From: a virus
Taxonomy: Duplodnaviria; Caudoviricetes
IMG/VR virus record: IMGVR_UViG_3300045391_005020
DNA length: 64,000 nucleotides
Reading direction: 5' to 3' (one strand)
The translations under genes and the position numbers were made by a program. The notes under the pieces are model-generated. The model was not told the origin of the DNA. It did not search any database and worked only from the letters and a program-made list of their open reading frames with translations. Numbering within the stretch: position 1 is the first letter of the stretch; the number at the start of each line of letters is the position of its first letter. Positions 1-64,000 of the stretch are shown here, in pieces.

Positions 1-138
1 CATGACCCGAGTCGAGATGAACACGCGCTCGACATCATTTTCATGCAGCCGCGATGGCTCGGCGATGGATCTGACCCGGCTGTAATACCCATCGGCCCCG
101 AGGTACGCGAAGCAGTGGTTCTTGAGCTTCTCGCGCAT
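1..138 (-). CDS. MR(Q/E)KLK-family small protein, copy 6 (truncated by window edge)
   Basis: Manual translation MREKLKNHCFAYLGADGYYSRVRSIAEPSRLHENDVERVFISTRV...; ATG overlaps the TGA of the upstream paralog. Confidence 0.75.
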   Translation of the reverse strand, partial: MREKLKNHCFAYLGADGYYSRVRSIAEPSRLHENDVERVFISTRVM

Positions 139-347
139 CAGCGCCCCTCGGGGTCGGCCTGGCCCAGCGAATAGTCGCTCGCCGGCCCACTGACGTGGTG
201 CCCGCCGCGGACCTCGGCTGCCACGGCTTCGCTGCGGTAGGAATGCAGCTCGTCCGTGGAAGGCTCCGCCATCTTGACCACCGGATACTTGCCGCGCCAA
301 GACGATTTCTTGAATAACCAAACCAAATCCTTCAGTTTCTGTCGCAT
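138..347 (-). CDS. MR(Q/E)KLK-family small protein, copy 5
   Basis: MRQKLK...GKYPVVK; paralog of neighbours. Confidence 0.8.
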   Translation of the reverse strand: MRQKLKDLVWLFKKSSWRGKYPVVKMAEPSTDELHSYRSEAVAAEVRGGHHVSGPASDYSLGQADPEGR

Positions 348-547
348 TATTCTCTCGGTGGAGTTGGGATATCGATCGTGAGCTCGGACGCTCTCGCATT
401 CAGCGCGTAGCCTCCGCGCACGTTGACCAGCACCATCTCGGTAGGGCAGCCTGCGATGGGCGCGGACTCGATGGTGATGACCGGATAGTTCCGGCCATGC
501 GAGCGCTGGTCGTAAATGAAGCGTCGCTCTTTGAGTTTCTCGCGCAT
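347..547 (-). CDS. MR(Q/E)KLK-family small protein, copy 4
   Basis: MREKLKERRFIY...GRNYPVI. Confidence 0.85.
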   Translation of the reverse strand: MREKLKERRFIYDQRSHGRNYPVITIESAPIAGCPTEMVLVNVRGGYALNARASELTIDIPTPPRE

Positions 548-549
548 GG

Positions 550-744
550 TTACTCCCGGCTAGGGACGTCGACAGTCAGTTCCGACTGATCAACGTCGAA
601 CAGATGGTCGCCACGTAGACGGACGCAAACACGCTCGCGGTCGTATCCGCGCGACGTGGCCGCTTCGATCTTGATGACCGGATAATCCCGGCCGTGACGG
701 TCTTGTCTGTACAGGAATCGTTTCTCTTTGAGCTTCTGTCGCAT
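550..744 (-). CDS. MR(Q/E)KLK-family small protein, copy 3
   Basis: MRQKLKEKRFLY...GRDYPVIK. Confidence 0.85.
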   Translation of the reverse strand: MRQKLKEKRFLYRQDRHGRDYPVIKIEAATSRGYDRERVCVRLRGDHLFDVDQSELTVDVPSRE

Positions 745-746
745 GG

Positions 747-941
747 TTAGCTCTGGACCTCAGGAAGCCCGAGGACGAGGTCGGATGACCTTACGTTCAA
801 GCCGCCCGCGTGGGGCACTTGGATCTGAACCTGTTCCTTTTCGTATCCTTGCGACCCATCCTGGATGGCCTTCACGTAGTAACGGTGACCGTACGAGCCG
901 GGGCGATAGATGAACCGACGTCCATAGAGTTTCTGTCTCAT
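747..941 (-). CDS. MR(Q/E)KLK-family small protein, copy 2
   Basis: MRQKLYGRRFIY...GHRYYVK. Confidence 0.85.
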   Translation of the reverse strand: MRQKLYGRRFIYRPGSYGHRYYVKAIQDGSQGYEKEQVQIQVPHAGGLNVRSSDLVLGLPEVQS

Positions 942-944
942 GGA

Positions 945-1151
945 CTATCGACCACTCTGATCGGGGATCCCGAGCTGCAGATCACACTGGGCCACGTCGA
1001 CGCTGTTAGCGCCACGCAGGTCCAACATAACGCGCTCCCGGTCAGTGGCGCCGTTGTCGAGATGGGTCTGAGACATCTTGACGACAGGATAGCGACCGCC
1101 GTGGTTCTCCGGACGATACAGGAACCTGAGTTCTTTGAGTTTCTGACGCAT
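945..1151 (-). CDS. MR(Q/E)KLK-family small protein, copy 1
   Basis: MRQKLKELRFLY...GGRYPVVK. Confidence 0.85.
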   Translation of the reverse strand: MRQKLKELRFLYRPENHGGRYPVVKMSQTHLDNGATDRERVMLDLRGANSVDVAQCDLQLGIPDQSGR

Positions 1152-1157
1152 GGATCC

Positions 1158-1370
1158 TCACTCGATATAAGGGTTGGTGTCGACGCACTTGTGATTGCCT
1201 TCAATGACGCCGCAAATCACGGCGCACGGGTACTCTTCGGCCATCATCCGTTCGGCCTCGTTAGGATTTTTCGCTTCGCAAAAGCTTGCCCAACGTTGCT
1301 TGGTATCCGGATAGAACCCGATCAACGTATAGGTCTTCTGCTTAGCCCTGGTCTTCTTCGTCTTGGTCAT
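1158..1370 (-). CDS. hypothetical protein
   Basis: ORF in tightly packed minus-strand run. Confidence 0.7.
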   Translation of the reverse strand: MTKTKKTRAKQKTYTLIGFYPDTKQRWASFCEAKNPNEAERMMAEEYPCAVICGVIEGNHKCVDTNPYIE

Positions 1371-1716
1371 GGGTTCTCCGCTTCTGATCCGGACAATCGT
1401 CCGGTAGGGGGTTCTCGTACTGGGCCCAGAACCGGTCGGCGTTCTGGAGGGCGCGCCGCATGTTCTCGGCGCCGATCGGATTCATGCTGTGGACCGCCCA
1501 TTCGAGGCGCTCGAGCACTCCTTCGTAGGCGGCTTTCTCGATCCAGCACGCTACCATGTAGCCGTTGCCGGTCTTCTGAATGTCGCCGAGGTCATGATCG
1601 AGGCTGATATGGGTCACTCCACCAGCCTCGAGTTCAGCGATCGCTTCACTGGCCGTCTTGACGTGGACCGTGTAGGGCCACGGCATGGGGCGTTTATCGT
1701 CCAGCCACAGCTTCAT
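1342..1716 (-). CDS. cyclic-phosphate-processing receiver-like domain protein
   Basis: MKLWLDDKRP, ISLDHDLG, HSMNPIG motifs typical of this phage family; start trimmed to the ATG overlapping the upstream stop. Confidence 0.75.
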   Translation of the reverse strand: MKLWLDDKRPMPWPYTVHVKTASEAIAELEAGGVTHISLDHDLGDIQKTGNGYMVACWIEKAAYEGVLERLEWAVHSMNPIGAENMRRALQNADRFWAQYENPLPDDCPDQKRRTHDQDEEDQG

Positions 1717-1961
1717 TGATGCACCGGTCGTTCTTCCAGTTCGTACCATTCTCCGTCGACGGTCTGGAAGTACCGGTCGACTGCCTGGTATGGGCTGGTG
1801 GGCTGCGTGCCGCCCACTTCGCTCCACCAGTCAGTCACGTACTCCAACAAGGACTCGCGGGCGAGATCCTCGGTCGCGAATACGTCGATGTCGGTTCCGT
1901 GGCGATGGTTGATCACCAGGACCCAAACCATCGACTTGTTCTTTGGTTTGGCTCTCGCCAT
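1713..1961 (-). CDS. hypothetical protein
   Basis: ORF, coupled to neighbours. Confidence 0.7.
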   Translation of the reverse strand: MARAKPKNKSMVWVLVINHRHGTDIDVFATEDLARESLLEYVTDWWSEVGGTQPTSPYQAVDRYFQTVDGEWYELEERPVHQ

Positions 1962-1982
1962 CGAATCTCTTTTCTTTAGCTA

Positions 1983-2399
1983 TCAGGTGGCCGCGGCCGG
2001 CTCCCGAACTTGGCAGTCCGACAGCGGAAGTTCCTGGATGCTGTAGAACAGCTGGTGATCAACATTCGATTGCTCCCAGAGCCACCGACGCTGATCAGAA
2101 GTCAGATCGTCCCACATGTTGTTCAGGTCGTCGAAGTCAGACAGGTCGTCTTCGCTCATATCCAGATAGTCCCGGATATTCTCGAGCTTGTCTTCATCGA
2201 ACGCATCGCCGTCGTCCGGATCATTGTATTCGAATACGTTCCGGGTTCCGCACCGCTCGGCGTTGAGACGATGGAGTTCATTCAGGGCCGCTTCGTGCGA
2301 CCGGTACGAGTCTATGGCAGCGCTGTACCCGTCGGCATACCGGAAGCACCGGTCATCATGGTACTCGATGTTGTTCTGTAAGATCACAAAGATTTGCAT
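1983..2399 (-). CDS. hypothetical acidic protein (paralog of 2434..2829)
   Basis: MQIFVILQ...ELPLSDCQVREPA; AGGGG RBS. Confidence 0.75.
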   Translation of the reverse strand: MQIFVILQNNIEYHDDRCFRYADGYSAAIDSYRSHEAALNELHRLNAERCGTRNVFEYNDPDDGDAFDEDKLENIRDYLDMSEDDLSDFDDLNNMWDDLTSDQRRWLWEQSNVDHQLFYSIQELPLSDCQVREPAAAT

Positions 2400-2433
2400 A
2401 ATGCCCCTTTCTGGCGAGCTATTGATTTGATCT

Positions 2434-2829
2434 TCAGGCGGTCTCAGCCGGCTCGCGGACCTCGCAGTCGACCAACTGAATCTCGCGGACCGTGAAGAAG
2501 TAGTTGTCGGAGATATGGTCGCGCCAAACACTAATTCGGCTGTTATCAGAAAGATCGCCCCAGCGATCATTGACGTCGTCTTTGTCAGCTATGTCGGTGA
2601 GGCCTTCGATCTCGCTCAGGCGTCCAAGGTCGGCACCGTAGAGGGGATCTTCGTTCCAATCGAACGGGTTCTCGGTGATGTACTTGTCGTCGTTCAGCTC
2701 GTCACACTTCTGGCGCGCCTGTTCCCCAGATCGGTAAGCTTCGCGAGGGAAGCTGCCCTCTTCTTGGTAAGGATAGTCGCTGTCCCGGTTGAACGAATGC
2801 TTCTGGACCACAAAGATGGTCATGCTCAT
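2434..2829 (-). CDS. hypothetical acidic protein (paralog of 1983..2399)
   Basis: MSMTIFVVQ...EIQLVDCEVREPA. Confidence 0.75.
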   Translation of the reverse strand: MSMTIFVVQKHSFNRDSDYPYQEEGSFPREAYRSGEQARQKCDELNDDKYITENPFDWNEDPLYGADLGRLSEIEGLTDIADKDDVNDRWGDLSDNSRISVWRDHISDNYFFTVREIQLVDCEVREPAETA

Positions 2830-2837
2830 AGGGTTTC

Positions 2838-3134
2838 CTATTTCGCGTACGGGTAACAGAACACCGCGTATTCGCGGCCAGTGATCCGGATGGTCTCGAA
2901 AGGCCCGCCGGGTTCGATCGCGGTCACGAAGTCCTCGAAAGTTCCAAAGCACGATAGGTGTGCAGCGCCCTGAACTTCCTCGAAACCGACCTGGATGGCC
3001 TCGACATGAAACAGAGCGGGGCCGATCTGGAGAGACGCTTTCAGGTTACAGTTGGGAGCGTCGGCTGGACCGATCGATTCCCAAATCAAGTCTTCCAGCG
3101 GTATCCGCGGACGTTGTGTTACTTCAGCTCCCAC
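2838..3134 (-). CDS. hypothetical protein
   Basis: ORF. Confidence 0.65.
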   Translation of the reverse strand: MGAEVTQRPRIPLEDLIWESIGPADAPNCNLKASLQIGPALFHVEAIQVGFEEVQGAAHLSCFGTFEDFVTAIEPGGPFETIRITGREYAVFCYPYAK

Positions 3135-3664
3135 GGTTGTCCTATTCCGAGGCTTTTAACCGCCTCGAGGTATTCTTCTTCAAGTTCTGGATCGGTGCCC
3201 ACCAGGGCTTCCCGATAGAGCTGCATCGACTCGGTCCCGTAGAGGCGCTTGAAGTCCTCATCGGCGCCGGCCATGTCGAGCAAGTTGTCGATTCGATCCG
3301 CCAGCTTGATGCACTTGACGCCCGGAATCAGGCTCGCGATATGCTTGCGATCGAGCGCCTTGCGCTCAGCGCGACTGAGTTCGGGGTGCTGCTTGGACGG
3401 ATTCGTGAGGTCGTGGACGATATGGTGGATCGACGTGAAGCAGTTGAACTCACGCCAGATGTCGTCCAGCTTGACCCCACAGTCCTCGACGACGTCGTGG
3501 AGCCACGCTGCGGCGATGAACTCGTCGTTGGTGAATCGGGGGTGCCTGCACAGTCGGGCCGCCACGCGACCCGGGTGCTCGATATAGGGTCGGTTCGTGT
3601 ATTTCCTGAGCTGGCCACGATGCGCCTTCTCGGCGAACTTGGCAGCCTGAATGATCAGGTTCAT
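3119..3664 (-). CDS. HD-domain (p)ppGpp/alarmone hydrolase-like protein (SpoT/Mesh1-type small alarmone hydrolase)
   Basis: AH.GQ.RK...PYI.HP, AAWLHDVVED, KLADRIDN motifs of the RSH hydrolase domain; no synthetase domain. Confidence 0.85.
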   Translation of the reverse strand: MNLIIQAAKFAEKAHRGQLRKYTNRPYIEHPGRVAARLCRHPRFTNDEFIAAAWLHDVVEDCGVKLDDIWREFNCFTSIHHIVHDLTNPSKQHPELSRAERKALDRKHIASLIPGVKCIKLADRIDNLLDMAGADEDFKRLYGTESMQLYREALVGTDPELEEEYLEAVKSLGIGQPWELK

Positions 3665-3680
3665 GAATTACCTAATGTAG

Positions 3681-3914
3681 TTACTCGAGTTCGAGTATTT
3701 CGAATTGGTTCTGGGCGTGCTCGTGGTCGAGAGACCCGACCATGTAGAAGCACAATTCGCGCAGGAGGGCGGTGTCCGAGCCGTCAGCGGCTGGGCCTTC
3801 CTCGGCGATCCTGATGAGTCGTTCGTATTGTTCTTCCATCTTGGCACGCGCCTGGTCCTCCAGGGCGGCCATACGGATCAGCTCGCGTTTTATCTGAGCC
3901 TTCACGTCCTGCAT
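3681..3914 (-). CDS. hypothetical protein
   Basis: ORF with AGGAGG RBS, downstream of promoter motif. Confidence 0.75.
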   Translation of the reverse strand: MQDVKAQIKRELIRMAALEDQARAKMEEQYERLIRIAEEGPAADGSDTALLRELCFYMVGSLDHEHAQNQFEILELE

Positions 3915-3957
3915 GGTAATCCTCCTGTATGGGAGGATTATTACACCGTCCCATCAC

Positions 3958-3977
3958 AAACAAATGTATTGTTTAAT
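3958..3977 (-). promoter_or_regulatory. ACAAT-N4-TTG promoter motif copy
   Basis: minus strand ACAATACATTTGTTT followed by TG-TAATAAT. Confidence 0.55.
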
Positions 3978-4013
3978 GGTAGAGTGAGACGTGTGAGTCG
4001 CCCCGTGAGACGC

Positions 4014-4043
4014 GAAGAGCTAGGCGATGTCACCTAGCTCTTC
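4014..4043. terminator. hairpin/putative terminator
   Basis: GAAGAGCTAGG...CCTAGCTCTTC inverted repeat just after the 4090..4932 gene. Confidence 0.55.
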
Positions 4044-4089
4044 TGTACCCTATTAAGATTTGGTTAGCAATGCGTCGAAAACTAACGCC

Positions 4090-4932
4090 TCATTCGCTCA
4101 CTTTTTGCGCATAACGCCGCGGAAACAGCTTCGGGTGGCGTCCGCGCCAGCGCGAGATGTGGACCCCCATCGAATTCGGGGAAATCTTCAGTGTCTTCGC
4201 GATGATATGCACGGTCTTGCCCTGGGCCCACATGGCCGCGGCTTTCTCCATCACCGGCGTGATGGTCATGACCTGTTCGCGACGTTCGACGTAGCGTTTG
4301 ATCTTCTCGCTCTCATCGGTGATCGCTTGCTGCTCACGCTGCACACGCTGCACCTGACGACGGCTAGGATGACCGGCCTTTAGGCAGATTTGACGCACCC
4401 GTTCCTTCGAGATCCCGAGCTTCTCGGCCAAGACGGTGTGCTCGGTGCCCTTGAGGTCTTCCTCAAGGATCCAGTCGCGCTGCTTAGGGGTCACCTTGAT
4501 GAGCTGATCGTAGGCAGCGCTGGGCTTGCCGGAAATACGACCAACAGGGCGCATTGGGATCTTATGTTTCACCAGGACGCGTCGAATCATGACAACCGTG
4601 GTGTCGTAGCGGGCCGCAAGATCGCGCAGCGTCGCATTCTCATTATAAGCCTTACAGATCGCCTCTTCGTACGGAGCAAGTTTCTCCGGACGGGTGTGAG
4701 ACGACTTGGCGGGGCGGGCCTGTTCCTTCGGGGTCAGGCTCGGCGTGGGGTCGGTGGCCTGGATCCACTTGGCCACCCGATTGGTGGTCTTCGCGACAGG
4801 TAGTGGTTTCGGTTTCGGCTGCTTCGGGGCTTTGACACCCAACAGCGCCTGCTCGAGGAAGCTGAGGCCGTGTTGGACGGTGTTCTCCAACAGCTCTGGC
4901 CGTCGCTTCTGGGTTTTCTTGGTTCCGCTCAT
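4090..4932 (-). CDS. multi-HTH DNA-binding protein with sigma70 region-4-like motif
   Basis: Three HTH-like segments (TLRDLAARYDTT; LAEKLGISKERVRQI; IIAKTLKISPNSMG). Confidence 0.6.
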   Translation of the reverse strand: MSGTKKTQKRRPELLENTVQHGLSFLEQALLGVKAPKQPKPKPLPVAKTTNRVAKWIQATDPTPSLTPKEQARPAKSSHTRPEKLAPYEEAICKAYNENATLRDLAARYDTTVVMIRRVLVKHKIPMRPVGRISGKPSAAYDQLIKVTPKQRDWILEEDLKGTEHTVLAEKLGISKERVRQICLKAGHPSRRQVQRVQREQQAITDESEKIKRYVERREQVMTITPVMEKAAAMWAQGKTVHIIAKTLKISPNSMGVHISRWRGRHPKLFPRRYAQKVSE

Positions 4933-4982
4933 AGTCGGTCTCCGTTGGATAAGGGGAGGACGATGCTGACCTTTTACATCCG

Positions 4983-5002
4983 GTCAAGTTGTTTGTCACG
5001 AT
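4983..5002 (-). promoter_or_regulatory. ACAAT-N4-TTGAC promoter motif copy
   Basis: ATCGTGACAAACAACTTGAC on minus strand. Confidence 0.6.
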
Positions 5003-5081
5003 GTGGACATCGTCCAAATGGTCCCGTATGAATCATGTACAATAGGATTGCCTGAAAGGCAAATGGACCTCCGTGGAAATG

Positions 5082-5111
5082 ACAAAACCCTGCCGAGTGG
5101 CAGGGTTTTGT
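5082..5111. terminator. bidirectional intrinsic terminator
   Basis: ACAAAACCCTGCC-GAGT-GGCAGGGTTTTGT. Confidence 0.75.
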
Positions 5112-5133
5112 GTGTCTGTAGAGGCTACCGGCT

Positions 5134-6195
5134 TCAGCCCTTGACAAGTCGGGTCTTCTCCTGTCCCAGGAATTCCACTGCGGTTTTGGCGGCACCTAGC
5201 ACGTCGGCAGTGCCGACATAGGGCTTCAGGACCTCGCCGAGCGGCGGATAGACCACGCCGGCGCCGTCCAGGATGGCCGCGATGGCCTTGTCGTCGAACT
5301 CCTTGCCCTCTTCCGGTATCAGCGGATTCAGTCGAGCCAACAGGGAGTCTATCAGGGTAACTTGGGTGACGTTCTGGCCGTCGGTTCCCGGCACCAGCTC
5401 GTTGGAGGCGAAGTGGCGACGCTGGTCGTCGTCGCACAGCTTCATCCGCATGTATTCGATGCATGCGCCGGCCAGCGACTTGATGTCGGCCTTGGCTAGG
5501 TCGATCTGGTTCTTGCCCGAGTTGAGCTCGGGGTTCTGGATCGCCAGCAGCTGCAACCGGTGGTCGAGCTTGGGACATTTGAGCGAGGCGAGCTGGATGG
5601 TGTCTTCGAGACGTTCGCGGTGCTCCTTGATCGCCTCGTCGGTCTCGGCCTTCAGGAAGGCCTCGAACTCTTCGGTAATATCCTGCATGGCCTCGATCAT
5701 GTTGTCTCGCTCATGATCGGTCAGGCGGGCCGGGTTCTTCTCGTCGTCGACAATATCCTTGTCTGCCTTCTTCTGGACCTTGAAGGCGCCCACGAACGGG
5801 ATGACCTTCACGATCGCAAATTCGTGCATCCAGATGAACTTCGAACCCTCACTGGGGTAGAAGCCCTGGCCGTCGTCGTCGCCGATCGGCTGGTATAGGC
5901 GGTTGCCGAACCGGCAGTAGAACTTGCCCTTCTCGGCCACGAAACCGGTCTGTTCCCAGAAGTACTGGCCTTCTTCCTTCTGGGGCGGACGTGACATCAG
6001 GATCGCGTTCCCCATGGACTTGAGCGCTTCGTTGAGCTTCTCGAGCCAGTTGATCAGTACCACGCGTCGCTCAGCTGCCGCTTTGATCTCGGCTTCCTTG
6101 GCCGCGTCGGCCGCGGAGGGTGCCTGGGCGATCTCGACCAATGCCGGCGGAACCTCGACAGGGGTCACGGGCTGGGGCTGAGCTTCTTCAGTCAT
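5134..6195 (-). CDS. hypothetical protein (353 aa, helical)
   Basis: Long ORF with AAGGA RBS, own promoter motif and terminator. Confidence 0.8.
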   Translation of the reverse strand: MTEEAQPQPVTPVEVPPALVEIAQAPSAADAAKEAEIKAAAERRVVLINWLEKLNEALKSMGNAILMSRPPQKEEGQYFWEQTGFVAEKGKFYCRFGNRLYQPIGDDDGQGFYPSEGSKFIWMHEFAIVKVIPFVGAFKVQKKADKDIVDDEKNPARLTDHERDNMIEAMQDITEEFEAFLKAETDEAIKEHRERLEDTIQLASLKCPKLDHRLQLLAIQNPELNSGKNQIDLAKADIKSLAGACIEYMRMKLCDDDQRRHFASNELVPGTDGQNVTQVTLIDSLLARLNPLIPEEGKEFDDKAIAAILDGAGVVYPPLGEVLKPYVGTADVLGAAKTAVEFLGQEKTRLVKG

Positions 6196-6246
6196 AAGTG
6201 TCCTTGGGGGAAGTTGTGCCCCCAAGGATCACGATTTTTACCAGTA

Positions 6247-6266
6247 GTCAAGTCTATTGTCTTGAT
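6247..6266 (-). promoter_or_regulatory. ACAAT-N4-TTGAC promoter motif copy
   Basis: ATCAAGACAATAGACTTGAC. Confidence 0.65.
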
Positions 6267-6286
6267 CTTACCTACGTAGGGAACCC

Positions 6287-6607
6287 CTAGACGGGCGGGT
6301 TCGGGGCGATGTAGTTGGGGTCGAGGTTCGACGGGTCGGCCAGAAATACGTCCAGGTCCTCGATCGTGAAGTCCTCGAGGTGTCCTTCGTGGTCGCACTC
6401 GTAGCACCGAGCGTAGCTCCTATCGCCCCATTCGACGTCACCGTAGCTGTCGGTGCCGTCGTCGCTGACGTCCATTAGACAGGTGGACTCGATCAGGAGT
6501 CGGCGACGGTTCCCGCATTTTGGGCAGGCCTTGTCGGTCAGGCAGTTGTCGTTCCGCTTGATCTTCTCGACCGGCCCAAATTTCTGGACGAACTCTTCCG
6601 GGGTCAC
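6287..6607 (-). CDS. zinc-ribbon protein
   Basis: CPKC ... CYEC pairs; GTG start overlapping upstream stop. Confidence 0.65.
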   Translation of the reverse strand: MTPEEFVQKFGPVEKIKRNDNCLTDKACPKCGNRRRLLIESTCLMDVSDDGTDSYGDVEWGDRSYARCYECDHEGHLEDFTIEDLDVFLADPSNLDPNYIAPNPPV

Positions 6608-7098
6608 GCCGCGCCAGCCGCGACCGGCGCCGACTCGGCGATGCGGGTCAGCAGGTCCTTCGAGACGATCATGGACTCGACTTCGAGCCAGCCGCCCTGG
6701 TGGGACGCGTTGCACGAGAACGACACGCCCGTCTTGTAGACGCGCATGTACACGCTCACGCCCTGGAAGTCATGGTGGGCGCCGATGTGCGGATAATCCG
6801 CGGGCAACTCACGGATCCAGGTGTTTCCGTCCTGACCAAGCAGGTTCAGACGATCCACGCTGTACCCGAGCTTGTCCGCGACACTGCGCGGAGCGGCCCA
6901 GAACACGAACGGGCAATTGAGGGCGAGGTGATCGACCTCGGCCCCGAGAGCGCCCGAAGCACGCGCCATCGCTTCCACGCTGCCGAGCAGACGAAGGAAG
7001 TAACGGGCGCGATCCGGAGTCAGATCGATGGCCGCGCACTGGCGCGGTTCATCGGGGGCCTGGTCAGCGACCGAAGTCGCGCGGATGAGCAGTTTCAT
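6604..7098 (-). CDS. hypothetical protein
   Basis: ORF with AAGGAG RBS. Confidence 0.75.
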   Translation of the reverse strand: MKLLIRATSVADQAPDEPRQCAAIDLTPDRARYFLRLLGSVEAMARASGALGAEVDHLALNCPFVFWAAPRSVADKLGYSVDRLNLLGQDGNTWIRELPADYPHIGAHHDFQGVSVYMRVYKTGVSFSCNASHQGGWLEVESMIVSKDLLTRIAESAPVAAGAA

Positions 7099-7108
7099 GG
7101 GAACTCCT

Positions 7109-7675
7109 TTAAGCCGTTTTGTTACGAGCTAACTGAACAATGACTTGTTGGGTCAGGGACGACACAGCGCTGGTCGGCTGCTGACTTGCGAGTGGGATCA
7201 GGATGGCCTCAGCGGCCTCGATGTCGTGGCCGAGAGAGCGCAATGCCGCGAGCGCCTGGCCGATCCGTGGATCGACTGTGGCCGCGAGCTCTCCTGATTG
7301 CTTGAGATGGTTGATGATGTTGGTCATCTTGGTCGACCCGACGCCCTTCACGACCCGTAGGCCCGAAGAGTCGCCGGTCACGACGGCGCGTGCGATCGCA
7401 TCGTGCCCTAGTTCGGTCACGACCTTGTGGGCGATCTTGGGTCCGATCCCGTCAGTGCCCTCGACCATGCGGGCAAGCTGGCGTTCCTGGTAGGATTCGA
7501 ACCCGTACAGGATCACGCCCTTGTCAGTCTGGTGTTGCCAGATCCACAAGGTGGCAGGACCGTTCTTGAGCGGGAATCGGCTCCCGACCATGACTTCGTA
7601 CCCGACCGCGCCGGCCAACAGGACGGCGCTACCAGGCGACGAAGCCACGATGGTGCCGGCGAGGTAGCTGATCAC
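7109..7675 (-). CDS. ruvA: Holliday junction branch migration protein RuvA
   Basis: MISYLAG, GVGYEV-like, LYGF, two HhH motifs (GIGPKIA, GVGSTK), C-terminal ALAALRSLG. Confidence 0.9.
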   Translation of the reverse strand: MISYLAGTIVASSPGSAVLLAGAVGYEVMVGSRFPLKNGPATLWIWQHQTDKGVILYGFESYQERQLARMVEGTDGIGPKIAHKVVTELGHDAIARAVVTGDSSGLRVVKGVGSTKMTNIINHLKQSGELAATVDPRIGQALAALRSLGHDIEAAEAILIPLASQQPTSAVSSLTQQVIVQLARNKTA

Positions 7676-8805
7676 AATGCACCCGCGGCCTCGAGGGCCA
7701 CCACCAGGGCGCGATCCTTGATGTCGGCGCCGTTCCCGAACTGAGACGACTCGAAGCGAGCCATCTGGTCCGAGATAGCGCGACGCTGCTGAGTCGGACG
7801 CTCGTGGTCGATGTACTGGGTAATCGACTGAAGCGCGCTGAAGATCGTGTCCTTAGTGCCTTCCAGCTGGCAGGTCGGGCTCGCAAGAATCGCGGACAAG
7901 GTATCGTACCGCTTCTTCTCGTTCGCCTCGCGCATCGCCTTCGCACGTTCCGACTCGTCGCCCGGCTTAGCCTCTTCACCGGGTTCATCCCGGTCAGGCT
8001 CGGACTCGTCGACGCTCTCCCAAGTCTTCTTGATGATCTGACGGAACAGTTCGTCGGTCAGGTCCTTGCGCGCCAAGATCTCGTAGGCTTCTTTGGTTCG
8101 TTCGACGGCCTTCAGGGTGCCGGCGTACGCCTTCTGGATATCCTCGAGAGCCTTGGTGATGCCCTTGGTGTGACGGATCATGAAGCCACCGGACAGACTC
8201 TTTTTCTTCTTACGGCGATTGCGCGCTCGCAGCATGGCTGCGTCGTGCAATGCCGCGCGCTGGGTATTCTGACACACCACGCGGGTGAGAGTCGGAACGA
8301 CTCCCAGCATATGGTTGTAGATGTGTCCGTTGGTGAACAGCATGTACGGGACGACGGTATCGTCCTTGCCGAGGCGGATCATCAGATCCGGCATCCGGAC
8401 CAGAAACCACACGGTCTCGCCCTTACCGAGCGCGCCGGCGGTTTCCCAGATGAGATCATGATCGACGCCGGCGATGCCGCGTGCGACCTCAATAATCTGA
8501 TAGTTTTGCACCGGTTCGTACGAATCGCGAACCGGACCCAGCACAACGCCGTTGTCGGAGCGAGTCATCGAACACCAGCCGTCGACCTGGTGGTAGATCG
8601 ATTGCGTTTCTCCGCCCCCGATATCGATCACTTCGGCGTGGTAGAGGGGTTTCTTCTCGACGATCCAATTCAGACCAGCGAGTTCCAGAACTTCGGTGTC
8701 CTGGATCGGCTTATCGATAATAGTGCCGAGACCGTGCCATGCGGGCTCCTTGAGGGAGAACATCGCGGCAGATCCATCGGCCTTACGAGCGAGATTGTGA
8801 GCCAT
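7672..8805 (-). CDS. DUF932 family phage/plasmid protein
   Basis: PAWHGLG, YEPVQN, ETAGAL, RVVCQNT, YIDHERP motifs. Confidence 0.85.
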   Translation of the reverse strand: MAHNLARKADGSAAMFSLKEPAWHGLGTIIDKPIQDTEVLELAGLNWIVEKKPLYHAEVIDIGGGETQSIYHQVDGWCSMTRSDNGVVLGPVRDSYEPVQNYQIIEVARGIAGVDHDLIWETAGALGKGETVWFLVRMPDLMIRLGKDDTVVPYMLFTNGHIYNHMLGVVPTLTRVVCQNTQRAALHDAAMLRARNRRKKKKSLSGGFMIRHTKGITKALEDIQKAYAGTLKAVERTKEAYEILARKDLTDELFRQIIKKTWESVDESEPDRDEPGEEAKPGDESERAKAMREANEKKRYDTLSAILASPTCQLEGTKDTIFSALQSITQYIDHERPTQQRRAISDQMARFESSQFGNGADIKDRALVVALEAAGAL

Positions 8806-8824
8806 ATGATTCCTTGTGGTTCAT

Positions 8825-8855
8825 AAAACAAAATCCCAGTCGCGAGACTGGGATT
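8825..8855 (-). terminator. intrinsic terminator-like hairpin
   Basis: AATCCCAGTC-N4-GACTGGGATT followed by a T-rich run on minus strand. Confidence 0.6.
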
Positions 8856-8887
8856 GCTGAGATTCAAAGAGCCAGAGGCTCGTCTGA

Positions 8888-9151
8888 TTAGGCGTCGTTC
8901 AGGCGCACGTACACGTATTCGTCTTTGTTGCCCTTCTCGTCGCGCTGGCGCTTCAGCCGAAAGCCGGTGCGGGCCAGCGACGCGATGATCTCGCGCAGCG
9001 GATACGTCCGGTCCTGGTTGGCGAGGCGCCACTCGGGTTCTGCCTTGGCCGGAATCGCGCACTGTTGATTCACGGCGTCGATGATAACCGGAAGTGTGGT
9101 GCCGCCCGGAAGTGCATCCAGGATCGCGTCGAGTGCGGGCTTCGGGCTCAC
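8888..9151 (-). CDS. hypothetical protein
   Basis: GTG start overlapping upstream stop; upstream part of the listed ORF is a shadow frame. Confidence 0.6.
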   Translation of the reverse strand: MSPKPALDAILDALPGGTTLPVIIDAVNQQCAIPAKAEPEWRLANQDRTYPLREIIASLARTGFRLKRQRDEKGNKDEYVYVRLNDA

Positions 9152-9492
9152 ATGTTCTCCTTGACCGAATCCAGAGCGGCTCGGTCTTCTTCTGATAGCT
9201 GGCCGTCTTGGCTCAGCTGCTTGGCGATCTCTTTGCGGATAAGGCCGTCCATCACGATCGTGGCGACATCGGACGCGGTCCGGCACACCAAGAAGGCGAT
9301 CGCGAGCGTCTCGATCATGCCCAACACGTTCCCGATCTGGCCGTGGAAGAACCACACCAGACCCAGGATGATCCCGAGGGTAACCAGGAGGCGCGATGAT
9401 CCGAATCGCGGCGTCGCTTTGGCACCCAGCGCGTCGATCTTGCCCTTGAGATCGCTGGCAATCAGTTTCGTGATGTCGTCGAGCGTGGCCAT
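9148..9492 (-). CDS. two-TM membrane protein (holin-like)
   Basis: Two hydrophobic helices, charged termini. Confidence 0.5.
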   Translation of the reverse strand: MATLDDITKLIASDLKGKIDALGAKATPRFGSSRLLVTLGIILGLVWFFHGQIGNVLGMIETLAIAFLVCRTASDVATIVMDGLIRKEIAKQLSQDGQLSEEDRAALDSVKENM

Positions 9493-9501
9493 GTGGTCCC
9501 C

Positions 9502-10092
9502 TCAGAAGCGAGTCGTGAACGACCCATACAAAATATTGTCGGAGTCGCCGCCCTGGTAATCCCACAGGCGACCGAACCCGATCCCGAAATGACTCCAATT
9601 GTGCCCGAAGTAATCGGGCGGCGGATACAAGCTGAGTCCTACGCCGGCGCCGTCCTGGCCGATCAACAGATCCGGCGCAGTGGTGCCGTACAGGAGTCGA
9701 ACGGGACTGTACCGGATACCGACGGCCATGCCGTCGTGGTTCTCGGTGGAGCCGCCCATGTACGCGCCAGCGAAGGTTCCGATGTCGAAACCGGGGTCTA
9801 TCAGGTAACGGTCCCGCAGGACGCGCGTCGACCACTTGTCGGAGTCGGCCTGATCAGGCGTCTGGTAGAACTGACCCGACGATACGTCGGCGGTGAACTT
9901 GTCCCCGGAGGCCACGTGGGTGACCTCAACGGTCCCGTCCACCTGGTCGCCGTGGCGCACCACGTGGAACTGGGTCTTGGGATCGATCAGCTCTTTGCCG
10001 TTCAGGGTAGCGGCCGGGGTCAGGTTGAACCACATAGTGGCCGCAACCACGATCAGGATCGCGCCCCCGATAAGCTTTTCACTGAAGTCCAT
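9502..10092 (-). CDS. exported protein, possible outer-membrane beta-barrel
   Basis: N-terminal hydrophobic segment, Gly/aromatic beta-strand pattern, ends YGSFTTRF. Confidence 0.5.
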   Translation of the reverse strand: MDFSEKLIGGAILIVVAATMWFNLTPAATLNGKELIDPKTQFHVVRHGDQVDGTVEVTHVASGDKFTADVSSGQFYQTPDQADSDKWSTRVLRDRYLIDPGFDIGTFAGAYMGGSTENHDGMAVGIRYSPVRLLYGTTAPDLLIGQDGAGVGLSLYPPPDYFGHNWSHFGIGFGRLWDYQGGDSDNILYGSFTTRF

Positions 10093-10122
10093 GGCCGGCC
10101 ATTGTGACGTCTAAAGCGTGAA

Positions 10123-10142
10123 AGCAAGTCTATTGTTTTGAT
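10123..10142 (-). promoter_or_regulatory. ACAAT-N4-TTG promoter motif copy
   Basis: ATCAAAACAATAGACTTGCT. Confidence 0.65.
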
Positions 10143-10720
10143 GTGTCATTACCGTGCGGTTGGCCTGTTTTCTTGGCTTCCCGGCGGGCTTTGGCGCGAT
10201 CCTGGGCCAGTTTCTTGGTCTTGGCCTTATGACAGGGCTGGCACAGGGTCATGTAGTTCTCGAGCCCGCACTCGCCCCCGCCGTTCACGACTTCCAGGAC
10301 ATGGTCCGCATCCCACAAGGACTTGCGGTGCTGGTCGAACCCGAGCTCCCTCAGGAACGCCGCGACTTCCTTGTGGCTCGGGTGCTGGCACATGTAGCTG
10401 TGATAAGATCCGCGACACCAGGTCGGGTGCGGATTCTGATCGTCCGGCGCATACAGCAGGATCTTGGCGATGCGGGCAATACGCGCGCAATCGGCCCCGC
10501 AGATTCCGCAGATCCCATGATCCCTGGTTTCGACCGCGGTCCGAACGTACCCGGCGTCGGTCCTGATGCGCCATTCGTGCACGCATGGGTCGCCGCAGAA
10601 GGTACGGCGAGGCGGTTTGACTTCGGTCCCGCACCAGCGGCACAAACGGCGGCCGTTCGGACCCTTCTGACCGTGATAACGATTCCTGATTTCGCGAGAC
10701 AGTTTCCTGGAAAGGCTCAC
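10130..10720 (-). CDS. HNH endonuclease
   Basis: CRWC, RD...CGIC, DADHV...GG...N..TLCQPCH. Confidence 0.85.
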   Translation of the reverse strand: MSLSRKLSREIRNRYHGQKGPNGRRLCRWCGTEVKPPRRTFCGDPCVHEWRIRTDAGYVRTAVETRDHGICGICGADCARIARIAKILLYAPDDQNPHPTWCRGSYHSYMCQHPSHKEVAAFLRELGFDQHRKSLWDADHVLEVVNGGGECGLENYMTLCQPCHKAKTKKLAQDRAKARREAKKTGQPHGNDTSKQ

Positions 10721-10729
10721 CCTCCCAGG

Positions 10730-10767
10730 ATCGTGACAATAGAGTTGATTTCAACCCTATTGTGGAT
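10730..10767. promoter_or_regulatory. inverted pair of the ACAAT-N4-TTGA motif
   Basis: ACAATAGAGTTGA-TT-TCAACCCTATTGT. Confidence 0.5.
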
Positions 10768-10948
10768 CGGTAGGCCAGAAGCCGGTCCACTTGACCAGCT
10801 TGGGGTCGTGGCCCTCGCACTCCTCGGTTCCTTCGCACATAAGACGCTGGCCGCCGCATACCGAGCACCGCTCGACATCGCAGCCCTGCTGGTGCTTTCG
10901 TCCCGGCTCGACGTAGCAGTCCGGGCACTTGGTCGGTTTATTTCCCAT
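10757..10948 (-). CDS. small Zn-finger protein
   Basis: CPDC...H..GCD.ERC..CGGQ...C. Confidence 0.7.
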
Positions 10949-11264
10949 CTGGGCCTCCGTTGATCCGGATGAACCATTGAAAGTTGTCGCGGACCGTATC
11001 TCGAAATGGAACGAAGAGACTGGTGCGCGGCGCCGATCTGGCCTCGCAGCCCAGTTTATTCAGCATGCAGGCCACGTCTCCGAGCAGATCCACGCTGCAG
11101 TTCAGCGCGACCCACAATCCGTCGTTCAGGCGCTCCACTACTTGGATGGGCATGCCCTTCCCCGCCTTCGACAGTGCCATATTGGCAGCGATCACGGCCC
11201 GCATCTCGGGGTTCTGGGCTACTTCGTCTTGGTACATCAGTTCCTCTTCATTTCTCGAACCCAC
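10938..11264 (-). CDS. hypothetical protein
   Basis: ORF. Confidence 0.65.
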
Positions 11265-11394
11265 GTCGGTAGTGTGATCCGGTATTCTTTCATACAGGAC
11301 AGCAACGAGATCAGATGCCGAACCTCGGCTCGTATTTTCTCTCGCTGCTGGATCCGGATAAGCCGGTTGATCACCGCTTCTTGTTCGGGGCTCA

Positions 11395-11622
11395 TCACGG
11401 CCAGAAACCCCACAGATTGGTGGTCTCGCGCTTCCGGACGATCGCCGGATACTGCGCCATGATTTCCAGGAAGCACTTCTCGGTCAAACCGCGGCGTGCA
11501 CAGAGCTCCCCGGTAGTCTTCCCGACAAACCGCGCGTCCCTCGTCTGGATCATCTGGATCAACTCGTCGATCGCGGCCTTGGTGTCTCGCCGCGGTGCAC
11601 GATCCTTAGTTGGCTGGGTCAT
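11395..11622 (-). CDS. hypothetical protein
   Basis: ORF coupled to neighbours. Confidence 0.65.
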   Translation of the reverse strand: MTQPTKDRAPRRDTKAAIDELIQMIQTRDARFVGKTTGELCARRGLTEKCFLEIMAQYPAIVRKRETTNLWGFWP

Positions 11623-11864
11623 GGTTCTTCGTACTCGGCGTCATCCAGCATCTGGGCCGCGATCTCTTCGTAGGTGCGGGATCGCGTTGCCACTACCTCG
11701 TCGCCTAGAAGGTGATGGCTCTTCGTCACGTCGAACACGACACCCTCATGGGTGCAGTTCAGCAGAAGATCCATCCTGTTGTCACAGTCGATATTCCCGA
11801 CCTGGATCCGGACGTTCTCTATGTCCTTCCAAGTCTGGCCGCCATCAAGACTGACGTAAGGCAT
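11619..11864 (-). CDS. hypothetical protein
   Basis: ORF with GAGGAGG RBS. Confidence 0.7.
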   Translation of the reverse strand: MPYVSLDGGQTWKDIENVRIQVGNIDCDNRMDLLLNCTHEGVVFDVTKSHHLLGDEVVATRSRTYEEIAAQMLDDAEYEEP

Positions 11865-12107
11865 CTATTCCTCCTCGCCGGCGTCAGCGCAATAGAGTCC
11901 GACCGCCACGGGGCCGCCTTTCTCCCAGCGCATATCACAAACAGCATTGTTGATCTGTGTATTGAGATCCAGGTTGGAGTTCATGCCTGGAATTTTGATG
12001 AAATCAGTATCCCAGGTATGATCCGGCCAAAGCCGATAGTACTCAACCGTCATGGTTCCGTCGCGATGCTTAGTCTCTCTCTTCTTAGCGCGTGTGCGCT
12101 CAGTCAT
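11865..12107 (-). CDS. hypothetical protein
   Basis: ORF, start trimmed. Confidence 0.6.
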   Translation of the reverse strand: MTERTRAKKRETKHRDGTMTVEYYRLWPDHTWDTDFIKIPGMNSNLDLNTQINNAVCDMRWEKGGPVAVGLYCADAGEEE

Positions 12108-12408
12108 CCCAGGGCTCCTTCTTCTTAGGCCCGACCGTGAGTTCGATGCGACCGTTCCGGAGCAGCTCGCGGACGAAATGCAGGGCCGCCCTTCCACCGA
12201 AACACCCAGTCTCGTGGGCGAGCATCAGCCGGATGTCCGACGAATAGTAGTCGGGACCGTCGTCGCCGAGACGCGCGATCACAGACATTCCAAGACACGA
12301 AGGGCAGATGTAAACATCGGCGCGCTCGTCGCCTTCCTTATACCCACCCAGGAACTCGCACTTGTCGCAGTCGTGATGGAACTTCGGCTCGTATAGCTCG
12401 AGATTCAT
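12100..12408 (-). CDS. hypothetical Cys-containing protein
   Basis: HDCDKC.FLG...DVY.C motif. Confidence 0.7.
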   Translation of the reverse strand: MNLELYEPKFHHDCDKCEFLGGYKEGDERADVYICPSCLGMSVIARLGDDGPDYYSSDIRLMLAHETGCFGGRAALHFVRELLRNGRIELTVGPKKKEPWDD

Positions 12409-13514
12409 CCCAAGTCCTCCTCGGCTCTAATCAGTTTCGCGACCGGGAAACGAGGAACCTGATCCTCTGTGCGGTCGAAGAATTTGACGGTCAGCTTCTT
12501 GCCGATGTAATTCTGCTTATACCGGAAGATCGCGGCGCGATCTTCCATGCTGCACGCCGGCGTGGCGTTGAAGACGGCGTCGGTGAGGTCGTTGCGGCAT
12601 ACGTAGATTCCGCAGCCCTTCATCTTGCCTTCGCCTTCGATCACATCCAGGACCTCGAACTCAGCGTCCTGGAAAGTCTTAACCTTCAGGAGCGACTTCG
12701 ATCTGTAGCCCCACTCGTAGAGAGATCCGGGGAGACGCAGCATGGCGCCCTCGAATCCGTCCTGGATGAAGTCACCTTGGTATCCGTACACCTGGTCGAG
12801 CTTGTCGACCAGAACTGTCCGGACGCCACGAAGCGCGAACGGCAGCCCTTTGTCGGACAGGATCAGGCGATCCAATTCGGCAAATCGGCGTTCCCACGGT
12901 AGTGAATCATCGCCGTCTATCTGGGGAATGTCGTAGATGTGATACTGAATCTCGAGCGACTCCGCCTGTTGACGCTTCACGTGGCTCGTGATGGTCTGGC
13001 ACGAGAGACCGTGCCGATACAGCTCGCCGTCGAACACCCAGCCTTTTGGCAGGTGGTCGGCCAACGCCTGCTCGACGTGGGGTAAGCTGTAGGGCTTGCC
13101 CGCTCGGCTCATAAGCCTGATCTCGTTGCCGTCCCAGCTCGCGATGCACCGGACTCCGTCCAGCTTGGGCTGCACGTGTGCCGGGAACACCAAGTCCTTC
13201 GGCTTCACCTTCTCGATCGGATGTGCCAGCATCGGAAGAAACAGCGGCTCGGCCGCCTCTTCCTTGGTCTCGCTGTATTTGCGCTCCAGCTTGAAGTGCC
13301 ACATTGCGTTGGCTTCTTGGACAGCTTGTTGTTCCGCGGTGGTCGCGTTCTTCTTGCCTTGGTTCTTGCCCTGGCACTTCTTGCCGGGCGTGACCTGAAG
13401 CTGGCCGCCAACCTGACCGTGCTCGGTGAAGATGGTGTCGCCTTCGACGAACACGCGCCATTGATGGAGCGCGCCCGTCTTGGCCTTATGGAACAAAACA
13501 GGAAATTCACTCAT
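12405..13514 (-). CDS. lig: ATP-dependent DNA ligase
   Basis: QPKLDGVR (KxDG), FDGELY, IYD, FEGAMLR, LLKVK motifs; N-terminal WGR-like region. Confidence 0.95.
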   Translation of the reverse strand: MSEFPVLFHKAKTGALHQWRVFVEGDTIFTEHGQVGGQLQVTPGKKCQGKNQGKKNATTAEQQAVQEANAMWHFKLERKYSETKEEAAEPLFLPMLAHPIEKVKPKDLVFPAHVQPKLDGVRCIASWDGNEIRLMSRAGKPYSLPHVEQALADHLPKGWVFDGELYRHGLSCQTITSHVKRQQAESLEIQYHIYDIPQIDGDDSLPWERRFAELDRLILSDKGLPFALRGVRTVLVDKLDQVYGYQGDFIQDGFEGAMLRLPGSLYEWGYRSKSLLKVKTFQDAEFEVLDVIEGEGKMKGCGIYVCRNDLTDAVFNATPACSMEDRAAIFRYKQNYIGKKLTVKFFDRTEDQVPRFPVAKLIRAEEDLG

Positions 13515-14038
13515 AGACCAAACTTCTCTTTCAGCCACTTGAAGTGCCCGATATCGAGGCTGCCATGTGACTCGAACACCACTCCGTCGGCGCGACGGTC
13601 ATAGGCTTTCCACCAGACCGATCCGCTTGCGTAGACGACGACCTTGTCGCCATCGGTGTTCCACTCGGAGTCCTCGTCTTGGTTGCCGTCGCCCGGAGGG
13701 AATGAATCGTTCCACTCCTGCTCGAGTTCATCCTCAGAAAACCAGGGCTCTGATCCAACATGCGGATATCCGCGAACAATCGGATATCCCCGACTGCGCC
13801 AACTCGGGCAGCTGTAGTCGGTGATCTGCGCAGCTCCAACACTGACTACGGTCTCATGGAGCTGCAGGATGCGGCGGATCAGCCGTTCATCGACGGTGAT
13901 GACGCAAAACGATGGCCTCTCGGCGTACTCGTTATTGCAGCTGACTTGGTCGATCATCGTAAACGGCAGCGACTTCGGCAACCAGGCGTCGGCCTCCGCG
14001 GCCGGCGCCTCGTCGCGCATTTTCTGTCGTGCGGACAT
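13511..14038 (-). CDS. hypothetical protein
   Basis: ORF with GGAGG RBS. Confidence 0.7.
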   Translation of the reverse strand: MSARQKMRDEAPAAEADAWLPKSLPFTMIDQVSCNNEYAERPSFCVITVDERLIRRILQLHETVVSVGAAQITDYSCPSWRSRGYPIVRGYPHVGSEPWFSEDELEQEWNDSFPPGDGNQDEDSEWNTDGDKVVVYASGSVWWKAYDRRADGVVFESHGSLDIGHFKWLKEKFGL

Positions 14039-14316
14039 CAGTAATCCTCCGGCAACAAGATGGTGGTGACCGAACGATCGGCCTCCGTGATGATCCATAT
14101 CTCGACTCCGGTCGAGAGGTGATAGACCGACTGGATGCGCTCGCCGTCCTTGACGGCCGCGTCGTTGCTGGCGGCGTCGTCAGCCGGCACATCGCCCCAG
14201 TCGCCACTGCTGTGGCGCCGGATGTATTCGATGGCCGGCTCGTCGGCTGCCTGCAAGGCCTCGAGGGCAGCGGGCGTTGAAACCCACAAGCCCAATTGGA
14301 ATTTCGCCGGGTTCAT
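14038..14316 (-). CDS. conserved plasmid/phage-related protein
   Basis: RH..GDWG...N..A...G.R..S.Y...IWIITEADRSVTTILLPEDY family signature. Confidence 0.75.
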   Translation of the reverse strand: MNPAKFQLGLWVSTPAALEALQAADEPAIEYIRRHSSGDWGDVPADDAASNDAAVKDGERIQSVYHLSTGVEIWIITEADRSVTTILLPEDY

Positions 14317-14320
14317 TGGG

Positions 14321-14530
14321 TTACTTCTTGGGTCTGGTCGGTAGCCAGGCGACAACCCGACAACCGCGCTGTTGGGACAAGACGTTTATGCGTCCTTCGG
14401 ACTCGCCGGTAAGGGCCTTGAGTTTGTCCATGAAAGCCGAGGCCTCTTCTTCGGACGGGAAGTCGAACGTATCCTGGCAGCCATGACAGGTCACTAAGTA
14501 GTCATGGAGCGATGCGATGGTTGATACCAA
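14321..14530 (-). CDS. hypothetical protein
   Basis: ORF with CxxC. Confidence 0.55.
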   Translation of the reverse strand: MVSTIASLHDYLVTCHGCQDTFDFPSEEEASAFMDKLKALTGESEGRINVLSQQRGCRVVAWLPTRPKK

Positions 14531-14538
14531 TCAGCACC

Positions 14539-14736
14539 TCAATTCATGGGTTCTTTGTTGAGGGCGACAGGGAGGTCGGCCATCGGGTCGATCACCTCCA
14601 TATCGAGCGTCTCTCCCCCGATATCCAGTGATTCTGGATCCTCAGCATCAAGAAAATTATCGATCACGTCTTCCGGGGACTCGGCTTTCACCGCGTAGGT
14701 GGTGACCCGTGTTACATCGAGATGATAGGTCTTCAT
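14539..14736 (-). CDS. hypothetical protein
   Basis: ORF. Confidence 0.6.
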   Translation of the reverse strand: MKTYHLDVTRVTTYAVKAESPEDVIDNFLDAEDPESLDIGGETLDMEVIDPMADLPVALNKEPMN

Positions 14737-14987
14737 TGCGGTCCTTCGTACTTGGTGAACCGGTCGTCGCGCGACTGGAGGTGGGACTCGTTGAGGGCGC
14801 GGATGGCTTTGCCACCCGTGGTGTTTGGAAGCTCCACGGCCTCGGCGCTGAGCTCTTTGACATCCTTGGTCTCGTAGAAACCGCCGTGGTCGATAGCGGA
14901 TCGGGCGAGCTGGACGGCGAGCTCTGGGCTAGGGGCGTCGAGAACAAACGCATAATCGCGCCTGATTTCGATCATGTAGCGCGCCAT
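14733..14987 (-). CDS. hypothetical protein
   Basis: ORF. Confidence 0.6.
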   Translation of the reverse strand: MARYMIEIRRDYAFVLDAPSPELAVQLARSAIDHGGFYETKDVKELSAEAVELPNTTGGKAIRALNESHLQSRDDRFTKYEGPQ

Positions 14988-15159
14988 TACCGCGGACGCT
15001 CCTTGACCGTCTCGAGAGCGACGCGGTCTGGCGTGGCGAGATAGCGCCGGCGAGCTGAATCGATCAAGTGCAAGTGCGGGTTCAGCCGCTCGGGGTGTTT
15101 GACCGCGAGGTCACGGAACTTCGACCGGATGTGGTTGAGAGTGAGTCGCATGGGATTCC

Positions 15160-15822
15160 TTAATGATTACGACCTGAACGAACCTGCTTCGCCCGACCTG
15201 GGCGACGACGAGGTGCTTTATGGGCGGTGCTCTTGGTCAAACGGGTCTGCGATTCCACGCTGGGAAGCGACACCGTGATGACCAGGTGTCGCGGCGTCGT
15301 GACAGCAGTCTCGGTTTGTTCGTTGGTTTCGGGGTTGAAGTCGACGGCCGAAATATCGACGCGCTCGCGCTTCGCCGACACCTTGACGTTGCCTTCTGGA
15401 AACTCAGACCTGATCTCTTGCTTGAGCCGAGGGACCAGCTGGTTGTAGGTGTGACGAGTCAGCGAATCCTGATCCAGGAAATCCTGACGCTTCAGGTTTC
15501 CGATCATCTTGTCGTCGAGGTGGCAGCTGATCTTGGTGCCTTCGCGGCAGCCTTCCTGGCTGATGTCTCGGACGATCGCGAGGGAATCCAGATCGGTCTC
15601 GCCGATCGAATATTCCAGAACCAAGCACGTCGCCTTGCCGGCGTCGAGCGGGATCTCGATGGTCTTGATGTAATCCAGGATCTGCTCGACGGCGTTGTCG
15701 ACGAACACGCCGAGAATCTGCTTCTGGCGCGCGTTCACGACTGCCCGGTGAGCCTTGTAGGACGCCATGACCGCCGGCAGTTCGTGCAGTCGGGCGAGCG
15801 AGATGGTGAAGTCGCCGCTCAT
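15160..15822 (-). CDS. hypothetical protein
   Basis: ORF. Confidence 0.7.
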   Translation of the reverse strand: MSGDFTISLARLHELPAVMASYKAHRAVVNARQKQILGVFVDNAVEQILDYIKTIEIPLDAGKATCLVLEYSIGETDLDSLAIVRDISQEGCREGTKISCHLDDKMIGNLKRQDFLDQDSLTRHTYNQLVPRLKQEIRSEFPEGNVKVSAKRERVDISAVDFNPETNEQTETAVTTPRHLVITVSLPSVESQTRLTKSTAHKAPRRRPGRAKQVRSGRNH

Positions 15823-16013
15823 ATGCCATCCGTCAGGGGGTCGTAGGGTTCTTCCTCGACGTCGATGATGTCGTACTTGTCGTACTCGAGTTCGAAATCT
15901 TCCTGCGACAGCTTCCGGTTCTGAAACTTCTCGAAGGCTTCATCTTCGTTGCGGGCCACCACTGTCACGGTGGTCTCGGCCGGAACCGATATCCGATACG
16001 TGTAGGTGTTCAT
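15819..16013 (-). CDS. hypothetical protein
   Basis: MNTYTYRISV..., start trimmed. Confidence 0.6.
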   Translation of the reverse strand: MNTYTYRISVPAETTVTVVARNEDEAFEKFQNRKLSQEDFELEYDKYDIIDVEEEPYDPLTDGI

Positions 16014-16015
16014 GG

Positions 16016-16309
16016 TTACCACTCGAAGGTTGGGAGTTCCTCGATCTCGGGGCCGTCCTGATCGAAGTTGATCAAGCTGCAGCCGTGACCGATTGCGTAT
16101 CTCACGATGTTGACGAAGTGTTGGCTCATGCCGGCCTGGTCGGCGTCCTCGCCGAACTGACCGTCTTCGCCCAGGTAGCAGATCCATCCGTACTCGTGCA
16201 CCGCGAGACGCGGGCCGTAGTCGCCAAACGGATAAGGACCTTCGAGAATCTTCCGATCCTCGTCGGTCAAATGTGCGGTCGACAGGTCTAGGTACTTCTC
16301 GATTGCCAT
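16016..16309 (-). CDS. DUF5983-like protein
   Basis: LDLSTAHLT...YGW...FDQDG...LPTFEW. Confidence 0.7.
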   Translation of the reverse strand: MAIEKYLDLSTAHLTDEDRKILEGPYPFGDYGPRLAVHEYGWICYLGEDGQFGEDADQAGMSQHFVNIVRYAIGHGCSLINFDQDGPEIEELPTFEW

Positions 16310-16377
16310 GGAATCTCCAGAGGATGGATCGCTCCGGATCCCCGGGCCCTTGCGGACCCGGGGTTTCCTTGGCGCGA

Positions 16378-17388
16378 TCAGTAGTTGAGCGACAGCGACA
16401 GAGCGCCGATGGTTTCACCGGTTTCCGTGCTGTGGTAGACATCGAAGCCTACGCACGACATCGAGATACCGGCTTCAGCCCAAAGGCCGCGTTCAGCGCG
16501 AGCAGCCTGTTCGGCCAGGTCGCTACGATACTCGCCATCGCGGATCTGCTGACGCAGGCCGCCATGAAGCGAGAGGTTGTGATCGATGGCCAGATTCTCA
16601 CGAGCGCCCAAATCAACCGCGGCATTGACCTGCGTATTCAGCACGCCGGTGGCGTACAGTTCGCTGGTCAGGGCGCTGTTGTGATGGAAGCGGCGCGAGG
16701 CGGTAAGGTACAGCAGGCCGTCCAGACACGCGGAATCATCGTCCTGACGGAGCACCGAGTTGGTCGTGGTGGTGCTGGTCGTCGTGGTCGAGCTGCCCGG
16801 AGTTCCCGGAGTTCCCGCAGTACCAGGAGTTCCCGAAGTACCCGGGGTGCCGCCGGTGAACGGAGGAGGATTCGCATGACCGGGGAAGCCGTAGTGATGG
16901 CCATTGCCAGGGAACGGACGCGGACCAGTGCCCGGAGTACCCGGAGTTCCCGAAGTGCCCGGAGTTCCCGAAGTGCCCGGAGTCGTAACCGTGTGGCTGG
17001 TGGTCCTGGTCGAGCTGATCGTACGAACCGAGGACGAATCATCCTGGCTGTAGGTGCCGCCAAGGCCGAAGATCACGGTCGCGTCGCTATCGTTGCGGAA
17101 GATGCGGCCGAGCGTGATCGTGTAGGCGTCCAGACTGTCGTCGTCATTGACGCGATCGAGCTGATGGAGATTCGCGGTCAGGACATACTTCCCGAAGATA
17201 TGCGAACCGTTGATGCTATTGGTGCGAACTTCACTGTTGTCCCGGTCAAGACCGAGATCGCTACTCGTCCAGGAAACCACCACAACCGGTAAGGGTGCGG
17301 GCTTGGGTGATTCAGGTACGCCGGGTTCCGCCGCGAAAGCGGCGCCAAACAAGATGGCCAGCGTGGCGAGGAGGGTGACATTACGCAT
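16378..17388 (-). CDS. secreted/outer-membrane protein with PGT repeat loop
   Basis: Signal peptide (MRNVTLL...AFAAE), amphipathic beta strands, C-terminal LSLSLNY, internal GTP/GTS repeats. Confidence 0.65.
   Translation of the reverse strand: MRNVTLLATLAILFGAAFAAEPGVPESPKPAPLPVVVVSWTSSDLGLDRDNSEVRTNSINGSHIFGKYVLTANLHQLDRVNDDDSLDAYTITLGRIFRNDSDATVIFGLGGTYSQDDSSSVRTISSTRTTSHTVTTPGTSGTPGTSGTPGTPGTGPRPFPGNGHHYGFPGHANPPPFTGGTPGTSGTPGTAGTPGTPGSSTTTTSTTTTNSVLRQDDDSACLDGLLYLTASRRFHHNSALTSELYATGVLNTQVNAAVDLGARENLAIDHNLSLHGGLRQQIRDGEYRSDLAEQAARAERGLWAEAGISMSCVGFDVYHSTETGETIGALSLSLNY
16795..16985 (-). repeat. 9-bp tandem repeats encoding (PGT/SGT)n, two blocks
   Basis: cccggagtt/cccgaagtg units. Confidence 0.8.
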
Positions 17389-17462
17389 ACGAGATCCTTT
17401 ACAAAAGGCATTGTTACGAACCAAGGATGGCACGAGCGATTTATCACTCGGACGTCGTTCGA

Positions 17463-17482
17463 GTCAAAGCTATTGTCTCGAT
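17463..17482 (-). promoter_or_regulatory. ACAAT-N4-TTGAC promoter motif copy
   Basis: ATCGAGACAATAGCTTTGAC. Confidence 0.65.
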
Positions 17483-17558
17483 TGCGGAGGCATCCCGCGG
17501 AAGCGGGTGAGACGCTCGTTGTGAGGGTCTCAAGCCAAAGGGTTTAGGCTGTTCGCCA

Positions 17559-17578
17559 GTCAACCCTATTGTATTGAA
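17559..17578 (-). promoter_or_regulatory. ACAAT-N4-TTGAC promoter motif copy
   Basis: TTCAATACAATAGGGTTGAC. Confidence 0.55.
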
Positions 17579-17585
17579 TGGAAAC

Positions 17586-18167
17586 TTATGGTTCCCAGTA
17601 GGTGTACCCGACCCAGATCTTCTGGCTGTCGGTCACCTGTGATTCGGCCACGCCGGATTCGACGCGGTTTCCGCTCAGGTCGGAACGCCAATCGACGTTC
17701 TGGCGGCACCACTCCCGGAAGGAGTCGGTCATCTCGCCGTTGAGGCTACAGTCGCGCGTCGACTCGACCTCAAGGCCGGTGGTGTCGCGCAGCCACGATG
17801 GAACCCAGGTGGACTCGTCGTCCATCATGTGCTCGACAGCCTGATCCTCGAATTCGCTTTCCATATCCTGGACAGCGCTGGCAGAGGCACGGCTGGTGTA
17901 TCCTCTCGCGATGATGAACTCGTCACCATCTGGATTGGTCAGCTCGACAGTGTCGAACCCAGCCTGGCCATAGCCCTCGCTGATGCCCGTCACTTCGGAA
18001 GGTTCCCACCCGATGTCGCGAATAATCGCGCGCAGGTGTTCCCACTCGGGGTTGTCTTCGATGAACTGGGCGACCTCGTCAGGCTCCGGGGCCTCGAGGC
18101 CGTCGTCCTCATCATCCTCGATCAATTCAACGTCGTTGTTGTCGTCTTGAACTTCAGATTCGCTCAT
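17586..18167 (-). CDS. acidic hypothetical protein
   Basis: ORF with GGAGA RBS. Confidence 0.7.
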   Translation of the reverse strand: MSESEVQDDNNDVELIEDDEDDGLEAPEPDEVAQFIEDNPEWEHLRAIIRDIGWEPSEVTGISEGYGQAGFDTVELTNPDGDEFIIARGYTSRASASAVQDMESEFEDQAVEHMMDDESTWVPSWLRDTTGLEVESTRDCSLNGEMTDSFREWCRQNVDWRSDLSGNRVESGVAESQVTDSQKIWVGYTYWEP

Positions 18168-18381
18168 TCTGGTCTCTCCGCTGCAGCGCGGTCTTGAGTG
18201 CTTCGATGGATCTGGTGATGCGGGCCCGCTCACAGCGGACGGCCCACCAGCGTGACAATTCGACGACGACGATCAGCACGCCCGCGATCGCGAAGCCTCG
18301 TCCCGTTGGGACCGGGGCCGGGATCAGCAGGTCCATGAGACCGAAGAGCGCCAGGTAGAGAAGGTAGTTAAGCACCGTCAT
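18154..18381 (-). CDS. small membrane protein
   Basis: Two hydrophobic segments. Confidence 0.6.
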   Translation of the reverse strand: MTVLNYLLYLALFGLMDLLIPAPVPTGRGFAIAGVLIVVVELSRWWAVRCERARITRSIEALKTALQRRDQNERI

Positions 18382-18769
18382 GGTTCGGTTCCTCGTGGAT
18401 TTGGGTGACGTCGACGTCAGGTTCGACATGAAAGCGGATCCGGAACCCAGGCGGGCTCTGGATTTGAAGTCCTTCCGGATACGGCCGCGGCTGATCGCGC
18501 AAACGCGCGAGCAACATTTGGTCGCCGGCTTCGATGGAGGGAACCCCGATGGAACCCTCGGGCCACACCAGGCACAGATAGCTCCCGCCGTTGGCATCAT
18601 GGAATCGCGTTATGGATGCGATCTGGAGTCCGCCAACGTAGTAGAGCCGCAAGGTATTGGGCCGCGGTGGACGCTTCGGCTTCTCGGGCGCCTTGGGCTT
18701 CGGAGCCTCGGGGACCGGCGCCGGCGGAGTCGCAGCCACGCTCGGGATCAGGTTGGCGGACACTTCCAT
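18368..18769 (-). CDS. hypothetical protein
   Basis: ORF. Confidence 0.65.
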   Translation of the reverse strand: MEVSANLIPSVAATPPAPVPEAPKPKAPEKPKRPPRPNTLRLYYVGGLQIASITRFHDANGGSYLCLVWPEGSIGVPSIEAGDQMLLARLRDQPRPYPEGLQIQSPPGFRIRFHVEPDVDVTQIHEEPNHDGA

Positions 18770-18770
18770 G

Positions 18771-19034
18771 TCACGCCTGCTGGTTCTTGATGAGCAGCTT
18801 CAGTTTCTTGGCATCGCGGTGGAAGGCGTTGATGTCCGTCTGATTGCCGGTGTGCGGGATGTGCTTCAGGACCAGTTCGTCCTCGTGGTTCGTCACGAAC
18901 ATCTTCGAGCCGGCGGGTAAGGTGGCCCACTCTTGGCCACAGTCCTTGTCGGTCGGCATCGGACGCGGGCGATCGCCAATCAATCGGTTCACCGCGCTCA
19001 CCAAATCTTGTGAGACGACATAGAATTCGCGCAT
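18771..19034 (-). CDS. hypothetical protein
   Basis: ORF. Confidence 0.65.
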   Translation of the reverse strand: MREFYVVSQDLVSAVNRLIGDRPRPMPTDKDCGQEWATLPAGSKMFVTNHEDELVLKHIPHTGNQTDINAFHRDAKKLKLLIKNQQA

Positions 19035-19043
19035 GGCTTCTCC

Positions 19044-19871
19044 TCAGAATGGGGCTTCGTAGAACTGAACGAACTTCTGAAGCTCAGAGCCGCGGCCCTG
19101 GGCAACGCGCCTCATGGTGTCCTCGAACACGGGACCCGTGAAGCTCGTGGGCGTGTGGCCCATGCAGTGCAAGATGTGGAACAGCAATCCGTACGTATTC
19201 AGGACGTCGCACATGCAGTAGTCAGCAACACGCTGATGACCGTCGGCGGTCTTGAGCATGTCCTGGACCATCGCCCCATCGGTGTCGAGCTTGCCCGGCA
19301 ATCCGATCAAGCGACTCCAGTAGCTGAGCCCACCACCCACCTGGGCGCGGGTACTCAGGAACGCGAACAGGTCGATGTGACGCTGATGCGCGAACGCGCC
19401 GCGGGGATCTTCCCACGACTTGTTCCCGAACGCGTACCACCGGCTCAGATCGCAGCCGTTCTCGAGGCCAGCGACTTCCATGAGGGGACAGTCGAAGTGC
19501 AGACCGTTGAAATCGACCAGCACCAGATTCTGGTTGGATTCGTCGTAGGCCGAATTGTAGCAGTTCCAAAACTGCCGCGCATTGGCGGCGTAGTCGGGCT
19601 TGTTGTCGATGGTGCGATTCGCGATCACAAGGTGACGCTGGTACCGCAACTGTTCATCGACTTGCAGGAGCCCGATCGTATTCGGGACATGGAACCGCGC
19701 CGGCGTGAAACACGGCCGATCGTACGACTGGTTCTTCTGATCGCACAATTCCTTCAGGACGCGATCGACCGCCTGCACCGTACTTTCGCCAGCGCCCAAG
19801 ACCGGGCGCTCGGTCCGCATGATGCGGTCGTACGCGGTGTCAGTCTCGGTGTCCCAGATGAGATAGCTCAT
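19044..19871 (-). CDS. DEDDy 3'-5' exonuclease (PolB-proofreading-like, standalone)
   Basis: WDTET, FNGLHFD, HIDL, YCMCDV. Confidence 0.8.
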   Translation of the reverse strand: MSYLIWDTETDTAYDRIMRTERPVLGAGESTVQAVDRVLKELCDQKNQSYDRPCFTPARFHVPNTIGLLQVDEQLRYQRHLVIANRTIDNKPDYAANARQFWNCYNSAYDESNQNLVLVDFNGLHFDCPLMEVAGLENGCDLSRWYAFGNKSWEDPRGAFAHQRHIDLFAFLSTRAQVGGGLSYWSRLIGLPGKLDTDGAMVQDMLKTADGHQRVADYCMCDVLNTYGLLFHILHCMGHTPTSFTGPVFEDTMRRVAQGRGSELQKFVQFYEAPF

Positions 19872-20251
19872 TGGCTTTCCTCGGCGGGTTCCAGACGAGC
19901 CATGACTTCCACCAACGCGGCGGACCAGATCTCGTCGACGGTGATGGCTTGGCCTTGTTTCTGGATCGCGGTGCCAGAGCTGACCAGCGCATCGACCCAG
20001 CCCTCAGCGATCTGGTTGTGGCCAGTGCCCGTGTCGGTGATGCGATAGATCCCGGAGTCCCTGATGGGGCGGCCAGCCGGGTCGTCGCGGTGTCCAACGA
20101 GATTCGCCGGCAAACGGTTCAGGAGGCGCTGCGTGGTGAACGGTGCCGCGCGATCGGGCACGACCACCAGGTATTGGGCTTCAGGGTCGATGGATCTGAA
20201 TAGCACGGCCGCAATCTCGGCCGTGACGGCTTCGAGTTGGGTCGGGTTCAT
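19868..20251 (-). CDS. hypothetical protein
   Basis: ORF, start trimmed. Confidence 0.65.
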   Translation of the reverse strand: MNPTQLEAVTAEIAAVLFRSIDPEAQYLVVVPDRAAPFTTQRLLNRLPANLVGHRDDPAGRPIRDSGIYRITDTGTGHNQIAEGWVDALVSSGTAIQKQGQAITVDEIWSAALVEVMARLEPAEESQ

Positions 20252-21210
20252 GTCCACTCCGTACAATCTAGGGAACACTGTCCGAACGTGGTGAGCTGTC
20301 GTCCCTGCGGGGTCCGGATGATGTATCCGGCTCGCAGCAGGAAGGGCTCGTACACGTCCTCGACGGTTTCGGTTTCTTCGTCCAGACAGGCCGCCAGGGT
20401 TGAAAGCCCAGCAGTCTTGTTGGGGGACTTGTCGAGGCGTTCGAGCAACTGGACTTCCGGTTTCGTCAAACCGTTCATCCCGTACCCGAGGCGTTTCATG
20501 GTCGCCTTTACGACATCCTTGGTCACGATGGTTTCGCCGTTGAAGTTGTCGTCGCCGGCGAGCGTCTCGACGCAGGCGTCGATGAGTCGCACAGCGTGAC
20601 GGGCGGTGCCGTGGCAGGCGATGACCAGCCACTCGGCCGCGCCCTCACCCATGCCGCTAACCCCGACCGCCTTCGCGATCCAGACCAGGACTTCCGCCAT
20701 CTCCGCATCGGTATAGAGGTCGAGCCGCACGGTGTGCTTGAAGCGATCGCGCATCGGCTCCGGAATCAGACCCTCGCGGGTCGTCGCCCCGATGATGGTG
20801 AACTTCGGCAGATCGATCTTCATGACCTGCCGGTTGGCGTCGTCGCCGATCACCACATTCAGGAACGAATCTTCCATGATGGTGTACAGGTTTTCGCACA
20901 ACTGCTTGGGCATCGAGTGGATCTCGTCCAAGAACAGCACCGAGCCTTCCGGCATGGTGGTGATCGTTGGCAGGAGGTCCTGCGGCGTTTCGAGCGAACT
21001 ACAGTTCACTTGCTTGACGACGGTCGTTCCGAGTTCATTCGGGATCACACCGGCGCCCAACGTGGTCTTGCCCACTCCCGGAGGACCGACGAGCAAGATG
21101 TGACCGAGCGGACGCTTCAGATTCTTGGCTGCCCGTACCGCTACCCCGAGCTGCTGCACCGCCGCCTTCTGGCCGTGGAAGCTCTCGAATGACAGGGGTC
21201 TGACAGTCAT
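20248..21210 (-). CDS. ruvB: Holliday junction branch migration ATPase RuvB
   Basis: RP..F..F.GQ, GPPGVGKTTL, LFLDEIH, FTIIGATTR, RDRF, EPFLL..G...RTPQGR. Confidence 0.95.
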   Translation of the reverse strand: MTVRPLSFESFHGQKAAVQQLGVAVRAAKNLKRPLGHILLVGPPGVGKTTLGAGVIPNELGTTVVKQVNCSSLETPQDLLPTITTMPEGSVLFLDEIHSMPKQLCENLYTIMEDSFLNVVIGDDANRQVMKIDLPKFTIIGATTREGLIPEPMRDRFKHTVRLDLYTDAEMAEVLVWIAKAVGVSGMGEGAAEWLVIACHGTARHAVRLIDACVETLAGDDNFNGETIVTKDVVKATMKRLGYGMNGLTKPEVQLLERLDKSPNKTAGLSTLAACLDEETETVEDVYEPFLLRAGYIIRTPQGRQLTTFGQCSLDCTEWT

Positions 21211-21479
21211 GTTTGCTCACCAGGCCGACGGTTCCACAGCTTGAGAAGCTCGCCGTACAGTTCGTTTGGCGCTGACTCTGAAAATGAAGATGCTGTGACT
21301 GAAGCTACAGTTGAGCCGCGGTGGTACCGCACAAAGGGCTCCGCGCCGCAGTCGCGACACATCACCGAAAGCTTGTATCCGGTGTCGTCAGCGTCGTCGT
21401 AAAATTCTACGTCGTCGCTTTCGCAAAATGGGCAGGGAAGTAATTCGGCCTCCAGCGGATGCCGATCGAAAATAGACAT
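21207..21479 (-). CDS. Lar-family restriction alleviation-like Zn protein
   Basis: LLPCPFC...CRDCGA...WNRR. Confidence 0.7.
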   Translation of the reverse strand: MSIFDRHPLEAELLPCPFCESDDVEFYDDADDTGYKLSVMCRDCGAEPFVRYHRGSTVASVTASSFSESAPNELYGELLKLWNRRPGEQT

Positions 21480-21480
21480 C

Positions 21481-22005
21481 TCAAGGCCTCGCTTCCAAAA
21501 GGGTGATGATCGTTCCGGCTTCTCCGTCCGGAACTTTGGACTGACGGTACTCGACCGTCAGGTACTTGGGGGCGTCATCATAAATGACTCCGAGGTTGAC
21601 CAGGGCATCGATCAGGTGCTTGCAGCCACCGACCAAATTTCCGTAGTCGAACTCGCGGCGTCGGCCGGCGAACTTCCGTTCGATCAACCAGCTAGACCAC
21701 TCCAGCTTTCGACTATTGAGCCCGGCGGCGCCGACGAGCGGCGTCAACAGGCAGGTCCACTCCTTGACCTCACGATTCTTGATCGCCCAGTGGCGACCGA
21801 GGTTTCCGTTCTGGGATGTGAGTTCGCGTTTCAGGTCAAAGCTGATCGGTAAGACCGGCATGGCCCGAATGTCGGACCCGGTTTCTTCGGCTTCCGGTTT
21901 TGGCTTCTTAACCTTGCCCCGCGAGCACTTGCTCACGTGCTGGGTCAACTTCTGAAAATCGCCCTCGAGCAGTCGAGAGCAGATCGGACAGATGGCACGA
22001 CCCAT
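21481..22005 (-). CDS. RusA-like Holliday junction resolvase with N-terminal Zn finger
   Basis: S.N...RHW, RRREFDYGNL...KHLIDALV..GVIYDD. Confidence 0.65.
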   Translation of the reverse strand: MGRAICPICSRLLEGDFQKLTQHVSKCSRGKVKKPKPEAEETGSDIRAMPVLPISFDLKRELTSQNGNLGRHWAIKNREVKEWTCLLTPLVGAAGLNSRKLEWSSWLIERKFAGRRREFDYGNLVGGCKHLIDALVNLGVIYDDAPKYLTVEYRQSKVPDGEAGTIITLLEARP

Positions 22006-22392
22006 CGTTAACCTCGGGTGATCGCGAGCGCCTGATCCAAACTGAAGACAGTGGAAACGAGCGGAGGCGGGGATCGCCAATCCGGATCGAGCGGTTGCAA
22101 GTCACCGACTTGGCAGACCAGGAGGGGGCCGGCGCCGTTCATAACCGCCATGTCACGGCCGTCGAAGATGACCACTTGCCCGCCGGCGATCGGCGACGCC
22201 TTGAACGTCCTGAGTGCCTTGGTGACCGCGTGACGCGGCACATCGCACTTAATCATCATGACACCCAAGAACGCCAGTGCGAGACTGGCAGGATCCTTGG
22301 GGTCTGCTTCCAAGACGAGCAGCCAGGAGCGCAACTCGTCGACTTGATCGAGCAGTCCAGTCCTGGCCAACAGGCTCAGGACTGGGTCGTCG

Positions 22393-22695
22393 TTACAGGG
22401 TGCGGGTGAACTTGAAGTCGCGTTCATACGCCACCGCGACGCGGTCATCGCCTTCACCCTTGGTGACGGCGCGGTAACCGCTGACTTCGCTGATGCCGTA
22501 GCCGGACAGGCCAAACTCGCCGGCGCGCTTGTAGATCTCGTCCTTCATCGAACGACGCATGATGGTGCTGATGGCCTTGTCGGCCGGAACAGCTTCCGTG
22601 ACGTCGACCTTGACGGTCACGACGGCCGGGTTCCCATCGCGGGTAACTTCAGCGTCGTAGTCGTACTTGGGCGCGGGCTTGCTGGACTTGGTCAT
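22393..22695 (-). CDS. hypothetical protein
   Basis: ORF downstream of promoter motif. Confidence 0.65.
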   Translation of the reverse strand: MTKSSKPAPKYDYDAEVTRDGNPAVVTVKVDVTEAVPADKAISTIMRRSMKDEIYKRAGEFGLSGYGISEVSGYRAVTKGEGDDRVAVAYERDFKFTRTL

Positions 22696-22754
22696 AGACA
22701 CGATTCCTTGACTGGTGGTGAAGCAGGCCAATTTGTAACACCACCGGCCAAGTA

Positions 22755-22774
22755 AACAAGTCAATTGTCTTGAA
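22755..22774 (-). promoter_or_regulatory. ACAAT-N4-TTG promoter motif copy
   Basis: TTCAAGACAATTGACTTGTT. Confidence 0.55.
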
Positions 22775-23339
22775 TCGGGATCCCGGCCCCCACCAGGAAG
22801 CGGGATACCCCAGCAGTCGAGAAGCAGTCCTCGAGGGCACCGTGGCGGTCCACCTGGCGGTAACCTGCCGTCTTGCAGGCGCTTTCGAGCTTCAGGGTGC
22901 CCTGGACGATCTCGATATGGTTGGCCACGCAGTAACGCTTGTACCATTCCATAACGCAGCGCCATTCCTTCACCTTGGCCGCCAGCTCGGGGAAGTGGAC
23001 TTCGGTCCACTTCTTATCGAATTTGACGTTGTACCCGTACATGGTCAGGCCCTGGTAGGGCTCGAAGACCTGATAGACCTGCCGCTGTGCTTCGGCGAGC
23101 TCGATGGCCCCGCGTTCCGCCCAGCGCTCCTCGGTATAGCCGTTGATCATGGCCGCCATCTGTTCAATCACCATGCCCGGCTGAGGCAGGATGCAGATCG
23201 AGTCGCCGGCGATGATCTCGAATGCGGGATTCAAGAACCCCCATCCGAACTCCAAAATCGGGTTCTTCTTGGTACTGAAGCCCCCCGACTCGATGTCGAG
23301 CATGACATCGAGTGTGTCGTGGATGACTGATTGGATCAT
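22761..23339 (-). CDS. DEDDh 3'-5' exonuclease (DnaQ-like)
   Basis: LDIESGG, YNVKFD, HGALED. Confidence 0.85.
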   Translation of the reverse strand: MIQSVIHDTLDVMLDIESGGFSTKKNPILEFGWGFLNPAFEIIAGDSICILPQPGMVIEQMAAMINGYTEERWAERGAIELAEAQRQVYQVFEPYQGLTMYGYNVKFDKKWTEVHFPELAAKVKEWRCVMEWYKRYCVANHIEIVQGTLKLESACKTAGYRQVDRHGALEDCFSTAGVSRFLVGAGIPIQDN

Positions 23340-23989
23340 TGGGTATCTGGTTCCGTGGTAGCCATGAAGGTTTCGCCTTCACGGAATTGCCATTCCTTGA
23401 CCGGCACGTCCGCTGGGCCGCGCCGCTTCTCGATGATCATGCGGCCGTCCTGGAGGGCGAGTTGGACCTCGACCCATACCATGTCGCCGTTCAGGACCTT
23501 GAGGACGCGATCGCAGCAGATCTTGCGCTGATTCAGGTAGTCGTCGAGGTGCGCCTCGAACGTGATATTCCACATCGCCTCGAACTCCGGCAAAGTCTTG
23601 ACCCCGCGGATCGTGGTGACGTACCAGACGCCCGCCTCGGTCAGCATGATCTCATCGACCAGGTAGCTGTTGATGCGGGACCGGAAGCAGATCTTGGCGT
23701 TCGTGAGATCCCAGGTGCCGGTCAAAGTTCCAACCGAGGCCCACGCGATGCAGGCCTTGGCCCACAGGGTGGAATACGGTTCGCCCGCAGTCGTGCAGGC
23801 CTGTTCGAATCGATCTTTGTCTGCTTGGCTGAGGCGCTCGTGGATGCTCGATATATGGGTCGGGCTCAGGGGCTCGTCGTCATAGAACATCGCCGCCAGG
23901 AATTCTGGCGACATGGTCTGTGGTAGGGTCAGCGGGCCGTCCTCAGAGTCGAGAACCAGCCGGCCGTCCTGCAGTCTGATCATTGTCAT
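23336..23989 (-). CDS. hypothetical protein
   Basis: ORF. Confidence 0.7.
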   Translation of the reverse strand: MTMIRLQDGRLVLDSEDGPLTLPQTMSPEFLAAMFYDDEPLSPTHISSIHERLSQADKDRFEQACTTAGEPYSTLWAKACIAWASVGTLTGTWDLTNAKICFRSRINSYLVDEIMLTEAGVWYVTTIRGVKTLPEFEAMWNITFEAHLDDYLNQRKICCDRVLKVLNGDMVWVEVQLALQDGRMIIEKRRGPADVPVKEWQFREGETFMATTEPDTQ

Positions 23990-23999
23990 GAAAACCTTT

Positions 24000-24491
24000 T
24001 TAGTCGTCGTCGTAATCGGGGAAGTCCTCAGATGAGGCTTCCGGATCGCCCATGTACTCGGTCTCCCGGTCGCGCTTGAACGAGTTCCACCCGGCTTCCC
24101 TCTTCTTGGAGGTCTGGCCGTACCGGAGGCAGAAGCGCACCGCTTCCAGCTCCTCGAGGGTGGACCGCATGCGGTCGAGAACCGTCAGCGCCTCGTTCAA
24201 AACGAGGTTCAGACGGCCGATCTCTTGGACTTGCAGTTCGGTTGTTTCAGGGGTCTGTGCTGAGAGGCGCAGGCGATCAAGCTTGTACTTGGCCTGCAAA
24301 AGCAACGGATGTGACGGCAGACGCTTCAGGAGGCGCAGCGCATCGACGGCAACGCCCGTCAGGCGCGCGATCTCTCCTGGAAGCCGGTCCACCGCCATGT
24401 CGACGTGCCGCACGGAAACCCCGTGAGCCTCGTACAAGATGGGAACCATCTTCTTTTTCTTCTTGGATTCGGAGCGGCGTCGTCGTGCCAT
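24000..24491 (-). CDS. hypothetical protein
   Basis: ORF. Confidence 0.7.
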   Translation of the reverse strand: MARRRRSESKKKKKMVPILYEAHGVSVRHVDMAVDRLPGEIARLTGVAVDALRLLKRLPSHPLLLQAKYKLDRLRLSAQTPETTELQVQEIGRLNLVLNEALTVLDRMRSTLEELEAVRFCLRYGQTSKKREAGWNSFKRDRETEYMGDPEASSEDFPDYDDD

Positions 24492-24829
24492 TAACGATCC
24501 AGCACAATCCGGTCAGCGACCGGCTTGCCCTTGATGTTCAGCTCAACCACGTTGGTCGCTTCGACCTGAACTCGGTGTCCTACGAAAACAGCCAAGACGT
24601 TCTCTCCTCGCACCAAATTGGCGAGCTCGTGGAGACCGTCTTCGTTGTTCTCGTATTGCGAGATCAGCGGAAGGCCGCCGCGGCGCGGGACCGACACTGC
24701 GTACAGCATCGCCGGCGCTTCGGGGGCTTTTGGAGTTTCGATTTCGATCGGGCCTTCGTCCGTGGTGCCAACGCGCAGCGTTGGTTCGCGCACGACGGCG
24801 TGATGGAAACCGAACAGTTTCTTAGTCAT
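24491..24829 (-). CDS. hypothetical protein
   Basis: ORF, start trimmed. Confidence 0.65.
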   Translation of the reverse strand: MTKKLFGFHHAVVREPTLRVGTTDEGPIEIETPKAPEAPAMLYAVSVPRRGGLPLISQYENNEDGLHELANLVRGENVLAVFVGHRVQVEATNVVELNIKGKPVADRIVLDR

Positions 24830-25430
24830 CGGAAACGACTCCCAAGATCGGATCCGCCAGCATGAGTCCAGGTTCACGCAGAAGCGCGATCCGTCGCTTG
24901 GTGGTCAAGTTGTGAGGGAGCGCGTACCAGATGTTCACGCCGCGTCGCTCGCCCGACACCATCGGGTCGCCCGAGCGGATGTCCTGGAACGTGCAGCACC
25001 ACTGGTCGCCAGTATCGATGCGGTTGAACTGGTAACTCGAGACGAACTCCCGGAACGCGGCCCCGTGCCGTGGCGGTATGCCTTGCACGATGCCGGACCA
25101 CGGATTGCCAACCAGGTTCACGCCCGGGATCTGCATGATCGGATGATCCGCCTGATGGGTCTGGATCGGCATCGACAGATTGCCCGCGGCCTGGAAGACC
25201 TCGAACAAGCTGCGGTCGATCTTGATCAGGCAGTAGGCCAGACCCAGGCAGTACCACTGGAGATCTGGATCGAGTCCGGTCGCGGGCGTGATGGATTCGA
25301 AGCGTTTTTCCGCGTCGATCGTGGTGTGGTGGACGGGTTCGCCTGCCGGCGCCGACGTGACCTGCTTGGCGCGTTCAAGCGCTCCGGCTTCGATCGTGTG
25401 CGGTATGGTCTCGGGGAACCCGTCTGGCAT
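24822..25430 (-). CDS. hypothetical protein
   Basis: ORF downstream of promoter motif. Confidence 0.7.
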   Translation of the reverse strand: MPDGFPETIPHTIEAGALERAKQVTSAPAGEPVHHTTIDAEKRFESITPATGLDPDLQWYCLGLAYCLIKIDRSLFEVFQAAGNLSMPIQTHQADHPIMQIPGVNLVGNPWSGIVQGIPPRHGAAFREFVSSYQFNRIDTGDQWCCTFQDIRSGDPMVSGERRGVNIWYALPHNLTTKRRIALLREPGLMLADPILGVVSDD

Positions 25431-25461
25431 GCCCCCTGGTTATGGCACGTGATGTGCTATA

Positions 25462-25481
25462 AGCAAGTCTATTGTTACGAT
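25462..25481 (-). promoter_or_regulatory. ACAAT-N4-TTG promoter motif copy
   Basis: ATCGTAACAATAGACTTGCT, followed by TG-C-CATAAC. Confidence 0.65.
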
Positions 25482-26287
25482 CTAGGCCGGCATGAAGCCG
25501 GGCACTCGGTCGAGCGCTTGGGGCAATCCCAGCAGTAATGGGTGAACCCGTACGGGCATTCGACTCTTCCGGTCTCGGAATTATTGTCCCGATGTTCGTA
25601 GTCCAACCGGGTCCTGAGCTTGATTACCGAGAGGTTGTGTTTCCGGAAAGCGGGACTGATCTCCCAGCGCTCGAACGAAATCTCCGGTGAGGTTTCGTCG
25701 GGCTGGAGGTAACCCCAGATCCGGAGTCCGATGAAATGCTTGGGCTCTTCGTCGTACTGGATCCGGCGGCTGAACCCGATCTGGTACGCGAACCCGCGCA
25801 GCCAAGATTCCGGGAAGTTGCGGGTAACGGTGTGGCCAGCCGGATGTCCGGACAGCACGAAGAACGTCATGAGACAACCGCGCTTCTCGCCGCGCCACAC
25901 GGATGGTTGAACGTCCACGATCTCGACCGCGATCCACTCCTGCCGGAGCGGCCTGGTGTACTGGACCAACATGCCGCGGTGCAGTTCGTCCAAGCGGGCG
26001 CTGATCTGCCACGACAAGATCTTGTTCAGGTAGGGACTGAACTCCTGACCGTTGTACTGCTCGAAGGTCTTGGCGAGCGAACTGGTAACCGATTCCTGAT
26101 CGACCAGGTTCTGGTCACCCAACACGGTCGCTGCCCTCACGGACAACGCCTTCGCGAGTTCGCTCGTCATGACCGAGCCGATGTAGCGGCGCAGCTCGCG
26201 CTGGAGTTCTTGCGCCAGGTCAGTCACCTTGGTGAGCTTGCCGCGCGGCAGCGCCGGCAGCTCAACCTCGGTGCCCTGTTCAGACAT
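25475..26287 (-). CDS. hypothetical protein with C-terminal Cys cluster
   Basis: CPYGFTHYCWDCP...CPASC. Confidence 0.7.
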   Translation of the reverse strand: MSEQGTEVELPALPRGKLTKVTDLAQELQRELRRYIGSVMTSELAKALSVRAATVLGDQNLVDQESVTSSLAKTFEQYNGQEFSPYLNKILSWQISARLDELHRGMLVQYTRPLRQEWIAVEIVDVQPSVWRGEKRGCLMTFFVLSGHPAGHTVTRNFPESWLRGFAYQIGFSRRIQYDEEPKHFIGLRIWGYLQPDETSPEISFERWEISPAFRKHNLSVIKLRTRLDYEHRDNNSETGRVECPYGFTHYCWDCPKRSTECPASCRPRS

Positions 26288-27152
26288 CTTTGCGGGCTTT
26301 GGACATTTCCTTGATCAGCTTCTGGAGCGGTTCCAGCAGCTGTTCGGCGGTCCCGAGCGCGCCCTCGAACGCTTCCTTGTAGTTCTTCTGTGCCCGGTCG
26401 GAATCGAACCCGACCTTGGTGCCTTCGTAGGCCGCGATGATCGCGTCCCCGATCGCGCTGATGGTGGCGATCGCATGTTTGTCGAACTTCTTGAAAGCTT
26501 GGAGGGGACTGACCGAGAACTCCTTGGCCTTGGCCGAGCGGTGCTCGCCTTTCGACGGAGTCTTGAGCGCTTCGGTGTCGTCTTCGGACTGGTAGACGGT
26601 TTCGCCCTTGGTCTTGGCTTTGTCGACGTCCTGGATGGTCTTCTTGGCGCCAGCGACCGCCGCGTCCTTCTGGACTTCGTCGATCACTTCCTTGAGTTCA
26701 CGCACCGGAATCACGGTGCCGTCGCCGCGGACCAGCTGGCGCGAGACCTTGGCCTCGACCGCCGCATCCTTGAGGGGCAGCATCAGCTTCAGGTGGTTCA
26801 CCTTGACGCCGCGCTCGATCAGGGTGCCGATCGATTCGAACTGGTACTTCTCGCGGATCTGCTTCGCCGTGTAGAGCGTCGAAACCGCGATGTCGATGGG
26901 GATCGGTTGATTCGACAGATCGGCGATGAAGTGCTGGATGGTACGGTTGCCCATCTCGTTGTTCTGCTGGCTCTGGACGAACTTCAGGTACAGATCGCCC
27001 ATCTGCCAGTACCAGCTCATGGTCGACTTCTCGTACTCCTGGGTCAGCTTGGTGGCTTCCTCGAGGTAGTTCTGATAAATCGTGTCGTCGACCGCGTCTT
27101 TGACCACGACGGTCTTGCTGATCGCGCGAGTGCTGGGCTTGGACTTAGTCAT
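26280..27152 (-). CDS. hypothetical protein
   Basis: Long ORF. Confidence 0.75.
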   Translation of the reverse strand: MTKSKPSTRAISKTVVVKDAVDDTIYQNYLEEATKLTQEYEKSTMSWYWQMGDLYLKFVQSQQNNEMGNRTIQHFIADLSNQPIPIDIAVSTLYTAKQIREKYQFESIGTLIERGVKVNHLKLMLPLKDAAVEAKVSRQLVRGDGTVIPVRELKEVIDEVQKDAAVAGAKKTIQDVDKAKTKGETVYQSEDDTEALKTPSKGEHRSAKAKEFSVSPLQAFKKFDKHAIATISAIGDAIIAAYEGTKVGFDSDRAQKNYKEAFEGALGTAEQLLEPLQKLIKEMSKARKDV

Positions 27153-27621
27153 CGGATGGTCTCCATCGTTTTTGAAAGAAGGCAGTGAAGGGGAGGACGC
27201 TATAGGTCAGGTCGTCGGTGACGACGCGTATGCAGGTGTCGTAGTCGACCGGACACGTGGTCGCGACCCACCGGCCGCGGTCCGCGACCCGGAACACCAG
27301 ACAGCACGGCACTCCGGCCGATGCTGAGAACTCGCTGAACGCTTTGGTGATCGGATGCGAGGCGGGCTTGGTCAACAACTCGTCGAAGTTAAATCGGAAG
27401 ATGCGGGTGCTCCCTACGCGGGTAACGCCGGTGAGGTTCAGATCGTTGAACCAGTCCCAACCAAAGTTCGGTCCGATCTCCTCGCGGGTGCGCGCGACCT
27501 GGCCGGATGTCCAGCCGATCTGCAGCAGCACGAGCCGTAGAGTCGACTCCTCGAAGCACTCGATCTTCTCATCCTCGGACTTGGGTCCGAAGATGAGCTC
27601 ATCGTAATCGGGTTCAGACAC
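27145..27621 (-). CDS. hypothetical protein
   Basis: ORF directly after RecA-like gene. Confidence 0.65.
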   Translation of the reverse strand: MSEPDYDELIFGPKSEDEKIECFEESTLRLVLLQIGWTSGQVARTREEIGPNFGWDWFNDLNLTGVTRVGSTRIFRFNFDELLTKPASHPITKAFSEFSASAGVPCCLVFRVADRGRWVATTCPVDYDTCIRVVTDDLTYSVLPFTAFFQKRWRPSDD

Positions 27622-27622
27622 G

Positions 27623-28882
27623 TTACTTCTTGGCCTTGGCGGGCTCAATGTCCACATCTTGGACGTTGTTATATTTGCGAATGTTCAGAAAGCGAGCAAC
27701 CTTCTCCCGGACCTCCGGGTTGGCCTCGATGGCGTTCCCGAATTCGCTGAAAGTGGCATCTACGAGCCCCAGGGCCTCGCATTTGATGCGTTTGCTGCCC
27801 TTGCCTTCGACGAAATACAGGATCGAGTCCAGACGTTCCTTGTCGCCGGCGTAGAGCTTGTTGGCGCCCTTGTCGTCGTACTTCATGCCCCACAGCAGTT
27901 CCCCGAGGGCGCCGCCCCAGTCGTATTTCATCAGCTGACGAGTGGAGCCGTCTTCCTGGGGCACATACTGCCACAGGACGTCGACCTTGATCTTGCGCTT
28001 GTCGGGACCGAGGCAGCTCATGTTGGATTCCATGTAGAGCGTATTGCCTTCGGTGGTGAGGTTCGGGTATGGCATCGACGGATGCGATGCGAACTGGACT
28101 CCTTGGCCCTTCGAAATCCGGATGCTGAGGCTGGCTTTGAAGCCTGCCGCGGCGCCGCCGGTTTCCTTCATCTGCGGAGCCATGCCGGGCTTCGCCGCGC
28201 CGTCGATCGATTGCTTGAGGTGACGCACGTATCCGACCGACATCAGAGTGCCGGTCAGCTGCATGGTCTCGAGGTAGCGCGTAATCTGCGCAGCGCGAGT
28301 CGGGAAGCCGCGAGCCTCCGCGTGACCTTCGTCCGCGACTGCTTCCTGTTCCGAAGCGCTGGCTTTGCCCGTGAGTGAGTCGATCGTCAAAAACACCGGA
28401 ACGCGCTTGCCTTTCTGGCCGGTCCCGAGTTTGTCTTTCGCGTACGATATCGCCGCGGTCGTGACATCCTGCCACTCCTCGGTCGATTCGGTTTCCTTGA
28501 ACAGGATCATCTTCTGCTGTTCGGGAGTCAGACGCCACTGCGTCATGGCGTCGAGCATCGACGCAGACGTCTTCGATTCATTGTCGATCGGGATGAACAA
28601 ACCGCCCTGCTGGGCGAACCAGGTTCCGATCTCGATGATCAGGGTCGACTTCATCGACTTGGGCAATCCGCTGACGCTCAGGTAGCGCTGACACGGGAAC
28701 ACGCTCGATCCGCCGATCATCCACTGGAAGGCCAAGCTCGGGATCTCGATCCCCCAGGTATGCTCGGCGTGGTCGCCGAGCTGGTACGCCTTAGTCGAGG
28801 TGCAGGCTTCGTTGAGCGCTGCGAGGGCCTCGGCCGCGATTCCTGATGGACCTTCTTGATCGGTGGATTGCTTCTTGGCCAT
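27623..28882 (-). CDS. RecA/UvsX-like recombinase
   Basis: IGG..FP, GLPKSMKST Walker A variant, IDNES, TIDSL Walker B, ETGG.A.GFKASLSIRI. Confidence 0.85.
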   Translation of the reverse strand: MAKKQSTDQEGPSGIAAEALAALNEACTSTKAYQLGDHAEHTWGIEIPSLAFQWMIGGSSVFPCQRYLSVSGLPKSMKSTLIIEIGTWFAQQGGLFIPIDNESKTSASMLDAMTQWRLTPEQQKMILFKETESTEEWQDVTTAAISYAKDKLGTGQKGKRVPVFLTIDSLTGKASASEQEAVADEGHAEARGFPTRAAQITRYLETMQLTGTLMSVGYVRHLKQSIDGAAKPGMAPQMKETGGAAAGFKASLSIRISKGQGVQFASHPSMPYPNLTTEGNTLYMESNMSCLGPDKRKIKVDVLWQYVPQEDGSTRQLMKYDWGGALGELLWGMKYDDKGANKLYAGDKERLDSILYFVEGKGSKRIKCEALGLVDATFSEFGNAIEANPEVREKVARFLNIRKYNNVQDVDIEPAKAKK

Positions 28883-28923
28883 GCGGGCTCCTGGGCGCTC
28901 AATCATGCAGAAAATACTGTCTA

Positions 28924-28943
28924 GTCAAACGTATTGTCATGAT
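28924..28943 (-). promoter_or_regulatory. ACAAT-N4-TTGAC promoter motif copy
   Basis: ATCATGACAATACGTTTGAC. Confidence 0.65.
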
Positions 28944-28964
28944 CTTGGCCGACATCATAAACAA

Positions 28965-28999
28965 ATGGGGCACCCCTATTTTTCTTCGGGGTGCCCCAT
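28965..28999 (-). terminator. intrinsic terminator
   Basis: ATGGGGCACCCC...GGGGTGCCCCAT followed by TTGTTT on minus strand. Confidence 0.65.
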
Positions 29000-29026
29000 C
29001 CAGATCACCTATCTGGTCCTATCCAG

Positions 29027-30229
29027 TTACGGATTCGGCTTGAGCAGCTTCTCGTACTCGGCCCTGATCGCGTCCTTGGAGGCCGCGGTCGGGAGAGTCG
29101 GGCTCGCCGGCGGGGTAGCTTCCGCGACCGCCGGAGCGGTAGCAGGTTGCGCCCACGCTTGAGGAGCCGGAGCAGCCGCAGGTGCGGTACCCCAGCCGCT
29201 GGTAGCCACCGGAGCCGCGGCGGGAGCCGCAACCGGAGTGACGCCCCAGCTACTCGACGGAGCGGCCTGCGGAGCAGGCTGAGCCGTCGGCTGCGACACC
29301 GTCTGGGCACTCATCGGAATACCGAGGCGTGCCATCGCGTCGGCGAACGCCGGCACCTTGGCCACCACACGCGCGCCGAACGCTTTCACCATCAGGTGAA
29401 TGTGCTCGTCGTACGTATACTCGCGGACCTGGCCTTCATACGGGATGAAGTAGTCCTGAGCCGGAATCGGCATCGCGCCGAGGACGTTAACCTCGAACTC
29501 ACGCGGTTTGCTGCCATTGGGTCTCTGGGCACCGACTCCAAATTGAGTATCGGTATTCTTGCCCTCACCCTTGATCTCGAGCTGCACGCCATTCTGGAAA
29601 TCGTACAGATCTTGACCGCGGCGAGCGGCGTCCGACAGGGTCTTGAGCAAGGCTTCGAAGCCCGTTTTGGTGAGAAGGACCGCGCAACCCAGCTTGGGCT
29701 GAGCGAGCGTTTCGCCATTGAGAACAATCACGCCACACTGAACCAGGACGTTATCCTGGATCTGACTCAGCGGGGCGCCGCTATTCTGCGGCTTGGTGGT
29801 CAGCTGCTGGAAGAGCGCCAGTTCGTCGCCGGCGAGTTCGTGCTTGTTGAACTTGCCTTTCCAAACCGGGTAAAGAGCGCGCCACGGCATCGTGAAGTCG
29901 TTGAGGGCCGCCAAGTCCACGGGATCGGTGCGGGGATCTTCGTTGTGCTTCGGATCCGCGAAACCGGTGAACTTCTGGAGCGAGCCCGCCATCACGACGG
30001 TCGGGCGAATGTAGAGATTGCTGAACTGGTAGTCGACAGAACCATCGGCGTTCTGCATCTGGCCGATCACCATCGGGAGCGGTTTGCCGTCTTTGAATTC
30101 CGGATAGATCCGGATTACGGTGCGCTTGTTGGTGGACGGCTTGACGATCGTCAGCTTGGAATTCGGAACCAGCAAGTCTTGAAAGAAATCTCGCTTGGGC
30201 TGGTTGTTTGCATTCGGGTTATAGACCAT
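29027..30229 (-). CDS. putative ssDNA-binding protein (gp32-like position)
   Basis: Between polymerase and recombinase, VIRIYP N-terminal strand, Ala/Pro-rich tail; function is inference. Confidence 0.45.
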   Translation of the reverse strand: MVYNPNANNQPKRDFFQDLLVPNSKLTIVKPSTNKRTVIRIYPEFKDGKPLPMVIGQMQNADGSVDYQFSNLYIRPTVVMAGSLQKFTGFADPKHNEDPRTDPVDLAALNDFTMPWRALYPVWKGKFNKHELAGDELALFQQLTTKPQNSGAPLSQIQDNVLVQCGVIVLNGETLAQPKLGCAVLLTKTGFEALLKTLSDAARRGQDLYDFQNGVQLEIKGEGKNTDTQFGVGAQRPNGSKPREFEVNVLGAMPIPAQDYFIPYEGQVREYTYDEHIHLMVKAFGARVVAKVPAFADAMARLGIPMSAQTVSQPTAQPAPQAAPSSSWGVTPVAAPAAAPVATSGWGTAPAAAPAPQAWAQPATAPAVAEATPPASPTLPTAASKDAIRAEYEKLLKPNP

Positions 30230-30377
30230 TGTGGTCCTTTCTTCTATGTCACGTGGTTTGGCAATTTTGTCCTAGTGTCTGATACGACCTGTTTGACCTA
30301 TGTGCCGTCGTGACGGATAAGCGGAGGGGACACAGTCCACTCCGCGGGATTACATTTGTACACTACTTGACTCAGAG

Positions 30378-33300
30378 TCAAGCCGCTTTGTTCATCTCGC
30401 TCGGGAGTTCCTGATCGAGCTCGCCCAACCGTTTCCTGAACACCTCGACGTCGATCTTGATCGACTTGTCGGTGCCCGGGATCTTGTTGAGGTCGACCAT
30501 GCAGAGCTGCAGGATTTGCTTCATCTCGCGGACGAACTCGGCCTTCACCTCGATGATGAAAGCGTCGTGGACCGGGATGCAGACCTTGAATCCGATCTGA
30601 CGGCCGATGTCGGTGCCGTAGCGGAATCGGTACAGGTTGATGCCTGCGACGGCCAGCATGTCGGCGACGCAGCCCTGAATCGGGCTATTGGCCGCTTCGC
30701 GCCGGACCGCGGCCTTGCCGCGATCGTCCATGTCTTCCACGCCCGGGAACCAGCGACGGCGCCCGAACGGAGTTTCGACGTAGCCGTTGTTCTCGGCCGA
30801 CTCCATGTTGGCCTGGATCCAAGCCCAGGCTTTACGGTACGAGCCAGCGAACGAATCGATGATCTCTTGGCAGTCTTCCTTGGTGACGCCCGGAACTTCC
30901 TTGCCGATCTCACGTGCCAACGCGGCGGCGCCGCGGCCATACATGAGTCCAAACACCACGGTCTTGGCCGCGGTGCGCAGAGCCGTGTACAGCTTCTTGA
31001 CGCGTTCGACCCAGTCTTTGTAGGACTTGTGCCGTTCCTTCGGATCCTGGATGCCCAGGACTCGCTCCAGTTCGGTGACAAATTCCTCTTTCTTGAAGGC
31101 GCGCATTGCCACTTCGGAGTGGAGGTCGCGACCCTCTTCGATGATCTCAGTCAGGATCTTGTCGCCAGACGCGAACGCCAACACGCACAACTCGGCGGTC
31201 TTGAAGTCGACCTCGATGAAGACGTTGCCGGCGTCAGGGACGTAGCACGACTTGAACATCGGGATGTCGAGTCGCTTCTCCTTCGGGATCTTGAGTTCCG
31301 GCGGACACTTCGACTTCGGTGAGTCGTCGGTGCGGTCGCGGTACTCCTTCACCGTCATGGGGCGCTTGGTTGGCAGTCCCTTGGCGTCCTTCTCCTCGAT
31401 CCAATCCATGTTGCGGGCCAGGAAGATCGCGAGAGCCGCGTCTTCCTGTTTCTTCGGATTGGTCTGCAGGTTTGCCTTGGACATGCGGTACCGACCGGTC
31501 GTGCTGGTCTGGTGCAGGTGTCCGCGAACACGCCCATCTCGAACCGAGATGTTGTGGCAAATACTCTTACCGTCCTCGCGTACCCCGAACTCGTTCTGGG
31601 GCACGTCGACCAAGTAGGTCTTGAGGAACTGGCCCAGGATCGACAGCTGCTTGAGCATGGTCAGGGTCCGGATTTCCGGATACCGGTGACTCAACATCTC
31701 GAGCGTCGCGACCTTGGTGGATGGCGAGTTCATCATCTGGGCCCGTATGCACAGCGGCTTTCCGGGTCCGTTCTGTTTCTCGTCTTCCTCCATGATCCTG
31801 GTCCACTCGACCGGATACTTATCCGAGTTGTAGAGCGGCGTCAGATCCAGGACGATGGCGTTTTCAGGCGCCTTCATCTTGTCCTTGTAGATCGCGTTAC
31901 TGAATAGGAAGGCCGCGCGCTGACGGGGCGAACTCGGGTTGAAGTCCGGCCAGTTGGCTTCCTCGCGGAATTCCTTCAGGATCGCGTCATACGTGGGCTG
32001 GTAGATCGAACGCAGCTTGGCGACCCGTTCGAGATCGACCTTCAGACCCTGCCGCTCGACATCGAGTAAGTGCAGGCTGGTCGGCATCACGATGTTCTCG
32101 AACAGATGCTTGAGACGTGCGTTCGCCGGCTTGTCCATTTCAGCCATGAGCTTCATGGCCGCACGGAAGTTGGCGTCGGCGTCGTAGCAGGCGTACAAGA
32201 GCAGGATCGAATGCGGGACATTTCGGTAACCGAATCGCAGATGCTGATTGCGGCCCGAGATGAACTTCGGTTTCGTCGGCGCCAGCGGACGGCCGCCGTC
32301 TGACTCATCGTCAGAGTCGTCCTCGGCGTCTTCCCAGGTGTCCCCGGTAAAGAGGCCGGTGTCGCGCTCATCGCTCACGACCGTGACCTTGGTAGTCCGG
32401 TAGTGCTCGAGTGCATCCTGATACTTCGCCATCTCGGCGTGGTATTGGTTGACCAGCTGGACGTCGGCGTCGTTCACCGGATTCATCTCGTCCGACAACC
32501 AGTCCTCGAGCGGCTTCCAATAAGGCCCGAACTCCGGGCAGTATTTACGGACCAAGTGGTCCAAGCCTTCTGACTCGTCGCCTTCGGAGCCGAACAGCAG
32601 ATGGTTCGCCAACATGGTATCGAAACCAGTCGCCAGCGTCTCGTCGATGTTGATACCTTCTCGCGAGGGCATCTCGATATCGACGCGAAGATGTTGTCCG
32701 ATCAGCTTCACGCCTGCACGCGATTGGATACGCTGCAAGCAGGCGGCGATTCGGGCACGCTCCTCGGGCGAGTGGATGACAGCGCCGCGCTCTCCGCGCA
32801 GCTTCATCACCACCGCCTGACCCTCAGCCCAGCAGCACTGCCAGGTCAGCAGGTAATTGAATTCCTCACGGGCGCAGTCGTTGCCGAATTCTGTGTCGAC
32901 ACACAGATGCGTGACGTTCTTCTCAGCAAGTTCGCGTTCGAAGGCTTCCAGCTGATCGGCGTTCTCGAGCACCCGGTAACCGGGCAACCAGCCGCTGATC
33001 GGGTGCCAAGCGTTCATCAGAACCTGCTGGGCCCTGAACAACTCGGACTTGAAGACCTCGATGCCGCCGGTCGTGCCGGTGAACACCGCCGGCGAGATCG
33101 TCGGGACCACGGGAATTCCTTCCCACGTATGGACGGTGCCGCGGAAATTGTCGAGCTTCGCGTCGTGGCCGAAGAACGCCTTGAGGGCGTCGGCGCCGAA
33201 CGTGATAATCACCTTCGGTTTGCACGCATACGCATCCGCCCGCACATAGGGGGCATTGGCGCGCTTGTGCTGTTCCTTGAAGGTCTTTTCGCCGTCCGGG

Positions 33301-33686
33301 AGCGCGAACCTGATCGCGTGGGTTACCAAGCAGCGAGTCGGTTCGAAACCGGCTTCCTTGAGTTCGCGCCGCAATACCTCACCGCCGCGCGACATCAGAC
33401 AGGTGCCGTACAGGATGTCTTCCTGGGACGGTGCCGGCAGAACCAGCAGGTAGTCGCACGCAGCCCAGCCGAATCCGTGGCCTTCGAGCGTGTCGGGGCG
33501 GCAGACCGGGTGGTGGGTGGGGTTGCCCTGACACTTCACCTCAGGCGGAGTGGTCTGGAAATTTCCAACTTCGAACGCCCACATCTCAGGCGAGACGCCC
33601 GGGTAATTGTGGATCCGGTATTCGTCATGGGTCGGATGCAGCTCCACGAAACCATCGGGAAGCGCACGTAGTTCAGCAACAGTCAT
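30378..33686 (-). CDS. polA: Family A DNA polymerase with N-terminal family-4 UDG-like domain and 3'-5' exonuclease
   Basis: UDG-like PKVIITFG; exo CVDTE, FDTMLA, YACYDA; TTGRY...NLQTNP; DFKTAEL (motif A); RTAAKTVVFGLMYG (motif B); NSPIQG; VHD (motif C). Confidence 0.95.
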   Translation of the reverse strand: MTVAELRALPDGFVELHPTHDEYRIHNYPGVSPEMWAFEVGNFQTTPPEVKCQGNPTHHPVCRPDTLEGHGFGWAACDYLLVLPAPSQEDILYGTCLMSRGGEVLRRELKEAGFEPTRCLVTHAIRFALPDGEKTFKEQHKRANAPYVRADAYACKPKVIITFGADALKAFFGHDAKLDNFRGTVHTWEGIPVVPTISPAVFTGTTGGIEVFKSELFRAQQVLMNAWHPISGWLPGYRVLENADQLEAFERELAEKNVTHLCVDTEFGNDCAREEFNYLLTWQCCWAEGQAVVMKLRGERGAVIHSPEERARIAACLQRIQSRAGVKLIGQHLRVDIEMPSREGINIDETLATGFDTMLANHLLFGSEGDESEGLDHLVRKYCPEFGPYWKPLEDWLSDEMNPVNDADVQLVNQYHAEMAKYQDALEHYRTTKVTVVSDERDTGLFTGDTWEDAEDDSDDESDGGRPLAPTKPKFISGRNQHLRFGYRNVPHSILLLYACYDADANFRAAMKLMAEMDKPANARLKHLFENIVMPTSLHLLDVERQGLKVDLERVAKLRSIYQPTYDAILKEFREEANWPDFNPSSPRQRAAFLFSNAIYKDKMKAPENAIVLDLTPLYNSDKYPVEWTRIMEEDEKQNGPGKPLCIRAQMMNSPSTKVATLEMLSHRYPEIRTLTMLKQLSILGQFLKTYLVDVPQNEFGVREDGKSICHNISVRDGRVRGHLHQTSTTGRYRMSKANLQTNPKKQEDAALAIFLARNMDWIEEKDAKGLPTKRPMTVKEYRDRTDDSPKSKCPPELKIPKEKRLDIPMFKSCYVPDAGNVFIEVDFKTAELCVLAFASGDKILTEIIEEGRDLHSEVAMRAFKKEEFVTELERVLGIQDPKERHKSYKDWVERVKKLYTALRTAAKTVVFGLMYGRGAAALAREIGKEVPGVTKEDCQEIIDSFAGSYRKAWAWIQANMESAENNGYVETPFGRRRWFPGVEDMDDRGKAAVRREAANSPIQGCVADMLAVAGINLYRFRYGTDIGRQIGFKVCIPVHDAFIIEVKAEFVREMKQILQLCMVDLNKIPGTDKSIKIDVEVFRKRLGELDQELPSEMNKAA

Positions 33687-34780
33687 GCTATTCCTCGATG
33701 GGTAAACGGAACCTGGTCCAACAACGCACGCATCCTGATCATGCCCAGGTCGGCGGCGTCCGGGACCGAGATCTTCTTGTTCTTGGGATCGGCGAACTTC
33801 TGGCGCGCGATCGCCAGCACTTCCTCGGGCCACTGCAAGATGTGGGCCGGGACCTTGAGGTATTGGTCGAGCTTCTTTTTCATCTCGAGCGCGAAGACGC
33901 GTTTCCGCTCATCGCGCGGATCTGGGATAGTGGTCTCGGGATCGATCGCGATGATGGCGGTGCGCCATTTCTTCGCGAAGGCAACGCAGCGCTCGTCGTC
34001 CAGGTCCTTGCCGAAAATCGCGATCCCGTTGGGTCCGCACGCGATCGCGTTGGTGATGCCTTCGCAGATAATCGGGATCTGGGATTCGTGGACGTTGTCG
34101 CCGTTGTAAAAGCACTTCCTGAAATGCGGATTGAACATCCACTTCGGCTCGGAGCCGTCGATCGCGCGTCCCTGCCAACCGGCCAACTGGCCGTCGACCA
34201 GGATTGGGAAGATGACGCGGTTCCGGGCCTTCGGGTAGAGTTCGTCGTGCTGTTCGGTAAACAGGGCGCCGTAGACTTTTCCCAGGTACTCCGGCGTCAG
34301 GCCGTTGTACTTGACGTTCAGGAACTGGCAGGCCTTGTGGTCCGCCTGCAACGACTGCAAGGGCACGCAGCCCAGCGGCAACCGCAACGGCGGAATCTCG
34401 ACCTGCGGAGCCAGCTGCGCGAACATCTCTGCGGCTCCGCTCGGAGTCCCGATGTCGTCCAGGAACTGGCGATAGAACTCCTCCCTGTAGACCTGACAAC
34501 CTCTTCCGGTTTCACACCGAATGTTGTGGGTCAGGCGCGGGAACTCTTTCGACGGGATCGTGAGCCACGAGTGGCCGATCCACAGCCGATACTTGGTATC
34601 ACCGCAGAGCGGGCAGCACACGCTGTATTGCTCGCCGCCCTGGTACACATCCAGGTGCCGGCGTCCGAAAGTATCGTACTCGACGCGCCACTTCATGGGC
34701 ACGCCGACACTAGAAATCTTGACCGTCCCGAACCGGCGCTTGAGCGCCGCATAGAGGATCGGATTGAGCGGTTGCGTCAT
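33683..34780 (-). CDS. DNA primase (Zn finger + TOPRIM)
   Basis: CPLCGD, RVIFP...GWQGR, ICEG. Confidence 0.85.
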   Translation of the reverse strand: MTQPLNPILYAALKRRFGTVKISSVGVPMKWRVEYDTFGRRHLDVYQGGEQYSVCCPLCGDTKYRLWIGHSWLTIPSKEFPRLTHNIRCETGRGCQVYREEFYRQFLDDIGTPSGAAEMFAQLAPQVEIPPLRLPLGCVPLQSLQADHKACQFLNVKYNGLTPEYLGKVYGALFTEQHDELYPKARNRVIFPILVDGQLAGWQGRAIDGSEPKWMFNPHFRKCFYNGDNVHESQIPIICEGITNAIACGPNGIAIFGKDLDDERCVAFAKKWRTAIIAIDPETTIPDPRDERKRVFALEMKKKLDQYLKVPAHILQWPEEVLAIARQKFADPKNKKISVPDAADLGMIRMRALLDQVPFTHRGIA

Positions 34781-36255
34781 TGTCCTTCCCCTTGCTGGCG
34801 TTTCTTGTCTTCGGTCGGAAGCGTCTTGCGGTCGTGGTCGACTTTGGTGCTGCAGAAGCGCTTGCCGCGTTTCTCGAAGCCGGTTGCCTCGTCGAAGCGC
34901 ACGATGGCGCCGTTCAGACGAACGATGACGGGTGGCTGCAGGGCGTCGTTACGCGACTTGGCGATCTTGAAGAGCTGCAGGCCCGTGTTCTGGTCGATCT
35001 CGTTCAGGACGAACACGTACGAACACGACACCGTAAATTGGCGGCAGTCCTTGGCGCAGTACTCGTTGTTGTCCGCAAACGCGCCTTTCTGGACTGCGTC
35101 CGTGGCCATCTGGTGCGCCACTACCGTGAGCGTGTTGTAACGACCGGCCCATTGAGCACAGGCTAGTCCGACATCCGACAAAGCTTCCTCGAGACGCTGA
35201 TAGCGCTTGTCGTTGTCCTTCATGAATTTCGCGAGGGGACCTGCCCAGTCGAGGTAGACCAGCGTCGGCGCGTCGCCGGCGGTCACGGACTCGCTGATGA
35301 AGTTCTCGATCTTGTCGAGGCCGCCGGGATGCTTGAAAAGATCCAAGCCCAGCAAGTTCTGGTCGACCAAATCCATCTTCTTCCGGGCCAACTCGGGATC
35401 GATTCCGAATTGACGAGCGGCTTCCTCGATGTTTCCGGCGCAGCGCTCGATCACCTTGTAGTCGATGCCGGTCGCACAGGCCGCGAGTTTCGCCGCGTAG
35501 GTATTGTCGTCGAAACCGATCTCGGTAAGGATCAGAATGACCTTCTTGCCCTTCAGGCACTGCTCGACGCACATCTGCATGCCGAGGGTCGACTTGCCGC
35601 CGCCCTGTTTGGAGATGATCGCGATCGAGCAGCGGTTCGTCGGTCCGAGGTCGCGACCGTTACCGCACAGTTTATCGATGAAACTGACGCCGGTCTGGAC
35701 GCGCGGTAGGTCGGTGGCAGGGGCGCGCTTTGAAAGAATATTGCGGCGTCCGATTCCGGAGCCGGCTTGCGCCTTCGCCTGAATCTCCGCCAGGCGGCGC
35801 TGCAGGTCAGCCATGTCGCCGGTCGTCTGGGCGACCGCGATGGCGTCCTGGTGTTCCTTGTCGATGTAGCAGATCTTATAGAGCTGTTCGATCGCAAGCT
35901 TGGCTACCGGAAGGCTGCCGGCGCCGATCTGGTCAAGCGTACACGCGAAGAAGAACCCCGCGACCGCGTCGAGCTCTTGCGCGGTCAAGTAGGCGCTGCC
36001 GCCGAATTGGCTCAGCAACTCCTGCGTCTTGGTCTTGATCGTGTACTCGTCCGGCGCGGTTTTGAACTGGCCGTAGTGGGTCTTGATCACGTCAAACATC
36101 AGTCCGATGGCGGCGTGGATCCTGGGATTGTTGAGATCGCGAACCTTGTCATGACCGAAATAACTCGTCTCAAGCTTGGCAGTCGCCTCAGCGAGGATCG
36201 ACTGCGTCTTCAGCATGTGACCAATCAGCGTATACAGGGAATCAGTTGGGATCAT
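34777..36255 (-). CDS. DnaB-like replicative helicase
   Basis: TGVSFID, GGGKST, LTE, YLDW, VVAHQ, IAKSRN. Confidence 0.85.
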   Translation of the reverse strand: MIPTDSLYTLIGHMLKTQSILAEATAKLETSYFGHDKVRDLNNPRIHAAIGLMFDVIKTHYGQFKTAPDEYTIKTKTQELLSQFGGSAYLTAQELDAVAGFFFACTLDQIGAGSLPVAKLAIEQLYKICYIDKEHQDAIAVAQTTGDMADLQRRLAEIQAKAQAGSGIGRRNILSKRAPATDLPRVQTGVSFIDKLCGNGRDLGPTNRCSIAIISKQGGGKSTLGMQMCVEQCLKGKKVILILTEIGFDDNTYAAKLAACATGIDYKVIERCAGNIEEAARQFGIDPELARKKMDLVDQNLLGLDLFKHPGGLDKIENFISESVTAGDAPTLVYLDWAGPLAKFMKDNDKRYQRLEEALSDVGLACAQWAGRYNTLTVVAHQMATDAVQKGAFADNNEYCAKDCRQFTVSCSYVFVLNEIDQNTGLQLFKIAKSRNDALQPPVIVRLNGAIVRFDEATGFEKRGKRFCSTKVDHDRKTLPTEDKKRQQGEGQ

Positions 36256-36836
36256 AAGAGTCCGATATGGTCAGCGAAGATCTCGCGGGCGAGCGGATGG
36301 GATGCCAGCTCACGACGAGCACTGTCACGATGACGGTCGAGCACGTCGGGAACCTGGTGCTTGATCGCGATATAGCAGCGGAAGAGAGGGGTGAACGGCG
36401 CCTGTTCATCACGGGCCAGCTCGGCCGGCGTGAAAGCGGCGCAGCGCTCTTGGAAATACTGGATCTGCCATTGGTACCTGTCGAACACGCTGGCCTCGAT
36501 CGAGTCGGAACGTTCCTGAACGGACTCCTCGACCTTGGTGGAGACCAATCCCTGTGGGTACAGTGGTGCGCCGATCCGGACCATCTCCTCGAGGCGCGCG
36601 TGCACGAACGCCTCGGGAGACTCGCCAGAATCGCGGCACATGAATGCGGCGGACAGGTAGTACCGGTCCGCGGACTTGCCTGTGCCGCCGACACGAGCGC
36701 CGGGAGCGCAATAACTTTGGCGTGACTGAATGAACGCAGTCCGGATCGCCGCTGCGAGCTGTTCGACCTCAGGGGTGACAGCGCGGTAACGTCCTTGTGC
36801 GTCCTGCTCAGGAGATTTTTTGGATCTGCCAGCCAT
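36252..36836 (-). CDS. hypothetical protein
   Basis: ORF between two helicases. Confidence 0.7.
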   Translation of the reverse strand: MAGRSKKSPEQDAQGRYRAVTPEVEQLAAAIRTAFIQSRQSYCAPGARVGGTGKSADRYYLSAAFMCRDSGESPEAFVHARLEEMVRIGAPLYPQGLVSTKVEESVQERSDSIEASVFDRYQWQIQYFQERCAAFTPAELARDEQAPFTPLFRCYIAIKHQVPDVLDRHRDSARRELASHPLAREIFADHIGLL

Positions 36837-38262
36837 GCTTCCGGTACACTCTGAGACGATTCTGCGATCTGGACTCCAGGTCGCTCGAGAATCGGTCGAT
36901 GAAATCGATCAGGAGTCCATGCGTCTTCTGCTTCTCGGAACCGAGACGGCTCAGACGCCCAGGAACCTGGGTCGAATGGATTTCCGAGCCCAAGCCGTCG
37001 GCCCGGACCAGGATGTTGAGGTCTTGAAAATTGACGCCCTTCGACCACACGAAGGTGGCTATCACGCGCCTGAGTTTCCCCGACGCGAAGTCCGCCTTGT
37101 ACCGTTTCCGGTCTTTGGTGGTGCACAGCAACTGGCCCGGCAGCAGCGCTCCGTCCTTCTGGAGCTCCTGCGCTCGGTCCGCGTCGATCTCGCCGGTCAC
37201 GACCGTAAACTCCGGCATGAGCTGCTGGAGCCGGTACGCGTGCTCGGCTTTATCGACCATGATCAGGACCTGGGCATCCTCGCCGTACTCGGCCAGGGCC
37301 CGGTGGGTCGCGATCGTGATGAGCTGATTGCGCGCCAGGTTGTTCCAGATGCCGGCCCGATCCTTCAGATCTTTGCGGTCGAGGCCGGTGACGTCCGGGC
37401 CCTTTCGGCACTCGAACGCCCACACCTTGAGGGGAACCACGTTGCCGCTTTGGACCGCTTCATCGTATTCGATTTCCGCGATCTTGGGTCCGAACAGGGC
37501 CTCAATAAAACCATCGCCGTTGTCGGAGCGGCCTTCCGGCGATGCGGTCATGCCCAGGAACTTCGCGCGCCGGAATTGCACCAGCACGTTCCGGAACATC
37601 TCGCTCACCAGGGAATGGCACTCGTCGCCGATCAGGAGCGCGGCGTTCTTGTCGCAGTGCTTGAGCGAGTGGCTGATTGCGACCGTGACCCGTTGCGGGT
37701 TCACTTCGCCGTCACCCACGAACCCGATCTCGGGATCGTACCTGCGCAGGGAATCATAAATCTCGCGGGCCACGTCCTTGGACGGGACCGTGAAGATGAT
37801 CTTGGAATCCGGGTACAGCCGCATGATCTGGTAGAGCAGGAAGGACTTTCCCCATCCGGTCGGGCAATGGATGACCCCGTTCCGGCTTGCCAGCATGTTG
37901 GCCAATACCCCGGCTTGGTTGCCGCGCCATTCGACGTTCTGGACCAGATCGAACCTGGGCTCGGGCAATCCCGATGGCATCAGATCTTCCTCGGTGACAT
38001 CGATGCCGGCGCCCTTGAGCGTATCGGTGATGCGCTGGCCGTAGCCAGACAGGCAGTAGAACACGCGGCGCCCAGTCTTGGGGTGCGTGTCGTACCAATA
38101 GTTCCGCATCTCGTTCGGGACCTGGCGGCGCTGCCACCCGTTGGAGTGGCAGGGCTGCTCGTGTTCCACCAGCGTGACTGTACACGCCTGGTGGAACCGG
38201 GCCCCGAGCTCAGCGGGCTCCAGGGCCATGATGCGTCCAATATAGGACACTACAGCACCCAT
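36808..38262 (-). CDS. SF2 DExH helicase (UvsW-like)
   Basis: PTGWGKS, DECH, GMTASP, KGVN, QVPGRLSR. Confidence 0.9.
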   Translation of the reverse strand: MGAVVSYIGRIMALEPAELGARFHQACTVTLVEHEQPCHSNGWQRRQVPNEMRNYWYDTHPKTGRRVFYCLSGYGQRITDTLKGAGIDVTEEDLMPSGLPEPRFDLVQNVEWRGNQAGVLANMLASRNGVIHCPTGWGKSFLLYQIMRLYPDSKIIFTVPSKDVAREIYDSLRRYDPEIGFVGDGEVNPQRVTVAISHSLKHCDKNAALLIGDECHSLVSEMFRNVLVQFRRAKFLGMTASPEGRSDNGDGFIEALFGPKIAEIEYDEAVQSGNVVPLKVWAFECRKGPDVTGLDRKDLKDRAGIWNNLARNQLITIATHRALAEYGEDAQVLIMVDKAEHAYRLQQLMPEFTVVTGEIDADRAQELQKDGALLPGQLLCTTKDRKRYKADFASGKLRRVIATFVWSKGVNFQDLNILVRADGLGSEIHSTQVPGRLSRLGSEKQKTHGLLIDFIDRFSSDLESRSQNRLRVYRKHGWQIQKIS

Positions 38263-38324
38263 ATGAGCCTCGTGATTTTGGCCGGTAGCATTGCGAGCTA
38301 AATAATTACAGCAATTAACGCTCA

Positions 38325-38344
38325 GTCAATACCATTGTTTTGAG
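38325..38344 (-). promoter_or_regulatory. ACAAT-N4-TTGAC promoter motif copy (replication operon)
   Basis: CTCAAAACAATGGTATTGAC, followed by TG-TAATTAT. Confidence 0.65.
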
Positions 38345-38410
38345 TCAATTCGGACCCATCAATCCGTGGTGGGTCGGCCATGTGCATCCACAAGGCCAGT
38401 TAGGTTATAA

Positions 38411-38438
38411 GCGGGCCAGGAGTCGCCTCCTGGCCCGC
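38411..38438 (-). terminator. terminator closing the Ubl cassette
   Basis: GCGGGCCAGGAG-N4-CTCCTGGCCCGC. Confidence 0.65.
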
Positions 38439-38469
38439 AGACACGTTCAGCGGCAAACGCCGCTGTCAG

Positions 38470-38988
38470 TTAGTTACCCTTGATCTTGCGGACCAAGTGG
38501 ACGCTGTCGTTGTTCGACAGGATGTGGTCGAGACCGACCACGCGACCGCCGGAGCGGATCTCGAGGCCCGAGATGTCGCCCAAGCCGGCGGTGTCGATGG
38601 CGCAGCGCACGCTGCGGTCGCCGTTCAGGGTGATCTCGGTGATGACGCCCGGGAGCTTGCCGATGCGAACGCGAATGAAGTCGTCGTTCTCTTCGTCGCC
38701 CGCGTCGTCGTCGAGGTCATCGTCGCCGTAGGTGTCGTCGTCGCCGTCGACATCGTCGCTGTAGTCGGGGGCGTTGCCCTTGATCTTGCGGAGCAGGAGC
38801 ACGGTCTGGCCGTCGCTCAAGGTGGTGTCGAGAGTGGCGTCGGCGCCGCTGACGCGGATCTGGTAGCCGTCGGCCACGAGGCCCGCGAGCTCCAGCGCCT
38901 TGCGGACGCTGCGATCGTTAACGAGTCCGACGTCCTGCATCGCGCCGCCGGGAGCAATGCCAACCTTAACAGTGATGGTGACTTCCAT
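38470..38988 (-). CDS. tandem ubiquitin-like (beta-grasp) protein, two units each ending RKIKGN
   Basis: Internal duplication (DRSVR.A...AGL...IR..G.....D..L...D/Q.V.L.RKIKGN) joined by an acidic linker; ThiS/MoaD/Ubl-like pattern; strong RBS. Confidence 0.8.
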   Translation of the reverse strand: MEVTITVKVGIAPGGAMQDVGLVNDRSVRKALELAGLVADGYQIRVSGADATLDTTLSDGQTVLLLRKIKGNAPDYSDDVDGDDDTYGDDDLDDDAGDEENDDFIRVRIGKLPGVITEITLNGDRSVRCAIDTAGLGDISGLEIRSGGRVVGLDHILSNNDSVHLVRKIKGN

Positions 38989-39071
38989 GGTATATACCTT
39001 TCAGGGGTAGTGAGAATTCAAGTGGTGAAACGAATCAGTGATGAACACAGGGAAACTGGGAAACAGAGAAA

Positions 39072-39764
39072 CTAGATTTCGCCGGCAACCAAATTGAGCG
39101 GTTGCAGGCCGACGATCGTGGAGAGCTCCGGAAGAATCGACCCAGGAGCGGCGTTCTGGTAGCTGAACCAACGGATGAGATGCCAGACCGCGATGCTCGA
39201 GATACAGGCCGCGGTGGCCCCGACCGTAGTAGCGGCGCCACAAGCTGACGTCTCCGCTTCTGCGTCGGTGTAGGTCATGGTGCCTTCCCAATACTGGATC
39301 TGGGAGGGCTCGCAGGGATTGATCGCGTAGATGCGCCCGGAGTCGGCGCCCATCCTGGTTTCCACCATGAGGGCGACGTGGGCCTTGTACTTCAGCGACT
39401 TTTCCCAGATCGCCTTGCGCGATTCCATGGTGTCGGTCAGCAGGAAAACGATGGAGCCGAGCTGTTCGCCACCCAGGACCTTGACCGGGTGCATCGTGAT
39501 GGCGGTACCGGTTTGGCGCTGCACGAATTCCGCAAGCGCCTCGACTTTCAATTTACCGATATCGTCATTGCCGAAGACCTGGTTGGCGATGTTGTGTTCG
39601 GCCACAACATCGTCGTCCCAGACGTGGATGTTCTGGATCCCGAGCTTCGCGAGCTCGAGAACGACTCGACTCCCGGTCGCGCCGGCGCCGATCACATCGA
39701 CGCGACGGTTAGCGAATTGACCGGGATCGAATACTTTCAAGTGTCTGAGTGCGTCAACAGCCAT
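39072..39764 (-). CDS. ThiF/MoeB/E1-like activating enzyme
   Basis: VIGAGATGS, WDDDVV.EHNIANQ, GKLKV, LTDTMESR, candidate catalytic Cys in ETSACG. Confidence 0.9.
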   Translation of the reverse strand: MAVDALRHLKVFDPGQFANRRVDVIGAGATGSRVVLELAKLGIQNIHVWDDDVVAEHNIANQVFGNDDIGKLKVEALAEFVQRQTGTAITMHPVKVLGGEQLGSIVFLLTDTMESRKAIWEKSLKYKAHVALMVETRMGADSGRIYAINPCEPSQIQYWEGTMTYTDAEAETSACGAATTVGATAACISSIAVWHLIRWFSYQNAAPGSILPELSTIVGLQPLNLVAGEI

Positions 39765-39772
39765 GGGAAACC

Positions 39773-40843
39773 TCAGATGTTGGGGAATTCAATGTGTTGT
39801 TCGTCCACAAGAATCGGGGCCGGAACCTCCGGCTGGGTTGCTGGAACTTCTTGAGGGGCGGGCAAGCTCGGGGCCCTGCCGGCCTTTACTTCGTCGATGT
39901 GACGGATGATCTCGGTGGCTTCATTGGCCGCGTTCTGTTTGCGGGCCAAAGCTTCGGCGCGGAACAATTTGCGCAGACGCTTGGCCTCGCGACGTTCCTC
40001 GCGGGTCTTGTACTTGAAGCCATTGGTGCGCGCGAGATGTCCGAAGAACTCGTCTTCGGGAGTCTCGCGCCTGCTGGATCGCATGACTTCATTCGCGAAC
40101 TCGCGATCGGCGGCCGTATCGAAGTCGTCGTCGCGGAAGTCCATGTAGCCGTAGCCGTCTTCGTCCCAGGTGCGGCCAGAGTATGCACCCTGAGCCGGAG
40201 TCTGGTTGTTGTACGGATGCTGATACCCGGAGTGACGTCCCGCGTAGTAGCCGTGACCGTACGGATTCGACGGCGCGGCGTAGGTGATCTTCTTGACCTT
40301 GTCGGCGATCTCCTTCTCCCAATAGGCGCGGCGTCCCGCGTCCAACGGAAGATCGATCGACCACTCGACGTCCCTGATCACCAGCTTGGCGGCAAATAGG
40401 AAGACGTCGAACTTGGCCTCGCGCTTCTTGTTGAAGATGCCGCGGATGAAGAACTCAGCACCGTTCTGCTGAAAGTCCTTCATCTGCGACTCGTCTTGGC
40501 CCGACGGACTCACGCCCATGTTGACGTGGCTGTGGCCCCAGAAGCGGATCCGATTGATGATCTCGTCCGCGTCGGTGCGCTGGCTCAGCTCGTTGTACAG
40601 GACTTCTTGTCCTTCCGGAGTCAGCTCGGTCGTGGTGGAGTGCACCTGCTGGCCCGGCATGAAGATCTCGTCGATCACATAGTCGTTTCCGCGTTGGTAC
40701 ACGGAACCGAGCCAACCGACCTCGTCGCCGACGATGTCGACCAGATGCCACATATCCTCGTAGGCATCCGGGTGGATGAAGATCTTTGGGGTCTCGATCT
40801 TGGGCATCTCGACCACGGTGTTGAATACGTGTGGACTAAACAT
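39773..40843 (-). CDS. JAB/JAMM metalloprotease (DUB-like)
   Basis: E (DEVGW) plus exact HxH-x7-S-x2-D motif (HSHVNMGVSPSGQD). Confidence 0.9.
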   Translation of the reverse strand: MFSPHVFNTVVEMPKIETPKIFIHPDAYEDMWHLVDIVGDEVGWLGSVYQRGNDYVIDEIFMPGQQVHSTTTELTPEGQEVLYNELSQRTDADEIINRIRFWGHSHVNMGVSPSGQDESQMKDFQQNGAEFFIRGIFNKKREAKFDVFLFAAKLVIRDVEWSIDLPLDAGRRAYWEKEIADKVKKITYAAPSNPYGHGYYAGRHSGYQHPYNNQTPAQGAYSGRTWDEDGYGYMDFRDDDFDTAADREFANEVMRSSRRETPEDEFFGHLARTNGFKYKTREERREAKRLRKLFRAEALARKQNAANEATEIIRHIDEVKAGRAPSLPAPQEVPATQPEVPAPILVDEQHIEFPNI

Positions 40844-40857
40844 GGTACCTTTCACCC

Positions 40858-42801
40858 TCAAACGAGGGGACGTCCATTCGCATCGCATTCGCGACCGTCA
40901 GGAGTGAAGTAAGTCACCGTCGGGATGCCGTTCACGTCGTTCGGCGCCTGTGCAGGAGCCGCCGCAGGGCGCAGCTTGATCTTCTCCGCGATCGCTTTCA
41001 TGCGATCACGGTCGGCTTGGATGCGGGCCGCTTCGGCCGCGTCGATCTTGACGTATTCCTCGTCGGTCTTGGCGAGCGGCCAGCGGTCGCACTTGGCGCC
41101 GGCTGGGTCGTCGACATTCACGCTCTGGAGATACCCGATCAGGAAGTCCGCCAGGGAGGCGTACTCGTACATCGCGATGAGCTGCGACACCGTCGATTCC
41201 GCGTTACCCCAGCACGCATGTCCGTCCGCGAAAACGTGCGGAGCATTCATGCCGTTCTGGTAGCCAGGGATCGTTTGGGTCAGATTACGGAACGTGACCG
41301 AGCCGCGGTTCTGATCGATGTCGATCTGCATCTTGCCGAGCTCGTGCCGTTTGTTGGAACGAGGATCGACGAAGAACAGACGCTTGGTCCGGATCGAGAA
41401 GATATTGCCGCGGAACTTGATGCTTTCGATGCTGGAGTTCCTGCACAGGGCATCGAACTCGCCACCATACTTGGTCGCGTCGACCTTGGTAACCGTCAGG
41501 AGCGACTCGTATTGCTTACGAGCCATTTCGAATTGCCGAATCGCATCGGTCAGCTGCTCGCGGCAGGACTTGACCGTGTTCTGGCGATTCTGGAAATTGT
41601 CCTGGTAGTTCTTCTTGGTCGCTTCGATGCGGGACTGACAGACTTCCATGTACTTCGCGCGGTGCTGCTCGAGCGGGGGCTCGACCGGACCGCCGGTGAT
41701 CAACAGATTGATGCCTTCCTCGCAGATCTTCTGCAGGATCTGCAATTCCTCGGTCTGGCCGTAATGGCACAGGTCGGGGTAGATGTACAGGTTGTGAGCA
41801 TCGATCGAGCCGATCTCGTCACCCTCGGTCGTCATGATCGGAATGCCCGTCTGGCTGACCGTGAAGGAGCCGCAGTCGCGGCACGGAAGGCCGATGCCCC
41901 AAGCGCGGTTGTTGCGCATGAAGACGCGATCGGTGTCCCGGTCGGTGTGATGCGGCGACGAACGGACATGCACGGTGAACCCGGTAGTGGCCTGCGGGTT
42001 GGCGCGACCGTGCGGAACACATAGCGTGACATCCATCCCGAGGCGTTCAGCCAGCTGAGTCTGGAGCATGTTGATCCAGCTCTGCTTTGCGTTGGACGCG
42101 CCGTCCCATTGGGCGACGCGAACCGTCGGAGGCGGGGGCAGCTCGGATTCGAGCGGACCCTGAGCAGGTATGATCGGAGCCACCAACGATGCCGCAGCCA
42201 CGCCCGCGATCGCAGTCGCGAAGATGGTGTCGAAGAAGTTGGTTTCGGCCGGCACGGCAGGAGCTTCGGCAGCCGGAGCCGCCGGAGCAGGCGTGGTGCC
42301 AGTAGACACCAATTCCGCGTGCAGGATGCCTTCGAACGGCGACGCGCGGTGACGGACAACCTGAAAACCATTACTGGTCAGCAGGGTCATACCGGCTTCG
42401 TCGATCAAGTTCACGCTGTTGCGACCGAACATCTCGGTCGCGTGGATGACGATGCCGAGGCGGTCCAGGGTATCCCGGGGAACCGTCTCGACGTTGACTC
42501 CGTACATGGTTGCCGTTTCTTCCGGCATAGTGTGGTCCTCTAGGTATTGACGTGCGAAAGAGTGACTGTCGTCGACAGCCATGAGACGAATCGGATGTGG
42601 TCCCGGTGTGACGAAGTACTGCCGAGGCATAATGAGCCGTCGCTGCAGTTCTTCCCATTGCGCCATGACCCGCGACTCGACCTCCAACATATTGACACTT
42701 TGGATGAGTGGTCGCGGGGCATCGTTCGTGATCAGCATCGCGTTCATGTCCGCCTCCATGGCGGCCCAATCGATCGTGATTTGTGGTCTACGAATTTGCA
42801 T
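40858..42801 (-). CDS. coiled-coil protein with C-terminal E2/UBC-like domain
   Basis: APHVFADGHACWGN matches the (H/P)H/N..x-G-x-x-C E2 active-site loop; preceding coiled coil; possible second start with GAGGA RBS at 42528. Confidence 0.65.
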   Translation of the reverse strand: MQIRRPQITIDWAAMEADMNAMLITNDAPRPLIQSVNMLEVESRVMAQWEELQRRLIMPRQYFVTPGPHPIRLMAVDDSHSFARQYLEDHTMPEETATMYGVNVETVPRDTLDRLGIVIHATEMFGRNSVNLIDEAGMTLLTSNGFQVVRHRASPFEGILHAELVSTGTTPAPAAPAAEAPAVPAETNFFDTIFATAIAGVAAASLVAPIIPAQGPLESELPPPPTVRVAQWDGASNAKQSWINMLQTQLAERLGMDVTLCVPHGRANPQATTGFTVHVRSSPHHTDRDTDRVFMRNNRAWGIGLPCRDCGSFTVSQTGIPIMTTEGDEIGSIDAHNLYIYPDLCHYGQTEELQILQKICEEGINLLITGGPVEPPLEQHRAKYMEVCQSRIEATKKNYQDNFQNRQNTVKSCREQLTDAIRQFEMARKQYESLLTVTKVDATKYGGEFDALCRNSSIESIKFRGNIFSIRTKRLFFVDPRSNKRHELGKMQIDIDQNRGSVTFRNLTQTIPGYQNGMNAPHVFADGHACWGNAESTVSQLIAMYEYASLADFLIGYLQSVNVDDPAGAKCDRWPLAKTDEEYVKIDAAEAARIQADRDRMKAIAEKIKLRPAAAPAQAPNDVNGIPTVTYFTPDGRECDANGRPLV

Positions 42802-42802
42802 G

Positions 42803-45163
42803 TCAGACCGTCACGACGTGATCAAGGAAACTCATCAGAGATTCCTCATGGGTGACGACGAGAATCTGTCGGCCAGAGTGCTGGGACATTTCCTTCAGTT
42901 TCAGGAGCAAGGTTTGCAGGTGCTGGATGTTGTCCTTGTCGAGGTACGTCGATGGCTCGTCGAACACCAACAGGCCCACGGAGCGGGCGAAGGTGTCGGA
43001 CATGGCCAGACGAAAACTCGCCGAGGCGACGATCTTTTGTCCACCCGACAAACGGGCAGCGTCGATCTCCATCCCGTCTTCGAACCTGACCCGGAACGAC
43101 ATGTCGTCCGCGAGCCACATCCGGAACGGAGCTTCCCAGACCGTGAGGTAGTGCTCGATCCTTATATTCAGGATACGAGCATACTCGCGCATCATGAGCG
43201 CTGGCAGATTGGTGACGTGCAGGACGTCACGGACTTTGCGAACTTCTGAAACCCAGGACGCGTCCTTGGCTTCGCGATTGAGCTGCTCACGCAGATGCGT
43301 GACCTGTGCGGTCCGCTGTTCGGCGCATGCCTTCGCGATCCCGAAGTTCTGACCCAGCTCCGCCAACGCGGTGCGGGCCAACCCGAGCGCGACGGCTTGC
43401 TGTTTTGCGGTCTCGAGGTCTTGCTGACTCGGCATCGCAATCGTGTCTCCGAGCTGCGATCGCAGAGTAAGTGCATTCGTACAAGCCGCAGTTGCCGCCT
43501 GGCGTTGCTGTCCGAGCAAGCGCCACTGGTAGTCGGCCTGACGATGCGACTCGATGAGCTGCTGGTATTGCCCCAGGAAATCCCGGAGCGCCGCCAACGG
43601 TGCTTCATCGGGTTTCTGCTGGGGAGCGCCCTGGAGTTGCGCGGCCAAAAGGTCGCGCTTCCGCAGAGCATCGTTGAACGCCGTGATCTTGGCGGTCATC
43701 TCGGCGAGTTCTTGCTGCGCGCCCTGGAGGCGGCTACGGCGAACGTCGAGTTCGACTTTCACCACGTCGCGGGCCATCTGTTCCAGTTTGGCCAGTTCGG
43801 CGTCGATTTGGGTGATCCTTCCGCCGATCCGATCGGACAACTGTTTGAAGTCCGTTTTGATTTTCTCTTCTTCAAGAGAGATCGCTTTCCTGAGGTTCGA
43901 GCACTCGTTCTGAAGATCAGGAACGTGCGCAGCGAAAGCCTGATTGCAGGTCGGACACTGGCCCTTCTCGGCAGCCAGCAGGTGGTTGGTGGCGCGTTGG
44001 TATTCCATCTCGAGCCGCACCAACTCCGGAGACTTCATCTTCTCGATCGCGATCGCCTGCTTGAACTCGGCCAGGAGACTCGCCTTCTCATCCTTGAGTG
44101 TCTGTTCGACCGGAAGAGACGGCAGTGGAGCGCGGCCATCGACGATGGCTTTCATGGAATCGTGCTGAACCTGGAACTCGACAACCGCTTGGCGCAGGCG
44201 CGCAAGTGTGCTCTCGTCTCCAGGTTGATTGAGTTCTTGCAGTGCCTTCTGGGCGGCGGCGAGTTCGTTCCGCAGATGCTCGGCCTGTCCGTACTGGCTG
44301 ACCGCTTGTTCGATCTGCTGGATCTGCGACTGAGCCGCTTCTGCTTGCGGTTTCATTGTCTCGAGCGCCTTCAGGATCCGCTTCAGCTCCTCGGCCGCCT
44401 TGTCTCCTTCCGGAGACAGCCGCTGAACTTCCGCGATGGCCTCTTCGACCAGCCGATCGGCATGCTGGATCGCCGCGGCGGTCCTTGTGGCCTCGAGGGC
44501 CTGCTGGATCACCTTCTCGGCCGGCTCGAGCTGCGCGATCTCGGCCTTGCGGGCCGTGATCTGCTGGTCGAGCGTGTCGAGTTCCTGCTGGCTCGTCAGA
44601 ACCAACTGGGTTGCGGTCTGGAGCTGTTCATCGAGACCTGTGGTGACCTGGTAAGCATTCGCTTCCTGGGTCAGCCACTTGTGGGCCTCTGCGGCCTGAT
44701 TGAGCCCGAAGGTCTGTTGGAACTCCTTCAGGCGGTCAGACGCACGGGCGTACAGGATCGAGTCGATCTTGCCCTGCGGGATGAAGACGTTGTCGAGCAG
44801 AGTGTCCATGTTGGCGCCCAAGAGGCGCACTAGGAACTCCTCGACCTCGGCCTGTTTGGAAATCGTGGTCTCGTCGAACTTGAGCGAGACCTTCGACGAT
44901 TCGATCGCGCGCCGGATCGTGTACTCGGTGTCGCCGGCCTCGAAGGTCAGCTCCACGTACCCTTTTTCGGCGCCGTGCTTCAGGTTGTCCGTCTTGGTGC
45001 CCGGGTTGATCGACTCGCCCGTGATGGCGAATCGCATCGCATCCAGGAGGTTCGACTTGCCGCGCCCGTTCGTACCCAGGATGCCGTTCAGACCGGCCCT
45101 GAATTCGACGTCGAGCGTGCTATGCTGACACCAATTGCGAAGGCGCACGGTTGTGATGTGCAT
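42803..45163 (-). CDS. sbcC: SbcC/Rad50-like ATPase (gp46-like)
   Basis: GTNGRGKS, IPQG Q-loop, CPTC hook, LSGG, FDEP, VTH. Confidence 0.95.
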   Translation of the reverse strand: MHITTVRLRNWCQHSTLDVEFRAGLNGILGTNGRGKSNLLDAMRFAITGESINPGTKTDNLKHGAEKGYVELTFEAGDTEYTIRRAIESSKVSLKFDETTISKQAEVEEFLVRLLGANMDTLLDNVFIPQGKIDSILYARASDRLKEFQQTFGLNQAAEAHKWLTQEANAYQVTTGLDEQLQTATQLVLTSQQELDTLDQQITARKAEIAQLEPAEKVIQQALEATRTAAAIQHADRLVEEAIAEVQRLSPEGDKAAEELKRILKALETMKPQAEAAQSQIQQIEQAVSQYGQAEHLRNELAAAQKALQELNQPGDESTLARLRQAVVEFQVQHDSMKAIVDGRAPLPSLPVEQTLKDEKASLLAEFKQAIAIEKMKSPELVRLEMEYQRATNHLLAAEKGQCPTCNQAFAAHVPDLQNECSNLRKAISLEEEKIKTDFKQLSDRIGGRITQIDAELAKLEQMARDVVKVELDVRRSRLQGAQQELAEMTAKITAFNDALRKRDLLAAQLQGAPQQKPDEAPLAALRDFLGQYQQLIESHRQADYQWRLLGQQRQAATAACTNALTLRSQLGDTIAMPSQQDLETAKQQAVALGLARTALAELGQNFGIAKACAEQRTAQVTHLREQLNREAKDASWVSEVRKVRDVLHVTNLPALMMREYARILNIRIEHYLTVWEAPFRMWLADDMSFRVRFEDGMEIDAARLSGGQKIVASASFRLAMSDTFARSVGLLVFDEPSTYLDKDNIQHLQTLLLKLKEMSQHSGRQILVVTHEESLMSFLDHVVTV

Positions 45164-45203
45164 GGTGGACTTTCAGACTGGGCCGCGGGCGCGGCTGTGG
45201 CGT

Positions 45204-45407
45204 TCAGACTGGGATCATGGCGCCGCAGTGCCCTTCGGGGTCACGGTCGTCGCCATTTGTATCGTCAAGGTGGCCGAGTCCAGTCCATTGTTTCGATATT
45301 TTCAACAATGGTCGCTCAGACAACTCTAACGTCTCGGAATGTATCACCTTGCGCTGTATGACATCCCCATGGAGGAGTCTGAGCGCGCTTTCAACTTTGC
45401 GGTTCAC
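45204..45407 (-). CDS. hypothetical protein
   Basis: ORF with GAAGGA RBS. Confidence 0.5.
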   Translation of the reverse strand: MNRKVESALRLLHGDVIQRKVIHSETLELSERPLLKISKQWTGLGHLDDTNGDDRDPEGHCGAMIPV

Positions 45408-45416
45408 AAGAATCCT

Positions 45417-46496
45417 TCAGGTAGCGGGGAGAACTTCCGGTTCTTTCAGAAGGGCGAGGGCCCTATCCAGCTTGGAGTTCGGAGCGCTGGCCAAGTAGGT
45501 CTTGAGACCCTCGGCCGCGGTAGTTTCGTGGTCGGTGCTGAGATTCATGATCGCTTCAGCCGCCAGACCCATTCGGTCGAACGCCTCAGCGACGCTTTCG
45601 GCTAGCATGTCCCGCGCGAAATGACCTTTGCCCGTGATCGCGCATTTGCGCACAATCTTGAGCGCACCGACGAGCAGGTGCTCGAGCGGCATGTCGGCAA
45701 TCGCCGGCTTGATCTTGGTCTTGATGTCCTGGGCTATCTTGAGCGGATTCGCCTGATTGCGGTCATAGTGGCGATGCTTCGTCACAGGGCTGCACACGAA
45801 CGCCATCCGGTAGACGCCGCCACGTTTGGTTCCGAGGTCCAGAATCTGTGCGAGCCGGATCTGGATGCCGCGCTTGGCAAGTAACCGAACCAGGGTGGCC
45901 TGAACATCAGTAGGCTTCGGAGTTTCACAGCCGAATACGCGTGCATTCGCTTTCCTGACCTTCCGGTTTCTGGCGTACGGGCCGCAGCGCGGAAGCGTGT
46001 AGAACAGGAGCGAATCCGGTTTCAGCCTGTCCAGGATACCAGATTCGAACATGCGGGCGGTGGGCTCGTACGGATCGATATCGACGACGTCGAGCATGAC
46101 TCTGGGATTCTTTTCTGCCCAGATCTTGAATTTTGGCACGCAGTCGACCTTGTCGTCGAAAGTCTGCGCGATCACGGTGCCGCCCGAGGTCCGGTACATC
46201 CGGGTGCAGCCGCCGTTGTGGCCAGCGTGCGACTCGTAGATGACCAGCTTGGAGCGGTCCTTGGTGATCTCGTAGAGAGCCGGGATCACTTCCGCGATCT
46301 GGCGCCTCTTGTCTTCCGGGTGGTCGACGCGTGGGTGACCGTGGAGCTTCATCCACTGGTTCATGCGCGCCTTGGCTGACAGTTCCTTCATTCCGCGCTT
46401 CATCAGGTCCGGCCAGTCGCCCCCGAGGGCAACGATAGTCTGGATCTGGGCGTCGGAGACGATGGGGTCTCTTCCGCGCTTCTTTTTCTTATGCAC
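45417..46496 (-). CDS. hypothetical protein, possible SAM-dependent methyltransferase-like fold
   Basis: YESHAGHNG (motif I-like) and LDVVDIDPY (DPY/DPF motif IV-like). Confidence 0.4.
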   Translation of the reverse strand: MHKKKKRGRDPIVSDAQIQTIVALGGDWPDLMKRGMKELSAKARMNQWMKLHGHPRVDHPEDKRRQIAEVIPALYEITKDRSKLVIYESHAGHNGGCTRMYRTSGGTVIAQTFDDKVDCVPKFKIWAEKNPRVMLDVVDIDPYEPTARMFESGILDRLKPDSLLFYTLPRCGPYARNRKVRKANARVFGCETPKPTDVQATLVRLLAKRGIQIRLAQILDLGTKRGGVYRMAFVCSPVTKHRHYDRNQANPLKIAQDIKTKIKPAIADMPLEHLLVGALKIVRKCAITGKGHFARDMLAESVAEAFDRMGLAAEAIMNLSTDHETTAAEGLKTYLASAPNSKLDRALALLKEPEVLPAT

Positions 46497-46585
46497 AAAC
46501 GCTCCAAACGCCGACGCCGGCCTCTCGCATGGAGAGTGCCGGCGTGTTCGCGAACCAACGAAGCTAGCGAGCTAGCGAGTGCGGA

Positions 46586-47314
46586 TCAGTCCTGGAGCTT
46601 GGCCGCGATTTCTTCGGGCCAGTGGACCGGGCAACCGTTCGTATAGACGTAGACGGTTCTGCCCGTCTTGGGGTTAATGACGCCGCCGAGATAGCCGACG
46701 CCTTCACAGTTCACTTCGCAGTCACAGGTACAGCCGCACGCGACCGCCGGCTCAGAGCCAGGCGTCGGAGCATCGGTGATCGGGAGCCCGAGCATGGCCG
46801 CGGCGTTGAGGTATTCCTCATACGCGCGTGCACCCAGCTCGTCTGAGTCTTCCGTTTTGACCGGCGCAATGTCCGGCAATGACACGCTGGGAGTCGGCGG
46901 CAGCTCTTGAAGAGATCCGCCAAATGGGGACGTGGGTTCCATATCACCTCCGATGAAATCGTGTGGCAATAGACTCGGCTCCGGGCTGGAAGGCTCCGGC
47001 GCATCGAGAAAGTCGTCCAACAGAATGATGAGATCGTCATCACGTTCTTGGCTCGAATTGGCGCTCTGCGCGGGTTCCAAGAGTGCCGGGTCCAGTTTAG
47101 GGGCTGAACGCTGCGCGCGTTCCCGCTCGATAAACTGGTTGAAAATACCTCTCCGGATCAGCCGGAGTCGGTCCCGTTGCAATCGTTGGTTTCTGGCCGC
47201 TGAGGCGACAAGTTTCCGCTGCGCGATGCAGTACTCGACCTCACGTCCGCGGTAATACGCGTGCACGGGGATCGCAGCCAGCATGACCATCACAGCAAGG
47301 ATGAAAAACAACAT
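46586..47314 (-). CDS. membrane-anchored protein with C-terminal Cys/His cluster
   Basis: N-terminal TM; GCTC...CPVH. Confidence 0.65.
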   Translation of the reverse strand: MLFFILAVMVMLAAIPVHAYYRGREVEYCIAQRKLVASAARNQRLQRDRLRLIRRGIFNQFIERERAQRSAPKLDPALLEPAQSANSSQERDDDLIILLDDFLDAPEPSSPEPSLLPHDFIGGDMEPTSPFGGSLQELPPTPSVSLPDIAPVKTEDSDELGARAYEEYLNAAAMLGLPITDAPTPGSEPAVACGCTCDCEVNCEGVGYLGGVINPKTGRTVYVYTNGCPVHWPEEIAAKLQD

Positions 47315-47344
47315 ACGAAACCTCCGAGGTCCGGAGTTCTGGAA

Positions 47345-47956
47345 TTATTGGGCTTCTGCGGGCGGCGTGATCGCCACCACGTAGATGTGGACAAACTCGT
47401 CCGTGTCCTTTTTGCGTTCTTGCAGGAACAGTCGTCCGCCCCAGTCGGAACTGGCGATCGCGACGAAGTAGGTGTCGGCGCCAGTGTCGAGCTTGAATGC
47501 GTACACGTTGTCCGAGATCTGGTGAGCACCCACGAAGGTGAACGCCTGTTCTTTCCCACCAGTCAGGGTCAGGCCCTTCTCGGTGGTGCTGAACAGCGGG
47601 ATCTGCGGATCGATCTTCTGCGGCTTTTGCGGGTCGCAGTTTTCGAATTCCACGAACGCCAGATAGTCGCCAACCAGGTAGTCAGGTAACGGCTCGACCA
47701 CGTACTCGGGCGCCGGCGCTGGAGCCGGTTCCGGATCCGTCGAGGATTCTTCCATCCAAGCTTTCGGGCTGAAGATGCCCAGTATCACCACCCCGATCGC
47801 GAAAAGTCGGATCGTGGTGTGAAGCTTCGGCCAGCTCAACGCCAGCGAGTAGCAGAGCGTGAACAGGATCAGGAAGTGCACGAGTCCAGGTAGGCCGTAC
47901 AGGTGGAAACTGATCGTTCCCAGAACGGCAAAGAGGGCAGCACGGAGTAACATCAT
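47345..47956 (-). CDS. membrane protein
   Basis: Three N-terminal hydrophobic segments. Confidence 0.65.
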   Translation of the reverse strand: MMLLRAALFAVLGTISFHLYGLPGLVHFLILFTLCYSLALSWPKLHTTIRLFAIGVVILGIFSPKAWMEESSTDPEPAPAPAPEYVVEPLPDYLVGDYLAFVEFENCDPQKPQKIDPQIPLFSTTEKGLTLTGGKEQAFTFVGAHQISDNVYAFKLDTGADTYFVAIASSDWGGRLFLQERKKDTDEFVHIYVVAITPPAEAQ

Positions 47957-48161
47957 GGGAGAACCTTTCTGGGCGGAACTTTGATGCGGTGTTTCGGGTC
48001 GGAGATGACGTAGTAGTTCTGTTTCTCGAGGACCGGTTCGGCAGCGTTGAGCTTGGCCACGAACTTTCGGCCGGCGGCGGCCGTCGCGAATCGCCGGAGC
48101 GATCCGCTCGGTCCAATCACCACGTAACTGAATGGAAGAGCGGATCGGCTCATGGGCGGCC

Positions 48162-48623
48162 TCAATCGATGTAGTTGCAGGTCTGGTCGTATTCCGGGAT
48201 GTCATCGACGCTGTCGATGAGCTCGGTGTCGTAGCCCTCTTCGGGACCGTGGTCGAACTCGCGGGCCTCGGCGCATTCTTCGTAGTCGTGGTCGGCCTCG
48301 GCGAACTCCGGGTCTTTCGGTTCGAAGATCATCTCGTCGAACAGATCCGGATCGTGGATAGAACGATCGCCGTTCATCTCCAGGTCGTCGAACTCGTCCA
48401 CGTAGCCTTCGGCCAACTCGGTGTCGTCGAGCTCTTCTTCGGCCAGGTCGTCGCCGAACTCGATGATGTCTTGGAGCTCGCCCACGTGGTCGAACGCGTC
48501 ATCGGTCTCATCCCGGAGCGACTCCGGGATGTTGCTGCCTGAGTCGATACAGTTGATGATCTCGACTAGGCACGAGCGCAGATACTGGTTCGCGGCTTGC
48601 AGGTTTTCTTCGTGAACTTTCAT
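48162..48623 (-). CDS. highly acidic hypothetical protein
   Basis: Very D/E-rich ORF. Confidence 0.7.
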   Translation of the reverse strand: MKVHEENLQAANQYLRSCLVEIINCIDSGSNIPESLRDETDDAFDHVGELQDIIEFGDDLAEEELDDTELAEGYVDEFDDLEMNGDRSIHDPDLFDEMIFEPKDPEFAEADHDYEECAEAREFDHGPEEGYDTELIDSVDDIPEYDQTCNYID

Positions 48624-48631
48624 GGTGTCCC

Positions 48632-48937
48632 TTACTCGATATCAAACGGTTGATCGGCTTCAGGATTCTGTGGATGTTTCGCATGAAACTCTTCCACGAG
48701 TTCTTCGAGTTCTGCCGACAGGACGGCGAACAGATCCATCGTGTCCTGCAACTCCTGCTCGGGAGTCGAGGCGATATAGGCTTTCAGGAATTCACGCACC
48801 GGGATGCCGTTGAAATGGTAGAGCGGCTCGATGCTGGCGACCGCAGTCTGGATCGCGTTGATGGCGTAACCTTGCATGAAGCCGATCCGCTGACCGTCTT
48901 CGAAGGTGACTTCGGGAACAAATTCGTCTTCAGGCAT
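48632..48937 (-). CDS. hypothetical protein
   Basis: ORF, start trimmed. Confidence 0.65.
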   Translation of the reverse strand: MPEDEFVPEVTFEDGQRIGFMQGYAINAIQTAVASIEPLYHFNGIPVREFLKAYIASTPEQELQDTMDLFAVLSAELEELVEEFHAKHPQNPEADQPFDIE

Positions 48938-49587
48938 TAGGCGTCCATGTATTGGCGGCGTGGAAGGATCGGACCGGTCGGGAGAACGCCGAGCGGGTTG
49001 ACTGTGTAGCCGTCGAACCAAGGTGCACAGCTCGGCATCGAGAGGCGCATGAAGGTGCGGAAAACGTTGGCGACCTGCCGCAGTGATTCGTGGACGCACA
49101 TGCCGTCCACCCAATAGGCGCGATGCGGTTCGAAAATTTCCGCGTTCGCATCACTGCACTGATTCGCCAGGTGATCGCATTCGCCGTCTCGTCCGGGCCA
49201 ACCCTCGAAGGATTGGTTCCAGGCCTTGCAGCCGGCGTGGCTCGAGATTGTGTACATGCCGGCGCCCTTGACGCCCCAGCCACCGCCGGTGTTGACGGGA
49301 CCCCAACCGCCGCATTCGCCGTTGTAGACGCCATCGACGTGCTTGCCGGCGCGTCGATGGGTCTCGCCTGATTCGACGACCTTTTCGTCGATCGTCAGAT
49401 ATCCGACTTGGCCGTTGTGCTCTTTCGCGGTGTCGAACAGAGCTTCCAAGACCTTGTGCCAGTCCTGGTATTCGGCCGGGACTGATTTGATATCGCCGAG
49501 CACCACCGGCATCATCATGATGCGCGTGCCCTTCGGGGCCGGGAGCTTGATGGTTCCGCGGCGTTCGAACTTACTATCGAAGCCCAT
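48937..49587 (-). CDS. 2OG-Fe(II) dioxygenase-like protein
   Basis: HRR.G.HVDG ... HES ... RTFMRLS (HxD...H...R). Confidence 0.65.
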   Translation of the reverse strand: MGFDSKFERRGTIKLPAPKGTRIMMMPVVLGDIKSVPAEYQDWHKVLEALFDTAKEHNGQVGYLTIDEKVVESGETHRRAGKHVDGVYNGECGGWGPVNTGGGWGVKGAGMYTISSHAGCKAWNQSFEGWPGRDGECDHLANQCSDANAEIFEPHRAYWVDGMCVHESLRQVANVFRTFMRLSMPSCAPWFDGYTVNPLGVLPTGPILPRRQYMDA

Positions 49588-49834
49588 GAGCGGCCTTTCT
49601 GGTTTTCGGTTTTTTCACGGGCCGGATGCGCTGCTTGAACACGTGTTTGGCCAGATTCTTGATGAGCCGATCAGCACGGGTTCTTGTCAGAAGGCTCGCA
49701 TCGTAAGCTGCGACCAATCCGACGAGATCCATCGCGTCGATGACAAGCGCACGTGGGATCACCAGCGACCGCTTGGTCTTGGTGTCCATGGCTCCGCGCA
49801 GAATGTCGATCAACTGAGTCAGGGTCGATACCAT
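49574..49834 (-). CDS. hypothetical protein
   Basis: ORF, start trimmed. Confidence 0.6.
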   Translation of the reverse strand: MVSTLTQLIDILRGAMDTKTKRSLVIPRALVIDAMDLVGLVAAYDASLLTRTRADRLIKNLAKHVFKQRIRPVKKPKTRKAAHGLR

Positions 49835-49836
49835 GG

Positions 49837-51060
49837 CTATTTGGTTCCAGTCGATTGGGTGAGGAAGCGGTCCCGCTGGTCGCGGATCCGTTCCGGAAGA
49901 TCGACCTGCGGCTCCATGAGCTGCAGGCAGAACTGGTACGCGAACGATTCCTTCTCGGGATCCAGGCAACGCTTGAGCAAGTCGGAAACCGGGGGCAGGT
50001 CCGTGGCATCACTGGCCGCGGCTTCTTCCTCGGCGCTCGTGAGCACCATCGGGTCGCGGATCAGGATCAGATTTTGGGGACCGTGGAAGTCCTGCTGGAT
50101 CTTGGCCGCAATCGCATCGGCGGTCGCGGCGTGGTCCTGGGTATAACGGAGCCACAGAACCGGAACCAACCCGTGCGGGTGGCACTGAGCGTGTTCCATC
50201 AGGACCGCGTAGAAGCCGGCCCCGTACTCGCTCGGATCAACCTGATCGGCCAACACGACCTTCTGGATGTACCGGCCCTCGAGGGGCAGGGTCGTGACCG
50301 AGAGGTCATCGTGGATCGCCAGACACGTCTTGGGACCCAGCTCTTCGATGGAGCGCGGGTGGGTCGAGCCGGTGTAGAATCCCCGGCCGCCGTTTCGCAT
50401 CGGCATTTCCTGGGCCTTGTGGATGTCGCCCAGGACCGTCAGGGGGATTCCGTCCGGTACCCAATCGAGGTCGCAATTCCACGCGCCGTCGAACCGGAGG
50501 GCCTGCCGGACCGCCTGGTGTAGAAATAACACCTGCGGGGGCGGAAGCGCCGGTTTCGTACGATCGGGCTCCAGCGAGGCGGCAAGTGACCGCAATCGGC
50601 CCTGGAAGCAATTCGGATCCGGAACCATCGCGGTACCGAGGAAGCTGGCCAGGCCGGCCAGCTGGGCCTGGATGAGGTCCTTGTGGGCGTAATCGAATCC
50701 GGAACAGGTCAGGCCGCCGATCTGGATCGGGTAGCCGTCGCCGAAATGGATCGGCCAACTGGAGGCGGCGCAGTACCAGGGGACCTGACGTTTGTCATGG
50801 TTACCTTGGATGCAGTAGACCTCGATGTTGGCTTCCTCGAGACGTTCCATCTCTCGGCGGAAGAAATCGACCAGGAATGGATCCGGATCGATCGAGTCGA
50901 AGATGTCTCCGACCAATACGAGGGGGACCTGATTCTGGATCGCGAGACCCACTAGGGACCGGAAGGCCACCAGGGAGTCGTCGAGGATATGGCGGTGCTT
51001 GCGCCAGATCAGTCGCTCGAGATGGATGTCACCCATCGCGAGCATGGCGATTTTGGACAT
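49837..51060 (-). CDS. sbcD: SbcD/Mre11-like metallophosphoesterase nuclease (gp47-like)
   Basis: GDIHL, GDIFD, GNHD, FLHQ, LGDIH, YTGS. Confidence 0.9.
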   Translation of the reverse strand: MSKIAMLAMGDIHLERLIWRKHRHILDDSLVAFRSLVGLAIQNQVPLVLVGDIFDSIDPDPFLVDFFRREMERLEEANIEVYCIQGNHDKRQVPWYCAASSWPIHFGDGYPIQIGGLTCSGFDYAHKDLIQAQLAGLASFLGTAMVPDPNCFQGRLRSLAASLEPDRTKPALPPPQVLFLHQAVRQALRFDGAWNCDLDWVPDGIPLTVLGDIHKAQEMPMRNGGRGFYTGSTHPRSIEELGPKTCLAIHDDLSVTTLPLEGRYIQKVVLADQVDPSEYGAGFYAVLMEHAQCHPHGLVPVLWLRYTQDHAATADAIAAKIQQDFHGPQNLILIRDPMVLTSAEEEAAASDATDLPPVSDLLKRCLDPEKESFAYQFCLQLMEPQVDLPERIRDQRDRFLTQSTGTK

Positions 51061-51080
51061 TCGGGAGGGCCTTTCTGGCC

Positions 51081-51177
51081 GACTCCCGAACTTTCATCTA
51101 ATAAACGTTTTTTACTGAAGAATACTAAAGAATACTCTCTTAGTAATATATGTTTATTAGGCGGAAGTTCGGGAGTC
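51081..51177. repeat. AT-rich long inverted repeat
   Basis: 26-bp arms GACTCCCGAACTTTCATCTAATAAAC / GTTTATTAGGCGGAAGTTCGGGAGTC. Confidence 0.75.
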
Positions 51178-51184
51178 AGTTTTG

Positions 51185-52030
51185 TTATTCATTACAGGAA
51201 GATGACTTGAGAGATTTTCCGGTTTTTTCACGCGGGTTCGGGACACCGAGGTGTTTCGCGACCCACGCCGATCCGGTATAGTTCCGGCGCCGAATCCGAC
51301 GGTTGAGACTGAAGACGTAATCTTTGTAGTTCGAGTGAGTCTTCAGGTGGTCCGGATGTTGGTTCATCTGGATCCACCGATCCAGCAACTCGTGTTTGTC
51401 CGAGAACTTCCAAACCTCGACGCCACCGATTTTCTCGCCCCGGCGGATCAGCTGGGACCCTTTGGGATTCACGTCCCGGGTCGACAACCAGATCCCGATG
51501 TATTGGTAGTAACAGGTTGGCCGGCCTTCCGGGCTGTGACCTGGATCCACCGACACCGTCCATCCGACGAGCTTCAGGTGTTCATTCGGGGTCCGGAAGT
51601 CCTTCAGGATCCGGCTATCGAGTGTCTCGTTCCATTCGGTCGGTTCCGTGGCCCGCAGGTACCAATAAGGCGCATCGAAGTACTCAACCAGACCTTGGAT
51701 GTCCTGCTGGCAGAGCATCCAGTAGGCCGGACAGAAAAGGTCCTGACACTGATGGACCAGGTTCGGTCGTTCCGCGGTATGGTACGCGATGCCGGTGCAG
51801 GCGTCCCGCTCCCCGAAGGTGTCGCGCGTGACGTTGAAGTCATGCTGGGCCCGCGAGAGCGCGTTGATGCGATCGTAGTTCTTGGTGCGGCTGCCGAGCC
51901 AGTTCTTGGCCGACGGGATGTCGTCCAGGATGGTCTCCAGAAACCGGTCCCAGATCTGGTAGGGATCATGGACCGGTTCGTCGTATGCCGACGCTGGGCC
52001 ATCTTGATTCCCTACGCGGGGAGATGTCAT
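51185..52030 (-). CDS. hypothetical protein with Cys cluster
   Basis: ORF; C...HQC..LFCP. Confidence 0.65.
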   Translation of the reverse strand: MTSPRVGNQDGPASAYDEPVHDPYQIWDRFLETILDDIPSAKNWLGSRTKNYDRINALSRAQHDFNVTRDTFGERDACTGIAYHTAERPNLVHQCQDLFCPAYWMLCQQDIQGLVEYFDAPYWYLRATEPTEWNETLDSRILKDFRTPNEHLKLVGWTVSVDPGHSPEGRPTCYYQYIGIWLSTRDVNPKGSQLIRRGEKIGGVEVWKFSDKHELLDRWIQMNQHPDHLKTHSNYKDYVFSLNRRIRRRNYTGSAWVAKHLGVPNPREKTGKSLKSSSCNE

Positions 52031-52482
52031 TTTGGGCCTTTGAGGAACTGCTGGATCTCGCCACCGGTGGTGTGGGTAGACCAAGTGTTGGGCACTGGTT
52101 GTGGTTTCCTGAACATGTCGTGGGCCAACTTGGCGGCCCCGATGGTCGGCAGGTAGGCGACGACCAGCCAACTGAGCGGCGCCTCGACCACGTGGCCCAC
52201 AAGGGCCAGGATCCAGAAGGCGTGCCAGCACGAGCTGCAGAACGGACACGAGACCAGGTCGGACAGGAAGCCAAACAGACGATGCCTGAGGCTCGGGACT
52301 CCGTAGATGGTCCCGTCCTTGGCGTCGCGCAGGATGTTGGTGGGAATCGAGAGCCGCATCAGGAACTTCCGGAGCGGCAGGAAAAACTTGGATTTGGCGG
52401 TCAATTCGGTCGCGGCCAATACGGCGATTCCAGCCAGGCCGGCGATACCAAGAATCGACAAGACAGCGAAGAAGATGTCCAT
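52027..52482 (-). CDS. DUF1360-like membrane protein
   Basis: F.PLR...LVSCPFCSSCW plus TM helices. Confidence 0.65.
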   Translation of the reverse strand: MDIFFAVLSILGIAGLAGIAVLAATELTAKSKFFLPLRKFLMRLSIPTNILRDAKDGTIYGVPSLRHRLFGFLSDLVSCPFCSSCWHAFWILALVGHVVEAPLSWLVVAYLPTIGAAKLAHDMFRKPQPVPNTWSTHTTGGEIQQFLKGPK

Positions 52483-52762
52483 GATTACCCCTGTAGGGTC
52501 AATCTTGACCCATTGCGAGAGCGATGATGACGAGGATGCCCAATCCCAGGACTGGGTTCAGGACCGCGAGGGCGACCATCGCGAGCGCGATGAGCGGCTT
52601 CTTACGGGCGTACCGGGCGAATTCCCGGACGGTTCGCCTGATTCCCCTGACAAGCTGATGGACGTGTCCGAACACGAGGTACCTCGGTTCTGAAGCGAAG
52701 TGGTTGTTTGTGGCGTTCGATGTAACGGCGGGCGGATTCCATGGTCGGTCTCTAGGACCATA

Positions 52763-52782
52763 TCCTAGACAATGGCATTGAC
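52763..52782 (+). promoter_or_regulatory. ACAAT-N4-TTGAC motif, plus-oriented toward terminase
   Basis: CCTAGACAATGGCATTGAC. Confidence 0.55.
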
Positions 52783-52872
52783 TACATCAACACAATGGAA
52801 ATTTTACCGTTGGTTGATACACTAAAACCGCAGGGATTAGAGGCAAAAACCCGCTAATCCCCGCGGGTGTGA

Positions 52873-53064
52873 TCAGTCCCTGTCCCGCCACCGTCCGTAC
52901 AGCCATCCAGCCAGGTGGCACAGGCCAATGAGAGCGCCTATGACCGCCAGGAAGAACAGGATGAACGGGATGGCCGGAATGAGGTTCCAGATCACGAGAA
53001 TCACCACGGCCCAGGTCAGCACCTGCCCGACGGGTGAGTTTTTCTGATGACGCCGACGCGCCAT
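52873..53064 (-). CDS. small membrane protein
   Basis: Basic N-terminus, two TM segments, GGAGG RBS. Confidence 0.6.
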   Translation of the reverse strand: MARRRHQKNSPVGQVLTWAVVILVIWNLIPAIPFILFFLAVIGALIGLCHLAGWLYGRWRDRD

Positions 53065-54840
53065 AATTCCTCCGAAGCGACCAGTTCGGCCGCGGTTATC
53101 CAGACCGTCCCGCAACTGCGAGACGCATTGGAGCGGTACCGGAACCTGCTGGACAAGAATCCAGAGATGCCGGTTTGCGATCTGCTACCGCTCTTATTCC
53201 GTCATAAGGGGAAGCCATTCAGTCTGCGGGACCACTTTCCCCATGAGCCGATGTATCGGCTCTCGATGGTCCCTCGTCGTCAAGTCACCAAGGCCGGCCG
53301 TCAGGTGGCGAAGTCCACCAACATGGCCGCGACCGGGATCCTGCGCGCCGCCTCGATCCCGTACTACAATCTTCTGACTGTTACGCCGCTGTTCGAACAG
53401 GTCCGCAAGTTCAGCTCCAACTACGTGAAGCCGTTCTTGGCCGAGACCACGCTCCGTACCCAGATCGTCGCACCAGGCACCGACAACAGCGTCCTCCAAA
53501 GGACGCTCAGTAACGGCGCCAACATGTTCTACAACTTCGCGTCCAAGTCGGCCGACCGCATCCGCGGTACGCCTGCCGATGAACTGGACGTCGACGAAGT
53601 CCAGGACTTCGATCTGGATGTACTTCCGGTTATTGAATCCTGTCTGGATGCTTCTGAGTATCAGCTGATCCGGTACTCCGGCACACCCAAGACGTTCGAT
53701 GGTCCGCTCCAGTACTACTGGGATCTGTCGAGTCAGGGAATCTGGCACATCTTGTGTCAGACCACCGGCTGCAAGCACGAGAACATCTGTTCGGTGGATG
53801 GCGACATCCTCAAGATGATCGACAATCCCAAGACCCTGGTGTGCGCGAAATGCAATCAGCCTCTCGACGCCCGGATCGGGATGTACGTGCACGGTCGGCC
53901 GGAGCGCAGGATGACGTTCCCGGGCTACCACATGCCGCAAGTCATCTTCCCGATGCACTACGAAAACCCGAAGAAGTGGGACAAGATCCAGAAGGACCTG
54001 AAGGGCGAGAAGCCGAAGTACATCATCTGGAATGAAATCTTGGGCGAGTCGCTCGACGTCGGGCAGAAGCTCCTGACGATCACCGACCTGAAACGCGCCG
54101 GCACAGCGCCGGTCACGAAACCCCAGCAATTCCCGCGCAGTCGCTACATCATGTCAGTCGGTGGGACTGACTGGGGCGGAAAGGGCAAGGAGCGGGTCAC
54201 CGACAAGGAAGACTTCATTTCCAACACCGCGTTGGCGCTGGGCGGCATGCGTAATGACGGCGTGATCGAGATCAAATGGTTGTACCGGACTCCGTACGAG
54301 GCGAACAATTACCAGGAAGCCAAGCTGGTCTACGAGACCTTCCGGGGCGTCGGGGTCGATTGGCTCGCCCACGACTTCGGCGGCGCCGGCAACGTCCGCG
54401 AGGACATCATGATCAACCTGGGGATGCCGCGCGAGAAGATCGCGCCGTTCACGTACACCAGGCTCAGCTTCAATAAGCCGATCGTGTTCTTCGAACCGTC
54501 AGGTGTCCGCGGCGCGCGATCGAGCTGGTCTCTCGACAAGCCGCGCTCGCTGTCCCTGCTGTGCGAAATGATCAAGTCCGGCCTGGTGATCCTTCCCGAG
54601 TACGAGAAGGTGAAGGAGTACCTCGAGGACTTCTTGTCCATCTACGAGGAAACCATCGAGACGCCGCGCGGGAAGCAGACGCTGGTGAAGCGTGTCCCGC
54701 GCAGGACCGACGACGTTGTGCACGCCATCAACTATGTGGTGATGACTCTCTGCCATGCGACCGGCAAGTGGCCCAAGATCGCGGACGCGTACATGAACCT
54801 CAAGGGCCCCGATCAGCAGTGGACCGACCAGGATCTGTAG
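53047..54840 (+). CDS. terL: terminase large subunit (GpA-like)
   Basis: KAGRQVAKST, RIRG...D..DVDE, GTPK, Zn finger, NEILG, GTDWGG, DDVVHAINY nuclease motif. Confidence 0.85.
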   Translation: MTPTRHNSSEATSSAAVIQTVPQLRDALERYRNLLDKNPEMPVCDLLPLLFRHKGKPFSLRDHFPHEPMYRLSMVPRRQVTKAGRQVAKSTNMAATGILRAASIPYYNLLTVTPLFEQVRKFSSNYVKPFLAETTLRTQIVAPGTDNSVLQRTLSNGANMFYNFASKSADRIRGTPADELDVDEVQDFDLDVLPVIESCLDASEYQLIRYSGTPKTFDGPLQYYWDLSSQGIWHILCQTTGCKHENICSVDGDILKMIDNPKTLVCAKCNQPLDARIGMYVHGRPERRMTFPGYHMPQVIFPMHYENPKKWDKIQKDLKGEKPKYIIWNEILGESLDVGQKLLTITDLKRAGTAPVTKPQQFPRSRYIMSVGGTDWGGKGKERVTDKEDFISNTALALGGMRNDGVIEIKWLYRTPYEANNYQEAKLVYETFRGVGVDWLAHDFGGAGNVREDIMINLGMPREKIAPFTYTRLSFNKPIVFFEPSGVRGARSSWSLDKPRSLSLLCEMIKSGLVILPEYEKVKEYLEDFLSIYEETIETPRGKQTLVKRVPRRTDDVVHAINYVVMTLCHATGKWPKIADAYMNLKGPDQQWTDQDL

Positions 54841-54843
54841 CGA

Positions 54844-55581
54844 TCAGGCGGCGTTGCGGAGCGGTTTCTTCTCGATCGCCTTCTTGATCGCTTTTATGGG
54901 CTGACCGTACAGGTAATCGTACCAGCGGATCCACCACGAGCCGGCGAAGTCGCAGAAGCCCCACTCGCGGATATGCGGCCCCATCGTGAACAGGGTCCAC
55001 GTCTCGCCCTTGGTGGGATCGAGCTCGAGGCGGTGCTTGCTGGTGCCCCAGCGGAACAGGATCGAACCCGGGCCGCGCCAGATACGCCCCTTCGTGGTGT
55101 GCTCCCAGTAGCCGCCGGTCAGGATGATCGTGAAGTAGAACAGCCACGGGTGATCGTGAGCTGCGTCGTCATTATCCGAGCGGAGAATCCGGTGCAGCGA
55201 CAGGTTGAAGATTCCGAGGACGGCCATGACGCGCCGGTACACCCGGCGGGCGCGGCGCAGCCAGGGCGAGACTTCCTGGTTTTTCTTCCAGGTGAAGACT
55301 CGGCTCAGGAGCCACAGACCAAGCGACAGCTTCTTGTCTTTCGAGCCGGTCTGGAAGTAGCGGATCTTGCGCTCTTCCTGATTCTTGGCTTTGTCGTTGG
55401 TGAAGATGAGGTCCGGACGGTCCTTGAACACCAGGTAGTGACGGATCAGGTAGTCCTTGGTGGCATTGTAGTGATCCTTGATGACGTTGCGGCGGTTCAG
55501 ACGCGCGCACACGTCAGCCACGAAGTGACATAACCTGAGCATAAGGCTCGGTTTCGTCTTCATTGTCGATAGGTCCTCCAT
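54844..55581 (-). CDS. cupin-like protein
   Basis: HDHPW...ILTGGYWE...HRLEL...WTLF. Confidence 0.7.
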   Translation of the reverse strand: MEDLSTMKTKPSLMLRLCHFVADVCARLNRRNVIKDHYNATKDYLIRHYLVFKDRPDLIFTNDKAKNQEERKIRYFQTGSKDKKLSLGLWLLSRVFTWKKNQEVSPWLRRARRVYRRVMAVLGIFNLSLHRILRSDNDDAAHDHPWLFYFTIILTGGYWEHTTKGRIWRGPGSILFRWGTSKHRLELDPTKGETWTLFTMGPHIREWGFCDFAGSWWIRWYDYLYGQPIKAIKKAIEKKPLRNAA

Positions 55582-55588
55582 TTGGCCT

Positions 55589-55608
55589 ATCGTGACAATA
55601 CTATTGAC
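55589..55608 (+). promoter_or_regulatory. ACAAT-N4-TTGAC motif copy (plus-oriented)
   Basis: ATCGTGACAATACTATTGAC. Confidence 0.55.
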
Positions 55609-55692
55609 TTACAGTAAACATGCGAACAAATTCCACGAGATTTACCGCGGTTTATCGTTATCGGCCAATTTACGGCCATCCGCACGGTATCT

Positions 55693-55728
55693 AAAAGGCC
55701 TACCCGTCTTGAGTTACGGGTAGGCCTT
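55693..55728 (-). terminator. terminator after tRNA cluster
   Basis: AAGGCCTACCCGT...ACGGGTAGGCCTT plus TT. Confidence 0.75.
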
Positions 55729-55733
55729 CTGAA

Positions 55734-55809
55734 TGGTTGACCCCGGAGGATTCGAACCTCCAACCATCTGGTTCAGAGCCAGGTGTTCTACCGATTGAAC
55801 TAGAGGTCA
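55734..55809 (-). tRNA. tRNA-Gln(CTG)
   Basis: Cloverleaf, CT-CTG-AA loop, TTCGAAT, CCA. Confidence 0.9.
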
Positions 55810-55818
55810 GTAAAGCAG

Positions 55819-56127
55819 TTAGCCCGACGTCAGGTCTTTGAAGTGGGCGTGGATGCGTTTGGTGAGGGCCGCGAGCGCATCACTGTAATAGGCTTCATGT
55901 TGTTCGTCTTCTTCGCGCTGCTCCGGCGAGCGGTCGTCCTGGACGACGTTCCGGAAGGTGCGCAGGAGATTGATCATGGCGTCGTGTTCGAGCGCCCGGC
56001 GCATAGCCGCCTCGGCCGCGGCCTGGTCGAAGCGCCTCAGATTCTGTAGCGCCACCGACGAATGATTGATCCACCCGTCCAGGTGCTTGTCGATGTCTCG
56101 GTTCAGCAATTGGTACCGTGAAATCAT
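55819..56127 (-). CDS. hypothetical protein within tRNA cluster
   Basis: ORF with GGAG RBS. Confidence 0.65.
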   Translation of the reverse strand: MISRYQLLNRDIDKHLDGWINHSSVALQNLRRFDQAAAEAAMRRALEHDAMINLLRTFRNVVQDDRSPEQREEDEQHEAYYSDALAALTKRIHAHFKDLTSG

Positions 56128-56146
56128 GGCGACTCCGTTTCAAAAA

Positions 56147-56233
56147 TGGTGGAGGCTGAGGGTATCGATCCCACTCGGGCCGTTAGACACCTGCTCTACA
56201 GGCAGGCCCGCCTCCTTAGCGGTCTACGCCTCC
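56147..56233 (-). tRNA. tRNA-Tyr(GTA)
   Basis: CCTGC-CTGTAGA-GCAGG, long variable arm, ACCA; atypical T loop. Confidence 0.75.
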
Positions 56234-56445
56234 ACTGGCGTTTCTTGATTTGGTTTCCATGAAGCCAGGAATCGTTCCCTGGCCGCTTCCATTTCCTCGA
56301 CGGAGCACTTCATGATCTTGGCAGCTTGTTCGTCCGACTTGGCGCGGATCTGGAGAGTCTGGGGGCCGAGCCACATCGTCCCGAACGTGCAGGACGGCAT
56401 CAGGTCAACGAATGAATCGCGTTCATCCCATACGAGCCTTTTCAT
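56224..56445 (-). CDS. hypothetical protein
   Basis: ORF with AAGGAG RBS; stop overlaps tRNA-Tyr 5' end. Confidence 0.6.
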   Translation of the reverse strand: MKRLVWDERDSFVDLMPSCTFGTMWLGPQTLQIRAKSDEQAAKIMKCSVEEMEAARERFLASWKPNQETPVEA

Positions 56446-56466
56446 GGTAGGCTCCTTTCATAAGTG

Positions 56467-56553
56467 TGGCGGAAGACGGTGGTCCCGCCCCACAGACCTT
56501 TCGGTCCCGGCCGCTTAGCAAGCGGCGCCCCGCACTCGCGTGGTTCGGCTTCC
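56467..56553 (-). tRNA. tRNA-Ser(GCT), 8/4 fold
   Basis: GCCGC-TTGCTAA-GCGGC, long V arm, G discriminator + CCA. Confidence 0.8.
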
Positions 56554-56559
56554 GTAGAA

Positions 56560-56648
56560 TGGCGGAAGCCGGAGGTCATGAGCCCCATGCCACTGAGTGC
56601 ACCAACGGTTTTCGAGACCGTGCTGGGCACTTGCCCAGTTCAGCTTCC
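56560..56648 (-). tRNA. tRNA-Ser(CGA), 8/4 fold
   Basis: ACGGT-CTCGAAA-ACCGT, long V arm, G discriminator + CCA. Confidence 0.8.
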
Positions 56649-56863
56649 TAAAATTGTTTTCGCCGCGGCAGCGGATCCGTGATCCGTATGCTCTTGCGAT
56701 ATCTGACAACCACATCGTTGGCGTCGCAGCACGCCGCCTGGGCTTCCCGTTTTGTCGGGAACCGCTGCGCATAGCTGGCCACCGTGATGTAGGTGCGCTT
56801 GCCGTCTGGTCGCCAACCCAAGAACTCTCCGAGCCCATCGGCCCGTCTGATCACGAATGACAT
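56648..56863 (-). CDS. hypothetical protein
   Basis: ORF with GAAAGG RBS. Confidence 0.55.
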   Translation of the reverse strand: MSFVIRRADGLGEFLGWRPDGKRTYITVASYAQRFPTKREAQAACCDANDVVVRYRKSIRITDPLPRRKQF

Positions 56864-56882
56864 GCGGTACCTTTCTGATGAA

Positions 56883-56955
56883 TCCGGAAGGCGGGATTCG
56901 AACCCACAAACGACGAGGTTTAAGCTCGTCCGCTCAGCCGTTGGCGTACTTCCGA
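56883..56955 (-). tRNA. tRNA-Leu(TAA), short variable arm, no encoded CCA
   Basis: ACGAG-CTTAAAC-CTCGT, GTGGG-TTCGAAT-CCCGC. Confidence 0.75.
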
Positions 56956-56960
56956 TTGAA

Positions 56961-57036
56961 TGGTTCTGCCCCCTGGGATCGAACCAGGATTGCTGGGGTT
57001 TCAGTCCAGTGCCTTGACCACGTCGGCCAGAGCAGA
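56961..57036 (-). tRNA. tRNA-Phe(GAA)
   Basis: CT-GAA-AC loop, TTCGATC, ACCA. Confidence 0.85.
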
Positions 57037-57042
57037 ATGAAA

Positions 57043-57120
57043 TGGTCCCCAGAGCAGGATTTGAACCTGCACATAAACAGTTTTTGAAACTGCCGCCTCT
57101 GCCGGTTGGGCTATCAGGGG
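57043..57120 (-). tRNA. tRNA-Leu(CAA), short variable arm
   Basis: GCAGT-TTCAAAA-ACTGT, TTCAAAT, ACCA. Confidence 0.85.
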
Positions 57121-57123
57121 AAA

Positions 57124-57253
57124 AGCACCGGGGAGGATTTGAACCTCCACCACAGGTCGTAGGACCCGTTAAGCCGTGGAGAGGTCAGTCCTGAGCGCTC
57201 AGGATTATTGACGTCACGCGGTTCACAGCTCGTCCAGGTTGAGCTTCCGGTGC
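57124..57253 (-). ncRNA. 130-nt tRNA-like RNA with large insertion
   Basis: Perfect acceptor GCACCGG/CCGGTGC, D arm, GGAGG-TTCAAAT-CCTCC T arm, about 55 extra nt. Confidence 0.65.
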
Positions 57254-57257
57254 AAAA

Positions 57258-57334
57258 TGGTGTCCGCGCGTGGACTCGAACCACGACTGAATACGCTCTC
57301 AACGTAACACCTCTGCCAATTGGGTTACGCGGAC
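57258..57334 (-). tRNA. tRNA-Leu(GAG), short variable arm
   Basis: TACG-TTGAGAG-CGTA, TTCGAGT, ACCA. Confidence 0.85.
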
Positions 57335-57412
57335 TGGTATCCGCGGAGGGACTCGAACCCCCAACATCCTCGTTCTGAGCGAGGCGCCTCTGCCAAATTG
57401 GACTACGCGGAC
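57335..57412 (-). tRNA. tRNA-Leu(CAG), short variable arm
   Basis: CCTCG-CTCAGAA-CGAGG, TTCGAGT, ACCA. Confidence 0.9.
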
Positions 57413-57429
57413 ATGAATTTACGAATCGA

Positions 57430-57879
57430 TTAGGCGCCCTGCCAAAAGTAGATCCATCCACTCGGACGGTAATCTCTGCGTTCTGGTCTGTAGTTGTACC
57501 TGAAGGCGCTGGTCACCTTCAACCAGTCCACGATAAGACCCGGTAAATTATGCGGGTACATATCCTGCATATTGACGCCGGAGGCGGCCAGACTGTCTAG
57601 CAGCGCGCTCGCGGTCTCATTGGCCATCTTGGCATCGATATGTTCGAAGTGGTTGAATGGGCCGTCGGAGACCTTTTGGAATATAACTGGATGCAGGCCT
57701 TTCTCGCCGACCGCCGGCAAGTAGTTCCAACCGAACTGCATCGCGACGCGAACCCAGAACTTTTCCAGTTCTGGCAGTTCCCCGATCGCGGCAGAGGCTG
57801 TTTTGCCCCTGTAGTACAATTCCATCAGCTTATTCGCCGTTTCCATCGCAAGTTTTTCATCAACGTGTTCGAGGTGCAT
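57430..57879 (-). CDS. hypothetical protein with internal duplication
   Basis: Two H.EH.D.K.A.ETA...LP.L...W......F..NY.P repeats. Confidence 0.7.
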   Translation of the reverse strand: MHLEHVDEKLAMETANKLMELYYRGKTASAAIGELPELEKFWVRVAMQFGWNYLPAVGEKGLHPVIFQKVSDGPFNHFEHIDAKMANETASALLDSLAASGVNMQDMYPHNLPGLIVDWLKVTSAFRYNYRPERRDYRPSGWIYFWQGA

Positions 57880-57906
57880 ACAGGCTCCTTCGATTCGTTT
57901 GAGAGT

Positions 57907-58110
57907 TCAGGAAGCTGCCTTTTCGGCGGCCTTAACTGCGTCAAGCAGACGAATGACGTCGTGCTTGTCGGCCCACGCCAGAGTGCACTCCTCGGCCACT
58001 TCTGGTGTGATGCCTTGTTCGACTAAGTATTCGATGACACGATCCTGAATGGCATTCGTCGCGATCAAGTAGTCGACCCGCCGTAGATCAGCTGCGTTTT
58101 GATAGCTCAT
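57907..58110 (-). CDS. hypothetical protein
   Basis: ORF. Confidence 0.65.
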   Translation of the reverse strand: MSYQNAADLRRVDYLIATNAIQDRVIEYLVEQGITPEVAEECTLAWADKHDVIRLLDAVKAAEKAAS

Positions 58111-58146
58111 CTGAACTCTCGTTTCTCAAGTATGAAATTGTCAAAG

Positions 58147-58175
58147 AAAAACCCCAGGCTTGTGGCCTGGGGTTT
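58147..58175 (-). terminator. intrinsic terminator
   Basis: AAACCCCAGGC...GCCTGGGGTTT plus T tract. Confidence 0.7.
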
Positions 58176-58299
58176 CAGATCTGCGAGGAATGGAGGAGGG
58201 GTTACAACGCAGAAATCTCCCAGGCGGTCATGTTGCAAAGCAACTGACTCGAAAATCGATAAGCCTGGGATGATAGCGAGTGACGCATGGGTGAGAAAT

Positions 58300-58824
58300 C
58301 TAACGAGCGCGTAGGTGATTGCAAGAGCGTTGTTTCTTGTGCTCGGCGTTCCAGCGCTCGCGGAATGCTTTGTCGACGCAGGCGTGGTTGCAATCCAGCA
58401 CCCGTAACTGCGTCAGTCCCGACTTCGGATCTTGTTCGATCCGGTACTCGTACGAGCCCGGCACTAGCCAGGCGTGCCAGATCGTGTTGATGTGGAATGG
58501 CATCCGGATGAAGTTGCAAGACCGGATCGCGAGCCGGTTCCCGACGCCCGGCACCAATACCAAGTCCCATCCGTCGAACCACGGCGACACCATCATGGGT
58601 GAGCCGAATTGTTCCCAGATCTGGAGCGGAATCCCGAGATACGATTTGCAGACCCGGATCTTGGTCAAATCACACTCGAGGGTGCGGGCGACGCGGATCA
58701 GGTCCTGTGGACGCGTGAAGGTGTCGGGCACGATGGCCCGCAGCTCCTCAACGCTCGGATAGCGCGGCGACGAGTTCTTGTCGGACACGCGCGGCCTCCT
58801 GGAAGACGGCAGGGTTGTGATCAC
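58300..58824 (-). CDS. hypothetical protein
   Basis: ORF; exact start uncertain. Confidence 0.6.
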   Translation of the reverse strand: MITTLPSSRRPRVSDKNSSPRYPSVEELRAIVPDTFTRPQDLIRVARTLECDLTKIRVCKSYLGIPLQIWEQFGSPMMVSPWFDGWDLVLVPGVGNRLAIRSCNFIRMPFHINTIWHAWLVPGSYEYRIEQDPKSGLTQLRVLDCNHACVDKAFRERWNAEHKKQRSCNHLRAR

Positions 58825-59176
58825 GGGATTCCAAAACCCACGTGAACCTGTAACCGCGCTTCTCGAATCCGCTGATTACGTCCCAGCCGGTCCCGTTGCG
58901 GGCGGCGTGGCCATTTGCTGCTTCGACCAGGTCGCGCGAATCAGTGCAGCAGAGGACGTTCGTGATGGCGCCGCGGTCCGGATGATTCTCGTCGTACCAC
59001 AACAGCGCCGCTGCGAACGGCAGGACGTCGGCTTGACCGAGCTGAATGTCTGGCTCCTTGCCACAGATCTTCATGGAAGCGGATTCGGCGGGCACGTACA
59101 GAAACGCGCTCCAGCCGGCGGGCCCGCCAAGGCTCGCCCCCACTGCTCCACCGATGACCAGAAGGTCGGTTTCCAT
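58748..59176 (-). CDS. RNase HI-fold protein, probably degenerate
   Basis: GG......GGPAGW, CTDS..LV, W, FTWV pattern of RNase HI. Confidence 0.55.
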   Translation of the reverse strand: METDLLVIGGAVGASLGGPAGWSAFLYVPAESASMKICGKEPDIQLGQADVLPFAAALLWYDENHPDRGAITNVLCCTDSRDLVEAANGHAARNGTGWDVISGFEKRGYRFTWVLESRDHNPAVFQEAARVRQELVAALSER

Positions 59177-59205
59177 GCGGTAAAATTACTAAGCTCTAAT
59201 ATCTT

Positions 59206-59225
59206 TGCAAACTAATTGTACTGTT
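59206..59225 (-). promoter_or_regulatory. ACAAT-N4-TTG motif copy
   Basis: ACAATTAGTTTGCAA followed after 16 nt by TAATTT. Confidence 0.5.
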
Positions 59226-59289
59226 ATAAGGCCTGTCTGGCTCATAGGTAAAAGAGAGACCGAGCCCAGATGGTGTCCGAACGAACCCA

Positions 59290-59408
59290 CCCACCGCGAC
59301 TGCTTATACCACCTACCGACGCAAGGATCCTGGGACACAGGTTAGTGTGGTCTCCTGGGTCTATTACGGATCCTCTGCGGGGCAGAGGGTATGAGCAGTC
59401 GCGGTGGG
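59290..59408 (-). ncRNA. candidate rod-shaped structured RNA
   Basis: 21-bp outer stem plus nested CTGCC/GGTAG and GCA-GAGGATCC/GGATCCTTGC stems in an intergenic gap. Confidence 0.5.
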
Positions 59409-59417
59409 CTTTGTCGT

Positions 59418-59954
59418 CTACACAGCAGCCGGCTGCTGGCTCAAGAGAGCCATCGCCTTCTTGCTGTGTTCTTCCTGCCAGGCGCTGAAGTAGGCTTCAG
59501 CGTTCTGGCCGATCCACTCCCGGATCGAATCAGGTACAGGTCCGATCTCCAGGGTATCGAAGACCGGCGGGCGCCGATCCTCAACCGCAGCCTTCTCGAC
59601 GGCCTTGACCCACAGGGTGTACTTGTACGCCGCCCGGAGACATGCGAGCGCCTCTTGGGCGTTCTGCATGGGACAGGGCGGGTCGAAGATCACACTGCGG
59701 CCATTGTCGGCGATTCGCTTGCAGCCACCCTTATGGAAGAACTCCACTGCTTCGTCGCCCTTCACCCCGTGCAGGATGATGGACACAAATCCCTCGGCCA
59801 GCCAGGAATCGCCTTCCTGGCTTCTGGGATTCTCGACGGCGTAGTTGAGCTTCCTGATCCCTTGGTCCAGGCTATCGAGCGCCTTGTCGACGTTGATAAC
59901 CTGTTCGCCTCGCTCGGTTTTGTAAATCGGGAGGATGAGTACGTGTTTACTCAT
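59418..59954 (-). CDS. hypothetical protein
   Basis: ORF, start trimmed. Confidence 0.7.
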   Translation of the reverse strand: MSKHVLILPIYKTERGEQVINVDKALDSLDQGIRKLNYAVENPRSQEGDSWLAEGFVSIILHGVKGDEAVEFFHKGGCKRIADNGRSVIFDPPCPMQNAQEALACLRAAYKYTLWVKAVEKAAVEDRRPPVFDTLEIGPVPDSIREWIGQNAEAYFSAWQEEHSKKAMALLSQQPAAV

Positions 59955-60846
59955 GGCTCTCTCCGAAGTTTTCCGGCTTCGGGATCGACGCCGACAGGAC
60001 GGCTGCATCGCGGTTGTTCAAGACTTTCCGGGTCGTCTCCTCGCGCGGATCGCGCGGGGCTTCGATCCGGATGGTCTCGGCCTCCGCTTTGCGTTCCGCC
60101 TTCTCGACCGCTTCCTTGAGGACTTGTGCCCGGTGATCAGCGATCTGCTGATCGGTGGTTTCCATGTCGACGCTGGCGCGGGCGCTCTCGGCGACCGCGT
60201 TGTCGACCTGGGCCTGCGGGCTTTCCTGTTCGGCATCGGTCTTGACGCGAGGTTCCGGTTTCTGCGGTTGCGCATGGCTCTGGATAAACTTGCGGGTTAA
60301 TCCAGTCAGGCGCGTGCAGAGACGGTTCACGGTCGGGTTGAATCCCATGAGCGCATGGTATTCCTCGAGGCCGCCCAGCAGACGCTGGTACAGCTTCGGG
60401 GTCACCCACACACCCTTGCAGTCCAGGAGCGTCATCACCATCTCGACATCTTGGGCCACGAAGTTCTGCTTCGAGCCCGCGATTTCGGCGATGGGGATTC
60501 GGCCGCCATTTTCCTGGCGACTTTTCTGGATCTGCGCCACCAGAGCGTCGAGCGACGCCACGGCGCGACGGATCACGAAGAACGCCACTTGGTTGATCAC
60601 CTCGCGGGCGCCGAAGTCGCCCACGCGGCCCCATCCAGGATAGCCCTTCGTCTCGTCCGCGGCGTGCGGGAACTTGCTGAGTTCACGGAACGCGTCTTTC
60701 AGGTTCTGTATGCGTAGGCCCTCAGGGGTTCCCCGATAGGCGCTACCAATAGCCCTATGGGCCCGATCGAGGGTCCCGGTTTCATAAGCGTTGACGATCA
60801 CGGCAATGATTGAATTTTCGATCTCGTTCTTGATGTCGGTAGTCAT
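59947..60846 (-). CDS. hypothetical protein
   Basis: ORF with GAGGAG RBS. Confidence 0.75.
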   Translation of the reverse strand: MTTDIKNEIENSIIAVIVNAYETGTLDRAHRAIGSAYRGTPEGLRIQNLKDAFRELSKFPHAADETKGYPGWGRVGDFGAREVINQVAFFVIRRAVASLDALVAQIQKSRQENGGRIPIAEIAGSKQNFVAQDVEMVMTLLDCKGVWVTPKLYQRLLGGLEEYHALMGFNPTVNRLCTRLTGLTRKFIQSHAQPQKPEPRVKTDAEQESPQAQVDNAVAESARASVDMETTDQQIADHRAQVLKEAVEKAERKAEAETIRIEAPRDPREETTRKVLNNRDAAVLSASIPKPENFGESHE

Positions 60847-60948
60847 GACTGACTCCTCTGGTTGTACGGATTTACTCTGCGGTACCCGATTAAGGCTCGG
60901 GTATGAGGCCGGAAGCCATTACAGGCTAGGTGTGGATGATTGTCCGGG

Positions 60949-61428
60949 TTAGCCTTCCTGGAGATGTTCCAGGGAGGACTGCATGAAATTCTCGAGAGCT
61001 TCGCATTCCTGTCCGTAGTTGGAGAAGGCCTTGAGGGTTTCTCGTTCCAACTTCCGGTACCGGTTGCGTGCTTTCGTGCATCCCATCCAGGCTTGATTCA
61101 AGCATTCGGTATCGATCAAGAGTGTCTTGATCACATAACCGTCCCGCTCGGGATCGAAGATAACCGGGATAACAATCGAGATTGGTACGTTCCGACTGTC
61201 TCGAATAACCATGTACCGTAAGTGTTCATATCGGTTCGTATTTTCGATATGCAGCAACGCCGAACCGCGAGCCGCGTGCAGAACGCGGTTGGCAATTTGA
61301 CGCAGTGACATACCTGAAAACCCGAGATGCTTTACGGCCTTGGCTATCGCGTGTTCGCCGATCATAAGTTGGTACTTAGGATCGAGATCACACGTCTCGA
61401 AACATTTTTTGATAGAAATCCTGAACAT
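60949..61428 (-). CDS. hypothetical protein
   Basis: ORF with GGAGG RBS. Confidence 0.6.
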   Translation of the reverse strand: MFRISIKKCFETCDLDPKYQLMIGEHAIAKAVKHLGFSGMSLRQIANRVLHAARGSALLHIENTNRYEHLRYMVIRDSRNVPISIVIPVIFDPERDGYVIKTLLIDTECLNQAWMGCTKARNRYRKLERETLKAFSNYGQECEALENFMQSSLEHLQEG

Positions 61429-61547
61429 GAAAACGCCTCCCCCATCGGCTCGAGCGCTTTGACTTCGCACTCTCGTCTTTGGGTTTCCTTGGTTGCGGGA
61501 AGCTCCTCCGCGGTTTCCCACGGAGGAGCCCTTAGGTCTCCAGGTTC

Positions 61548-61880
61548 TCAACCGTTGATCGATCGAGGCGTGAATACACGGCGACTTCCGTCGAGTTTTC
61601 CGAAACGGTCCCCCCATGGGAACTGCTTCTGCGACTCGGCGTAGAGCGACGGATCAAGACCCCACAGGGTCTTCATCGCCGCCTCGTGCACCAACTTGTT
61701 CTTGGTGTGAGTCGTCAGGAGGTAGACCTCCTCGTTGTATAAGAAACCATGCGGCCACTTGGCGATGGTCTCGAGCGCGCGGATCTGCTGCTTGGGGCGG
61801 CGTCCGTCGTTGAGATCACGCATGATGGCAGCGTCGAGGGGCTCTTGTTCCTGATTCAGCGGTTCGACTTCGATATCCAT
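61548..61880 (-). CDS. hypothetical protein
   Basis: ORF with AAGGAG RBS. Confidence 0.65.
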   Translation of the reverse strand: MDIEVEPLNQEQEPLDAAIMRDLNDGRRPKQQIRALETIAKWPHGFLYNEEVYLLTTHTKNKLVHEAAMKTLWGLDPSLYAESQKQFPWGDRFGKLDGSRRVFTPRSING

Positions 61881-61912
61881 GGCGGACTCCTTGGTTAGGG
61901 TTTGGAAAACAC

Positions 61913-61941
61913 AAACCCCCGGGGGTTTTCCCCGGGGGTTT
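61913..61941. terminator. hairpin terminator
   Basis: AAACCCCCGGGG...CCCCGGGGGTTT. Confidence 0.65.
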
Positions 61942-61990
61942 ATCGTGCGCCCAATTATGGTCGGGCCTGAGACCAATGGTTCATAAGACG

Positions 61991-62674
61991 TCAGTCAGCT
62001 GCAAACCACTCAGCGATTTGCATTGGGCTTAGATTCGCCCAGCTCTCTTGGACCGACCCCGGGATCTCGTACGGAGTGCAGCGTCGGCACTCTGAACTGA
62101 GGTGGAGATGTCGAGCCAACTGGGCGAAGACCTCTTTGAGTTCTTCCCCGACGGCCTTCCAGGCTTGTTCGAGCGCGTGGGAGAGCTCGATCGAGACCAG
62201 ATTCTCCAACGCTACGCCGGCGACTGATAAGCGGGCTAAGCCCACGAATCCATTGCTGGCAAGCAGGAGCCGTATCGCCTTTTCCTCTTTTGTGGATGCT
62301 CCATTCTTGCGTTCGGGCGCCAAGAACTGTGACAGCACATCAGTGGCTTTAGGGTTTACGAGCCGAAGGCAAATAGCGAACGCCATCACCAGCATCCGAT
62401 TCGCTCGCCGAAGAACCGGCTTTGCGGATTGGGCGTCTGATTCTGCGTTCACCATCTTTGGGAAGGCTTCGGCAGGATCATCACACTTTGGTGATAGAAA
62501 CTGCTTGGCCTGTTTCATGTAATCCGCGACTGCGCGAATTTCATTGGTGTGAACTCTGATAGCCTGAAGACGAAACCAGTTCACCGTCGCTTGCGCGGCT
62601 GTCGCTAGGTCCTGATGACCTACTGACGGAGTCGTGAGCGGCATAGTGTCCATCTTTTCTTTTTGGATACCCAT
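61991..62674 (-). CDS. hypothetical protein (paralog of 62748..63410)
   Basis: V.LARL....V...W..VG......F..LA..LH...W..LS....IA.W. Confidence 0.7.
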   Translation of the reverse strand: MGIQKEKMDTMPLTTPSVGHQDLATAAQATVNWFRLQAIRVHTNEIRAVADYMKQAKQFLSPKCDDPAEAFPKMVNAESDAQSAKPVLRRANRMLVMAFAICLRLVNPKATDVLSQFLAPERKNGASTKEEKAIRLLLASNGFVGLARLSVAGVALENLVSIELSHALEQAWKAVGEELKEVFAQLARHLHLSSECRRCTPYEIPGSVQESWANLSPMQIAEWFAAD

Positions 62675-62747
62675 CCTTGGTTAGGGATGGTCGTGATCCT
62701 GCTCCGTTCGCCGGCACACCCGGCGAACGGTTTAGGCAGGAAATGTG

Positions 62748-63410
62748 TTAGCAGGTGAGCCACGCAATTTTGCTGGCGAGTGAGAGGTCCTTCCAGTTTC
62801 GTTGCATGTCTCCGGTGATCATGAAGCTGTCGGTCTGGGGAATGCCCATGCGATGGAGCTGTTTCGCCAGCGACTTGAAATACTCGCGATGATGCAGGCC
62901 CACCGAGGCCCATGCCATCGTCAGGTTTTTATCGAAGGTGGTCGAGTCGATCCCGACAATCATCACGTGTGCGATGGCCAGGCGCGCGAGCGCAACCCAA
63001 TTACGATCGGTCAGGAGTGACTTGATGAGAGCCACTTCCGGTCCGCCGCGCTTTGAGGTGTGATCGCCAGCCAGGAGCTGTCCGTACGTATTATAGTCCG
63101 GTTGGGCAGCCTGGGCTTCGAGGCGGCGCGCTAGGTTGTGGAGCGCCAAAGCGCGTCCCAGCCTTTCGCCCGTCTCCTGTAATTTTTTCATCGGGTAGCA
63201 GTTCGAGGTGTCGATCTTAACCTCGGTCTCGAACTTCTCCGGATGGCCTTTGCGCCACGCGAAGAAATCAGCCTTGGCCAAGTCGTCCGCGATCTTCTCG
63301 TGACCCGCCGCGACATTGTACAGATCCGTGACGTTCGTCATGGCCTGTTGTACTTTCAGACGGCGGTTCGGGGGCAGGACCGGAATGGGATGCTTAACGA
63401 AGGTATTCAT
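62748..63410 (-). CDS. hypothetical protein (paralog of 61991..62674)
   Basis: Same C-terminal pattern. Confidence 0.7.
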   Translation of the reverse strand: MNTFVKHPIPVLPPNRRLKVQQAMTNVTDLYNVAAGHEKIADDLAKADFFAWRKGHPEKFETEVKIDTSNCYPMKKLQETGERLGRALALHNLARRLEAQAAQPDYNTYGQLLAGDHTSKRGGPEVALIKSLLTDRNWVALARLAIAHVMIVGIDSTTFDKNLTMAWASVGLHHREYFKSLAKQLHRMGIPQTDSFMITGDMQRNWKDLSLASKIAWLTC

Positions 63411-63670
63411 GACATGATTCCTTGTGCGTGGTGGAAAAAACTGATCGTGCGTTCGGATTAGGGCTCGAACGCGAAGCCAATGCAGTCAGGGCGGCGAATG
63501 GGCAACAAGTTGGCCCGCCGGCCCCGAGCTACCAAGGACCCCAGATGTCGCATCGCGACCTGGAATACTCGATAGTCCAGGTGGAGCGGACCGAACTCGG
63601 AGTCGAATGAGAGTCGGTAAATCATGGGTCGTTTCCGTTTTCGTGGTTTCCAATCAGCGGTCGGTCTGTG

Positions 63671-63777
63671 TGGCGGGACGCGCGGGAGTCGAACCCGCCC
63701 AGGTTCCATTGCTGGAACCACTTCCCTGCTTGGCCTGGGATCCCGTCAGGGACCGGTGCCGCGCAGCCTGAAATCCC
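63671..63777 (-). ncRNA. 107-nt tRNA-like RNA (Ser/Sec-like, enlarged anticodon loop)
   Basis: GCGGG-TTCGACT-CCCGC T arm, G-CCA end, 7-bp variable arm GGTTCCA-GCAA-TGGAACC. Confidence 0.5.
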
Positions 63778-63786
63778 AGAAAAGAC

Positions 63787-63818
63787 CAGACCCCCTGGGT
63801 AGGGTCCCAGGGGGTCTG
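63787..63818 (-). terminator. intrinsic terminator
   Basis: CAGACCCCCTGGG...CCCAGGGGGTCTG followed by GTCTTTTT. Confidence 0.65.
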
Positions 63819-64000
63819 TAGAGAAGGTTCAAAACCAGAAGTCAGTTAGTTCTTCATGGCAAGGTCTCCAGGTGCGAAAGCCCAAATTCCGATTCTTTCG
63901 AATCGGGGGATTGGGTCATAGCACAGCACTTGTACATCTATATCTGGCGAAAAAGGGCTACGGATTCACTACCCCCGGGGGAGGGTTCATTAAGGCGCTT

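Follow-up and report, generated by a model that had tools for sequence, protein, structure and literature searches.

The four-gene locus

The window, i.e. the whole 64,000-nucleotide stretch of viral DNA that was analysed, is of phage origin, because it encodes a terminase large subunit and because its ubiquitin-like (Ubl) and JAB proteins are also present on a 214,858-bp contig of a public collection. Four genes of the same orientation occupy positions 38470-42801 of the minus strand, and a double hairpin closes the set. They were assigned the roles of a tag precursor, a trimming protease, an activating enzyme and a transfer enzyme. All elements of the cassette proposed in the preliminary description were recovered on this strand, and its flanks are as described there, with SbcC on one side and replication genes on the other:

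42803-45163: SbcC, upstream of the cassette
40858..42801, minus strand: E2-like protein P0001, 647 aa (ORF)
41692..42123, minus strand: conserved alpha/beta domain of P0001, residues ~227-370 (confident model)
41494..41673, minus strand: long single helix or coiled coil joining the two domains, residues ~377-436 (DSSP helix 163-222 of the model)
41071..41484, minus strand: UBC/E2-like domain, residues ~440-577 (model pLDDT 94.9, pTM 0.87)
41203..41244, minus strand: loop APHVFADGHACWGN (residues 520-533), predicted active site containing His522 and the candidate catalytic residue Cys530
39773..40888, minus strand: JAMM/JAB metallopeptidase, 371-aa ORF (database form starts at M16, position 40843, 356 aa)
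40721-40723, minus strand: Glu56, partner residue of the JAMM site (sequence)
40493..40534, minus strand: JAMM zinc-site motif H119-S-H121-VNMGVSP-S129-GQ-D132 (sequence)
39072..39764, minus strand: minimal E1-like adenylyltransferase, 230 aa (Pfam ThiF, 65.5 bits, cutoff 28.1 bits, 5.4e-18)
39237..39248, minus strand: SACG motif with Cys175, candidate E1~Ubl thioester site (Cys in 71/71 unique relatives)
38470..38988, minus strand: di-Ubl precursor, 172 aa, two beta-grasp units (ORF)
38773..38787, minus strand: KIKGN closing Ubl unit 1; JAB is predicted to cut after Gly71 (motif conservation)
38473..38487, minus strand: KIKGN closing Ubl unit 2; JAB is predicted to cut after Gly171 and so remove the terminal Asn (family C-termini)
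38411-38466, minus strand: two GC-rich hairpins directly 3' of the Ubl stop codon
Downstream of the cassette: helicase, primase-like gene and PolA-UDG

The double hairpin (dG -43.5 kcal/mol, z -6.67; equally stable structures in 0/200 shuffles) is probably a transcript end or stabiliser. It had been described as a terminator; the stable structure is indeed there, but a consensus terminator scan made no call because no U-tract follows.

Features of the predicted proteins

The catalytic core of the JAB protein (residues ~30-205) is followed by a low-complexity Tyr/Gly-rich and basic tail. The E...HxH-x7-S-x2-D signature on which a JAMM peptidase had been proposed is present, and E56, the HSH triplet, S129 and D132 are all invariant in 48 relatives; 250 JAB relatives were found. 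Beyond the motif, sequence-level matches are weak (PADLOC JAB, E 0.005; profile match to Rpn11 over the JAMM core, E 0.19-0.46).

The E1-like enzyme comprises one ThiF-type domain; a rhodanese domain, a UFD and a separate Cys domain are all lacking. Its nucleotide-binding motif G26-x-G28-x-x-G31 is present, its nucleotide and Mg residues are intact, and R7, G26, G28, D50, N58, N61, Q62, K73, D111, R137 and C175 are invariant in the E1 alignment (A5). Profile searches matched it to Uba1, Uba5, ThiF, MoeB, MccB, Cap2 and BubCD. Together with the Pfam assignment and the constancy of Cys175, this agrees with the earlier reading of the gene as a ThiF/E1 enzyme with a GxGxxG motif and a candidate Cys in SACG.

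The 647-aa protein (629 aa in the public collection, starting at M19, position 42747) combines a lineage-specific N-terminal region (residues 1-215) with a family core (215-600), for which the AF2 model reaches pLDDT 93. An exhaustive HMMER search yielded 1815 cluster representatives at E<=1e-3, sharing a common core that corresponds to query residues ~225-580. Neither the protein compared with Pfam, PADLOC and NCBIfam nor the family members compared with the Pfam and NCBIfam E2 models gave a match. The alpha/beta domain, a candidate target- or partner-binding module, had no usable match in a structure search of the Atlas (TM<0.45), and the coiled-coil segment matched coiled coils only.

Structure searches with the model of the C-terminal domain (residues 435-585) gave a different result. 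In the VIA-wide comparison with 48,161 PDB representatives, 48 chains scored Z>=5, and all of them are E2, UEV, RWD or related UBC-superfold structures, led by E2S (Z 7.3, rmsd 4.5, 121 aa) and UbcH10 (Z 7.2). The best 50 Foldseek rows (E 0.015-0.09) comprise 49 E2 enzymes and a single ribosome-bound chain. Of the named prokaryotic families in the Atlas, Prok-E2_D comes closest (TM 0.51). A Z of 7.3 and a Foldseek E of about 0.02 are modest scores, and the search tool places them among common arrangements. The UBC fold that had been predicted for this C-terminus is thus supported by the model, the assignment being made from fold and not from sequence family.

In the model, the loop APHVFADGHACWGN, previously suggested to be an E2-like active site, is placed between the beta-sheet and helix 2. 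All 68 family members compared have H522, C530, G532 and P575, and these residues are invariant again in a 67-row alignment of the domain; P521 and G527 are conserved in at least 90%, and H-x6-9-C-x-G is kept in 120/159 unique ORFs. Judging from the aligned ranges of the structure search, the invariant His-x7-Cys appears to line up approximately with the E2 motif HPN...Cys, although in comparison with the canonical HPN-x7-C the phage protein has a PHV motif and a different His-Cys spacing (8 residues).

The Ubl precursor consists of unit 1 (residues 1-72), an acidic linker (73-103) and unit 2 (104-172), in accordance with the tandem beta-grasp protein described earlier; its relatives contain 1-3 units arranged head-to-tail. 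A single-unit profile retrieved SAMP2 (E 5e-5), PF1061 (1.8e-4) and ThiS from the PDB, and 11/32 and 8/32 family members match Pfam ThiS and Ub-Mut7C, respectively. In the end motif the Gly is invariant, and Lys and Asn are conserved in at least 90%. The last domain ends in [KRVA]-G-[N/A] in 103 of the 112 unique Ubls, this being the exact protein end in 56 and followed by 1-3 residues in 36; Asn directly follows the Gly in 89 (exact end in 50) and Ala in 14. Tandem units meet exactly at the end motif.

Distribution and relation to known systems

A neighbourhood survey had been suggested, and it revealed that the four families recur together in ~80 IMG/VR viral loci, in three gene orders. In a sample of 87 loci picked solely by a JAB or E1 relative, all four families were found at strict thresholds in 51, and in almost all of the others a divergent E2-like ORF lies immediately upstream of JAB; the linkage is far above chance. 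The only families common to nearly all of 53 non-redundant loci are the four of the cassette. In cellular MAGs we found 57 loci with cassette families, 42 of them with all four. The proposal that the pathway belongs to the virus is supported both by the frequency of the cassette in viral contigs and by the E1 tree, in which most deep branches are viral. Neighbouring genes are mostly those of DNA metabolism, e.g. DnaB (19 loci), PolA (11), an AAA_24 ATPase (12) and SbcCD.

Melainabacterial operons encode a second E2-like paralogue without the Cys. Such Cys-less forms always stand beside a Cys-bearing one; UEV proteins accompany Ubc13 in the same way.

We found no description of the four-gene cassette in the searchable literature, which is not proof of novelty. 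Membership in Bil, Bub, CBASS or PRTRC was considered and rejected on the grounds of the single-domain E1, the absence of fusions and the presence of Cys in both enzymes, and further because curated families offer no match for the E2-like protein, the JAB or the Ubl. Bil, a bacterial anti-phage defence (type 6D operons in Iyer et al. 2006), resembles the cassette in its separate genes for Ubl (BilA), E2 (BilB), JAB (BilC) and E1 (BilD) and in Cys-based chemistry; as neither has an E3, the choice of target is attributed to the E2. BilD, however, is presented in PMC11601596 as a large E1 with inactive and active adenylation domains and a mobile Cys domain, whereas the cassette E1 is a single 230-aa domain with the Cys within its core. 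The E2-like protein belongs to a new, larger family with an alpha/beta domain, a coiled coil and a UBC-like domain, the Ubl is SAMP2/ThiS-like, Asn-capped and often tandem, and the carrier is a phage instead of a defence island. Bub (type 6E; BubAB/BubCD/BubE) shares a JAB-processed precursor and a small E1, but its proteins are fusions (Ubl-E2, JAB-E1 or E2-E1) accompanied by a DUF6527 serine protease, and its intermediates are oxyesters (Ser) formed without a catalytic Cys (Ye et al. 2024, PMC11601596). In the cassette all genes are separate, E1 and the E2-like protein keep an invariant Cys, and DUF6527 was not found at the locus.

The parallel drawn earlier with CBASS Cap2/Cap3 holds for the generic E1/E2/JAB chemistry, and Cap2 is matched by the E1 profile, with PADLOC E1-E2 models also matching the E1. 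It goes no further: Cap2 is an E1-E2 fusion that conjugates the CD-NTase without a free Ubl, and the window contains no CD-NTase or effector. The archaeal SAMP/UbaA/JAMM system is similar in the Ubl profile (nearest SAMP2), the minimal ThiF-like E1 and a JAMM protease acting on the Ubl; SAMPylation, however, requires no E2 and its genes are dispersed, while the E2-like protein is strictly linked to the cassette, and SAMPs end in Gly-Gly instead of K-G-N/A. Eukaryotic polyubiquitin also consists of head-to-tail units freed by a protease, the last with a one-residue cap, which is Asn in yeast UBI4 as well. The phage Ubl is nevertheless unrelated to it in sequence, has a single Gly instead of Gly-Gly, and its units have diverged from each other and are separated by the acidic linker.

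A putative conjugation cascade and its alternatives

Judging from the sequence, this large uncultured phage probably carries its own four-gene kit for attaching a ubiquitin-like tag, located among its DNA-replication genes, and we lean towards a functional, phage-run conjugation cascade expressed with the genes of DNA metabolism. The JAMM peptidase would cut the di-Ubl after the conserved Gly of each K-G-N/A, freeing two units and removing the one-residue Asn cap. The exposed Gly carboxylate would be adenylated by the minimal E1, which is probably homodimeric, as ThiF and MoeB are, and the Ubl would move to Cys175 as a thioester and then be handed to Cys530 in the UBC-like domain of the 647-aa protein. 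The alpha/beta domain, coiled coil and variable N-terminus of the latter may choose the target, so that it would combine the functions of E2 and E3, as has been suggested for the E2s of Bil, and place the Ubl on a target lysine of either host proteins or the phage's own; JAB may also undo the mark. The repeated position of the cassette next to genes for replication and recombination suggests that it acts early or midway in infection. The roles raised earlier, namely replisome regulation, inactivation of host defences or a decoy for host Ubl-based immunity, are speculative.

The same chemistry might serve another purpose, with the cassette as Bil-like defence cargo that tags structural proteins of rival phages or mobile elements (superinfection exclusion) instead of aiding the infection by its carrier. 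According to PMC11601596 and bioRxiv 10.1101/2023.09.04.556158, every experimentally studied prokaryotic Ubl-E1-E2-JAB operon (Bil, type II CBASS) is anti-phage, and the occurrence of the cassette in cellular genomes and its patchy spread among phages point the same way. We regard this role as unlikely, however: the carriers are large phages of apparently lytic habit, which have the cassette within their replication modules instead of a moron or lysogeny region, the deep E1 diversity is mostly viral, and no defence-island regulators (CapW, CapH/CapP) were seen among the neighbours. Conjugation could also proceed without an E2, in the manner of SAMP/Urm1, if the E1 alone activated and delivered the Ubl and the 647-aa protein were a non-catalytic UBC/RWD adaptor or substrate, its conserved His and Cys serving e.g. 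metal binding or structure. The modest fold scores, the inactive RWD and UEV domains among the matches, the lack of an E2 match at the sequence level, the E2-independent pathway of SAMP2 and the melainabacterial Cys-less paralogue are consistent with such a mechanism. It is made quite unlikely by the invariance of H522 and C530 in the 68 diverse members, by the persistence of H-x6-9-C-x-G, by the predicted location of both residues where an E2 active site is expected, and by the constant pairing of Cys-less with Cys-bearing paralogues, as of UEV with Ubc13.

Very unlikely, in our estimate, is a sulfur carrier, i.e. a Ubl trimmed by JAB (cf. CysO/Mec+, QbsE/QbsD), adenylated and thiocarboxylated, whose sulfur would go to phage nucleic-acid or cofactor modification, although JAB peptidases are known to assist in maturing sulfur carriers (Iyer et al. 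2006, PMC1779556), the Ubl falls in the ThiS/MoaD/SAMP class, the E1 has the size of ThiF or MoeB, and related phage E1s bear the GenBank label "thiamine biosynthesis protein". The E1 scores far under the ThiF and MoeB equivalog cutoffs (e.g. 47.7 vs 275 bits), and the strictly linked UBC-like protein with its invariant Cys would be left unexplained. Moreover, the absence of sulfur-transfer genes noted earlier for the window extends to related loci: neither the window, nor 79 genes neighbouring related loci, nor the surroundings of 50+ related cassettes contained a rhodanese domain, a cysteine desulfurase, ThiG/H, MoaE or another acceptor of sulfur. A reactive terminal Asn, on which the E1 would act like MccB to form a succinimide or phosphoramidate, or attachment of the Ubl to a non-protein acceptor, seems highly improbable. 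The frequency of Asn after the Gly speaks in its favour, as does the presence of MccB, a modifier of C-terminal Asn, among the top PDB hits to the E1, but this hit is confined to the generic nucleotide-binding part, and Uba1, Uba5 and ThiF match at least as well. Ala replaces the Asn in 14 Ubls, 1-3 extra residues follow in 36, and the invariant residue is the Gly; in tandem units the end motif is internal and therefore a protease step is needed.

As a separate observation, in Melainabacteria a Clp-type AAA+ unfoldase is encoded after the cassette.

Layout of the cassette and its carrier

The annotated flanks place the four cassette genes between sbcC and the helicase-primase-polymerase genes, as the preliminary description had located them:

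42803-45163, minus strand: sbcC, on the 5' side of the cassette
40858-42801, minus strand: E2-like gene, 647 aa, first in transcription order
39773-40888, minus strand: JAB gene, 371 aa, second in transcription order
39072-39764, minus strand: E1 gene, 230 aa, third in transcription order
38470-38988, minus strand: Ubl gene, 172 aa, fourth in transcription order
38411-38466, minus strand: two GC-rich hairpins, directly 3' of the Ubl stop codon
38302-38329, minus strand: promoter-like site (TTGACT, 16-nt spacer, TG-AATTAT), between the closing hairpins and the helicase gene
36808-38262, minus strand: helicase gene, beyond the Ubl end of the cassette, followed by primase-like and PolA-UDG genes

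At the site of the terminator earlier proposed to close the cassette, the hairpins are strong (dG -43.5 kcal/mol, z -6.7), but no U-tract follows them and a consensus terminator scan did not call them. The promoter-like site indicates that the downstream replisome genes may form a separate transcription unit. Two of the starts are ambiguous. For JAB (start region 40843-40888) the database form has 356 aa and begins at M16 (40843), but the ORF can be extended by 15 codons, so that its 5' part overlaps the 3' end of the E2-like gene; for the E2-like gene (start region 42747-42801) the database form comprises 629 aa from M19.

The window is viral: it encodes a terminase large subunit, SbcCD, RuvB, ligase and PolA. 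Its kinship to cultured phages is only remote; the same Ubl and JAB proteins were found on a 214,858-bp contig from a public collection, and the carrier is therefore probably a jumbo phage. The polymerase encoded at 30378-33833 (minus strand) is a 1151-aa protein comprising a family-A DNA polymerase domain (3.8e-50) and an N-terminal domain of the uracil-DNA-glycosylase superfamily (1.2e-8).

The predicted enzymes and the putative Ubl precursor

The E1 consists of one 230-aa ThiF domain (Pfam ThiF, 65.5 bits against a cutoff of 28.1). The family alignment reveals eleven invariant residues: R7, N58, N61, Q62, Cys175, and G26, G28, D50, K73, D111 and R137, which accompany the ThiF adenylation features (GxGxxG and the Mg-binding Asp). 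Cys175, located in the SACG motif and kept in 71 of 71 unique relatives, is a candidate thioester Cys, as in conjugating E1s. In a complex prediction for the E1 dimer with the core of the E2-like protein the score was 0.19, against a mark of 0.32, a value that speaks neither for nor against binding.

The JAB protein carries the complete JAMM/MPN+ zinc-site signature E...H-x-H-x7-S-x2-D, comprising E56 and H119-S-H121-x7-S129-x2-D132, with all these residues invariant in 48 relatives. It has no match in Pfam and a weak one to the PADLOC JAB model (E 0.005), and its profile aligns weakly with Rpn11 over the JAMM core (E 0.19-0.46).

The Ubl gene encodes two units, each with a KIKGN end, separated by an acidic linker. 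Pfam, PHROGs, PADLOC and NCBIfam returned nothing usable for this protein; a single-unit profile matches SAMP2 (E 5e-5), PF1061 and ThiS, and individual family members match Pfam ThiS, Ub-Mut7C, Ub-RnfH and SAMP2. The relatives comprise one to three units fused head to tail, with the junction exactly at K-G-N. The last unit ends with [KRVA]-G-[N/A] in 103 of 112 unique family Ubls, 56 of which stop exactly there while 36 extend by 1-3 residues. The linker (38680-38772, minus strand; residues 73-103) is composed almost purely of Asp, Glu and Gly and has no counterpart in the relatives, where one unit follows the other without a spacer; after cleavage it would be either freed or retained on the N-terminus of unit 2. 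The preliminary description had recognized the ThiF/E1 enzyme with GxGxxG and a Cys in SACG, the JAMM peptidase and the tandem beta-grasp protein from the sequence alone; these assignments are supported by Pfam for the E1, by the invariant motif for JAB and by the profile matches for the Ubl.

The 647-aa E2-like protein found only itself in a word-indexed protein search, whereas exhaustive HMMER searches detected a family of 1815 cluster representatives, which share the region of residues ~225-580. Pfam, PHROGs, PADLOC and NCBIfam gave nothing usable. Both among 68 family members and in a 67-row domain alignment H522, C530, G532 and P575 are invariant, and P521 is conserved in at least 90%. 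The AF2 model of residues 215-600 (pLDDT 93) comprises an alpha/beta domain, a 60-residue helix and a C-terminal domain, the last of which was also modelled alone (residues 435-585; pLDDT 94.9, pTM 0.87). For the alpha/beta domain in the middle, an ESM Atlas search retrieved nothing usable. Residues 188-213 form a hydrophobic stretch that was considered as a conserved membrane segment and rejected, as it is not conserved in the closest relative.

The C-terminal domain was compared with 48,161 PDB representatives, and all 48 chains with Z>=5 turned out to be E2, UEV, RWD or related UBC-superfold proteins, as expected if the C-terminus of the 40858-42801 product has the UBC fold on which the preliminary description depended. 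The best matches, E2S (Z 7.3, rmsd 4.5, 121 aa) and UbcH10 (Z 7.2, rmsd 4.0, 117 aa), give alignments that span the whole E2 chain. Among the best 50 Foldseek rows 49 are E2 enzymes (E 0.015-0.09), and the nearest named prokaryotic family in the ESM Atlas is Prok-E2_D (TM 0.51). By these matches the modelled domain conforms to the UBC fold, which is defined by an N-terminal helix, an antiparallel beta-meander and C-terminal helices. The invariant P-H-x7-C-x-G lies in the model in a loop between the sheet and helix 2, so placed that Cys530 and His522 would occupy the position of HPN...Cys in E2s, if the collinearity suggested by the aligned ranges is correct; the motif is P-H-V with the His 8 residues before the Cys, against H-P-N and 10 residues in E2s. 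The UBC-type scores are modest and the sheet has six strands versus four in the UBC fold. At the sequence level the UQ_con and Prok-E2_A-E models match none of the 68 members at E<=0.1, and searches of PDB sequences with the family (phmmer and profile) retrieved only coiled-coil noise. For these reasons we call the protein UBC-like on the basis of its fold and active-site geometry, and place it outside the curated E2 families.

Distribution among phages and bacteria

Scanning IMG/VR with the JAB alignment yielded 80 viral loci. In local HMM searches E1 and Ubl adjoin JAB in almost all viral loci, and the E2-like family is detected at strict thresholds in 58 of 87; in nearly all of the remaining ones the position directly upstream of JAB is taken by an ORF of ~430 aa that retains H-x7-C-G-G and gives a weak match to the E2-domain model. 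The genes are arranged in one of three orders: E2-JAB-E1-Ubl, Ubl-E2-JAB-E1 and Ubl-E1-JAB-E2. A gene-neighbourhood survey had been suggested in the preliminary description; when the neighbours were clustered all against all, no families other than these four proved common to nearly all of 53 non-redundant loci. The next commonest neighbours are DnaB (19 loci), an AAA_24 ATPase (12) and PolA (11), and further Pfam-matched neighbours are mostly genes of DNA metabolism. The position in the replication module therefore recurs, and the cassette behaves as a self-contained unit.

Among 50,697 GenBank phage records we found no cultured model phage with the exact cassette: blastn with the cassette and tblastn with the E2-like protein were both without a match, and the JAB family has a single one, in the uncultured faecal phage MT835544.1. 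Two cultured phages, Xanthomonas phage PhiXhv-12 (L001, 2316-6566) and Flavobacterium phage FpV4 (L002, 2557-6718), encode a related small E1; such phage E1s are labelled "thiamine biosynthesis protein" in GenBank. Both are flanked by large unannotated ORFs, and in PhiXhv-12 also by ORFs of 70 and 243 aa, and the JAB, Ubl and E2-like HMMs of the cassette match nothing in either locus. They may be a more distant offshoot of this cassette type or an E1-based system of another kind.

Repeated on prokaryotes, with each species represented by one genome, the scan yielded 57 cellular loci, 42 of which carry all four families. Most come from Candidatus Obscuribacterales/Melainabacteria, where the contigs reach 7 Mb, and others from Saccharibacteria and Paceibacterota. 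A few copies were found in MAGs assigned to gut or sediment taxa; the E1s of these copies fall within viral clades, and they may be prophages or binning errors. In 26 melainabacterial loci, surrounded by ordinary cellular genes (L096-L138, e.g. L101:2426-10057, L119:2530-10133 and L106:2497-10249), we found a six-gene array in the order Ubl, E2-like (~650 aa), second E2-like (~300 aa), a long JAB, E1, and a ClpA/B/C-type double AAA+ ATPase (Pfam AAA_2 1e-62 to 1e-72, AAA_lid_9, ClpB_D2-small). Neither the window nor any of the 87 phage loci has a ClpA/B/C-type ATPase. The array suggests that Ubl tagging is coupled to an unfoldase. The short second E2-like paralogue (L096:3766-4899, L106:4862-5746, L114:4937-5848 and similar) lacks H...C-x-G and always accompanies a Cys-bearing one, a pairing that recalls, by analogy, UEV/Mms2 with Ubc13.

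The melainabacterial copies group in a single supported clade (99/95) of the E1 tree, which lies within a larger supported group (99/87) that also includes the window, other viral copies and CPR copies. The sister of the window is a 207-kb phage contig, and most deeper clades are purely viral. Since the tree is rooted at the midpoint only, we draw no direction of transfer from it.

The proposed cascade, its alternatives and known systems

The best-supported reading of the cassette is a Cys-based Ubl conjugation cascade: the residues it would use are present and conserved, and from them we infer every chemical step. JAB would cleave behind the Gly of every K-G-N/A motif, a necessary step, since tandem precursors carry the motif internally and in single ones it is capped. 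The exposed Gly would be adenylated by E1, and the Ubl would be carried on Cys175 and then transferred to Cys530 of the UBC-like domain. As no E3 is present, target selection would fall to the conserved alpha/beta domain, the coiled coil and the variable N-terminus of the E2-like protein.

The profile of the E1 family matches Uba1, Uba5, ThiF, MoeB, MccB, Cap2 and BubCD. The cassette could be read in other ways. A sulfur-carrier pathway is opposed by the E1 itself, which scores 47.7 bits against the 275 of TIGR02356, below the ThiF/MoeB equivalog cutoff, and by the neighbourhood: no rhodanese, desulfurase, ThiG/H or MoaE gene is linked in the window flanks or among 79 neighbours of related loci, which extends the absence of sulfur-transfer genes noted earlier for the window. 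We therefore rejected the ThiF/MoeB pathway. The SAMP2 match of the Ubl profile can be set beside a conjugation of SAMP type that is independent of E2; the E2-like family recurs in the viral loci. MccB-like chemistry would act on the terminal Asn of the Ubl; the invariant residue of the terminal motif is the Gly.

Another rival of the Cys-based cascade is that the cassette is defence cargo of the Bil kind. It is Bil that the cassette most resembles in its workings, with an operon of four unfused genes (Ubl, E2, JAB and E1), Cys chemistry and no E3, but its E1, with 230 aa and one ThiF domain, departs from the Bil E1 architecture (PMC11601596). With Bub (6E) it shares multi-domain Ubls and JAB processing; however, Bub is characterized by BubAB/BubCD or BubBD fusions, a DUF6527 protease and Ser-based (oxyester) catalysis, whereas the cassette has no fusions, its E1 and E2-like proteins each have an invariant Cys, and no DUF6527 was found in its flanks or among the neighbours of related loci. 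Type II CBASS (Cap2/Cap3) was rejected because E1 and E2-like are separate genes and the flanks contain no CD-NTase or effector. The PRTRC cassette (NCBIfam TIGR03735-03742) was rejected as well: E1 scores 42.1 bits on PRTRC_ThiF against a cutoff of 144.75, and PRTRC models match neither E2-like, JAB nor Ubl. Nor does the cassette fit any of the five types of operon in Iyer et al. 2006 (PMC1779556).

In the openly searchable full-text literature we found no account of such a cassette encoded by a phage; neither Iyer 2006, two Bub preprints, the Bil and Chambers preprints nor two jumbo-phage reviews describe it. Among the papers covered, an Aravind-lab jumbo-phage survey and a 2026 jumbo-phage review mention no Ubl system at all. 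The chemistry is familiar; the cassette differs in its carrier, its minimal E1, the architecture of its E2, its capped poly-Ubl and how widely it is distributed.

Current work on prokaryotic Ubl conjugation treats it as a weapon of bacteria against phages (Bil, type II CBASS and probably Bub). If a complete and distinct cascade is common in phage genomes, viruses would be shown to employ this chemistry too, and the question would arise of what phages tag and whether they do so to take over the host, to control their own replication or to counter its defences. We regard as rather improbable the bolder proposal that phages run their own Ubl tagging as an offensive tool, in which the E2-like protein would mark host or own replisome proteins in early or middle infection and, by analogy with the melainabacterial arrays, the tag may hand targets to an unfoldase/protease; if true, a virus would operate a pathway akin to the ubiquitin-proteasome system within bacterial cells. 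The melainabacterial branch with its Clp-type unfoldase hints that bacteria may unfold or degrade tagged proteins by a route other than the Pup system. The natural poly-Ubl precursors, with their one-residue cap, bear on the evolution of ubiquitin systems, and the 230-aa E1 is of wider interest for its minimal size, as is the new E2 architecture, which may join E2 and E3 roles. In some viral loci (L064:3597-7514, L077:8074-12036 and L086:828-5900) the E2-like domain is part of giant proteins of 1305-1690 aa, which suggests a transfer enzyme fused to large extra modules.

Follow-up and report, generated by a model that had tools for sequence, protein, structure and literature searches.

A phage gene built like polyubiquitin in a candidate ubiquitin-like conjugation cassette

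Results

A tandem ubiquitin-like gene and its expression signals

Our analysis of the window (the whole 64,000-nt stretch of viral DNA) centres on a minus-strand gene, P0001 (38470..38988, ATG start, stop codon included), which encodes a 172-aa protein of two tandem ubiquitin-like (Ubl) beta-grasp units. Unit 1 (residues 1-72; 38773..38988, minus) ends LLRKIKGN, its K70-G71-N72 tail (38773..38781, minus, reading AAGGGCAAC) being the proposed internal processing and activation site. It is followed by a linker of 31 aa (residues 73-103; 38680..38772, minus), which contains 18 Asp/Glu and no Lys or Arg and is predicted to be disordered, and then by unit 2 (residues 104-172; 38473..38679, minus), which ends LVRKIKGN, with the K170-G171-N172 tail (38473..38481, minus, reading AAGGGTAAC) directly in front of the TAA stop. 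The translation bears out a preliminary description of this DNA, which had pointed to two Ubl units with the same RKIKGN ending (residues 67-72 and 167-172) separated by about 30 acidic residues. The gene's own ribosome-binding site, also part of that description, was found as a Shine-Dalgarno-like GAAAGG 8 nt 5' of the ATG (38997..39002, minus), within an AU-rich leader of 83 nt. This 83-nt spacer between the E1 gene and the poly-Ubl gene folds no better than shuffled sequences (z +1.95) and appears unstructured. Immediately 3' of the stop lie three stable hairpins (38375..38465, minus; minimum free energy -57.6 kcal/mol, z -7.3), one of them a 12-bp GC hairpin at 38411-38438, which likely mark the end of the operon; a scan for consensus terminators 3' of the gene returned no site because the hairpins lack a T-run.

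The two units share 31 identities over 73 aligned columns, the last six (RKIKGN) included. The DNA encoding the two tails differs solely in the third base of the Gly codon, CGCAAGATCAAGGG(C/T)AAC; since these codons are the preferred ones in a 60% GC genome, identity at the DNA level says little. Homologues confirm the frame, the start and the unit borders of P0001 (MEVTITVKVG aligned to MDFITVKVG), and soil and groundwater metagenome contigs from several studies cover the gene almost identically. A search of related metagenomic contigs for changes in linker length found none, and the extra read depth seen over 38680-38790 stems from low-complexity look-alikes. The phage itself is uncultured, its DNA having been seen in soil and groundwater metagenomes.

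An AlphaFold2 model of P0001, built from a 67-sequence alignment, shows two confident beta-grasp domains with pLDDT above 90 (90-98 for unit 1 and 89-97 for unit 2), each with the order strand-strand-helix-strand-strand, joined by a linker of low confidence (pLDDT 56-61). The top Foldseek matches in the PDB are linear di-ubiquitin, Naegleria polyubiquitin and ISG15 (E 2e-7 to 1e-5). At the level of sequence, P0001 does not reach the gathering score of the Pfam Ubiquitin family PF00240 and matches just TGS below threshold (16.4 bits, cut-off 22.2); searches against Pfam, NCBIfam, PHROGs and PADLOC assigned the Ubl to no family. The unit gives only sub-threshold traces of TGS, ThiS and Ub-RnfH, and by a unit profile its nearest solved sequence relative is SAMP2 (E 0.01).

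Three putative enzyme genes precede the Ubl gene

Of four genes on one strand, the poly-Ubl gene comes last, preceded by those for an E2-fold protein, a JAMM peptidase and a minimal E1, in that order. The E1, P0007 (39072..39764, minus; 230 aa), is a minimal ThiF-family adenylating enzyme with a GxGxxG motif and Cys175, and it matches Pfam ThiF PF00899 at 5.4e-18 (65.5 bits, cut-off 28.1). Residues G26, G28, G31, D50, R137 and C175 are invariant in the E1 alignment, and the best PDB sequence match is MccB, over the nucleotide-binding region only (residues 16-85). Relatives at 29-33% identity occur in Xanthomonas and Erwinia jumbo phages, Flavobacterium FpV-type phages and Bacteroides phages, where GenBank annotates them as 'thiamine biosynthesis protein'; in the 4-5 kb to each side of those E1 genes, neither the unit profile nor the E2 profile picked up a Ubl or E2-fold gene.

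Two genes upstream of the poly-Ubl gene lies P0008 (39773..40888, minus; 371 aa), a JAMM/JAB metallopeptidase with the motif E56, H119-S-H121-x7-S129-x2-D132, of which E56, H119, H121, S129 and D132 are invariant in 6/6 orthologues. It has no Pfam match and a weak PADLOC match to JAB (0.005); that aside, PHROG and PADLOC searches of the cassette genes gave nothing beyond generic E1 matches.

The first gene, P0009 (40858..42801, minus), encodes a large protein of 647 aa with no family match in Pfam, NCBIfam, PHROG or PADLOC. Its C-terminal domain (about residues 455-600) is predicted to adopt an E2/UBC fold. An orthologue alignment of the last ~170 residues shows P-H-x7-C-x-G-N ... N-x-x-D to be invariant, including P521, H522 and C530, and we take the P521-H522-x7-C530 spacing to be the same as that of P-N-x7-C in HPN-type E2s. 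The AlphaFold2 model of the domain (pLDDT 86.5, pTM 0.79) retrieves almost exclusively E2 enzymes among its top 50 Foldseek matches (E about 0.01, TM 0.43-0.48), and mostly E2 enzymes with VIA-align (Z up to 7.5 over 117-126 residues), which that tool rates as middling. These middling scores for the E2 fold count against the conjugation cassette proposed below.

The cassette recurs in phages and in metagenome-assembled genomes

The window appears to belong to a large phage. Nearly all of its long ORFs are on one strand, it has a cluster of seven tRNAs, and the longest contig in the cluster record of P0001 is 214,858 bp. Pfam places replication and repair genes beside the poly-Ubl gene: a family-A DNA polymerase that also has a UDG domain, a primase, a superfamily-2 helicase and two ATPases, one DnaB/KaiC-like and the other SbcC-like.

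The same gene order was confirmed by pairwise checks in a phage-like locus with a three-unit Ubl (L001) and in a 300-kb one with four units ending RGG (L009), and it is also seen in two IMG/VR loci, one with two units ending KGG (L003) and one with a single unit ending KGG-R (L004). We gathered related loci with the E1 alignment, which yielded 152 viral contigs, from which 80 IMG/VR loci were kept, and 74 loci in GTDB metagenome-assembled genomes (MAGs). JAB, E1 and E2-like genes occur together in 71/80 IMG/VR loci and are joined by a recognisable Ubl in 56/80; two E2-fold paralogues are present in 28 of the 80. The three enzymes are together in 60/74 MAG loci and all four genes in 39/74. The MAG loci, some of them on megabase contigs, are mostly labelled Obscuribacterales/Melainabacteria, Saccharibacteria or other Patescibacteria, and their Ubl is a single tailed unit, usually (K/R)-G-N-stop. 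Multi-unit Ubl genes were found only in the viral set, which is to be read as a hint since the viral and MAG loci were collected in different ways.

Relatives carry one to four tailed units

A word-indexed search found five relatives of P0001 (34-46% identity) with two or three units each, all ending KGN/KGA. Run against 1.84 billion cluster representatives, a unit profile of 70 positions matched 1598 of them at E up to 1e-3 and 545 at 1e-10. Among the best 151 of these 1598, two domains were matched in 101, three in 30, four in 6 and one in 14; nearly every complete unit ends (K/R)-G-(N/A/G), and the junctions between units in the multi-unit members usually measure 0-4 residues. In a minority of the same 151, the second domain is degenerate and has no tail.

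Within this range, one class of two-unit proteins (151-178 aa) has units that are strongly diverged and of unequal length, both ending KGN, while both units of L062 end KGS and L002 has two adjacent genes of two units each. In some relatives, two KGN-ended units are followed by an unrelated C-terminal domain of ~140 aa and a coiled coil, a fusion from which conjugation would need endoproteolytic release, as in the ubiquitin-ribosomal protein fusions. Searches of the phage records in GenBank were negative: neither P0001 nor the consensus-like relative P0020 gave a tblastn match in 50,697 records, and megablast of the 10-kb region around the gene gave none either, so that no cultured phage with such a Ubl is at hand.

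The tail of every unit appears to be under selection

The Gly of the tail is invariant in 304/304 profile-complete units. A few viral members carry Ser or Ala in its place (KSN, KSA, KAG), which calls for caution on a strict Gly rule. In many multi-unit relatives, moreover, the units are near-identical, and tail identity in these proves nothing, as it could reflect recent duplication or gene conversion; such an origin of the repeated tails is a point against a polyubiquitin-type reading.

We compared 82 within-protein unit pairs whose bodies are <60% identical with control between-protein pairs matched for divergence. The variable residues ahead of K-G-N (profile columns 64-67) were 77-91% identical within proteins compared with 22-50% between them. 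The tail Gly was identical in all pairs compared, and the residue after it, mostly Asn, was identical in 99% of pairs within proteins and 85% between. The tail on every unit thus tracks its own protein, and presumably the cognate enzymes too, a co-variation in diverged pairs that would be unexpected were only the last unit used. The preliminary description had taken the repeated hexapeptide as a sign of selection on both sites; this now finds backing in the within-protein co-variation, and the repeat in P0001 is more than chance, as a tail on every unit is a family-wide signature of the homologues. Its call for a check on the internal motif was followed up as well: two-, three- and four-unit relatives keep the tail of the last unit at their internal junctions.

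The acidic linker, a probable lineage-specific spacer

By manual reading of the best 151 of the 1598 profile matches, about a dozen multi-unit representatives have linkers of at least 8 residues; few of these linkers are acidic, that of P0056 being the clearest case. The acidic linker of P0001 is most likely a lineage-specific flexible spacer. A conserved DNA-mimic function for it was considered and rejected, the linker being missing in most relatives and non-acidic in several that have one. Of the interpretation offered in the preliminary description, then, the part that saw a precursor of two modifiers has gained comparative support, and the part in which a polyacidic, DNA-mimic tail would displace tagged proteins has found none, since most relatives have no linker; the nearest ones (45-46% identity) are among those without.

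Discussion

A proposed polyubiquitin-type precursor

We propose, with a probability only slightly better than even (roughly 0.55), that P0001 is the modifier gene of a phage Ubl conjugation cassette, built like a polyubiquitin gene, whose product would be cut and conjugated. By architecture, as opposed to sequence family, the gene is polyubiquitin-type: judged from its translation and its predicted fold, two complete units are joined head to tail and both carry the same tail. The proposal rests on the one to four head-to-tail units with a common tail found in relatives (the best 151 of 1598 profile matches included), on the co-variation of tails within proteins even where the units are strongly diverged, on the conserved neighbourhood of JAB, E1 and E2-like genes with invariant catalytic residues, and on the fit of the folds to di-ubiquitin, polyubiquitin and ISG15 for the Ubl and to E2 enzymes for P0009. 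The relatives in which tailed units precede an unrelated domain add to it, and an experimental precedent exists in the cutting of BilA by the JAB enzyme BilC.

The observations comprise the gene and its two-domain fold, the conservation of tails and gene neighbourhood, and catalytic motifs that are intact; the cleavage and transfer steps that follow, the position of the cut and the targets are inferred. One polypeptide would supply two complete beta-grasp modifiers. The JAMM peptidase would cut at both K-G-N tails, more probably between Gly and Asn, yielding unit 1 (residues 1-71) and unit 2 (residues 72-171, with the linker at its N-terminus) and removing Asn172. The E1 would then adenylate each freed C-terminal Gly, probably holding the Ubl as a thioester on Cys175, and the Ubl would be handed on to Cys530 of the E2-fold protein and joined to lysines of phage or host proteins; the same peptidase could undo the linkage.

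A cut after Gly rather than after Asn is the more likely by analogy with BilC, which cuts BilA exactly between Gly and the next residue and accepts a linear Ubl-GFP fusion as a substrate too (PMC10557695). In Type II Bil systems, the Gly of BilA is universally conserved and followed by up to nine residues, and in the crystallised Bil complex the single residue that follows it blocks ATP binding (PMC10557695). Release by Asn-driven self-cleavage through an intein-like succinimide was set aside: KGA, KGG and KGS tails would be incapable of it, and the JAB gene is always present.

Other readings of the repeated tail

P0001 could instead be an uncut two-domain modifier in the manner of ISG15, FAT10 or the Bil/Bub Ubl2/Ubl3 proteins, with trimming and conjugation confined to the C-terminal tail and the internal KGN left as a duplication relic or a structural element. 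ISG15 is among the best structural matches of P0001, and bacterial Ubls with two or three beta-grasp domains are known to act whole, some as dimers or filaments (PMC11601603), so that the multi-beta-grasp Ubls of Bil and Bub speak against cutting here. Their N-terminal domains are not, on the other hand, reported to have a conjugation-type tail, whereas every unit here has one, co-varying within the protein despite diverged bodies. Further points against it are the variation from one to four units among relatives and the adjacent pair of two-unit genes in L002, and a disordered linker of 31 aa speaks against a fixed two-domain body; we consider this reading rather unlikely.

Even with both units released, they might mature with the residue that follows Gly (Asn here; Ala, Gly or Ser in relatives) as their last, the peptidase cutting after Asn72, Asn172 staying untrimmed and the E1 activating a C-terminal Asn. 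The tail L-V-K-K-I-K-G-N aligns throughout with L-V-L-R-L-R-G-G of ubiquitin, which puts Asn in the place of Gly76, and KGG/RGG-type relatives often stop at the second Gly (P0084, L090). Conservation points the same way: the residue after Gly, at 85% pairwise identity, is better kept than a blocking residue needs to be, and it is where most single-unit proteins stop, which is unexpected if it does nothing but block and so counts against the precursor reading in its Gly-ended form. MccB, the best PDB sequence match of the E1 over residues 16-85, belongs to the E1 family and has a C-terminal Asn as its substrate; the match, however, carries no information on specificity. Gly is also invariant where the next position varies (N, A, G, S), the JAMM enzymes and E1s characterised to date take Gly at the scissile or activated position, and in BilA the lone post-Gly residue that blocks ATP binding gets removed (PMC10557695). 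We regard this alternative as improbable, and as about equally improbable the specific proposition that Asn, standing where ubiquitin has Gly76, is the last residue of the mature modifiers, which are released after it and activated on it. Were it true, one phage gene would yield two different Asn-ended tags, and the Asn adenylate could cyclise to a succinimide, as the one formed with MccB does in microcin C7 maturation, a chemistry new to ubiquitin-like tagging. A quite different suggestion, that the units carry sulfur in the manner of ThiS/MoaD, the E1 making on them a C-terminal thiocarboxylate for phage-directed thiolation of tRNA, DNA or a cofactor with no protein conjugation, would account for the weak sub-threshold unit matches to ThiS, TGS, SAMP2 and Ub-RnfH, for the minimal ThiF-type E1 with its GenBank phage relatives named after thiamine biosynthesis, and for the presence of a tRNA cluster. 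It is hard to reconcile with the sole conserved partners over ~130 loci, which are the JAB and E2-fold proteins, one or two in number, whose Cys is invariant, and with Pfam matches of the surrounding genes to replication and repair only, with no ThiG, MoaE, CysM, rhodanese, desulfurase or TtuA-type match; we also know of no multi-copy or fused arrangements of sulfur carriers, and we hold this suggestion to be very improbable.

Comparison with known systems

Eukaryotic polyubiquitin genes (yeast UBI4, human UBB/UBC) likewise consist of head-to-tail beta-grasp units with basic-Gly tails and an extra residue after the last unit. Together with the ubiquitin-ribosomal protein fusions, they show a variable unit number and mono, poly and fused gene forms, as the family described here does, and their precursor is cut by a deubiquitinase-type peptidase, the same being expected here. 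The units described here, however, fall outside the ubiquitin sequence family (nearest are SAMP2 and ThiS), may diverge strongly, end in K-G-N rather than R-G-G and are in some members separated by linkers, and the gene belongs to viruses or bacteria, where genes for a minimal E1 and a JAMM peptidase lie beside it.

Among bacterial systems, BilABCD has separate Ubl, E2, JAB and E1 genes, as here, and its JAB, much as we propose for this cassette, matures the Ubl by taking off the residue(s) behind the conserved Gly and can cut linear fusions (PMC10557695). The two differ in E1 architecture and E2 motif: in Bil, the E1 combines an inactive and an active adenylation domain in tandem with a mobile Cys domain, and the E2 carries a CEHH motif (PMC10557695), whereas the E1 here is a single ThiF domain of 230 aa and the E2-fold domain, with P-H-x7-C(-x-G-N), ends proteins of 350-1300 aa. 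Cutting of the multi-domain Bil Ubls into units is not known, and Bil is a host defence while the cassette lies in a phage replication module. Bub systems, which are class 6E of Iyer, Burroughs and Aravind (2006), have operons with one to three tandem Ubl domains. Their JAB and E1 are usually fused, an E2-like/RWD-like domain may be fused to the Ubl, and a Ubl of three domains assembles whole into Ca-dependent dimers and filaments (PMC11601603); we know of no description of a conjugation tail repeated on every unit.

Class 6d, or PRTRC (TIGR03734-03741), resembles the cassette in its small stand-alone Ubl with a conserved C-terminal Gly, its E2-like, JAB and E1 proteins and its presence on mobile elements. 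It differs in that its E2-like protein lacks a His at the canonical place and its JAB has an extra N-terminal domain; with the NCBIfam PRTRC models, the E1 scored just 42.1 bits to TIGR03736 PRTRC_ThiF (cut-off 144.75) and nothing else matched, and no NCBIfam model matched the Ubl, JAB or E2-fold proteins. The archaeal SAMP/UbaA/HvJAMM1 and Caldiarchaeum-type Ub systems are of interest since SAMP2 is the closest solved sequence relative of the unit (E 0.01). Archaeal JAMM enzymes are reported to cut SAMP conjugates, and Rpn11 to process a pro-ubiquitin. The NCBIfam UbaA model gave the E1 41 bits (cut-off 450). Sampylation uses no E2, and a tandem SAMP precursor in which the tail recurs is not known to us. 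ThiS/MoaD systems are marked by a sulfur-acceptor or donor enzyme and the lack of an E2, and the conserved neighbours here are JAB and E2-fold proteins.

Implications

Head-to-tail ubiquitin precursors are usually regarded as eukaryotic, and our literature search, which covered the journals in part, found no phage-encoded cassette of this kind and no prokaryotic precursor with a repeated tail. A large family of viral and bacterial Ubl cassettes shows the architecture of a polyubiquitin gene, its members being mono, poly, mixed or fused. Should the units indeed be released and conjugated, phages would own a protein-tagging system with a dosage-amplified tag, and bacterial ubiquitin-like machinery has hitherto been studied mainly as an anti-phage defence. 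The same condition would make this a compact and tractable minimal pathway (an E1 of 230 aa, a JAMM peptidase and tags of 70 aa) with accessible basic biochemistry. Moreover, with a K-G tail, trypsin digestion would leave just one Gly on each target lysine, which would make target discovery by mass spectrometry straightforward.

Arrangement of Ubl units in related genes

In 11 related loci (L044, L046, L048, L049, L050, L054, L056, L057, L059, L061 and L062), genes at about 5700–6330 of each locus encode a two-unit Ubl protein of 151–178 aa, in which the sequences of unit 1 and unit 2 are strongly diverged from one another and the second beta-grasp unit is about 88 aa long. Both units end in KGN, except in L062, where KGS is found on both. 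Every one of these loci encodes two E2-fold paralogues, which suggests that there is one E2 per tag.

Another relative, L002 (98–1079), has two neighbouring Ubl genes of 140 aa, each containing two units, and all four units spread over the two genes end in KKIKGN, much as in a small polyubiquitin gene family. When protein cluster representatives were searched with the 70-position unit profile, the giant protein P0134 (2827 aa) gave 18 partial matches, and it may therefore be an array of beta-grasp-like repeats.

Units are also found fused to other domains. In the proteins of alignment A7 (P0076, P0106, P0108, P0111, P0114 and others), two units, each ending in MKMIKGN, precede an unrelated domain, an extension of about 140 aa that has a coiled coil at its C-terminus and is not recognised by Pfam; the whole is reminiscent of a fusion between ubiquitin and a carrier protein. 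In a variant seen at L011 (6001–6690), and also in the Saccharibacteria MAG loci L096, L099 and L115, the first unit ends in KGN while the second beta-grasp domain is degenerate, lacks the tail and is followed by a long extension that is either Pro/Ala-rich or coiled-coil.

Distribution of the cassette and of E1-linked modules

The cassette is also carried by megabase contigs (0.8–6.7 Mb; L106, L115, L118 and L126) from Obscuribacterales and Saccharibacteria MAGs, and is therefore not confined to phages, though these may be prophage copies. Among named phages, the cultured jumbo phages Xanthomonas phage PhiXhv-12 (L005, 2316–5690) and Erwinia phage Ep032 encode a Cys-rich protein of 893 aa, which has a stretch, H-P-H ... 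C-L-G, that resembles the E2-fold motif and is directly followed by an E1 with 33% identity to that of the window; profiles found neither JAB nor Ubl within 5 kb. In Flavobacterium phage FpV4 (L006, 2695–4627), a JAMM protein gene (HIHSH...SGTD) overlaps the start of the E1 gene. The E1 is annotated as a 'thiamine biosynthesis protein', and the pair probably represents a related tagging module under a wrong name.

Flanks and stop codon of the window's Ubl gene

Three stable hairpins (38375–38465; z −7.3) follow the stop codon of the minus-strand Ubl gene (38470–38988), and the leader 5' of the gene is unstructured, a combination that would fit a gene that stands last in its operon and is strongly expressed. 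At position 38471, a T>C change in a groundwater contig converts the Ubl stop codon from TAA to TGA, leaving the end of the protein the same.
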